A stretch of 62,950 nucleotides of DNA, filler included, from Octopus bimaculoides (taxonomy: Eukaryota), in assembly GCF_001194135.2 (NCBI RefSeq). It is 6 parts of 6 records of this genome, joined end to end, with 100 filler letters (N's around TTAATTAATTAA, not from the genome) between each part and the next. Parts side by side here need not be neighbours in the genome. Positions count along the whole stretch, not along the records: positions 19,947 to 36,102 come from NC_068981.1; 5 more parts are not named here. One strand, given 5' to 3'. The translations under genes and the position numbers were made by a program. Position 1 is the stretch's first letter. The number at the start of each line of letters is the position of its first letter. The notes beneath the pieces were generated by a model that searched no databases, had not been told where the DNA came from, and worked only from the letters and a program-made list of their open reading frames with translations. Shown here piece after piece: positions 1 through 62,950 of this stretch.

Positions 1-60
<60 letters not shown>
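1..60. repeat. (TG)n microsatellite, representative of dozens of (TG)n, (TA)n and (TACA)n tracts in the window
   Basis: Directly visible. Most N gaps are flanked by such tracts. Confidence 0.95.
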
Positions 61-66
<6 letters not shown>

Positions 67-217
67 TATGTGTATTTGTGTGTGTGCATGGTGCGTACAA
101 GATGTGTTGATACAAAATATACATTAAAAAGAAAGTGTAGAAGAACTAAAACGGTATTCGCCGATAATTTGCGCTGTTTGCACTATAATCCAGAGAAATG
201 GTTTTGAGGCTTTGTAG

Positions 218-303
218 AAACTGTTCGGGATATCAAGGGATCGAACTTTTCTTCCGATGGAAGAACAGCGGTTTTAGCTGGCGTCTTTCGTCAGAGACTT
301 CGA
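218..303 (+). CDS. Candidate internal exon of an unidentified gene
   Basis: TTTGTAG acceptor, open frame TVRDIKGSNFSSDGRTAVLAGVFRQRLR, GTAAGT donor at 304 (phase 0). No homology recognised. Confidence 0.22.
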
Positions 304-470
304 GTAAGTTAAAGGAGAACAAAAGCTGATCGAATGAGAAGTTAGCATGGAAGCGTCGAATTGGAGAATATATGATTAGAAACTGCAACTGGATACGAAC
401 AAATGGGCTTACATTAACGAAACTGAAATTCAGAGCATAGAAGTCTTTTCAAAGTTAGAAAATTGGAGGC

Positions 471-802
471 CATATTTGAGTTCGTTGATCAAAAGGTGGA
501 CGTATTTGAGTTCGTGGAAATAGGAGAACATCTGAGTTCGTTTGATCGAAGAGAGAACATATATGAGTTCGTTGACCAAAAGGTGAACGTAATTGAGTTC
601 GTTGATCAAAAGGAATACATAGTTGAGTTCGTTGAAATAGGACGACATATTGAGTTCGTTGATCAAAAGGTGGGCGTTAGTGAGTTCGTTGATCAAAAGT
701 AGAATATGTTTCAGTTCGCTGGTCAAAAAAAGGACATATTTGAGTTCGTTGATCAAAAAGAGGACATATTTGAGTTCGTTGATCAAAAATAGGACATATT
801 TG
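471..802. repeat. 30-bp minisatellite, about 11 units (consensus CATATTTGAGTTCGTTGATCAAAAGGAGGA-like)
   Basis: The GAGTTC-type core occurs at 478, 508, 534, 565, 595, 625, 652, 682, 712, 742 and 772. Confidence 0.9.
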
Positions 803-1086
803 TGACTGGCATCAGCTAATTGCCATGACCAGGTGACAAACTAAAATAGAAATACATTTCCAATGTTCAACATGTGAAAAATAAGATTACTCGCTCGAAC
901 CAATATGGCTGTTAAGATGAAGAGCGATCGAATTATTTAACAGCTGCGTAGAGATAAATTATTTGAGATCTGCTATTTGAGATCAAAGCTATAAATTAAA
1001 AACTAACCTATCGATATTCTCCACAATCTCGATGTCGTGAAACATCATAAATTCATACCGAAAGAATCCGCTTTTATCTTTCCCAG

Positions 1087-1311
1087 AAACATAGATGCTT
1101 CAGGTTTATGAAGTGGTACACGATTAGAAGACAGTCATCAGATGCTGCGTCTGATGAAAGCAACAAAACTGACAGAATGTGCTGCTCATGGGTAAAGTGC
1201 TTAACAAACAATTCAATCATTCCAACGAATGTTGCTTCTCCGAATTTAAGGCCGAAGTTCTCTGAATATATTTCACCCTGTCCATCAATACATCCCAAAC
1301 GCACAACGTAG
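1087..1311 (+). CDS. Candidate terminal exon of an unidentified gene
   Basis: Strong acceptor CTTTTATCTTTCCCAG. The phase-0 frame KHRCFRFMKWYTIRRQSSDAAS...PKRTT is open to the stop at 1311 and is phase-compatible with 218-303. No homology recognised. Confidence 0.22.
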   Translation, partial: KHRCFRFMKWYTIRRQSSDAASDESNKTDRMCCSWVKCLTNNSIIPTNVASPNLRPKFSEYISPCPSIHPKRTT

Positions 1312-1671
1312 TGTATGAGAACTGGATTGTAATTGAAGGGCCCCTCTGTCTTCCATGGTCAGTATGTATGTATGTATGTATGTATGTATTTATTTATTTA
1401 TGTATGTATGTATGTATGTGTGTATTATGTATGTATGTATGCAAACTTACTTGTAAATAGATACCTCGCGTTCAATTAAATAAATAATATATATGTATAT
1501 ATATATATTTATGTATGTATGTATGTATGTATGTATGTATATATATATGCATATATGGGTACAGGACATCACCAACTGTCCAAATAACATGAAATACGTA
1601 AACAAGCCAGGGAAAAACGAGTGAAAAACGTAAACAAAGAGAGTCATTTGACTGCGGCTATACTGGAGCAC

Positions 1672-1950
1672 CGTTTATTGAGCGAAAACACTTAAAGCAC
1701 CACGAGACTCCGGCAGGGGGTAGTAGCGAACCCTGCTGTACTCTTTCACCACAACTTTCTCTCACACTTTCTTCCTGTTTATGTTCTTCCTGTATTTCTT
1801 CCTGTGTCATGCTGAATCTCCCAGAAAACTACGTTAAGGGGACACGTGTCTGTGGAATGCTCAGTCACTTGCACGTTAATTTTATGAGCAGGCTATTCCG
1901 TTGATCGGATCAACTGGAACCCTCGTCGTGGTAACCGACGGAGTGCCACG
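1672..1950 (+). mobile_element. SINE family A, 5'-truncated
   Basis: Collinear with 9162-9452. Confidence 0.85.
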
Positions 1951-2139
1951 ACGTCGAAATGTGAATTTGTAATCCAGGGTATACAAGCTGAAGATTTCGA
2001 ACCAGTTGTCTATAGCTATTCTCTTCCTCATTGATTTTCGATTCAAACACAAGAACATATACATATATACATACATATATGCATGCATCCATTCATCCTT
2101 ACCTACATACATACATACATACATACAAACATACATACA

Positions 2140-2170
<31 letters not shown>

Positions 2171-2699
2171 GTTAGCATAAAGCTGAAAATCAGTGATAAA
2201 TAGATTACGCTGAACTATTGAGAAATCTGCAGTTACCAGTTATCCAGATTAGAAGTTCAGGTTTATACCTGTAATTATTGAGGCCCTGGGATATGTAACA
2301 CAATGCCTAAATACTAATCTTGAGAAATTAGGCTTCTCAAAACCCAAAAAGAGAATGCTAATTCGAAGACTACAGATCCAATTCATCACTGGAACTGTAA
2401 AAATCTGTAAAACTTTCCAAAAGTTTATCACTTAAATATATATGAATATGTCTAGATATGCATCTATATTCATGAGAATATAAACGTAAACCAAAACATA
2501 CTAATTTGCACGTAGACATACAAACATACATACAGACATAGAAACAAAAATACCCTTTTGTTGAGGGTGAAATTCCAGCGAAGGAGCCTTGGGTGTAGGT
2601 TAGAAACCGACTCTTTCTGTATTGGCAAGAAATCTTGAAATAAAGCTGAATAATGATACACATGATCAGCAGCTTCCCCACAATCTTTATGAGATGCTA

Positions 2700-3000
2700 C
2701 CTGACTCTGAGGTATGATGTAGTTGAAGACTATTTACAATTCTATCCGTAGGAAGGATTCCCCTGACGTATTGATGAAAGACATATGCGAACCAGCAGGT
2801 AATCTCTCCTTTAAAACAAAGAATATTGGCGGAACACCCCAGTAAAAATGTTATAGGTGCATTAGGTTATGTACCAACAAATTTGCATAAAATCCTAGAA
2901 GCATTCGGTTTCAAGCAAAAGGAGCAAAAGAAATTAACGTGGATTCTCCAAATCCAATCTATTGGTGGCACAATGAAGATTTGTGAGACATTCTAAAAAT
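2700..3000 (+). mobile_element. Restriction-like-endonuclease retroelement, 3' fragment
   Basis: VIGALGYVPTNLHKILEAFGF...LQIQSIGGTMKICETF. Confidence 0.45.
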
Positions 3001-3911
3001 TCTCCATCTGAGATTCATATGTGAATAGATGCACACACTTTGGGTGTATACATCGACAGTTCAAACAAAACACCAACTCAGTTACATATTTACAAAGAGC
3101 GGGAATTCTTTTAACTCAAAAAGCCTAGCGACCGGCTTGAACACTTTCAAAAACAACTTAAACTCAAAGAAAAATCATGCCTACATACATACAAACATAC
3201 ATAGAGATACAACAATATTCATTCAAATTACTGAAAATGTGTCAAATATGCAAATTCTGTTTTAGTTATAATCGCAAAACAGTGGCTTTAAATACAGCTT
3301 CGCAATGGCAGCTAACGGAGGAAAAACGGTTACAGATGAAATATGCAGATAGTTATAACGGCGCCGTACAGTCGCTCCCGCTTTTCTTGTCCACTGTGAG
3401 ATTGCATAGACATAACAGATATTTACGACAGTCTTATGTTTCTATAGAATCTATTTAATATACTAATGCAGTGACTGTAAAAATCTATGGATATAAAAAT
3501 GTTTTAGTGTGGTATACATACACATACTCACACACACACGTATAATTACATAGATCTTTTCCTGATAAATTCAACAGTACTTGAGAGTGATGTTTTCAAG
3601 GAAAGGTTTTTGGAAAAATTTAAGAATAAAATATTTTTTTAACGCTAAATATTTGTTTCTTTACCTGCAGAGTTGTATGAAACTCAACAAGAACCATCTA
3701 CATAAAATACATACGTACGTACGTACATACATACATACATACATACATACATACATACATACATACATACATACACACACATGAATACATACATAATACA
3801 TATATATATTAATACATACATACATACATACATACTTACATCGTACATACTTACATCATACATACATACGTTTATAAGAACGTATAGCAATACACACAAA
3901 CACATATCGTG

Positions 3912-4218
3912 AAGGCCCATGGCTTAGTGGTTGGGGCATTCGGCTCACGATCATAAGGTCGTGAGTTCAATTCCCGGTGACGCGTTGTGTCCTTGAGCAA
4001 GACACTTTATTTTACGTTGCTCCAGTCCACTCACCTGACAAAAATGAGTAGTACTTGTATTTCAAAGGGCCAGCCATGCCACACTCTGTGTCATGCTGAA
4101 TATCCCCGAGAACTACGTTAAGGGTACACGTGTCTGTGGAGGGCTCAGCCACTTGCCCGTTAATTTCACGAGCAGGCTGTTCCATTGATCGGATCTACTG
4201 GAACCCACGTCGTGGTAA
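3912..4218 (+). mobile_element. tRNA-headed SINE family C (GTGTCCTTGAGCAAGACACTT core) sharing its 3' half with family A
   Basis: A/B-box-like head and a CORE/V-like central motif. 4060-4215 matches 9285-9435. Confidence 0.85.
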
Positions 4219-4910
4219 ACTATTGAGTGGTCCTATATATAAGTATATGTGTGTGTGTGTGTGTGTGCATCTTTGTGTTTGTGCTTGCCCCACCCGCGCC
4301 ATCATCGCTTGACNNNNNNNNNNNNNNNNNNNNNNNNNNNNNNNNNNNNNNNNNNNNNNNNNNNNNNNNNNNNNNNNNNNNNNNNNNNNNNNNNNNNNNN
4401 NNNNNNNNNNNNNNNNNNNNNNNNNNNNNNNNNNNNNNNNNNNNNNNNNNNNNNNNNNNNNNNNNNNNNNNNNNNNNNNNNNNNNNNNNNNNNNNNNNNN
4501 NNNNNNNNNNNNNNNNNNNNNNNNNNNNNNNNNNNNNNNNNNNNNNNNNNNNNNNNNNNNNNNNNNNNNNNNNNNNNNNNNNNNNNNNNNNNNNNNNNNN
4601 NNNNNNNNNNNNNNNNNNNNNNNNNNNNNNNNNNNNNNNNNNNNNNNNNNNNNNNNNNNNNNNNNNNNNNNNNNNNNNNNNNNNNNNNNNNNNNNNNNNN
4701 NNNNNNNNNNNNNNNNNNNNNNNNNNNNNNNNNNNNNNNNNNNNNNNNNNNNNNNNNNNNNNNNNNNNNNNNNNNNNNNNNNNNNNNNNNNNNNNNNNNN
4801 NNNNNNNNNNNNNNNNNNNNNNNNNNNNNNNNNNNNNNNNNNNNNNNNNNNNNNNNNNNNNNNNNNNNNNNNNNNNNNNNNNNNNNNNNNNNNNNNNNNN
4901 NNNNNNNNNN

Positions 4911-4965
<55 letters not shown>

Positions 4966-5064
4966 CATCTTTGTGTTTGTGCTTGCCCCACCCGCGCCAT
5001 CATCGCTTGACAACCGGTTTTGGTGTGTTTACGTCCCTGCAATTTAGCGGTTCGGCCAGGAAGA

Positions 5065-5365
5065 CAAGATATGCTCCATTGTGGAAATCAGCAGCCCTCT
5101 GGACACCAATGTGGTTCGAAAACTACAAGAGAAAGATAATATCTATGAAACAATGAAAAGCAGTTCGCAAACCCAGAAGCTTAAGATACACTTTTAGCTT
5201 CATACCAATTATTATTGGAGCAACAGGTTACATTCCAATCCTATGGAGCAAAGTATGGCTGAAGCTGGAGTTTTGGTGAGAGAATGCAAATCCTTTATTT
5301 ATAAGCTACAAATGATCATGATATTTGTAACAATAAACAACTGCATGACCTTCTTAAGATCTAAA
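5065..5365 (+). mobile_element. Restriction-like-endonuclease retroelement, 3' fragment
   Basis: DKICSIVEISSPLDTNVVRKLQEKDNIY...FIPIIIGATGYIP. Confidence 0.55.
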
Positions 5366-6161
5366 GGACGATGGTTAAAACAAGATACTTTCTTTCACAA
5401 CCTTATTACCAAGTAAGTGGACGGTCAAGATTTACTTTAAATTGATAGAGAACATACATACATACATGTATACATACGTTAACCGTCTGTTGGAAAGTTT
5501 CTATGAAAGGTAAACGGAGACCAGTGTTTCTATACAACCACCTCATTTAATATATATTAATGCACATTAGTATATCAGTTTATGACGCAGTAAACATATA
5601 TTCTTACAAATCTTTTGAACACTCCACTGGCTTGTATGAATTCACTTAACAAAAGCAAAGTTATAATTCCGAGCTTTCGAAATCTTTCGAAAACAACAAT
5701 GGATTAATTTCACAAAATGAAAGAAAACAGATGAAGGTGAGATAAGTGGAAGAAGAAATGTTTAGATTTTTCGGTAGGATAACGAAAGAAGAATTCAATT
5801 CAAACATATTGCGACTGTCTAACGAAATATACATTTGTGAATGCTGCTGTTGTATCTCAAAATAAACGTTTTACAGACCTCCAGTAAAAGACTGCAACGC
5901 AATATATATCTGTAGTTTTGTTGGTGTTTGTACTGTAGTTGCTGAAGAAAGCATGTAGACACCCCACCCCCACCTCACATACATTTATGCTTTTACTCGT
6001 TTCAGTCATTGGACAGCAGTCATACTGGAGCAGCACCTTGAAAGACTTTGCAGATTAAATCAAACCCGGTATCAACTGGCAAGTTACGAGGTTGTAAACC
6101 AGCACAAAGACTCACACACAAACGACACACACACGTATATATGCTTGTATGCATTCATGTA

Positions 6162-6199
<38 letters not shown>

Positions 6200-6501
6200 C
6201 ATACATACATATATATNNNNNNNNNNNNNNNNNNNNNNNNNNNNNNNNNNNNNNNNNNNNNNNNNNNNNNNNNNNNNNNNNNNNNNNNNNNNNNNNNNNN
6301 NNNNNNNNNNNNNNNNNNNNNNNNNNNNNNNNNNNNNNNNNNNNNNNNNNNNNNNNNNNNNNNNNNNNNNNNNNNNNNNNNNNNNNNNNNNNNNNNNNNN
6401 NNNNNNNNNNNNNNNNNNNNNNNNNNNNNNNNNNNNNNNNNNNNNNNNNNNNNNNNNNNNNNNNNNNNNNNNNNNNNNNNNNNNNNNNNNNNNNNNNNNN
6501 A

Positions 6502-6533
<32 letters not shown>

Positions 6534-6724
6534 TAAACAATTTGGCTGATTGTTTCTCTGGAGACTGTCAGAATAATGTAGACGCCTCTTATGAGAATCC
6601 AATAATCCAATAAGGTTCGAAATTCGATTAAGGGTGTTAATCGTTTCTTCAATTTGCTGAGAAATGGCTAAAATTTGCCCTGTTTATAATCATTCCATAT
6701 GTTACATACACACACACACACAAA

Positions 6725-6975
6725 CATATATATCACGTAATCATGTGACTGACCAGGTCATCAGATGTTGTTACACATCACTGGTCATGATGCACATTTT
6801 TACATTGTTTTAACCTTCAAATGACGCCATCCCGCTGGCTAAGCGAGCAGGCCAACAATCCACCCCTCTGATCGAAGGGGACTGGAGCAAAGTGAAATGA
6901 TGTGTTTTGCTCAAGAACACAACGCACCGCCCAGTCAGGGAATCGAACCCGCGATCTAGCGATCGTGAGAGCTAT
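6725..6975 (-). mobile_element. SINE with the family C head and core but a different 3' part
   Basis: Reverse complement contains GTTGTGTTCTTGAGCAAAACAC...TTGCTCCAGTCC. Confidence 0.7.
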
Positions 6976-7379
6976 AGCGTTCACACATGCACACACATGT
7001 GTGTGTGTGTTGTATACATGATGGGCTTCTGTAGTTTCCTTCGACCAAGTTATGGCAGACGACTCTTACCGAAGGGTTCCAGCAGTGAGACTGAATCCCT
7101 CCAATCAACCCCACCCCCCACAAAAAAAAACAGCAAAAAAAAAACAGTCTGAGTAAAGTCTGCAATTTGCTTTCGATTCTCAATTGTAGTTCCGTCAAAT
7201 AATTTACACTTATAGTGGCGTTTTCTCATTCATGACTCCTTTGACTGGACAGGACTGAGTTAATCCCCAATTCATAAGAACCTCTGGTATTGATTCTGTA
7301 AATAAGTGACTCTTTTAGTCAAGTTGGATACTAAATATTGTTTTTAAATTTTGACATATGGTCAGCAGGTTCGGAGGAG

Positions 7380-7552
7380 ATGAAAGTCAATTACATCGAC
7401 CCCAGCGCTCAACTGGTGCTTATTTTATAAACCCCGAAACGATGAAAGGCAAAGTCGACCTCGGCGGAATTTGAACTCAGAACGTAAAGATAGGCGAAAT
7501 GCTGCTAAGCATATTGCCCGGCGTGCTAACGTTTCTGCCAGTGCGCTGCCTT
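7380..7552 (-). mobile_element. SINE family B
   Basis: ATGAAAGGCAAAGTCGACCTCGGCGGAATTTGAACTCAGAACGTAA. Confidence 0.85.
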
Positions 7553-8051
7553 AACAAATGGAACAGAACATTCGAATGGATCAGAACCAATGTGACAACA
7601 AGTCTCCATTCATTTCAGTATAATAAGATACTGTGCTCTCAAAACTTCACATGAAAAAAATATTGCCAAAATATCCTAATTCCTGGTACGGACAAACAAT
7701 TTGGTGTTTAAAATGCGACAGGCTTTCTTTGGGCGGAAGTTATTGCAGACGAGGTTTTCGGCATTTGCCTGAGTGAAAAGTTATTGCATTTTCCCAATAA
7801 CACAATATTGCGGTGGTGTTGGAGTGAAGCTAAATAGAAAGGGAGAATCCGATAGAAGATTTGTTTTGGTACAAAATAATAAAGACTGAACAAAACATCT
7901 GTAGTCGTATTAGAGATACCTCACTTACTATATTAGGAGACACAACCACAGAAGGCTTTTGAGTAGAAAATAGTGAAGCAATACTCGCTTTTATAAACAA
8001 GACAAGAATATTGCAAAGCAAACATCATCTTAAAATTTTAGCATCCAATAT

Positions 8052-8272
8052 GTTCTTTTCTACTCTAGGCGCAAGGCCCGAAATTTTTGGGGAGGGGGCC
8101 AGTCGATTAGATCGATCTCAGTACAGAATTGGTACTTAATTTAATTTATCGACCTCGATAGAATGAAAGGCAAAGTCGACCTCGGTGGAATTTGAACTCA
8201 CAACGTAAAGACAGACGAAATACCGCTAAGCATTACACGCAGAGTGCTAACGATTCTGTCAGCTCACCGCCT
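8052..8272 (-). mobile_element. SINE family B, full length
   Basis: Reverse complement collinear with 12739-12955. Confidence 0.88.
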
Positions 8273-9063
8273 TCAGAAATCGATATTCCAGAGCAGAATA
8301 TTGACTAGTTAGAATCTGAGTGATTTCACTTTTAAATTTCGATATAAACACTTCGGGTTTGCCCCAAACTAATCAGAATATTAGAGAATAATGATTAACT
8401 ACTTTTAAAAGTCGCTCAAACAAAGAATAAATCACTTAATTTTACCAACTGTAACTCTGTCTGAAATTTGATCATGAACCAAGTAAAAGAACTCCCAGAG
8501 GGTATGAAATCCTATACATAGCAGGGCATACTTCTCTTTGCTTAACAACTACAATATATAACATGTCTTATTAAGTCAGACTAGATAAATGTCAATCATT
8601 TCTATTTCGCTTTCCGTTTCATCGATCGCTATTGTGCAGCAAATGACAGTGGAATGTTTAATAAGGTTTTCAAGTAAATATAGCCTGAAGAATTAGAAGT
8701 AGAATTATCAACCAACACAAAGAACTCTGTTCCATTCGTGAATGTAGCTACACATAATATATTTAGACAACAGCTATATATATATATATATATTATCCAC
8801 AAATTGTGGATAATGTATACTTTTTGTAGCAACACAGGCCTCGTTTCTCTGGCAATTTAGCCGAAACCTTTCACAATGAATCTTCTTGCATACAAAAGGT
8901 TAGGTTCTAGAGTGGCTGATGATAATCCAAACAGCTACTGAAGCTATTTCGAATTAAAACTAACAAGTGGCGTGAATATTAAATGTAACTAAATGCAGTA
9001 CATATTCAGGCAGAAACTGTCACTAATGCACTGCGGTGGTTCAATGGGCCTTTAATTGTAGAT

Positions 9064-9475
9064 AGACCATTCTCCGTGAAGGCGCAATGGCCCAGTGGTT
9101 AGGGCTGCGGATTCGCGGTCATAGGATCGCGGTTTCGATTCCAAGACCGGGCGTTGTGAATGTTTATTGAGCGAAAACACCTAAAGCTCCACGAGGCTCC
9201 GGCAGGGGATGGTGGCGAACCCTGCTGTACTGTTTCACCGCAACTTTCTCGCACTCTTACTTCCTGTTTCTGTTGTGCCTGTAATTCAAAGGGTCAGCCA
9301 TGTCACACTGTGTCACGCTGAATATCCATGAGAACTACGTTAAGGGTACACGTGTCTGTGGAGTGCTCAGCCACTTGCACGTTAATTTCACGAGCAGGCT
9401 GTTCCGTTGATCGGATCAACTGGAACCCTCGTCGTTGTAAGCGACGGAGTGCCAACAACAACAAGACCATTCTCC
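9064..9475 (+). mobile_element. Full-length tRNA-headed SINE (family A) with target-site duplication
   Basis: Head AGGCGCAATGGCCCAGTGGTTAGG...GGTTTCGATTCC (A/B-box-like), (CAA)n tail, and a perfect 12-bp TSD AGACCATTCTCC at 9064 and 9464. Confidence 0.9.
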
Positions 9476-10822
9476 ATAGTGTTTCGATATGTCTGCAGTT
9501 CAAAGACTGTGATAAGTGAAAGAGTAAAAGATCAATTCTTAGCCGATTCGCGTAGTGAGGTAAGATTTACAACCTCCGCTATAAAGGGTGCTAGTCTTTC
9601 ACAGGTAAACTTTACTATCTTCCTGGTACCTGCAACGATTAGTTGAACATAGGCTCTCCATATAATATAGCGTCTTGCATTGAGACAGAACTTACAGCAA
9701 TAAATTAGAATTCGAACTTATGAACTGTATGCCGGCAGTTTGATACCATATTAATTCAGTGATTTCTCTTAAAGAAGAAAGCACAAAGGTTGAAATTGTC
9801 AGGTTCCAATTCAAATATCGAGGAGGTTAGCTGTTTGAATCTCACTCACTATCGCTGCTTTTGTTTTAATAGTCGTGACTATTTAACTCAGCGTAGATAT
9901 TACGAACAAAGTCATTCACTGCTGTAAGCAGCGGTAACAGCTTTGAGTTGGTTTCTGTAACTATCTCCCTAAAATACAGACCCTTTGGGTCTTGGGGTCA
10001 CTGATGGCCTACAATTACACGAACAGCATTCGTCCATTTATTCTATACATTTGAGGCTTCATGTTGTAGCAAGAACAAAGTTTTAAACGCAAATAGATAA
10101 TGCAATTGTTAATGTTTAGCCGAAGTCAACTCTGATAGAGAAAACCTTTGATTAAAGGAGGTCTCACCGTGACCTCCTGTTTTTGTTTTCCGGCACAGTG
10201 TATATAGGACAACAATATCTAATGTACCTTTTCAGTTTTAAGACGACCGCTATGATATGAAAGAAATTTGTGAATTATTTTTAGCAGGTCGAGTGACAAT
10301 ATAAGAACTCCTTTAAGGAGAAAAAGTAGATAAATATGTTAATGCATTACAATATTTAAAAATACAATTTATGGACAATTAACCTGATCAGTGGCGAGGA
10401 AATATTAAAAATCAATATTAGCATTTAAAAGTGGATAGTTAGAACTGATAGATCAACAGAGTAAAAGCTTCTGTAGTATTTAGCTATGAATCATGTATTC
10501 TGCATTCGAAGTAACTGACCGTTTCATTGATAGAATGAGAACTTGTCAGTACTGAGGCCGCTATATTCGACTGTTTCTTCATCTCCCGTAACTAAAATTC
10601 ATGACGTTCTGATTAAATTACAAATCAGTGCTAACACGTTAACAGGGTCTTTCGGTTATGGTTGACCACATACAGACTGAGGATTCTGTTCCTAAACTGT
10701 GAGTTCACATTTGCTCGGACGTGAATAGCTTTAATGCAACGAATTCATACTGAGGGCTTATATATCTAAACTAAAAGTGATGACTGAAATAAAAATTGCG
10801 GGTTCGAATCCATCCGGGTAAT

Positions 10823-10905
10823 GTATGTATGTATGTATGTATGTATGTATGTATGTATGTATGTATGTATGTCACGAGTGGACGGCCATCATGTATGTAT
10901 GTATG

Positions 10906-10964
<59 letters not shown>

Positions 10965-10965
10965 A
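10823..10965. repeat. Compound (ATGT)n / (ATCT)n microsatellite
   Basis: Directly visible. Confidence 0.95.
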
Positions 10966-11996
10966 AAGATATCTTACGAAAGTGACTTCGACATTTCAAC
11001 GATTCTCAGCCTCATCCGACAGCTGAGATCGACGACCAGAGAAACTTTGAAATCAATAAAATTATTATCAAAAATGTCTGACGATAAATTTATAGTCAGT
11101 CCTTCTCCTTCAGCTAAAATCCTCTGTTTTACGCATATAAAAACAATTTTACACAGACACACGCATATATACATATGTGTAAATTGTGATATATTGATAT
11201 ATGTATAAATTGTGTGTATATACATACTTTATATANNNNNNNNNNNNNNNNNNNNNNNNNNNNNNNNNNNNNNNNNNNNNNNNNNNNNNNNNNNNNNNNN
11301 NNNNNNNNNNNNNNNNNNNNNNNNNNNNNNNNNNNNNNNNNNNNNNNNNNNNNNNNNNNNNNNNNNNNNNNNNNNNNNNNNNNNNNNNNNNNNNNNNNNN
11401 NNNNNNNNNNNNNNNNNNNNNNNNNNNNNNNNNNNNNNNNNNNNNNNNNNNNNNNNNNNNNNNNNNNNNNNNNNNNNNNNNNNNNNNNNNNNNNNNNNNN
11501 NNNNNNNNNNNNNNNNNNNNNNNNNNNNNNNNNNNNNNNNNNNNNNNNNNNNNNNNNNNNNNNNNNNNNNNNNNNNNNNNNNNNNNNNNNNNNNNNNNNN
11601 NNNNNNNNNNNNNNNNNNNNNNNNNNNNNNNNNNNNNNNNNNNNNNNNNNNNNNNNNNNNNNNNNNNNNNNNNNNNNNNNNNNNNNNNNNNNNNNNNNNN
11701 NNNNNNNNNNNNNNNNNNNNNNNNNNNNNNNNNNNNNNNNNNNNNNNNNNNNNNNNNNNNNNNNNNNNNNNNNNNNNNNNNNNNNNNNNNNNNNNNNNNN
11801 NNNNNNNNNNNNNNNNNNNNNNNNNNNNNNNNNNNNNNNNNNNNNNNNNNNNNNNNNNNNNNNNNNNNNNNNNNNNNNNNNNNNNNNNNNNNNNNNNNNN
11901 NNNNNNNNNNNNNNNNNNNNNNNNNNNNNNNNNNNNNNNNNNNNNNNNNNNNNNNNNNNNNNNNNNNNNNNNNNNNNNNNNNNNNNNNNNNNNNNN

Positions 11997-12064
<68 letters not shown>

Positions 12065-12504
12065 CGTGAGAGGAGAGGGGCTAAAATCAGTCGACAATAG
12101 CAAAGACCATGGGCCACATAAACAATGTGTGGTAAGAAGTTAGCTTCCCACCCACATAGTTCAAGGTTCAGTCCCACTCTTTGCACACACGCACACACGC
12201 ACATATACACACACACACACACACATGCACACAAACATATACACATACACACACATGCACGCACACACATATACACACACATACACACACACACACGCAC
12301 ATACGCACAAACATACACACAGACATACGCACACGCACATCCGCATAAGTATGTACGTATGTATGTATGTATGTATGTATGTATGTATGTATGTGTGTGT
12401 GTATGAATGTGTGTGTGTGTGTGTGTGTTTGTGTGTGTGTCTTTTTGTGTCTACACTTGTCAAGTATTGGTGAAGACAAGCGTAGACGCAATAGTCTTGT
12501 TTAA

Positions 12505-13200
12505 AAGGCCGTGAACTGGCAGAAGCCTTAGCATGTCGGGTGAAATGCTTCGCTGTATTTCGTCTGCCTTTACGTTCTGAGTTCAAATTCCTCCGAGGTC
12601 GACTTTGCTTTTCATCCTTTCGGAGGTCGATAAATAAAGTATCATTTACGTACTGGGGTAGATCTAATGGACTGGCCCCACTCCCTAAAATTTTCGGACA
12701 TTGTGCCTAGAATAGAAAAGAATATTTTTGTTTTAAAAGGCGGTGAGCTGGTAGAATTTTTAGCACGACGGGCGCACCACTTAGCGGTATTTCGTCTGTC
12801 TTTATGTTTTTGAGTTTAAATACTGCTGAGGTCGACTTTGGCTTTCATTCTTTCCGGGTCGATGAATTAAGTACCAGTTGCATACTGAGGTAGATCTAAT
12901 CGACTGGCCACCTCTCCAAAAATTTCGGGCCGTATGCCTAGCGTGGAAAAGAATATTTTTCTTTCAAACGGCGGTGAGCTGGCAGAAACGTTAGCAGGCC
13001 GGGCGAAATGCTTAGCAGCATTTCGTCTATCGTTACGTTCTTAGTTCAAATTCCGCTGAGGTTGACTTTGCTTTTCATCCATTCGGGGCCGATGAAATAA
13101 GTATCAGTTACGCACTGGGGTCGATCTAATCGGCTTTCCCCCCCAACCCACAAAAAAATTTTCAAAACCTTGTGCTTACAGTAGAAAGAAATATTTTTGT
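12505..13200 (+). mobile_element. Three tandem copies of SINE family B (GAGGTCGACTTTGCCTTTCATCCTTTCGGGGTCGAT core, Meta/MESC-like)
   Basis: Copies start at about 12507, 12739 and 12970 (period ~232), each followed by ATATTTTT-type spacer sequence. Confidence 0.9.
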
Positions 13201-14895
13201 TTTAATGGAAGTAATTTTGAATGATGCATTTCACTGTTACCATGACAACTAACGCTCTTTCTTCTTTCAATATAAGTTTTGTAAGCTGAGTCAACCGAGA
13301 GGAGTCAAAATCTCCTAGTAGTTTAAATGCACGAGTCTCCGATATCCAAGTGGCTAAAAATCAAATTTCAGCAGAAAGGCACCCCTTAAAGTGTTATAAG
13401 CTAAGGGCCAAAACACTTGCCTAAGGGGTTAGTTACTTCTGAAAAGAACTTCTCCTGTCTAGCTCTCTCTCCCGAGAGAGAGAGTTTCTAACCACTAAAA
13501 CAGTTAATATCAGCGACTAAGTTGAGCTCGCAGACCGCCTGGACATATATAAATGTATTAATCAAAATGCTTTGTTGAGTCACGTGCGTCCTGACTTTTG
13601 ACTTTATAGAGCCAAGAAATCGAGAGTTTACGTAATGTTGACTGCACTTAAATACGTCAACACACACACACACACACGTACATACACACATATAAATGCA
13701 TAGAAGTATGCACGTATATGTGTTATATAATATTGTATAATACATATATTTCGTTTCTTTGTATTTGGTTTGCGAGACAATTGATGTGATAGGGTTCTAT
13801 CTCTGTTTCTCTCTCACGCCTCTCTCCTCCTCTCCACACACTCACATACACACAGACACAGACACAGACACTCACGCATGCACACCCCACATACNNNNNN
13901 NNNNNNNNNNNNNNNNNNNNNNNNNNNNNNNNNNNNNNNNNNNNNNNNNNNNNNNNNNNNNNNNNNNNNNNNNNNNNNNNNNNNNNNNNNNNNNNNNNNN
14001 NNNNNNNNNNNNNNNNNNNNNNNNNNNNNNNNNNNNNNNNNNNNNNNNNNNNNNNNNNNNNNNNNNNNNNNNNNNNNNNNNNNNNNNNNNNNNNNNNNNN
14101 NNNNNNNNNNNNNNNNNNNNNNNNNNNNNNNNNNNNNNNNNNNNNNNNNNNNNNNNNNNNNNNNNNNNNNNNNNNNNNNNNNNNNNNNNNNNNNNNNNNN
14201 NNNNNNNNNNNNNNNNNNNNNNNNNNNNNNNNNNNNNNNNNNNNNNNNNNNNNNNNNNNNNNNNNNNNNNNNNNNNATATATGTATATATACACACACAC
14301 ATATATATATATATTTATATGTCTGTGTTTACAGACACAGGACTGATTTCATAACTACAAGTGTTTAAATACGTAGCTTTATATCTCTTGTAAAGAATTT
14401 GGTTCTTATATTCTTTGATATTCTGTATTATCATTATATTTTGGTTTGGTCTTCTTCATTTTTTTTTTTAATATATTTTCTGTACTTTTTTTTTTACTTT
14501 TTCTTGTTCTCAGTTCTTGAAAATTATTTTTCTACGTGATGCTGTAAAGTGGAATACGTAAACAAAATATATAAATAGAGGTTGACATTTCGAGAGGTAA
14601 ACTGGCGGGGTATTGATTGTTGGAGAGTCTTTAATAAGTTGGAGTCTAAAAATAAATGTAGATATAGCAGTAGGATTTTAATTTCTCTTCTGACGTTTGT
14701 TACAATCAAAGTCACAGAGAATTGTGCGCCATCGAATAGACGTGTGTATGCTAGAATATCAGCACACACACAAATAGATACATACATACATACATACATG
14801 CATACATACATACATACACACATACATGCATACATACGAATATACATGCAAACATATATACATACATGGATATAATATATACATATGTGTATATA

Positions 14896-14950
<55 letters not shown>

Positions 14951-16247
14951 NNNNNNNNNNNNNNNNNNNNNNNNNNNNNNNNNNNNNNNNNNNNNNNNNN
15001 NNNNNNNNNNNNNNNNNNNNNNNNNNNNNNNNNNNNNNNNNNNNNNNNNNNNNNNNNNNNNNNNNNNNNNNNNNNNNNNNNNNNNNNNNNNNNNNNNNNN
15101 NNNNNNNNNNNNNNNNNNNNNNNNNNNNNNNNNNNNNNNNNNNNNNNNNNNNNNNNNNNNNNNNNNNNNNNNNNNNNNNNNNNNNNNNNNNNNNNNNNNN
15201 NNNNNNNNNNNNNNNNNNNNNNNNNNNNNNNNNNNNNNNNNNNNNNNNNNNNNNNNNNNNNNNNNNNNNNNNNNNNNNNNNNNNNNNNNNNNNNNNNNNN
15301 NNNNNNNNNNNNNNNNNNNNNNNNNNNNNNNNNNNNNNNNNNNNNNNNNNNNNNNNNNNNNNNNNNNNNNNNNNNNNNNNNNNNNNNNNNNNNNNNNNNN
15401 NNNNNNNNNNNNNNNNNNNNNNNNNNNNNNNNNNNNNNNNNNNNNNNNNNNNNNNNNNNNNNNNNNNNNNNNNNNNNNNNNNNNNNNNNNNNNNNNNNNN
15501 NNNNNNNNNNNNNNNNNNNNNNNNNNNNNNNNNNNNNNNNNNNNNNNNNNNNNNNNNNNNNNNNNNNNNNNNNNNNNNNNNNNNNNNNNNNNNNNNNNNN
15601 NNNNNNNNNNNNNNNNNNNNNNNNNNNNNNNNNNNNNNNNNNNNNNNNNNNNNNNNNNNNNNNNNNNNNNNNNNNNNNNNNNNNNNNNNNNNNNNNNNNN
15701 NNNNNNNNNNNNNNNNNNNNNNNNNNNNNNNNNNNNNNNNNNNNNNNNNNNNNNNNNNNNNNNNNNNNNNNNNNNNNNNNNNNNNNNNNNNNNNNNNNNN
15801 NNNNNNNNNNNNNNNNNNNNNNNNNNNNNNNNNNNNNNNNNNNTATATATATATATATATTTATATATACACACACACATACATTAATATATAAGTACGT
15901 ATATAAGCGTACATATAAATACAGCCATATAAACAGCTATATGATATGAGTGTGTATGCGTTGATATATGAATATTCATATGTATGTATACCCGTATATG
16001 AATATTCATATACATGTATTAAAAATGTGTTTATCTGTCCACGAACGTTTATACACGCGTGCACGCCCACACACAGACACACAGTCACGCATACATCCAG
16101 ATATAGGCACACATGTATAGCTAACCCCTGCGTGTAATATGTGTGTATGATACAGAATGTGTACACAGCGGTTTATAAACGTGTCTTGTTTGCGTATGTA
16201 TACATACATACATACATACGTATATATATATGTGTGTGCGTGCGTGC

Positions 16248-16297
<50 letters not shown>

Positions 16298-16789
16298 ATC
16301 TGTATGTGTTTGCGTATGTGTGCACCTGTGTATATTTGTTTGTATTTATATATGTATGTCTATATGAATCTATTTATCTATCTGCTTGTCTGTCTGTCTA
16401 CCTATCTATGTATCTTTCTNNNNNNNNNNNNNNNNNNNNNNNNNNNNNNNNNNNNNNNNNNNNNNNNNNNNNNNNNNNNNNNNNNNNNNNNNNNNNNNNN
16501 NNNNNNNNNNNNNNNNNNNNNNNNNNNNNNNNNNNNNNNNNNNNNNNNNNNNNNNNNNNNNNNNNNNNNNNNNNNNNNNNNNNNNCATGTAAAAATACAC
16601 ACATATATACACACACATGCACATACACACATGACCACATACAGGCACATATTCTGCGCGCGTGTGTGTGCGAGTGTGCTTCGAATGCTTTTTTTAAGTG
16701 CTACCAAACCTCATCACGCACAGGCATGTCTGACATACACAAAAGTGTAAATATAATTGCGCGTCTCAGTAAATTAGAATATTAAAGAA

Positions 16790-16831
<42 letters not shown>

Positions 16832-17087
16832 ATTCATAAAAAGCTATTATCCTTATACACAATGGATATGGCAGGAGTTCATCACATGAGTCGGTGAACA
16901 GTCTCACTAATTTCCAGAATGATTGTTGTTGACTAATAAATATTCGAGAAAAGAAAACTCGGAGAATTTTGATTGTATCAGAAAAAGAAAGAAAAAAAAA
17001 GACAAAAGAAAAACATACAAAAAACAGAAACGAAATCAATAAAAAAACTCAAACTGTAATGTGTTATTGTTTTTTACTTTTTTTTAA

Positions 17088-17350
17088 TTCATTTTAGTCA
17101 ATTGACTGCGGCCATACTGGGGCATCGCCGAAAAAGACTTTTGTGGAATAAGTCAACCATTTTTTTAATTTTTTGCTTTTGTAAAACTGGTAATTATTCT
17201 ATCAGTTACTTTTTACTGAACCGCTAAGTGACGGGGACGTAAAACTATTACCACCGGCTGTCAAGCGGTAGTGGTGGTGGTGGTGGGGAATACAATGGCA
17301 AACACCCACATGTATAAGTGACGGTCTTCCACACAGTTTCCATCTAGCCA
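17088..17350 (-). mobile_element. SINE family D, 3' part
   Basis: TTTTAGTCAATTGACTGCGGCCATACTGG...CCGCTAAGTGACGGGGACGTAAA. Confidence 0.7.
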
Positions 17351-18129
17351 ATAAGTTTATATGATTTCATATGTAATTTGTTTTCCTCTTTTATTACGTT
17401 TATGTGTTTCGGTCATTAAATTGTGGCCAGGCTGTAGCACTGCCTTGAGGAATTCGAGTCGCGCGAATCGATGTGTTGGCGGCCAGCTATGAGCTGGCAG
17501 CCAACACTTTTTTTCTGCGAAATAGGGGTAGCTTATCCTGTTCAGGCTATATTATTAGCATTATCCTGCGTTTGAGAATTTAAAATCACTTCTTTCTAAG
17601 ACAAACATACATACATGCATACATACATACATACACATGCACATATATACATACATACGCATACAGTATACTTTCTTTCATACAAACATACACACATGCA
17701 TGTTGAGCATGCAAGAAATGGTGAAGATCCGAGCCGAGAATAAAAGTTTCTTTGAAACAAGCATCAACGTTACATGCAATTGATTTGTGTTGAGAAGAAG
17801 CAGAAAAAGCGTTCTGAGAAGTGTTTCAGAGTTTTGTTTCTCATTCGTAAGCTAAATTTGTGTAATTTGGAGGAGTCTAAGGGCATAGAACCCTACTTGT
17901 TTGAAGTTCGATACCAAATTATCGCAGCCGTTTATAGTTTAGAGTGGCATATCATATGCCGGTGTTACGCCTTTGTTTTTCACTAAGTATTTAGTCATCG
18001 GACGTTGTTATAAGAGCTATTGGAACTCTTCGTACATCTATTAACCAAGAAACAGTAGCCTGTTGACTAATAGAAATTTCAATTAAGACATGTAATATAT
18101 CTTCCCCGGCAAGATTTGGTGACTGAAGA

Positions 18130-18690
18130 CCATACTAAATTAGTCATTGCCTGAGCTGATCTTCATATCAAAACGCCTCCGTGGATCGATAACTCACTTG
18201 ACCCAAACACCACAAGATTAGTTCGCCAATCTCTTTCAGACAATGTGGCAACAGGAAGGCAACGAGAAGGTGTTCCTTAAGAGCTCAAGGACGCTTCTAT
18301 TTCCCATCTGTATAAGATAAAGGGAAACAGGCAGTCCTGTGACGACCACCGAGGAATTTCTCTCCTTGTCATTGCTGCGAAGGCACTCGCAAGAGTCTCC
18401 GTTACCGTCTCTCTCTGCACATGTAAGACGGTTATCTGCTAGAGACTCAGTATGGCTTCAGAAAAGCCTAAAAGAAATCTACCAATATAATGTAAGACCA
18501 TGAGGACTCGATAGCAGCCTTAGGCGTTACCTCATTAAAGGAACGCAAATGGCTTCAGAAGTGCCAAGAATAGAACAGGTGTCTATACACATCGTATGTA
18601 GAACTAACCAAAGCCTTTCATGCTGTCAGTCGTGAGACGTTTTGGGAGATTATAGGAAGTTCCATGAAAAATTCATCAGAACTGTAAGAC
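18130..18690 (+). mobile_element. Degenerate RTE/BovB-like RT fragment
   Basis: Frameshifted peptides ELKDASI.HLYK.KGNRQSCDDHRGISLLVIAAKALAR and YVELTKAFHAVSRE. Confidence 0.72.
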
Positions 18691-19273
18691 AGTTTCGCTC
18701 AAATACATTTGAGAACCTATGTGCAATGGGTAGCGTTAAAAACATAATGGTTTATTTGCGTTCTTTTAATGGCGCAGCGCTTAAGGCTATAATCGAGACC
18801 TCATGGTCTTCCATTATATTGGTAGATTTCTTTTAGGCTATGAAACACTCAATCAATCATTAAAGCCAAAATCATTTAAGTACTATCTGACCTTCCATAC
18901 CCACCTATCCGTTTCTGACTAAATAGCTCTCAAGTAAATGATATGTTTTGGTTGTTGCAATAATACATTCTGGTATTTCGAGACATCAGATTTTTAATGG
19001 TCTCCGTGTAGAAACCATAAATGCTTTCATATATCAAGAAAATTCTAGGAATAGATCAGTTTAGCTGGCGTGAGTCTAATACGATTGATATTTTGACATG
19101 TGTTAAAACTATGTCTGAATATGTTTACGAACGATTTTATATATATATTAAATAACGAATAATGGTACAGCAGATGCATACGGTGGTATATGTGCATATA
19201 AGCATGTATGTACGTACAGACATACATATATGCATATTTATATACATACATGAATACATCAACACATTTATAT

Positions 19274-19306
<33 letters not shown>

Positions 19307-20227
19307 CATATATGCATAAATATATATACATATATATACATATATATATGCATATATATATATATATATATATGTATAAATACATATAGGTATATTTATG
19401 CTGATGTACATACAAACATGCATACACGCATACGTGCACGCACACATGCATATGAATGTATATAAGGATGTATGTATGCATGTATCTATGTATGCACGCG
19501 CGCATGCATGTATGTATGTATTATGTATAGAGGCACACCACAGAAAATTAGAATATTAAGGAAAACATAAATTTTCAGAAAAGTTATTCTTACACACGAT
19601 GAAGGCAACAGTAATGCTTCCTTTCTGCCTGTGAACATTAAAACATTATATGTGTGTGTGTGTGTGTCTGTGTGTGTGTGTCTCTGTGTGTGTGTGTGTG
19701 TCTGTGTGTGTGTGTGTGTGTGTGTCTGTGTGTGAGTGTATACACATGTATATATATCTGTATATCTTTCGATATGTATGTTTACACATACATTCTCAAA
19801 TACATAGACACACATCCCACAAACATGCGCAAAAACGCTGATATATNNNNNNNNNNNNNNNNNNNNNNNNNNNNNNNNNNNNNNNNNNNNTTAATTAATT
19901 AANNNNNNNNNNNNNNNNNNNNNNNNNNNNNNNNNNNNNNNNNNNNGAGTTCTACTTATTTATTTATCTATTTATTTGTTATATCTTTCTCCCTTTTCTT
20001 CCTCTGTTTAGATGAACTTTCCTACCTTTTCGGACAAAACCTTTTGTAACCTTCGTCCTGTCTTTGTCCTTACATGTTTTTAATCGATATTAGCCCTTGT
20101 GGCCAATAAAACGAATTAATCATCATCATCATCATCCTCATCATCATCATCATCATCATCATCATTATTATTATTATTATTATTAATATTATTATTATTA
20201 TTATTATTGTTATTAATGATGATGACG

Positions 20228-20445
20228 ATGACGGAGAGCTGGCACAATTGTTAACACGACGAACAAAATGTGTAGTGGTATTTCGTCCGTCCCCACGTTT
20301 ACTGTTCATATTCCGCCGAGGTCGACATTGCCTTTACTTCTTTGGAGGTCGATGAATTAAATACCACTTTCGGACTGTGGTCGATCTAATCCACTGCCCA
20401 CCTCTGCAAAAATTTCGGACCTTGTGCCTAGAGTAGAAACGATTA
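20228..20445 (+). mobile_element. SINE family B
   Basis: GGAGAGCTGGCACAA...GAGGTCGACATTGCCTTTAC...CTTGTGCCTAGAGTAGAAA. Confidence 0.85.
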
Positions 20446-20469
20446 ATATTATTATTATTGCCATTGCGC

Positions 20470-20805
20470 AGCTTCTAACGCTCGAGATGTACTACGGTGT
20501 GAGCTGTTCAATACCAGTGAACTAAAGTAACACCTATTATATTTTCGAGCACCTTCCGGTGTATTTGAGCGGTTCCAAGCAGTGCTGTTTTCTGCAAGAT
20601 CTTCACCCGTATTGCATCCCCTATTTGTTCCACCTACTTCTCGAGACTTTTACTCATTGTTCCCAAGCCTTCGACAATTATTGGTACTATTGCCACCTTT
20701 TTAATCGACCACAACTGCTTAACCTTCCAAGCTAACCTGTGATATCTATCGACTTTTCTTTCTTCCTTATCGCATACCTTGTCAGCTAGGCATGCTATAT
20801 CTATG
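20470..20805 (-). mobile_element. R4/Dong-like retroelement, C-terminal restriction-like endonuclease fragment
   Basis: Minus peptide KEERKVDRYHRLAWKVKQLWSIKKVAIVPIIVEGLG...ILQKTALLGTA. Confidence 0.7.
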
Positions 20806-20816
20806 ATCTAGCATTA

Positions 20817-20910
<94 letters not shown>

Positions 20911-20911
<1 letters not shown>

Positions 20912-21085
20912 GGTGAAGCGTAGTGGTATTTCGTCTGTCCTTATGTTTGCTTTCAAATTCTGCCGAGGTCGACTTTGCCTTTCATCCTTTCGGGTTCGAT
21001 ACAATAAGTACCAGTGAAACACTGGGGTCGTTATAATCGATTAGTCCCCTCACACAAAATTTCAGGCCTTGTACTTTTATTAGAA
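20911..21085 (+). mobile_element. SINE family B, 5'-truncated
   Basis: GCCGAGGTCGACTTTGCCTTTCATCCTTTCGGG. Confidence 0.85.
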
Positions 21086-21289
21086 AGGATTATTATTGAA
21101 ACAAAACTCAGGTTTGGTTTGTTCCTAGTAGGGGTTTTTGTGTGTATCGAGTTACTATCTGAGAACCTACATTTTCTCTGCATTTGTCATCCGTTTCTGT
21201 ATTTAATATCGTTTCCATAAATTAGTTAATTTATTATTGATATTTCACTTCCCATTACGTCAATCTCTGTTTCAGTTTTACTTCTCCAG

Positions 21290-22330
21290 TTTGGATTTCT
21301 TCCCAGCTTTGTATTCGTATGCTTTTTCGGAGGCATACAACTGGTTTCAAATGTCTAAGCATGCCTAAATAATTTCGTTTAACTCAGTGGGATCAAGTTT
21401 TAGTTCTTGTACGATTTCTTCTAAACAAAGTTACCATATTTAATTTGATTTCTGTTTTGGATTATATTTGAGAGATTATGAAGTGGTAATCTCTCATGCA
21501 TATTGTCATGTCTTTCTACTGCAAGCTTATTTAGGATTTTCTGCTTCATTTCTCTCACACTCTCTATGCTCTTCAGTAAATGTGTGGTCTTCAAGTATTG
21601 TTTCTTTACCACTTTCCTCGCTATCTTTATCAGCTTCAACAATGTATTTCTTTAGACATTGCGTGTTCTGGTTTTACGTTTTATGCTAAACATACTGGGT
21701 AAAAACAAGGACAGACAAAGGGATTAAGTCGATAACATCGACCCCAGTGCGTAACTGGTACTTAATTTATCGACCCTGAAAAAATGAAAGGCCAGTCGAC
21801 CTCGGCGGAATTTGAACTCAGAACGTAACGACAGACGAAATACTGCTAAGCATTTCGCTCAGTGTGCTAACGTTTCTGCCAGATCGCCGCATTTAATTTC
21901 TAAATTGCTTTAAACAATACACTTCAATTAAATCTGGTCTTGGGCCCTTACAATTCGGCATTTTTCATAACGCTTTACTCATTAATGCACTAGTTAGTTT
22001 TAAGTCTGGTAACTTCTCAATAAATATTTCTTCCCTTATTTTCTTTAGTGGCGCTGCATCCTCATCATAAGTATCTGGTTTATCCCAAATATAACTCCAA
22101 AACGTTTTAGCTTCTGCATTAGGCTTCTCATCTCCATCACTTTCTTCTACGCTATATATTTAGTGATAGAATCTCCTCTGCTTGTCTCTGTTGATACTGA
22201 TCTATGTTTCCGATATCTGGAAATCTTACCTGTTATTGCTATGATACTCTGTTTGAGCTCTTCCATCACTATCTGAAATCCTTATATTTCGACTGAGTAT
22301 TTTTCTGAAGAGAATACTGAAATCTTGTGC
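21290..22330 (-). mobile_element. R4/Dong-like retroelement, pre-RT region, interrupted by a SINE
   Basis: Minus peptides AEAKTFWSYIWDK and APRPDLIEVYCLK (resembling APGPD..GYWLK). Confidence 0.5.
21690..21892 (-). mobile_element. SINE family B with a variant 3' end
   Basis: GTCGACCTCGGCGGAATTTGAACTCAGAACGTAA...GCTAACGTTTCTGCCAG. Confidence 0.85.
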
Positions 22331-22419
22331 CATCCCCTTCCAGATATTCCTTACATACATCACTGCCTATGTCTCCCGTTTTCGCTCCAGGGAGTAGAGC
22401 TGTAGCTCTTTCAATCCCT

Positions 22420-24290
22420 CACAGCTCAGCTGTTCCCTTGCGGCAATCTTCCTAGTGTAGCGCTGCTGAACTGCCTCATGTTCTGTTATAAATTTGACAC
22501 CGTAGGGTGACCACTATAGAGAGCAGTAGAACGGACGGCTGAGTAGAAATGTCCTCCATAGAACCAAAATAGTTTCCAGGTCCCTTGTTCTGTAGGGTCA
22601 CCATCTTGCTGATAGGTACGTGACAAGAAGCATCGTTGCTCATATCAACCCCCAGATCATGTACTATACATGACTCTGGAATTGCCACTCCTTTTGGTCC
22701 AAAGTATCACAGTTGCAGCTTCTGAGCACCAATTAACTGGTAGTGGAGGGCTTGAAATATAACTGCATTAACTTGCATGTTGTTTTCGTCAGCCCATTTA
22801 TTTATGGTATCTTGGTATTTCTCTGGACGATTAACACCAAAAGTTTCCTAGATTACTTGTATTTTTTATGTCGCCTGCTTTTGTGTTGACACTATGTCTG
22901 AAAGAGCCACTATGAACAGTGGCGGCCCTAAGCCAGTTCCTTGAAGCACTCCATTCTGTCTCATTGGACAGGGCCCCAGCTTGGCATCTGCCTTTTAAAA
23001 AGTCATATAACCACTCTCCCAGTGTCCTGACTGTGCCGAGTCTCTGTAGCTTGTATGCTATCAGTCCATGCATAATTAATCTTATCAAAGCCTTTGCAAA
23101 ATCGAGATATATCACGTCTATGTATAAGCGATTCATTGTTCCAACACCTAGTCGTAATGCTGCAAAATTTGTGTAAGATAGTTATTTCCTGAGCGGAAGT
23201 CATGCTGGGTGTCAGGGAGTAAGCCATTATCTTCAAGGAACGCTATCAGTTTCCTCTTGACAACGCGTTTCAGGATTTTGCAGAAATGGTAACTTAGGGA
23301 GACAAGTCTATGATTTTTAGCATCTGCTCTGGTACTTCCCTCATAGAAAGGCATATGTCTTCAAACTGTTTGAGGCAGCTCTGAAAGAGAATCCATAATA
23401 GTCCTGCCAGAGGCGCTTTGCATTATTTTTGGAGGATTGCTGAGAATCCATTAGATTGTGTGGATGAGTTTGCACTTACTTCATCAATGGGTAATATTGC
23501 ATGATCCCTTTATTTTGATATTATCAATAATTTCCATTTTTTTGTGTAGGGTTGTGGAACCAAAGATACTTGCAAGTTGCCCGATGAAGTTGTAAAAACA
23601 CTCGTGTAGTGCACATTCAGTATTTCCCTGATCCTCTGGGAGTCTGCGGTCGGTGAGCCTATTTATTCGAACAGTCTTTTATTGTAGTAAATCAGACTCT
23701 TTTGCATATCTTTAAAAGGTTTTAGGGTTTGTCTTGATATTCTGAAAGCCCTAGCTTCTCTTTCTGTCCTTACTTTTTCATGGGAGTGTTTGAGTTCATT
23801 TCCGATCTCCAACAAAGTTTGTTTGAAATAGAATCGTTTGCTATTTTTAGTGGCCCATTTAGACGGTTCGTGGTTTTTGCTTGTTGTGTCATTAGAATCC
23901 TCCAAACCCTCGGAATTATGTTTTTTGTTGATTTTGTATATGATTATCATAAAGAACTGCAGCTTTATGTCTATATCTTGCGTGGAGTGCCTGGTAGACA
24001 AGTTTTGTTCCGTTTCATTTTTCTCAATAATCTTCCAATCGGCTTTGTGAAAGTTCAGGTCGGAAAGAAGTTGGGTGATTCTAGTAGCCTGCATAACAGC
24101 GGTTTTCCGCTAATCATATCTTGGTAGTTCCATTAGATTATGATCAGAGAAACTCGTCAGTGTCACCTTAAGAATATGGATGAGCGCCGCGTTATTTGTG
24201 AAGCAGAAGACAAGAACAATCATTTTTCACTGTGTTGGGTGGAGCACTATTTGCTTCATGAAGAGCACGTTTGTGATGTCTAGCAGAGTA
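22420..24290 (-). mobile_element. Degenerate CR1/L2-group LINE, reverse-transcriptase region
   Basis: Minus-strand peptides IDVIYLDFAKA...LGEWLYDFLKGRCQ and KNHRLVSLSYHFCKILKRVVKRKLIAFLEDNGLLPDTQHDFRSG, with many frameshifts and stops. Confidence 0.85.
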
Positions 24291-25407
24291 TAACAGCCCC
24301 CAACGACACAGAGCCAAGTCACAAGCTATGATGCTACCAGCATGGAATTTTGTTCATGGAGCCGACAAGGCTTCGAAGAGGAAACAAACCGTGGATGAAG
24401 TGCGGACAGCAGCTACTAGGCTTTTCTTTTGTTGAAGTCGTACAGATGATTGTCAGACAGCTGACCTGGCTTTACCAAACACATTCCAGCTCTCGTATCC
24501 ACCTCAAACAAGAAATGATCAAGGGAAGGTACATCTGACACCTCTGCACATGTCAGACCAGTGATCAATACAGACTCATTATATGTTGCAGCAGTATTCT
24601 TGTCGAACATCAGGGGCATCGTAACGTCCCACCCATCAAAACCCAGTACCTTAGAGACTTAGTGATAAGTAATCTTGCAATAAGCACGGCACTAAGAGAA
24701 ACACATCTGAACGCAGACATATCAGATGCTGAGATACACTTACCAAAGTATGTTATGTTTCGAACTATCAGGAGAGAAAGGACTCATGGTGGAGTAGCAG
24801 TGCGCAAACTCAGTGTGTGACACTCTGGTGGTACACGTTACACAGTTAAAAATATTAGTATGTACAACTTATCGCCCACCAGATGCTCCAAATAATGGGG
24901 AGTTGTTTGAAGAGAGCTTCCCAAAAATGAAATAAGCATTAACCAACCTGGATGACATCCTGCACATACTTCTTCAAAAGGACTTCAACAACCCTAAATT
25001 CATATGGCCTGAGAGCCGCCTTCTCTCAGGTATGTCAATTCATGTACAAACGCAAACAGAGTCTCTGCCAGATATCACAAACATGCTCTTCATGGAGCAA
25101 ATATTGCTCCACCCAACAGAGTGAGAAAAAAATTTTCTTGTCTTCTGCTTCACAAATAACGCGGCGCTCATCCATACTCTTAAGGTGACACTGACGAGTT
25201 TCTCTGATCATAATCTAATGGAACTGCCAAGATATGGGTAGCGGAAAACCGCTGTTATGCAGGCTACTAGAATCACCCAACTTCTTTCCGACCTGAACTT
25301 TCACAAATCCGATTGGAAGAGTATTGAGAAAAATGAAACGGAACAAAACTTGTCCACCAGTCACTCCACGCAAGATATAGACATAAAGCTGCAGTTCTTT
25401 ATGATAA
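24290..25407 (+). mobile_element. Inverted 5' part of the same LINE family (apurinic-endonuclease domain)
   Basis: Plus-strand SNIRG, ETHLNADISDAEIHLPKY and RTHGGVAV endonuclease motifs. 25063-25407 is the reverse complement of 23944-24288. Confidence 0.8.
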
Positions 25408-26260
25408 ATCTTCCCGGACTAGTTATACTTAATACAAACTAACTTATTTACCTAAGTTTTAAAATTATTTCCTTCGAAATACTCACCTTGCGCAGCAATA
25501 CACCGCTACTTGCTTTCCTACTACTTTTGGAATCCGGCCTGGAAGTCTTTTTTCATTAGCGTGTCAAGGACCTTCTGTGATTCACTCTGGATGTCAACGA
25601 CAGTGTTAAAATGTCGACCTTTCAACTGCGTGTTCACCTCGGGGAAGATATTGAAGTCCACAAGTGCACAATTTGGTCTATAGGGCGGGTGCAGTAGCGA
25701 TACCATATTTGTGGCGGGAAGCTCACGAGTGATGAGAGGTCGGTGAAGAATCCAATTCTTCGTGTTCTAAAACTCTGGTCGCTTTCACGAATATCCTCCT
25801 TCAAACGCTTCAATACGTCCCTGTAGGATTATCGATTGACAGCCTATCCCTGGGAAACGAATACACGATTGACAATACCACATTTCCGAGGATGGCTCTT
25901 GTGGCAGGTCTTCCAAATCGGCCAAGTCTTCCAGGAAAACCTCTTCCGTTTTTGAAGCGACGTTGCCACTCAAAACATTGCGTACGACCCATTGCTTCGT
26001 CTCCGTAAGCATTTCGAAGAATGCTCAATGTCCTGTAGCAGACTTGGCAAGGGTAACGCTCTTCGTTCGAACTTCTAGTGCATGTCAAAAATCGCAGACT
26101 GCAACATGTTCGTGTCCGCCAAAACACAAACTTGATACCTTGCGATGTAAATAAAAGGAATTTCCCACGGCACACTCCTTCATGGAGGTTACTGCTAGCT
26201 CTCACCACATATGCACCCAGGTACTGCCATTCTGTTTGCGCGTGTCTGATACGACCTCAT
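25408..26260 (-). mobile_element. Internally deleted mariner transposon (different family)
   Basis: N-terminal AYGDEAMGRTQCFEWQRRFKNGR and C-terminal HPPYRPNCALVDFNIFPEV..QLKGRHF...DFQAGFQK. The central catalytic region is missing. Confidence 0.85.
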
Positions 26261-26580
26261 GTATATATATANNNNNNNNNNNNNNNNNNNNNNNNNNNNN
26301 NNNNNNNNNNNNNNNNNNNNNNNNNNNNNNNNNNNNNNNNNNNNNNNNNNNNNNNNNNNNNNNNNNNNNNNNNNNNNNNNNNNNNNNNNNNNNNNNNNNN
26401 NNNNNNNNNNNNNNNNNNNNNNNNNNNNNNNNNNNNNNNNNNNNNNNNNNNNNNNNNNNNNNNNNNNNNNNNNNNNNNNNNNNNNNNNNNNNNNNNNNNN
26501 NNNNNNNNNNNNNNNNNNNNNNNNNNNNNNNNNNNNNNNNNNTATATATATACAGAAATACATATATACATATATATGTA

Positions 26581-26611
<31 letters not shown>

Positions 26612-29600
26612 TGATTCGGCTCTATGCAACTTAGTGTTTCGCAATCTTCTAACAGAAATCTAGCTCTTTCTTTCGTATTTTCATATATATGTTAAGTCGA
26701 AGTAGATTAGGAGTGAAGTAATTCGTACGTATACTCTTGTCTATGTAATATATTATAACAACTAAAATTGCGATAAACACACTGATGAAGAATACCAATT
26801 TTTGTCTAATGTTTGATCGGCGTGCAGATATATTCCCTAGCAACGTGATTAGGATGGCACTCCATACAGTAGTGAGTAATATGCTTAAATTTCCTTAACG
26901 TATAGGTATTTTATGGCAATGATTGCGATGTAGGCAAATTGTAATGAAATGGGCGGACAATTTTATCGGTGTTGTAATCATAATACTGCATTGATTATTA
27001 TGTAAGTATGTCTTAAATGTCGTATTTACAATACACTTGAAGTAGAAATGCATTTCCACAAAAGACATACCCCCTTACATGGTTATACAAACGTATATGA
27101 ATCTGTACAATTATGCATGTCATTTTAACAATGCATCCACGTTAAGTACGTTATAAAGATTGAAATTCAGTATTACAATATGCACACAGAAACACACATA
27201 CACATATATATATATGTATATCCATACATATATATATATATATATANNNNNNNNNNNNNNNNNNNNNNNNNNNNNNNNNNNNNNNNNNNNNNNNNNNNNN
27301 NNNNNNNNNNNNNNNNNNNNNNNNNNNNNNNNNNNNNNNNNNNNNNNNNNNNNNNNNNNNNNNNNNNNNNNNNNNNNNNNNNNNNNNNNNNNNNNNNNNN
27401 NNNNNNNNNNNNNNNNNNNNNNNNNNNNNNNNNNNNNNNNNNNNNNNNNNNNNNNNNNNNNNNNNNNNNNNNNNNNNNNNNNNNNNNNNNNNNNNNNNNN
27501 NNNNNNNNNNNNNNNNNNNNNNNNNNNNNNNNNNNNNNNNNNNNNNNNNNNNNNNNNNNNNNNNNNNNNNNNNNNNNNNNNNNNNNNNNNNNNNNNNNNN
27601 NNNNNNNNNNNNNNNNNNNNNNNNNNNNNNNNNNNNNNNNNNNNNNNNNNNNNNNNNNNNNNNNNNNNNNNNNNNNNNNNNNNNNNNNNNNNNNNNNNNN
27701 NNNNNNNNNNNNNNNNNNNNNNNNNNNNNNNNNNNNNNNNNNNNNNNNNNNNNNNNNNNNNNNNNNNNNNNNNNNNNNNNNNNNNNNNNNNNNNNNNNNN
27801 NNNNNNNNNNNNNNNNNNNNNNNNNNNNNNNNNNNNNNNNNNNNNNNNNNNNNNNNNNNNNNNNNNNNNNNNNNNNNNNNNNNNNNNNNNNNNNNNNNNN
27901 NNNNNNNNNNNNNNNNNNNNNNNNNNATATATATATATATATATATACATATGGAGAGAAAGACAGACGGAGATTGCTAGATCGATACATTTATAGATAT
28001 CGCTAGGTATGCTTCGTTATATTCCAGTTCTATGACTCAGAATGCACACACATATACATTCATTGAAAGACTAAACATATATAGCAATCTATATATGCCA
28101 TACACATCGGAATGAAAAGAAAACAAATAGTGTGTAATTGCTAGATGGCGTAGATACTATTAATTCAAATTATTGCCAAACATAAGAGAGTTCATGTAAG
28201 AAGAAATGTTCACTAATCAATAATTTGAACTTCATCTGTGAATGATTTGGAGCGTTGCCCGAATAAATCATTGCTACTTGAGATTGACTGAATTTGTAAC
28301 TAATATTTAGTAGTAATGTGAGGGCTCGAGAGCCAGAAGAAAACGTTTAGGGAAGCAAACTGACAGTGTTACTGTATTTCCGCAAATTTCAGTTAAGCTA
28401 TTTCAACTAATGTCATTTCAATTAAAACTGTGCGTGAAAGTAATGCCATCGCATTTTGACTTCATGCCGTTCTTTAATGCTTCGATCGATCTGCAGAACA
28501 TAGCTGATAAATCTACAAATTTAGTTCTATTCTTGGAATACAAGAAATGCATTGTATAACCTTGGTTTATTCACATAATGCCTGAGAGAGGAACGGCTAA
28601 TTGTTTCATTATCAATGAAATGATAGCCCCATCAGAGGGAAGTATAAATTTCCTTGCGATATTTGTTCTCTTCAACCACTGCAGAGGATAAATTTTTTGA
28701 TCGTCGTATGGGGAAGAATAGAGTGCTAATCCAGCGCAGTATATTTAGGGGATTGTTAGACTTTTGGAGAGAATGTATCCCGATATTTGTATCGGCGCTC
28801 ATCGTTAAAATATCTTTGATCGTGTATTTTAGGTTTTAGCAGAGTTCACTCTTTTTTCTTTTAAGTCTTCGGGCCAGATCTCCGACTCCAGAATAACGTT
28901 CATCCCATTATTTGTAAGCGGGATAAAAATGTCGTCATGCTAAATAACAAAACCTGTTGGAGGACGTTGTCATGTTGTTAGTTTTTATGAATCCCCGTGT
29001 GTTTCATTAGGATTCCAGGAAGGACATTTGAGACATATTTACAGAATAATCAGAGTGTTTCTACTGATTAGAACCGATTAAAGTGTCTGCTCTTTCCAGT
29101 AATATTTGCTCAGACAGCAATCATTATTATAAAATATGCATGCGTTAATCACTTTTAAACATATTACTCAGTAGTGTAAGGAGTGGCGTCCTAATCAGAT
29201 TGCTAAAGAATATATTTACATGCTGATCAAATATCAGACAAAAACACATGTTGTTCATCAGTATATTTACCAATTTTTTTTTTGTACAGTATATTACATT
29301 GTCCGGATTATACGTACGAATTACGTCAATATTAATTAACATCTACAACCTAGAACTCAACCCCGTGTTTGCACTTTAAACGATTATTCTTGCTTAGTGT
29401 TTTGCTATATAATAATTATCAAATGCTTGTTTGTAATATTCATAAAAATGATGGGTGTATTTGCGCATGGATTTATATCTAATTGAAAAGTTTGTTGCAA
29501 TCAAGACAATTTGTCGCTGATCAAAATATCTTATATTAGATTTGATATCAGCAAAGTATTAATATTACTGACTAGCCTTAGGATAGTGCTGCAGAGAAAT

Positions 29601-29964
29601 TAAAATATTGTAATATTCAGACAATTACTATAAACCGTGCCAAATGAAGGGACACGCGACAACTACTACATTGTACAAAAAGCGATATTCTGTCAAATCG
29701 TAATTCCTACCTACTGAGATGGAAATATGTTCGTTGTCAAATTTATACAGTTACACAGTGAGAGTTGGCAACATTTTAGCAATATTATAGTTTCAGAATA
29801 TTTCAATGTATTTTCCTGTATTTCAGTGTTTAATCCTCGCTTGGAGAGGCACGTCTCTAAAATCAATTAGAGTTGATAGAAATTCATGAATACGTTAAAT
29901 GTAGAAACAACAAGCTATTAACTCTGAGTATGTCATGTGAGTCATAAAATTCCTTGTCGGTAAT

Positions 29965-30625
29965 TAACTATATAGAGAGTAGTTAGTTCTAAGATTTCTG
30001 TAGGAGATGCATGTACTACCTCTACTGAAAATTAATGTTTGTTGCCAATTCAACATGACTGTTCCGTACGGAATGTCGGTTATACTATTTTTTAAACTCT
30101 GCAAACCTTTCGAGCTGAATAACGACACAAGCTGTGTCCGATATATTGCCAGCAAAGGAGCAAACCCCTACTCTCTTTTAGCGATTTGACAGGACCAGTA
30201 GGCCAGTCTGGTTTCGTTCTGCACAGAACAGCCATGTTGGAGTGGCAACAAACGTTACTTTTTAGTATAGTTAGTACTTATATCTATTTTAGAGATTTTT
30301 AGAACCAGCTACTTTGCTTGCTGCAAGATCAGCGACTGAATGTCATTTATTTTGCTATACACTGCGAGACAGAGCAAACGACTGCCATCTGTAGCGGACA
30401 GATGTACTGTACTGAGGATGAGCACAAAATAGCCCGAAACAAGGCTTGTCTAGTGCTCCTATCAAACCGCTAGAAGATGGTAGGGCTTCGCTCCCTGCTT
30501 GTAATATATGAGACACAGGTTGTGTCGATAATCAGCTGCATATATTCTCCTGAAGTTAAAAATAGTAGTAGCTTGGTTTTGTACGGAACAGCCATGTTGA
30601 AGTGACAACAAGCATTACTTTTATA
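29965..30625. mobile_element. Hammerhead-carrying 360-bp repeat (retrozyme-like or Penelope pLTR-like): 1.1 direct monomers on + and an inverted partial copy on -
   Basis: GAACAGCCATGTTG recurs at 30226 and 30586 (period 360). The reverse complement of ~29965-30216 aligns with 30435-30625 and then with 30270-30315. Confidence 0.6.
30382..30483 (+). ncRNA. Type I hammerhead ribozyme motif with a partly decayed stem I
   Basis: CTGAGGA at 30412-30418, an extra T, stem II GAGC/GCCC, GAAAC at 30436-30440, stem III AC-AA(GGC)TT-GT and a GTC triplet at 30448-30450. It is closed by an imperfect long stem I (TAGCGG/CCGCTA and CTGCCATCT/AGATGGTAG). Confidence 0.7.
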
Positions 30626-32559
30626 TAATGAGAGTTGTGTTCATAAACATTCGATTACTTCTGTCCAGACAAGGCGCACACATGCAAGCATGCATGCAAA
30701 CTGGTGTGATTTTGTGTTCTTGTGAATGTGAATGTAAATGTGTGTCCCTTCACATATATGAGCTCCCCTTGAAATTGATTATCAACAATACACCCAACCG
30801 GACTTTAGAAGCAGTAAGTATGTGTTGACGCATACACGCTAGGACATAGCATGTTCACCAGCTGAGAGCCAACATGCAGCTGAAAATCCAAGGTAATGAA
30901 CAGCATAAGTTGCATGAACCTTTCGAGAAAATCGAAACTTACATCTAACTTAAGATACTGTTGACAAAAACGGCGATATCATCCCGCTAATCAGATGAAG
31001 ACCTGACAAAATGATCAGCCTTTTGAAGGTCTGTGGACACCGTGAGAATCATGAAAGGAATAGGAAAATCAAGAATAAGGTGGTCAACGAGTAAACTAAG
31101 CCAACGACGAGGTACAAGAGGGAAACGTGGATATTACACCATATCATGATAGATGCACTACCAGTCAGAGATTGCACTATAGAATATATAATGCTCGCAA
31201 CATGCTATGGTATCGAATGAGAACATCAAGATCCGACAAAGGGACAAATCCATGACATTGTTATAGCCATTAAAGTAAAACAAGTGAACAATACTAACAA
31301 TAAAATACAAGCGAATATGAATGGAAGATTATATATATGTGTGTATGCGTCTATGTGCTTATTTATGTGTGTGTGTTTTTATGTGCATGTGTGTGTATAC
31401 ATTTATGCTAGCCTATCACTTAGGATATCCCAGAAACAGCTGTAAGACTTCAAATTCACCGTACCCTAATTAAATATTCTAAAGACTTTGCGATACTCGT
31501 TCTGCCTTGGTTTTGTTGCGTTTCCTTTTTCTCTAATATAACGTATACCTGCTAACTTGAAATCCTAATACGGATCCCTAACGCAAGCGTCAGCTGTGAA
31601 CTCGGAACCGAACAGATGACCAATTATAGCACTTACTCAAGCGTACCTATTCATTTAGATCACCACTGAACTAAAACCCTCATATGCCCTCTCTCTTTCA
31701 CTCTCTCTCCACCTCTCCCCCTCTCTCTCTCTCTTTCTATATATATATATGTATATTATTTATATTATATATACACATGTGTGTATGTTGTGTGTGTGTA
31801 TATTATATAATTATATGCATTATATATATGTATATGNNNNNNNNNNNNNNNNNNNNNNNNNNNNNNNNNNNNNNNNNNNNNNNNNNNNNNNNNNNNNNNN
31901 NNNNNNNNNNNNNNNNNNNNNNNNNNNNNNNNNNNNNNNNNNNNNNNNNNNNNNNNNNNNNNNNNNNNNNNNNNNNNNNNNNNNNNNNNNNNNNNNNNNN
32001 NNNNNNNNNNNNNNNNNNNNNNNNNNNNNNNNNNNNNNNNNNNNNNNNNNNNNNNNNNNNNNNNNNNNNNNNNNNNNNNNNNNNNNNNNNNNNNNNNNNN
32101 NNNNNNNNNNNNNNNGAGATAAATCGATAGATATGAGTGTGTACGAGTGTACCGAATATTCGGACTAAATTTGACGATTATTGAGGTTTCCATTTTTAGA
32201 GATCACCTTAATGTATTAGTGAGCAATCAAAGGCGTTGTAGAGCATAAAAGTTAAAATTGTAGCCGAGAAAAAGTTAGCTGAGATGGAGGAAGGAAAGTC
32301 ATTAGAATATTGGAAAATATTTAACTGTATTTTGATTATTTGCGCCGAGTATCAAAACGCCATCATCATGACAGCAGCTGCATGGACAGCACACACGGTA
32401 TAAGAGGCAAAACATAATGTGGATAACTGCAAAGTGAGTAGGAGGCCCTGACCTGCAGGATGCAGTAGAGTAAGCGCTCTGAATAGGTCCGCAAACGGAA
32501 ATTCATTCCGTAACTGATTATCAATGTTTCAGGCTATGTAAAGATGCTTCAGACTGTTC

Positions 32560-32900
32560 AAACACTAGATGGTGATGGGCACTGATGGAAGGTAATATGT
32601 GTGACAGCAGTTTTCGCCTCCGAAAAGATTCACAAGTGGTTGTTCGAGAATGACTACGACTTTACCAGCTCCATTTTCTTTTCTCTTAATTCCCCCAATT
32701 GTAATCCTGTGAATTGTTCTATGTGGGGCCCAGTTGAGAAAGCAAGCTACTGATCATTCTGCAGGCGCAAGACAGAGCTGGTCGCAAAGATCAAGAAGGT
32801 GTTCGAAGATCTACACAAGGACATAGTAAGGAAAAATAGCACCAAATTCCGGAGCCGCCTTGATGCCGTGAAGGAAGCTGGGGAGAAGATTTTGAGTAGA
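32560..32900 (+). mobile_element. Tc1/mariner-superfamily (DD37D/maT-like) transposase C-terminal relic
   Basis: NSPNCNPVNCSMWGPVEK (resembling SPDCNPLDYxVWG) and LVAKIKKVFEDL.KD.V...KFRSRLDAVKEA. Confidence 0.5.
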
Positions 32901-33442
32901 AATTTGTTTTTCAACTAAAAGCTGGCATATATCTTTTGGATCTTTTCAGTTAGTTATATTTTTGTACAGAATATTGGAATATATAACAAGTTTCATTAAC
33001 ATTGAGGTAGCAGAACCACAAAACATTGCAGTGGGCTAATACTTTTGGACAAGGCTGTACACACANNNNNNNNNNNNNNNNNNNNNNNNNNNNNNNNNNN
33101 NNNNNNNNNNNNNNNNNNNNNNNNNNNNNNNNNNNNNNNNNNNNNNNNNNNNNNNNNNNNNNNNNNNNNNNNNNNNNNNNNNNNNNNNNNNNNNNNNNNN
33201 NNNNNNNNNNNNNNNNNNNNNNNNNNNNNNNNNNNNNNNNNNNNNNNNNNNNNNNNNNNNNNNNNNNNNNNNNNNNNNNNNNNNNNNNNNNNNNNNNNNN
33301 NNNNNNNNNNNNNNNNNNNNNNNNNNNNNNNNNNNNNNNNNNNNNNNNNNNNNNNNNNNNNNNNNNNNNNNNNNNNNNNNNNNNNNNNNNNNNNNNNNAC
33401 ACACACATATATATATATATGCGTGTGTGTGTGTATGTGTGT

Positions 33443-33485
<43 letters not shown>

Positions 33486-33529
33486 TATGGATATATGGAT
33501 ATGTAAGAACATACATACATATATTTATA

Positions 33530-34700
33530 TTGGGTCATCCCATAAATAATGCGATTTTTTCAGTTGCATTAACCATAGGTCTAAGGCCAATGAAATAAAC
33601 TACCTGCAGCAACTTCCTACAAAAGTAGGTAGTAATTTTACATTGTCTTTATTCTCGGTGCAAGTTCTGATGAGTGCAATTCGTTTTAATAGTTATTTTA
33701 TCAAAGCTATAATGTAAGTGACAAAGGAGTATATTCACCATATTTTGCTTTATTAGATCAAGAAAGGAAACAACCCAAGGGAAAGTGCGAAGAATATTGA
33801 TGCAGTATATGATGATCGGACAATAAGCGTAATACCCGTGTCAACGGTGTTTTCTGAAATTCCGAGCCGGAAACTGCAACCTAGGAGACGCGCCTCGACA
33901 TGGAAGGTCTGTAGAGCTTAACAAGGACGTCCTGAAAACGCTGACGTAACAAAATCCCATCGCAACTGTTGAGGGACTAGCAGAGAAGCTTGAATTTGGA
34001 CATTCGACCATTCATTGACACATGCATGCCAAGGGAAAAGTCAGCAAATTGCGTCAATGTGTTCCTCACAAACTTTCTGAGCGTAGAGTGTGGATGTGCG
34101 CTCTTCTTTGCAGTCAACTCTCGCGATTGAACCTTCTTTCGACCGAATAGCGACTGGCGACGAGAAATGGGGTCTCTATAAAAATATCAAGCGCCGAAAA
34201 CAGTGGGTAGCACCCTAGGCTAATAACGTATTCACCCACTAATGGTGATGTTATCTGTTTGGTAAGATATGTAAGGTTTTGTCCTCTTTGAACTTTTAAA
34301 CCAGAACAAACGATAGCAAAGAAGATGCACTGTGAGCGGATTCATCTGCTTACGTTAGCGACAGAATAAAAGTGACATCTTCGCTTTCAAGACGAAAGGT
34401 GTTCTTCCATCAGGATAATGCTCGGCCATATACAGCGAGGATGACATTCCAAAGGTAGGGGCAGTTTGAATTGGAAACGATGCCCCACTAACCATATCCG
34501 CCAGACATTTTACACATGTGAATATCTTTTATTCAGCAGTCTTCTATATCATTTGGACGGAAAAAAATATATATATATTCTGTAGACGAGATCAGAACAG
34601 TATTTTTTGTCACAGATAAGTGAATTTTGGAGGGGAGCCTTGCAAGTCTACTAAATAGATGGAAGAGCATTATAGAAAATGAAGGACAGGATAATTTAGA
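33530..34700 (+). mobile_element. Near full-length degenerate mariner (DD34D) transposon
   Basis: TA followed by the TIR TTGGGTCATCCCATAAATAATGCG. Transposase relics EYIHHILL, CVPHKLSE, IATGDEKW, QDNARP and PYPPDI. The 3' TIR is not seen. Confidence 0.88.
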
Positions 34701-35134
34701 TGATAAGGGCACACCAGGCACATGCACCACAACCATATGTGTGCAACATAACCTTGCAAGTGGGGCCCAGTTAGAAATTTATTCAGGTCGAGTAGCCCAT
34801 CCTGCTCAAAGGGTCTCTGAATAAGGTTTGTTTAAGGATGTTGAGCAAAACACCCATGTTTCCAAATGTGAATTATTCAAACCCCAAAGAATTCCTCTCA
34901 ACGCATGGCTATGATGCTCCCTCACTACTTCTGCTCATGATCAGAGATGCATATATCACCAGCCACCAAGGGACATTCTCAACTGGATAAGGTCAAACAG
35001 CTGACAAGCAAATCTGTTGTATTAATCTGAATATTTGCTGTAGCCCATCTTTTATACCAAGACAAAATAATGTACATGATAACACTCCCAATCAGTTCAG
35101 ATCAGAAGCTGTGCGAGCCACTGCCTGGTACAGC

Positions 35135-35215
35135 ATCTATTATTATTTTTATTATTATTATTATTATGATTAATATTATTATTATCATTGTTGTTGTTGT
35201 TGTTGCTGCTGCTGC

Positions 35216-35251
<36 letters not shown>

Positions 35252-35256
35252 CGTCG

Positions 35257-35294
<38 letters not shown>

Positions 35295-35311
35295 NNNNNN
35301 NNNNGTTGTTG

Positions 35312-35405
<94 letters not shown>
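35135..35405. repeat. Compound (ATT)n/(GTT)n/(GCT)n trinucleotide microsatellite
   Basis: Directly visible; contains a 10-N gap. Confidence 0.95.
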
Positions 35406-35408
<3 letters not shown>

Positions 35409-36007
35409 ACTGCATTAATATTATTTTCCAGCGAAATAAATCTCCGTAAATGTAGGATTATAAATTGGAAATAGTGGCAGAACAATGTAAGAAATTTTGC
35501 TGGAAATAGCAGTCGATAACCGTTCGACGCTATAGAGGCAAAAATGTGTGTATGGAGAAAGGCAAGGTTGTGTGCGAGCGACGAATGTAGAAAACTTTCG
35601 GCTTACTTCTAGGAAGGACGACAGAGAAATGGAGAACCTAGTACACGAGTTTTGAAAATTTCAGAATACGTTTGTTATCGTATCCATTCCTCTGGCGTTC
35701 TTCCTTGAGGTAAGACGAAAATGTTTTATATTCTTTATATTTATTTTTTTTTTATATTAATATTTTTATATAAAGCTTTTTCACTGATGTCGGTTCTGTT
35801 TATGGCTCGACACTCGAGTACTAGGTAGTCCATTTGTGTGGCAGTCTAAATATAGGTACGACAATTTTTTTAAATTATATATTCACTGCCCGCACACATC
35901 TTTGCCTCTATATATATTAAGTGAAGCTTTACTTAGCTTCGAACGGTATCGAATACTATTTCCAGCCAACACTGGTACCTTGCTGTTCGGCTATTTCCTG
36001 TACATAC

Positions 36008-36059
<52 letters not shown>

Positions 36060-36065
36060 GTGTGC

Positions 36066-36099
<34 letters not shown>

Positions 36100-36281
36100 A
36101 TGNNNNNNNNNNNNNNNNNNNNNNNNNNNNNNNNNNNNNNNNNNNNTTAATTAATTAANNNNNNNNNNNNNNNNNNNNNNNNNNNNNNNNNNNNNNNNNN
36201 NNTGGTATGCTTTCTTTATTTATATAAGCTAGAAGCAAAATGGTACAAAAAAAAAACAAAATTACGGCATACATCCATAAG

Positions 36282-36934
36282 CGTGCCCCATCCGATTTGT
36301 TGCCTCATAACTTCCAGAAAAATGGATATTTTTTAATGAAATTTTCTACAAATACGCTTCAGACAGAGTAGATTCCGATTATATCGGAAATTGTGTTGAA
36401 AAATATTCCCTAGGGTGGGATGAAGAGTCGGAAAATTCAGGCGAGTCGGCTTTGTTTCCGCATAAGTTCTGGGAAAATGAAAATTTGTTTTTCATGAATT
36501 TTTCAGAATGTGTAAATTGCGGTTATACCGTTATTTAACGTGAAAAAGAAAAAAAAAATGATGAGTACATACATACAGGCACATATAACAATTTTTTTTC
36601 GAAATTTTCAATTTCATTTCATTCAAAGTGTCAGTTTGTATGTGGACGAATCCAACAATTTTGTTTTTCATATTAAATTCCAATATAATTGTAATCTACA
36701 CACGCTGAAAGGTATTTATATCAAATTTCATTTAAACAATACTCTCCTGAAAGTTATGAAGAAACAAGCCAACTCGTGTGAATTTTCCGAAAGTCCTCTC
36801 CCCACTCACGCAAGAAAAAAAAACTTCTGATATAATCGGAATCTAAACTATCTGAAGCGTATTTGCTGAAAACTTCACACAAAAATATCCATATTTCTGG
36901 AAGGTATGAAGCAACAAAGTAGGGTGGGGAACAC
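36282..36934. mobile_element. MITE/foldback element with ~230-bp imperfect terminal inverted repeats
   Basis: 36284-36390 (TTTGTTGCCTCATAACTTCCAGAAAAATGGATATTTTT...GATTCCGATTATATC) is the imperfect reverse complement of 36825-36934. Homology continues inward (TCGGAAAATTCA..CGAGT.GGC at ~36429 versus ~36770). Confidence 0.85.
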
Positions 36935-37263
36935 AGGTGGAAAATTGCTAAAATTACAAAATTAAATAGTAAGTAAATGATCAAAAGATTTGCACACTCT
37001 TCTAATTAAAATCGCATCAGGAGATACAAAACATTCACAGAATAATCGCAGGTGATTGCGAGACGGAGAAGCGCTGGAGACTTCAGTGAGACTGGACACT
37101 AATGAAGTCGAAAACTTGAGTGTCAGCGGTCTTGTACTTCCAATGTCTCAAAAGCCATAGGCTGAAAAATGTAATTCACCAACAGATTATGGTATTTCAG
37201 TGCCTTATTTCATTCAACTCCAGATTAAGGACTTGGTGATGGAGGAAATTAGTCTTTAACGGT

Positions 37264-37748
37264 AAAGTCCCATACTGCAAGTAAATAGTGGATGGCTACA
37301 GATTCTTTTTAAGACTTAAAGCTTAATGTTGTTAGTAAATGGTTAACGGAGAATCTCAAAATATATAAATATTTCTCATGGCGCCATCAGAGAGAATGGA
37401 AAAGGCGTTGCTCCGGATAGCGAGGGAGATTTGCTGGAAAAGTCCCATACTAGGTATCTCTGTACAACTTAAAAGGCTTCACAATCAGCGGAGACATATA
37501 AAATTTTGATTTTTGTGAGACGCTCTGGTGGCCTTCCAAGCTTTATATAACTTGGGAGTCTCACGGAGTCCGACATTGGGTACGTACAGACGAAATATCC
37601 AGCCTGGTACTACACGTGTACTTTACGTGAAAGGAATCAGACTGATCAAAGGTGAAGTTAAAACCGGCCGCCTAAAAGAAAACATATGAATATTGACCAA
37701 TCAGAATGTAGGATTAATTAAATTCTTCAACAACTTCAACTTCCGCTT
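37264..37748 (+). promoter_or_regulatory. Putative promoter of the Nopp140-like gene
   Basis: NF-Y-type GACCAATCAG at 37695-37704; E-box CACGTG at 37613; ZNF143/Staf-like TCCCATACTGCA at 37268; ETS-like ACTTCCG near 37739. The region is locally CpG-richer, non-repetitive sequence. Confidence 0.5.
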
Positions 37749-37895
37749 GTGTTAGTTGCGAAGGAAAAGTACGTTTAAATTAACTGGAGAATGCTTTATT
37801 AAAAAGGGAGGTAACTATAACTTATTTCCGTTACATGAAACTTTGCATTTGATAACTTGGTTAAGTCTTCTGCCTAGGCAGAAAAAAGAGTAGTA
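37725..37895 (+). other. Probable 5' UTR of the Nopp140-like gene: non-coding exon (to 37768), 109-nt intron (37769-37877), UTR part of the next exon
   Basis: GTACGT donor at 37769; acceptor GTCTTCTGCCTAG ends at 37877, 18 nt before the ATG. A pyrimidine-rich stretch near 37725-37748 is a plausible start site. The TSS position is inferred. Confidence 0.5.
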
Positions 37896-37994
37896 ATGGC
37901 TAAACCAGAGGTCGATCTTAATGTTATAGTTTATGAATTTCTGAAGGAAAAGAACAAGGAGACTGCAGACTTATTCAGAAAGCGCTTTAATATC
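37896..37994 (+). CDS. NOLC1: Nopp140/NOLC1-like nucleolar phosphoprotein, first coding exon (LisH motif)
   Basis: ATG at 37896 gives MAKPEVDLNVIVYEFLKEKNKETADLFRKRFNI, followed by a canonical GTAAGT donor at 37995 (phase 0). The pattern L-x2-IVYEFL-x5-TA-x2-F is a LisH motif. It splices in frame to the exon at 48755. Confidence 0.82.
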
Positions 37995-40432
37995 GTAAGT
38001 GTTTCCTGTATTTGTTAATTTCTTGTTTATTTCCGCTGAGGTAGTCACTAGTAGCCGACATGTGGTCAGTCCTGTTCTGTTGTAACGAAGCTAGTATTGA
38101 GATCATTATAATATCATTTGTTATTATAATTATTGTTTAGTAATAGTTTAAACACAAAATCAAAACATTAAACTATATAAATCGTAATACGTAATTTATT
38201 CCGCGCTCTATTTCATTTAAACATCACTTCAAAAGGGAAACACATTACTTGTTGCAGATGATAAAATTTCAGACTCAAAAACTAAACCAAATAAGCAAAA
38301 AAATAAATGAAGTATTTCTATTATATGTCTGTAATATTAATATATCCAGGAATATGTTTTAAGCGAAGAGATGTAGCATAAAACTCATCACTTTACTTAT
38401 TACGCACGTGTTTAAATGTGTAATGCTCCGATTGCCACGTGGGGTGAAACGGAACTTTCAGTAATCTTTCTCCCTCCTTACCGCTGTTATTTTGTTTATT
38501 AAATTAATTAGTAATCGGTATTTTAACGGGGTCGTTGATATTGTTGAACATTTCTAGGTGTATTAGTAGTTTTCCTGTCGTATGATTAAATACTTAAACT
38601 TTTGATTCTCTAAATGTATGTTGCTTAGTCCCAATTTAACCCTGAGCTAGGAAACGTCTGATGAAATTATCCTATCGCTAAACACCCCTCTTTTGTAGAG
38701 GTTACCTTGAAAAATATTAAAACGACAATCCATAGAATTAATAAACAAGGATGAAACAGGAAAAGCAGATGGAATGTGTAAAGTAAATTGCTGTATGAAT
38801 ATCTAACTTAGCATGGTCAAAGTAGTCATAAAGTTCGCTTGAGTCTCGGGTCCGTTACCCTTGTTTGACATATGGACCCATAGCCTCGTGAGTAAAATAA
38901 GGTTGACAGGAACTGGGAGCCTGTCGAATGAATCGTACCTGTAATTTAAAGGTACAACTATGTCACTCATTTCGCCTGAAAACTATTAAAAATACACGTG
39001 CCCGTCGCTCGAATCTTAATTCAATGAGGAGATAATTCACTTGATTGAACAACTGAATTACTCATCGTCAAAACCAACGGAGAACCATTTGTATTTAGGA
39101 CTGTCGATCTAACACTACTACTTGGGTGGTAATTACTAGTTGGCTCTCTGACTTTAAAAAAAAATAGAAATAGGTTTTTAAAATCGGATTTTGTGAATTA
39201 TCCTGAAGACCCCCCCCCCTCCCCGGTTTGTTGGCGCAAATTTTTGTTTCTATATTCGTTTAGTACACTTTTTTTTTTTGGAACCTCAACATATGAGGTG
39301 AATAAAAGTGAGTAGGAACAAAACAGGGAGTGTGGGTGGGTAGAGATAAAAGTAGGGGATGATTGTAATGAAGGATGGCTGTAAGTGTGGAGGAGTAGGT
39401 AACAACTTGAGAGACTGGGTAGAGTTGAGGGCTGGATGTAGTGAATGATGGATAAGTGGCTAGAGGTGACCAATGATACATATGAATTTGGGAGGTGTGG
39501 GGAGAGTAGGGAATGACTGGCAATGCAGAAAAAGAAGGGTGAGAGAAAGTGAATGGAGAGGTTTGTATTAATGAAGGAATGAATAACAAATGAAATGGTT
39601 CTTGGGTCATGAGCAGGATAAGTGGTATCAGGGTAAAGCTAGTGAATTATGCAGTTGTGCTCACATTTAATTACAGCAGCAGCAGCAGAGGTGATGAGAA
39701 TGTCTTGAGAAAAATTGCATGCAAGGGTGAAAGGGAGCATCTTGCATATATAAGGAATGAGAGAGAGAGAGGGAAGGAGACATTGTGCTTTCAGAATCTC
39801 AGTTTTGCTGAGGTGGACAGGTTTTAAGCAATGCCAAAAGAATTCCCTCAGTAGCACTTGGAGAACCAGGACAGAGGTCCTCTATTCAGTGTTCTAAAAA
39901 CTCTACAAACATGCCATCCACTTATAGTATAAGGAGTAATCAAAAATGCTACTGTGCTATCTCATTACTATAGGAAGTGTAGTAGTTTTAAATAAATGAA
40001 ATTACAGTGACGAAAACAAGTTCAGGATAGATTTCAACCACAACACAGAGGCTTTTTTCTTCTCTTGATAAAGAGCATGTAGCCCAAAACATCAGTCTTC
40101 TTTCCTTATATCATTGATTATTTGTTGCTGATGCAGACCTCAACAGGCTTCTAGAATTTTGTCATATTACTAGTATGAATCTAATAGTGGCCACCACAAT
40201 TACTCAGTACACCCACTCCTTTGCTATTTAACTACCCCAAATTGCCAGTAAGATGTCTCTATAGGTAAGTTATTGTTTAGCCCTAACATGGCTGATAGAG
40301 ATGACCTGTGATTAAAAACATTCCATCCATATCACCATCTTAAGACTACATTGTCCAGTGTGTTCCTCTGCTTTAAATCCATTAGCTCTTATCAGCTAAC
40401 ATTATCCTCCTAGGCTTCTCTCACTTGCATCT

Positions 40433-40661
40433 TTAACCCTTTAGCAGTTAAGCCTTCCATATCTGACTCAGATATTCTACCTGTCTTATGTTCAAACCAG
40501 CCAGATCCAGCCTCTCCCACCTATCCTACAATGCCATTCTAAAAATAAGCAATCACATCCTCAAAATCTCAAAGCTATGAGATAAAGTAGGATTAATTAA
40601 AAACAGTGTAATTAAATAAACATTACATTTGATAGCATTGTCTGAATACTGAAAAGAGTTA
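40433..40661 (+). mobile_element. piggyBac-type MITE
   Basis: Begins TTAA-CCCTTTAGCA and ends in a degenerate AAAGAGTTA. Collinear with the reverse complement of 47780-47996. Confidence 0.7.
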
Positions 40662-40734
40662 TGACATTTTTCTACCCAACTTCTTAACCTCCATACTCAT
40701 CATATGTTCAAAACAACATTTTTATTTGCCTACT

Positions 40735-42730
40735 ATAGGAGTGGCAGTGTACTCTCACTTGCCTTGCCGGGTCTTCTCACGTACTGCATATTTCCAAAGG
40801 TCCCGGTCACTGGTCATTGCCTCGGTGAGGCCTAAAGTTCGAAGGTCGTGCTTCGCCACCTCATCCCAGGTCTTCCTGGATCTACCTCTTCCACAGGTTC
40901 CCTCAACTGCTAGGGTATGGGCACTTTTTCACACAGCTATCCTCATCCATTCTTGCCATATGTCCATACCAGCGCAATCGTCTCTCTTGCACACCACAAC
41001 TGATGCTTCTTAGGTCTTAACTTTTCTCTCAAGGTACTTACATTCTGTCGAGTATGCACACTGACATTACCCATCCATCGGAGCATACTGGCTTCGTTTC
41101 TTGCAAGCTTACGCATGTCCTCAGCAGTCACGGCCTATGTTTCACTGCCATGGCTGTTCGTACACATGCGTCATACAGTCTGCCTTTTACTCTGAGCGAG
41201 AGGCCCTTTATNNNNNNNNNNNNNNNNNNNNNNNNNNNNNNNNNNNNNNNNNNNNNNNNNNNNNNNNNNNNNNNNNNNNNNNNNNNNNNNNNNNNNNNNN
41301 NNNNNNNNNNNNNNNNNNNNNNNNNNNNNNNNNNNNNNNNNNNNNNNNNNNNNNNNNNNNNNNNNNNNNNNNNNNNNNNNNNNNNNNNNNNNNNNNNNNN
41401 NNNNNNNNNNNNNNNNNNNNNNNNNNNNNNNNNNNNNNNNNNNNNNNNNNNNNNNNNNNNNNNNNNNNNNNNNNNNNNNNNNNNNNNNNNNNNNNNNNNN
41501 NNNNNNNNNNNNNNNNNNNNNNNNNNNNNNNNNNNNNNNNNNNNNNNNNNNNNNNNNNNNNNNNNNNNNNNNNNNNNNNNNNNNNNNNNNNNNNNNNNNN
41601 NNNNNNNNNNNNNNNNNNNNNNNNNNNNNNNNNNNNNNNNNNNNNNNNNNNNNNNNNNNNNNNNNNNNNNNNNNNNNNNNNNNNNNNNNNNNNNNNNNNN
41701 NNNNNNNNNNNNNNNNNNNNNNNNNNNNNNNNNNNNNNNNNNNNNNNNNNNNNNNNNNNNNNNNNNNNNNNNNNNNNNNNNNNNNNNNNNNNNNNNNNNN
41801 NNNNNNNNNNNNNNNNNNNNNNNNNNNNNNNNNNNNNNNNNNNNNNNNNNNNNNNNNNNNNNNNNNNNNNNNNNNNNNNNNNNNNNNNNNNNNNNNNNNN
41901 NNNNNNNNNNNNNNNNNNNNNNNNCACAGCTCTCACTAACCACTCATCTATCCCTAGTTTCCTCATTGACCACCAGATAAGGGAGTGGCGGACCCTGTCA
42001 AAGGCTTTCTCCATGTCAACGAAAGCCAGGTACAGAGGTTTATCTTTGGCTAGGTATTTCTCCTGCAGCTGTCTTACCAGAAATATAGCATCAGTGGTGC
42101 TTTTTCCTGGAACAAACCCAAACTGCATCTCATCTAAACTGACTTTCTCCCTAATTTGTTGGGCTATGAACCTCTCCGTGACCTTCATTACCTGATCCAA
42201 CAACTTGATACCTCTGTAATTGTTTGTGTCTAGAGCATCACCTTTACTTTTGTGGCAGTTGACTATTGTGCTGCTACACCAGTCATTGGATATGACTCCT
42301 TCGTGTATCACCTGATTAACTATACGGGTAACTAGGCTATAGCCAACACTGCCAAAGATTTTGAGCATCTCTGCAGTGATTCTTGATGGGCCGGGGGCTT
42401 TCCCTGTCTTCATACTCTTGATCGCTTTATCTACTAAGGTACGGTCAATTAGGATAGCTGGTCCCTCTGTTGGATCAACATGCAGCACACTCTCTTCCTC
42501 CCATTCATTCTCTTTGCAGCCTCGTTTAGTGCAAGTGAGCCATCATCCAAGCTGACACATTTCTCACCTACTACATCACGATTCTCTCTCACATACTGTC
42601 TTGCAACACGAAATACTTCAAGTCTTTGGTCCTCACGGTGCAGAACATTGGCAAATTTTTTCTTATCTGCTTTCCTTCTGGCTAAGTAAACCTGTCTCCT
42701 AGTTTCCCTTCTGGCAGTCTGATACAATTC
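40735..42730 (-). mobile_element. RTE-clade LINE with an RT domain, interrupted by a gap
   Basis: ORF 41208-42488 contains KAPGPSRITAEML, NYRGIKLL, QFGFVPGKSTTDAIF and AFVDMEKAFDRV. The C-terminal RTE region continues at 40735-41210. Confidence 0.92.
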
Positions 42731-42790
42731 CCTGTGGGCGTTAAAGCAGTGATGATGATAATGGAAATATATTGTGTTTATTTATGTTGC

Positions 42791-43270
42791 CAAATTACTG
42801 GATCAGGTGATGAAAGTTACAGAAAGGGTCATGGCTGATTTAATTAGGAAGAGAGTTAGCCTAGATGAGATGCAGTCTGGTTTTGTGCCAAGGAGAAGTA
42901 CTACTGCTGCTATCTTCTTAGTGAGGCACTGCCAGAGATTTACCCAAAAATAAACCTTTGTATTTGGCTTTTGTTGACATGGAGAAAGCCCTTTGAGTGG
43001 GTTCCCCGCTCCCTTATCTGGTGGGCAATGCAGAAGCTAGGGATAAATGAATGGTTAGGGATGCTATCAGTAAGGTGAAAGTTGGCAAAGAATTTAGAGT
43101 ACAGGTAGGAGTGCCTTGTACAAGTGTTTGCCAGTGCCATATTAAAAGCACCCAGTACATTCTGTAAAAGTGGTTGGCATCAGGAAGGGTATCCATGCCA
43201 AAACGTAATTGGAGCCTGGCCAGCTCCTGTCAAACCCATGCCAGTGTGGAGAATAGATGTTCTGTGATGA
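42791..43270 (+). mobile_element. Internally deleted RTE copy of the same family, opposite orientation, with a 3' UTR piece
   Basis: KLLDQVMKVTERVMADLIRKRVSLDEMQSGFVP...AFVDMEKA. The 3' UTR piece at 43140-43270 matches the reverse complement of 47220-47380. Confidence 0.85.
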
Positions 43271-43899
43271 TATGTTAGTCAGATTCTTATATAATCAGGT
43301 AGCTGCAAATGGGTTAATACAGCTGTAGTGTTTTTCCAGTAATTGTAGACTTCAATACTGGTTTATGTTGTAATAAACAGTTGCAGCTATGATATATGCA
43401 TGAATTCAGAAGACATTGATTACTGATAAAGTATGGTTACAAATCCATTTTTAAAATATGCATTTTTTTTTTGCATCAGATTTTCATGTAGATTATATAT
43501 TTTTTTCACCCTGATTTAGAAATCGTTTCCAACTTGGAGTTACTGATTAGAAAGTCGTTAAATTTTAATGAGCTAGAACTGAGACTAATGCACTGATGGG
43601 TATTGTTTTAATATTGTAAACTAATTTAACTTTGATCTGCAAAGCTGTCCTTTCTACACATTGTTTTTCTATGTTAAAATATTGATTTTTCTTGTTTACC
43701 GGAGTATGTTTTTAAAAGGAGTATCTTCTGGGTTTGGCTTTAAGGAAATTAGTAGTGTGAGATATTGATCATGGATATATTTGGTAGTTACTTCTTTTTG
43801 TTGGAATGTAGGCGCTGTCTAATCTGTAAATGCTATGTTGACTTGTTTGGAGTAAACAATGATTGAAATGTGTATGTGTATATATATATATATATGTAT

Positions 43900-44068
43900 G
43901 ATCGCTGACCAAAACATTCAATTTTTTTTCTCCGTATTCTTTCTGTTGAAGAGTGTAGCTTGAAACATTAAAGACTTTCTGTATTCCCGAGCGTTAAACT
44001 AATACATCCTTTTGTTGTTTACACCACCTGTCCTCGTCTGTTGTTTTTTTCGTAAATTCTCCCATATA
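43900..44068 (+). mobile_element. Penelope-like terminal-repeat fragment with a degenerate minimal hammerhead (43938-43974)
   Basis: TCTTT-CTGTTGA-A-GAGT(GTA)GCTT-GAAAC-ATT-AAAGA gives stem I TCTTT/AAAGA, stem II and GAAAC, with two core mismatches. A T-rich tail ending in (TA)n follows. Confidence 0.45.
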
Positions 44069-44825
44069 TACAGATAAGTATGTATGTATTTTGAAAATAC
44101 TTCACAGCTTGACAGCTGTACCCTGCATAGTTACAAGTTGCCCTTTGGCAAGGCATAGCCCCCATTCAACCACTGTACCAAAGGTATAGCAAAGTCATGG
44201 GACTGCAGCATAGCGGATTGTGAAGAGGTAGTGGAAGAGCTCAACTGAGTCGATGGTGCTTCTTACATTGATGTTGAATGGAGAAATCCTAGAAGACCAA
44301 CGGTCAAGATCAGCAAGCTCCATCAAAAGAGTGACTTCAACACATCCATAGGGGTGGCATCCATGGTTGCGTAATCAGCTAATGAAAGATTCACCATGAC
44401 TCAAACTCCCAGTTCAAATTCATAATAAAGGAATTGGATGGCAACAAAGAGTCATGGGAATCCATGAAAGCAGTGAGAACATATATGAATGAGAAATTAA
44501 GATAACCAGGTTTATAGGCTGTTCCTTTATGATCTGTTCTGGTTAAGCATCCCAATGCACTTGGAACAGACAATGCATGGTTCCAAACAACCATGAAGCT
44601 GAAATGTAAATAGGAACTAATAATATAAATTTCTCCTTATCTTATTCTTACCTACATTTACTCTGTACTTCCTAACTAAGTAATAACTATTTAGTATAGG
44701 AGTTAACTTTACTATTCTGGAAGCAGACTGGAATATAATGATATTCTGTGTAGAGCTCAAAACATAGCAGTAGTGGGTGTATATCTATTTGTACACACAA
44801 GATACACTATGTGTGTGTGTGTGCA

Positions 44826-45215
44826 GACATGGTTTTGAGGTTTCTTAACTTCACAGCCATGTGGTCTTAAGTTCAGTCCTACTGTGTGGTACCTTGGACA
44901 AGTGTCTTCTACTATAGTCCTAAGCTAACGAAAACCTTTTGAGTGGATTTGGCAGACGGAAATTGAAAGAAGTCCATTGTATATGTATGTGTCATTGTAT
45001 ATGTGTGTGTCTGTGTGTCCCACCTCCATCACCACTTGACAATGGGTGTTGGTGTGTTTACATCCCCATAACTTAGTGATTTAGCAAGAGACTGATTGAA
45101 TAAGTATTAGGCCCAAAAAATAAGTCTTGGGGTCAATTTGTTTGACTAAAATCCTTTCAATGCAGTGCTCCAGCATGGCTGCAGTCAAATGACTGAAACA
45201 AGTAAAAGGATAAAG
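44826..45215 (+). mobile_element. SINE family D (ACCTTGGGCAAGTGTCTTCTACTATAG core, CORE-SINE-like)
   Basis: Head GTTCAGTCC, core ACCTTGGACAAGTGTCTTCTACTATAG, internal (TG)n, tail GCAGTCAAATGACTGAAACAAGTAAAAG. Confidence 0.82.
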
Positions 45216-45469
45216 AATATATGTTTGTGTGTGCTGTTGTCTAGACATCACAGGATGGTTGTAAATCATGGTTGTCATACAAACAAGGTTGTTTGTTTCT
45301 GATCTTCTGTGAAAAAAACCATGTCCAGCTATGAGAAAATATTACCTTGCCTGGGAGCAGGTGACAGTTAGTGACTAGATGGGCATCAGGGTGTAGAAAA
45401 TTTGTCTCAACAAATTATATTGGACCCATACAAGCCTGGAAATGTAGATGTTAAAAATGCTAATGATAT

Positions 45470-45517
<48 letters not shown>

Positions 45518-45520
<3 letters not shown>

Positions 45521-45560
45521 TCATCCCATAAATAATGCAGTTTTTTCACTTGCATGAACT
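45518..45560 (+). mobile_element. Solo terminal fragment of the same mariner
   Basis: GGTCATCCCATAAATAATGCAGTTTTTTCACTTGCAT matches 33533-33570. Confidence 0.7.
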
Positions 45561-46299
45561 AAAACTCGGCATGGGATGGGATCAATCTTCTGTTTTATAG
45601 TAAACTAAATTAACACTTTGCATTTATTTAGTGCTAAATTGTTTCACGCACTAACTTCATGATGACAATTTTTTTTTTCTAAATTCTGTATTACTTTCAA
45701 AATTAACTGAAATAAAGGCAATAATTTTCAGCAGAAATACAATAACAAAAGGGTTAACAAGAATTATTTGTTAGATATGAACCAAGCTAATACAAAAACC
45801 CAGCCTAGTTTCAATTGTTCTCTTCTTTCCTTTCTTTGAGACATTAGAGGCTGATTTGAGGAGGATTTGGCTGTTGTTGCTTGTTGAGCAACTATAGTAA
45901 CTTCCTCATTGGCTTATAATTATCCATCCATTATCCAGTGTTTCAGTAATAATGCACCAGTATTGTTTAATAAATGCATTGTCAAGTAGCTGTATATCTA
46001 TAAAGAGAGGAGAGTACTGATCAGTGAGACCATGTTAAGCATGGCCACAAATGGAGCAGTAGTGGTCAAGGAGAGACTACCTTGACCATGACATAATGAA
46101 TAGATTGGCATGTGACCATAAATGTCCGAGATGGGTAATATTGATTAGTTCAGTGAGATAATGTTGACCTTGGCAGAATAAATAGATTGGCTTGTAGCCA
46201 CAAATTTAGAAAGTGGGGAGAGAGAGTATTAGTTACTGTGACAGCTTTGACCATAGCAAGATTTGAACTCAGAATGAAGATGGATGTAAATAAATACTT

Positions 46300-46545
46300 G
46301 GTGTGACTGTGTGGTAAGTAGTTTGCTTCCCAACCACATGGTCCCAGGTTCAGTCCCATTGTATGGTACTTTGAGCAAGTGTCTTCTACTCTTGTCTCAG
46401 CAGTTCAGCAAATGCGACTGATAGAATAAGTACCAGGCTTAAAAAGAAAACAAGTAGCGGGGTCAATTAGTTTGACTAAGATTCCTCAAGGCAGTGCCCC
46501 AGCATGGCCACAGTCTAATGATTGCAGCCAATGAAAGATAAAAAG
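46300..46545 (+). mobile_element. SINE family D, internally deleted
   Basis: GCTTCCCAACCACATGG...CTTTGAGCAAGTGTCTTCTACT...CAGCATGGCCACAGTC. Confidence 0.75.
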
Positions 46546-47197
46546 TCAATGTTTCTACACTTGGTGTTTATATGTAGCTGTTGCCATGGGGACAGCTGTG
46601 GAACTTGAAGATAATGGTGGCGGCTGTCAGTGTTAATTTTTGAAGTGTGGTGTTATCTAACTCTGTCTGTGTCTCCCCCCCCCCCCCAGCCATATCTTGT
46701 GTGTTGTTTACAACTGCATCCTCCCANNNNNNNNNNCCCCCCCAGCCATATCTTGTGTGTTGTTTACAACTGCATCCTCCCATCTGTACTGGCTGAACTT
46801 CCATCATTTTCATTAATATTGTCTCACCCCCACCTCCACCCTTCCCTCCTGGCTTTACATGTCCCTAACTTGATAGACTTAGTCCATTTAATAGAAAAAC
46901 AGGCAGTGTGGTGAGTTGTTATGTCTGATGATGATGATGGTGGTGGTGGTGGAGGAGGAGGAGGAGGAGGAAAGGCAGAGACAGCAGCTGTTTAGTTGGA
47001 GCTTCTCCCAGTTGGCTACCATTCCGTATCCTCTGTATTTTCCTCCAGTGTATACATACTATAAACAAATGCGCTGTATATACACACACGTGTGCACACA
47101 CAGAGTTCTCATGGAGATGCTTCAAGTAAAAATCACTTTATATGTGAGATGTTGAATTTTTAAACTTGGAAAGCATGCACACACACACACACACACA

Positions 47198-47540
47198 TCA
47201 TCATCATCATCATCATCATCGTCGTTTAACGTCCGCTTTCCATGCTAGCATGGGTTGGACGATTTGACAAGACTGGTGAAACCAGATGCCTACACCAGGC
47301 TCCAATCTGATTTGGCAGAGTTTCTACAGCTGGATGCCCTTCCTAATGCCAACCACCCAGAGAGTGTAGTGGGTGCTTTTACGTGTCACCCGCACGAAGG
47401 CCAGTCAGGCGGTACTGGCAACGGCCATGCTCAAGATGGTGTATTTTATGTGCCACCTGCACAAGAGCCAGTCCAGGGGCACTGACAACGATCTCGCTCG
47501 GAAAAATCCTACGAAGGCCAGTCAGGCGGTACTGGCAACA
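47198..47540 (-). mobile_element. RTE-family 3' UTR fragment with a (GAT)n tail
   Basis: (CAT)n tail at 47198-47220. Shares GGATGCCCTTCCTAATGCCAACCAC with the reverse complement of the tail after the 42791 copy. Has an internal 28-bp direct repeat. Confidence 0.6.
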
Positions 47541-47779
47541 CTTGAATTTATAGCATGAATATAGTCAGCTTCTATTGGTTAAGGTCAGTAGTGTATGATG
47601 CATGGTGATTGAAGTCAACACTGAAACGGTAGTCTCTATCGCATATACAGATGTGACCAATTGGTTGACTGTAGAACTGTACACTTTGTCAGAAACTTCT
47701 TTCTTTATCCAGGTTCTAATTCTGATCTGAATGCTTAGCTGAAAGTGCCAGCCAAATGCTGAGGCTGATTTTTATATTC

Positions 47780-47996
47780 TTAAGCCGTTAGCATTTGGAT
47801 TATTCTGTCAAATGCAATGCTTTTTCATCCACATTGTTTTTAATTAATCATGCATTATTTTGTAGCTTTGAAATTTTGATGATGGGATTGTATATTTTAT
47901 AACGGCATTGAAGGGCAGGTGTAATAGGCTAGATCTGGCTAGTTTGAACATAAAACAGGTAGCATATTATGGCCAGTTTAAATGATAAAGGGTTAA
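47780..47996 (-). mobile_element. piggyBac-type MITE, same family as 40433-40661
   Basis: TTAA at both ends with termini TTAAGCCGTTAGCA and GATAAAGGGTTAA. Confidence 0.7.
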
Positions 47997-48037
47997 AGCA
48001 TCCTAGATGTGAGTGGAATTATAATAGAAGAGTAATC

Positions 48038-48388
48038 TTTTATCTTTTACTTGTTTCAGTCATTAGACTGTGGCCACCACTTTGAAGGATTTTAATCAAG
48101 TGAAGTGACCCCAATATGTTCTTTAAAGCCTGGTACTTATTCTATCGGTCTCTTTTGCTGAACTGCTAAGTTATGGGGGTGTAAACACACCAACATCAGT
48201 TGACATGTGGTAATGAGCAACTAACACAGACATGCACGCACTCACATATAATAGGCTTCTTTTAGTTTCCATCTGCCACATCCACTCACAAGGCCTTGGT
48301 CAGCCTGAAACTATAGTAGAAGATACTTGTCCAAGGTGCCACACAGTGGGACTGAACCTGGAGCCATGTGGTTGGGAAGCAAACTTAC
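48038..48388 (-). mobile_element. SINE family D
   Basis: Reverse complement collinear with 44826-45215. Confidence 0.8.
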
Positions 48389-48754
48389 TATATAGCAACA
48401 ATCTTTTCTCTTTGATAATTCCCAAAACCTGGGAATGGCCAGGCTCTTAATATAAATGCATTGCTTACATTGGCCTTACCAAGCATTTGATTAAATTTCT
48501 TCAATGCAGTGCTCCATTGACTGAAAACAAAAGTTAAATGATAATCTAGTAACTGGTATACTAATGTTTCCATAGAAACACATGGGGAGTTCAACCCCCC
48601 CCCCCCCATCTCTCCAGAAATCAGTTCCTTTTCATTTAAATTTATGTCTATCTGTTAACGACTGTGCTCGCTCCATTATCATTTGTTACTTTTGCATATT
48701 TTGTGATCATTGTTGTAAGTTTTCTTGAGAGGCTGTTTTATTATTCTATTTCAG

Positions 48755-48810
48755 CCCATCTCAAAGAGTTCTGGAACTAAACTAAATGATATTTACCGTT
48801 TTTGGAAAAC
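48755..48810 (+). CDS. NOLC1: Nopp140/NOLC1-like, second coding exon (56 nt)
   Basis: Acceptor TTATTCTATTTCAG and donor GTAAGT at 48811. Phase-0 translation is PISKSSGTKLNDIYRFWK plus AC. KLNDIYRFW matches the recalled post-LisH motif SLLDIYSFW of vertebrate NOLC1. Confidence 0.82.
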
Positions 48811-49508
48811 GTAAGTATTCTAATGTCGTTCTTTATTACTATGATCTGTGTTGGGATCAGGGCTGTGGAATTGGTATACAAAGCCTCTGTTTGGAATTAA
48901 CCTAATCATATAATTATTATATTGATTGAGAGCATCTAATGTAAATGGCTGGTTTGAGCCAACAGGGTATGGCTGTTCGGTAAGCAGTTTGCTTCCCAAC
49001 CACATGATTTTGGGTTCAGTACAGATAGACAATAGGGTAATGCCGTTAATAGGAGCAGTTGAGAAGGTGAAAGGCATGGGGTAAAGTGTAGTGTCTGTAT
49101 TACCCCGAGAGACTTGGGGGAAGTTTTGAAATATTTTTGTTTTAATCCAAACTTTTGAACCTTTAAACTTTAAAAGTAATGGGGAGGGGGAGAAAAAATT
49201 CTGGAGCTTTAAACAAGGATTTCGAAGGGTCTCCTCACAGTTCATGTACTCTATTAAAACCTTGCCCTTTCACACTGCTTCAGCTTATCATTTTCCCATT
49301 TTTTTCGCCATTTTTAGCTTTTTGTCTCTCCATTGCTAATTGCTAATTTCTCAATTGTCAATTTCTTCTACCTGTTCATTCCTTCTGTCACCTTCACAGG
49401 TACCTTAGCTCATACCCATACTAACTTTTCTTAGCTTAGCGTCTCTGTTTCTTTCTGACACTACTCTTTACCCCCACCTTTCACCTTCCCAGCTTCTCTT
49501 ACTAATAA

Positions 49509-62879: not shown

Positions 62880-62950
62880 CGTGTCCCTCCGTCGGTTACT
62901 ACGACGAGGGTTCCAGTTGATCCGATCAATGGAACAGCTTGCTCGTGAAA
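62880..62950 (-). mobile_element. 3' tail of SINE family A or C, running off the window
   Basis: Reverse complement of TTTCACGAGCAGGCTGTTCC...GGAACCCTCGTCGT. Confidence 0.8.

What the first reader, a model, noticed from the sequence alone, without database searches (positions are those of the whole stretch)
30382..30483. Type I hammerhead ribozyme with an intact catalytic core in otherwise anonymous sequence
Seen: CTGAGGA (30412-18), T, stem II GAGC-acaaaata-GCCC, GAAAC (30436-40), stem III AC-AA(GGC)TT-GT and GTC (predicted cut after 30450). A long imperfect closing stem I follows: TA/TA, GTAC/GTGC, GAT/ATC, TAGCGG/CCGCTA and CTGCCATCT/AGATGGTAG. Established: CUGANGA...GAAA...NUH in this order defines a type I hammerhead, and an extra nucleotide after A9 occurs in some natural hammerheads. 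Inference: this is a real ribozyme motif, but the core-proximal stem I carries a 2-nt bulge and stem II one mismatch, so this copy may cleave poorly while the family consensus is active.
Basis: partly seen in the sequence, partly recalled or inferred. Interest (0 to 1): 0.85.

Follow-up and report, generated by a model that had tools for sequence, protein, structure and literature searches.

The report
Decayed hammerhead ribozyme in a repeat
The motif is really there, but it is most likely a worn-out copy of an ordinary animal type I hammerhead ribozyme carried by a ~360-base non-coding repeat, and this copy probably no longer cuts itself.

Summary
The bare core pattern is not rare: it turned up in 22 of 100 shuffles. 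The full core-plus-three-helices arrangement is rare, at about 2.4e-4 per 16-kb piece, even with a descriptor loosened to accept it. It is not in anonymous sequence. It lies in a ~360-nt non-coding repeat with three partial local copies: a 1.17-unit direct copy and an inverted copy.

No Rfam hammerhead model reaches its threshold. The only match is HH9, at 16.2 bits against a threshold of 52. In it the architecture is canonical:
- a 6-bp stem I, GUACUG/UAGUGC;
- an internal loop UACU/UCC;
- loop 2 AAAAUA.

In that register C3U4 read AG and stem II has two mismatches. In both registers the hammerhead fold is 15–18 kcal/mol worse than a competing hairpin, against 1–8 kcal/mol for five real hammerheads.

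Best reading: a decayed type I hammerhead of a retrozyme-like repeat, whose "intact core" is probably a shifted pseudo-core. No family copies could be retrieved, so the family consensus is untested. This is a known kind of element and of low interest.

The parts
30209..30628 (+). Copy A of a ~360-nt non-coding repeat, 1.17 units long. Its two ends repeat each other (30213-30262 vs 30573-30622, 84% identical). It contains the hammerhead-like motif.
   Evidence: the repeat finder family D3 with spacing 360; blastn; nhmmer with the 360-nt unit
29976..30216 (-). Copy B of the same repeat, inverted and partial, about 75% identical to copy A. It covers the 3' part of the motif (CGAAAC, stem III, 3' strand of stem I) plus about 220 nt downstream. 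It reads GCC where copy A has GUC.
   Evidence: blastn 30435-30622 vs 30216-30028 at 75% and 30217-30313 vs 30073-29978 at 76%; alignment A1; nhmmer
30382..30483 (+).
   Evidence: MFE -40.8 kcal/mol, z = -3.8; pairings checked base by base
30412..30418 (+). It is probably a pseudo-core made of the last three bases of stem I (CUG) plus AGGA.
   Evidence: register comparison with the HH9 alignment
30415..30421 (+). AGGAUGA, the position of C3-A9 in the register chosen by the covariance model. C3U4 are replaced by AG.
   Evidence: gapless HH9 alignment, model positions 1-77 and 13-61
30409..30414 (+). GUACUG, the 5' strand of a 6-bp proximal stem I in the shifted register. It pairs with UAGUGC at 30451-30456.
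   Evidence: Rfam structure line; constrained fold
30422..30435 (+). Stem II and loop 2. In the shifted register it reads GCAC-AAAAUA-GCCC, with two internal mismatches.
30436..30450 (+). GAAA, then stem III (ACAA/UUGU with loop GGC), then C17. The predicted cleavage site is after 30450.
30451..30463 (+). 3' strand of stem I (UAGUGC), internal loop UCCU, and distal AUC
   Evidence: UCCU is conserved in copy B
30573..30622 (+). The best-conserved block of the repeat. It also occurs at 30213-30262 and, reverse-complemented, at 30028-30077. It can form two small hairpins.

Best explanation
This is a degenerate genomic copy of a canonical animal type I hammerhead ribozyme. It is carried by a ~360-nt non-coding, low-GC repeat of the non-LTR retrozyme kind.

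In such elements a multimeric transcript cuts itself once per unit. The resulting monomers are circularised and copied back into the genome. Most genomic copies then decay neutrally.

There:
- stem I is GUACUG/UAGUGC (6 bp);
- above it lies the internal loop GUACU/UCCU and the distal pairs GAU/AUC;
- loop 2 is AAAAUA;
- G12-A14 (GAA), a 4-bp stem III and GUC follow.

In this copy C3U4 have become AG and stem II has lost two pairs.

Whichever register is taken, this copy is predicted to fold into a competing hairpin and to be inactive or nearly so.

Shown: the sequence, the repeat structure, the model alignment and the energetics. Inferred: hammerhead ancestry, retrozyme identity and loss of activity.
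For: 1. The composite motif is rare by chance at the scale of the piece: 0/3000 simulated pieces and 4 hits in 495 Mb.

2. The Rfam HH9 model aligns end to end, 77/77 positions, with no gap. Every helix and loop has the canonical length. The same register is chosen when only 55 nt are offered.

3. In that register the site shares 29/44 positions with the Schistosoma mansoni hammerhead enzyme strand. Outside the core these include GAUGUACU (8/8) and AAAUAG (6/6). The S. mansoni sequence was rebuilt from the primers in PMC3245953.

4. The context fits what PMC7229834 describes for type I hammerhead repeats in animals, namely 150-450 bp tandem units, GC below 50% and no coding capacity:
- unit of 360 nt at 41% GC;
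- a 1.17-unit tandem copy plus an inverted copy;
- no ORF with a Pfam match within about 2.5 kb.

5. The local copies differ by 16-25%. Four substitutions in a 50-nt ribozyme is therefore what neutral decay predicts.

6. Copy B keeps CGAAAC. At stem III pair 15.3/16.3 it has C-G where copy A has A-U.

7. The hammerhead fold is 14.8-17.9 kcal/mol above the ensemble. For coral, mussel and two axolotl ribozymes and the HH9 consensus the figure is 0.9-7.6.
Against: - No Rfam hammerhead model comes near its threshold: 16.2 bits against 52. Across the whole piece and all families the E-value would be about 12.
- Plain sequence similarity to the S. mansoni ribozyme is not significant in a search of the piece: score 25 against a null of 21.5 +/- 2.2 with a maximum of 35.
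- Only one copy carries the 5' half of the motif, so neither conservation nor covariation of the core could be tested.
- The choice between the two registers rests on architecture, not on family data.
- The tandem arrangement is only 1.17 units.
- The circular fold of the unit is only modestly more stable than shuffles (z = -1.9, 59% paired).
- The compensatory change in copy B lies where copy B overlaps the start of copy A.
Confidence: 0.5

Rival explanations
1. This is a genuine type I hammerhead in the register CUGAGGA-U-GAGC..GCCC-GAAA-ACAA..UUGU-C. It has an extra U after A9, an A.C pair at 10.2/11.2 and a bulged stem I. It cleaves weakly, perhaps co-transcriptionally, after 30450.
For: - All 11 core nucleotides plus G10.1-C11.1 and A15.1-U16.1 are present in order.
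- CUGAGGA with N7 = G occurs in a validated axolotl retrozyme hammerhead.
- An extra nucleotide after A9 is documented in a viroid hammerhead (De la Pena & Flores 2001, listed as ref. 28 of PMC6155905).
- The loosened descriptor is rare by chance in a piece of this size.
Against: - No covariance model supports this register; the generic hammerhead models score below 10.8 bits even on the 55-nt motif alone.
- The site fails a strict descriptor.
- Stem I has only 2 bp before a 2-nt bulge, so the canonical loop 1/loop 2 geometry is lost.
- The constrained fold has about 0 kcal/mol in 69 nt, against -17.8 for the competitor. The gap of 17.7-17.9 kcal/mol is far outside the 0.9-7.6 seen in active controls.
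Confidence: 0.15
2. The resemblance is chance. The 102-nt hairpin belongs to some unrelated short repeat (a SINE, MITE or satellite fragment) and merely contains GAUGAG, CGAAAC and GUC at hammerhead-like spacing. There is no ribozyme ancestry.
For: - The bare core occurs in 22% of shuffles.
- The loosened descriptor would give about 40 chance hits in a genome of a few Gb, and the first stage picked this site because it looked like a hammerhead.
- Rfam scores are far below threshold.
- Similarity to the S. mansoni ribozyme is not significant.
- The best-conserved part of the repeat is elsewhere, at 30573-30622.
- The predicted fold is not a hammerhead.
Against: - The alignment to HH9 is gapless over 77 positions, with canonical helix and loop lengths.
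- The known tertiary-contact strings (UGUAC in loop 1, AAAUA in loop 2) sit at the right offsets.
- The host element has the size, GC content, non-coding nature and partial tandem form of known hammerhead repeats.
Confidence: 0.28
3. It is the hammerhead of a Penelope-like element terminal repeat (pLTR), not of a retrozyme.
For: - Penelope-like elements carry type I hammerheads and coexist with retrozymes in invertebrates.
- A 2026 preprint argues that animal retrozymes derive from pLTRs.
Against: - Penelope-like element hammerheads are usually minimal, lacking helix III and the loop contacts. This motif has a 4-bp helix III and canonical loops.
- No reverse transcriptase or GIY-YIG frame lies next to it. 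The only RT remnant is LINE-like and about 7 kb away on the other strand.
Confidence: 0.05

Closest known systems
Metazoan non-LTR retrozymes (Cervera & de la Pena 2020, PMC7229834), e.g. the Mytilus galloprovincialis 350-390 bp repeats
   Same: - Short non-coding repeat unit (360 nt), low GC (41%), at least partly tandem.
- One type I hammerhead-like motif per unit, with helix III and loop 1/loop 2 architecture.
- A conserved central block about 120-170 nt from the cleavage site, as noted for coral retrozymes.
   Different: - Only 1.17 units plus an inverted fragment, not a long array.
- The ribozyme is defective in either register.
- No sequence similarity to the coral, mussel or axolotl units in the paper's supplement was noticed on reading them (not formally aligned).
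- Expression and circularity are unknown.
Schistosoma mansoni Sm-alpha hammerhead (enzyme strand GGAUGUACUACCAGCUGAUGAGUCCCAAAUAGGACGAAACGCC, rebuilt from primers in PMC3245953)
   Same: - Same layout in the +3 register: distal GAU, loop GUAC, 6-bp stem I, GAUGAG, 4-bp stem II, loop ..AAAUA.., CGAAAC.
- 29/44 identical positions.
   Different: - C3U4 read AG; stem II has two mismatches; one extra nucleotide in the 5' strand.
- The overall similarity is not statistically significant.
- The matching substrate-strand loop (UCCA in S. mansoni against UCCU here) is recalled from memory only.
Rfam RF02275 Hammerhead_HH9 (amniote intronic hammerhead)
   Same: Gapless structural alignment over all 77 model positions.
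   Different: - 16.2 bits against a gathering score of 52.
- Core mismatch at C3U4 and two non-pairs in stem II.
- HH9 is a conserved single-copy intronic element of amniotes, not a repeat.
Penelope-like element pLTR hammerheads
   Same: Type I topology; association with retroelements in invertebrate genomes.
   Different: Those are minimal, with no helix III and no loop contacts, and they flank an RT/GIY-YIG ORF. Neither holds here.

Membership tests
Hammerhead ribozyme, type I | Core CUGANGA ... GAAA ... NUH in this order, with stem I open | tested here: met
The bare pattern occurs in 22/100 shuffles. In the register preferred by the covariance model the core reads AGGAUGA, which does not meet the feature.
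Hammerhead ribozyme, type I | Three regular helices closing the core (G10.1-C11.1, A15.1-U16.1, continuous stem I) | tested here: inconclusive
   A strict descriptor rejects the site. A descriptor allowing one inserted nt, one stem II mismatch and a 2-nt stem I bulge accepts it. In the +3 register stems I and III are regular, but stem II has 2 mismatches out of 4 pairs.
Hammerhead ribozyme, type I | Covariance-model score at or above the Rfam gathering threshold | tested here: not met
   0 gathering hits in 19947-36102. The best clan member is HH9 at 16.2 bits against 52, and 10.8 bits on the 55-nt core.
Hammerhead ribozyme, type I | The hammerhead fold is energetically accessible | tested here: not met
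   The constrained ensemble is 14.8-17.9 kcal/mol above the free ensemble, against 0.9-7.6 for five reference hammerheads. Nearest-neighbour energies ignore tertiary contacts.
Hammerhead ribozyme, type I | Core conservation and stem covariation across family copies | not testable with these tools
   No further copies were found in the piece, in metagenome, prokaryotic genome or viral collections, or through translated ORFs. No eukaryotic genome collection is on hand.
Hammerhead ribozyme, type I | Mg2+-dependent self-cleavage 3' of C17 | not testable with these tools
   Needs an experiment.
Metazoan non-LTR retrozyme | 150-450 bp unit in tandem copies, GC below 50% | tested here: inconclusive
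   The unit is 360 nt at 41% GC. However, there are only 1.17 tandem units plus one inverted partial copy.
Metazoan non-LTR retrozyme | Non-coding; no LTR, PBS or PPT | tested here: met
   ORFs in the element are at most 66 aa. No Pfam match at E<=0.01 in 28000-32600 (one spurious Tn7_TnsC_Int match at E=0.093, below its cut-off). No terminal repeats carry the ribozyme. PBS and PPT were not searched for specifically.
Metazoan non-LTR retrozyme | The monomer folds as a stable, highly self-paired circle | tested here: inconclusive
   Circular MFE -95.3 kcal/mol, 59% paired, z = -1.9, with 7/200 shuffles as stable.
Metazoan non-LTR retrozyme | Expressed as linear and circular RNA of unit length | not testable with these tools
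   No transcriptome data are available, and the source organism is not identified.
Penelope-like element pLTR | Minimal hammerhead without helix III, flanking an RT + GIY-YIG ORF | tested here: not met
   A 4-bp helix III is present. No such ORF occurs in the piece.

The most novel reading that the evidence does not exclude
In that case this is a natural type I hammerhead that tolerates a U inserted after A9, an A.C pair next to G10.1-C11.1 and a bulge 2 bp from the core. It would mark a new retrozyme family in an unidentified invertebrate.
Probability: 0.1. Interest if true: 0.3.

Novelty: new member of a known kind. Interest (0 to 1): 0.15.

Why it matters
It matters little. Type I hammerheads in short repeats are known in thousands of copies per genome in corals, mussels, flatworms and amphibians, and 235 Hammerhead_1 loci were reported in a cephalopod genome. 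One decayed copy adds nothing conceptually.

Its practical value is as a caution. Overlapping registers (CUG-AG-GAUGAG) can make a dead relic look as if it had an intact core. A motif call therefore needs a check of helices, of competing folds and of the family consensus.

If the family consensus proved active, the unit would be one more species-specific retrozyme.

Tried and rejected
- Rfam at gathering thresholds on the whole piece: nothing.
- Family copies elsewhere, all without result:
  - the pattern of the best-conserved block in metagenome, prokaryotic genome and viral contigs;
  - a generic Schistosoma-like hammerhead pattern in metagenomes, which gave one contig (L001) with a non-pairing, non-Rfam motif that is irrelevant;
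  - translated ORFs of the repeat in the protein collection and in the contig index.
- Identifying the organism through a LINE RT fragment or a window ORF: no hits.
- A tRNA-derived SINE origin: no tRNA-like gene.
- Building my own type I covariance model from validated hammerheads: MAFFT misaligned the 3' halves, so it was dropped.
- Plain local alignment to the S. mansoni and HH9 sequences: not significant.
- The Schistosoma substrate strand could not be confirmed in the held literature.
- Tandem Repeats Finder does not report the 360-nt unit, because only 1.17 units are present.

Full report
**Observation.**
- CTGAGGA at 30412-18, then T at 30419.
- GAGC/GCCC around ACAAAATA at 30420-35, with one A.C mismatch.
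- GAAAC at 30436-40.
- ACAA/TTGT around GGC at 30439-49, and C at 30450.
- Five stem I segments reaching out to 30382/30483.

The 102-nt region is a strong hairpin (MFE -40.8 kcal/mol, z = -3.8).

**Chance.** The bare core pattern is common: it occurs in 22 of 100 shuffles. I wrote a descriptor for core plus three helices and loosened it just enough to accept this site.
- It found no match in 3000 simulated pieces.
- It found 4 matches in 495 Mb of simulated single strand. That is about 2.4e-4 per piece, but tens of chance hits in a genome of a few Gb.
- A strict descriptor rejects the site.

**Context.** The piece is a draft eukaryotic, probably animal, assembly. It has N gaps, microsatellites and decayed LINE and mariner fragments. 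I could not identify the organism.

The motif is not in anonymous sequence. It lies in a ~360-nt repeat.
- Copy A (30209-30628, + strand) is 1.17 units long. Its ends repeat each other at 84% identity.
- Copy B (30216-29976, - strand) is an inverted partial copy at about 75% identity.
- The unit has 41% GC and no coding capacity.
- Its best-conserved part is a ~45-nt block about 120-170 nt downstream of the putative cleavage site, not the hammerhead.
- Folded as a circle it is only modestly more stable than shuffles (z = -1.9).

These features resemble the 150-450 bp low-GC non-coding tandem repeats that carry type I hammerheads in animals, the non-LTR retrozymes (PMC7229834).

**Covariance models.** No Rfam family reaches its gathering score in the piece. 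A permissive search around the site gives only Hammerhead_HH9, at 16.2 bits against a threshold of 52. It gives 10.8 bits when only 55 nt are offered, and no other hammerhead model does better.

- stem I is GUACUG (30409-14) with UAGUGC (30451-56), 6 bp;
- the internal loop is UACU/UCC;
- a distal helix follows;
- the core strand is AGGAUGA, so C3U4 read AG;
- stem II is GCAC/GCCC, with two non-pairs;
- loop 2 is AAAAUA;
- GAA (G12-A14), stem III and GUC follow.

In this register the site shares 29/44 positions with the Schistosoma mansoni hammerhead enzyme strand, including GAUGUACU and AAAUAG outside the core. I rebuilt that strand from the primers in PMC3245953. This similarity is not significant as a blind search of the piece.

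The two registers coexist because the sequence reads GUACU-GUACU-G-AG-GAUGAG. The CUG of stem I plus AGGA spells CUGAGGA.

**Energetics.** With only the three core-closing pairs enforced and the core kept unpaired, the hammerhead ensemble lies far above the free ensemble:
- 14.8-16.4 kcal/mol in the shifted register.

The competitor pairs GAGCAC (30420-25) with GUGCUC (30453-58) and AGCC with GGCU, which buries GAAA. The same calculation on four experimentally cleaving retrozyme hammerheads (coral, mussel and two axolotl, sequences from the supplement of PMC7229834) and the HH9 consensus gives 0.9-7.6 kcal/mol. Nearest-neighbour energies ignore tertiary contacts, but the gap is large.

**Copy B.** It carries only the 3' part of the motif. 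It keeps CGAAAC and the UCCU loop, and has GCC where copy A has GUC. At stem III pair 15.3/16.3 it has C-G where copy A has A-U, one compensatory change. That stretch overlaps the start of copy A, so the evidence is weak.

**Interpretation.** The most economical reading is a neutrally decayed copy of a canonical type I hammerhead belonging to a retrozyme-like repeat.
- The local copies differ by 16-25%. Four substitutions in a 50-nt ribozyme (two in C3U4, two in stem II) are therefore expected.
- From established mutagenesis of the hammerhead core (my own knowledge), changes at C3 or U4 lower cleavage by orders of magnitude.
The inserted U has a precedent in a viroid hammerhead (De la Pena & Flores 2001, cited in PMC6155905). 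No model prefers this register.

No other copy with the 5' half of the motif could be obtained.

A Penelope-like element origin is unlikely. Those hammerheads lack helix III, and no RT/GIY-YIG frame is nearby.

**Verdict.** The kind of element is well known, so interest is low.

Noticed in passing
window 23944-24288 and 25063-25407: A 345-nt inverted repeat, 94.5% identical, encloses about 775 bp that contain a LINE-endonuclease-like reading frame (24539-24817, +). It may be a young foldback or a TIR-like structure.
   Followed up: no
window 22834-23360 (-): Frameshifted remnant of a LINE-type reverse transcriptase (..YLDFAKA.. motif). Pfam RVT_1 matches only at E = 0.026, and there are no hits in the protein collection.
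   Followed up: partly
window 25524-26256 (-): Decayed Mos1/mariner-like transposase remnant (HTH_48, E = 2.7e-4, plus a ..HPPY..-type C-terminal frame).
   Followed up: partly
window 30213-30262, 30573-30622, 30028-30077 (rc): The best-conserved block of the 360-nt repeat. It can form two small hairpins, and the first shows one compensatory change among the three copies. It may be the element's functional centre, for example a recognition site for a reverse transcriptase.
   Followed up: partly
window 30200-30216: Head-to-head junction of copy B (-) and copy A (+). About 10 nt (30206-30216) match both copies, which suggests a microhomology junction or chance. Copy B is cut off inside its hammerhead remnant here.
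   Followed up: partly
window 26706-27021 vs 29023-29336; 20161-20450 vs 20822-21097 vs 21727-21889: Two further old repeat families, 72-81% identical and of unknown type.
   Followed up: no
window 26272-26542, 27247-27926, 31837-32115, 33066-33398, 35295-35304; 35138-35407; 36011-36099: Five N gaps, each flanked by AT/TA/TG or TAT microsatellites; a ~90-copy (TAT)n; a 44-copy (TG)n at the end of the piece. This is typical of a short-read draft assembly of an animal genome.
   Followed up: no
L001 7048-7091 (-), metagenome contig Ga0157364_1005428: CACTGATGAGCTTCAAATAATGCGAAAC: a hammerhead-like string in an AT-rich, apparently eukaryotic metagenome contig. It lacks a proper stem II/III and has no Rfam hit.
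   Followed up: partly
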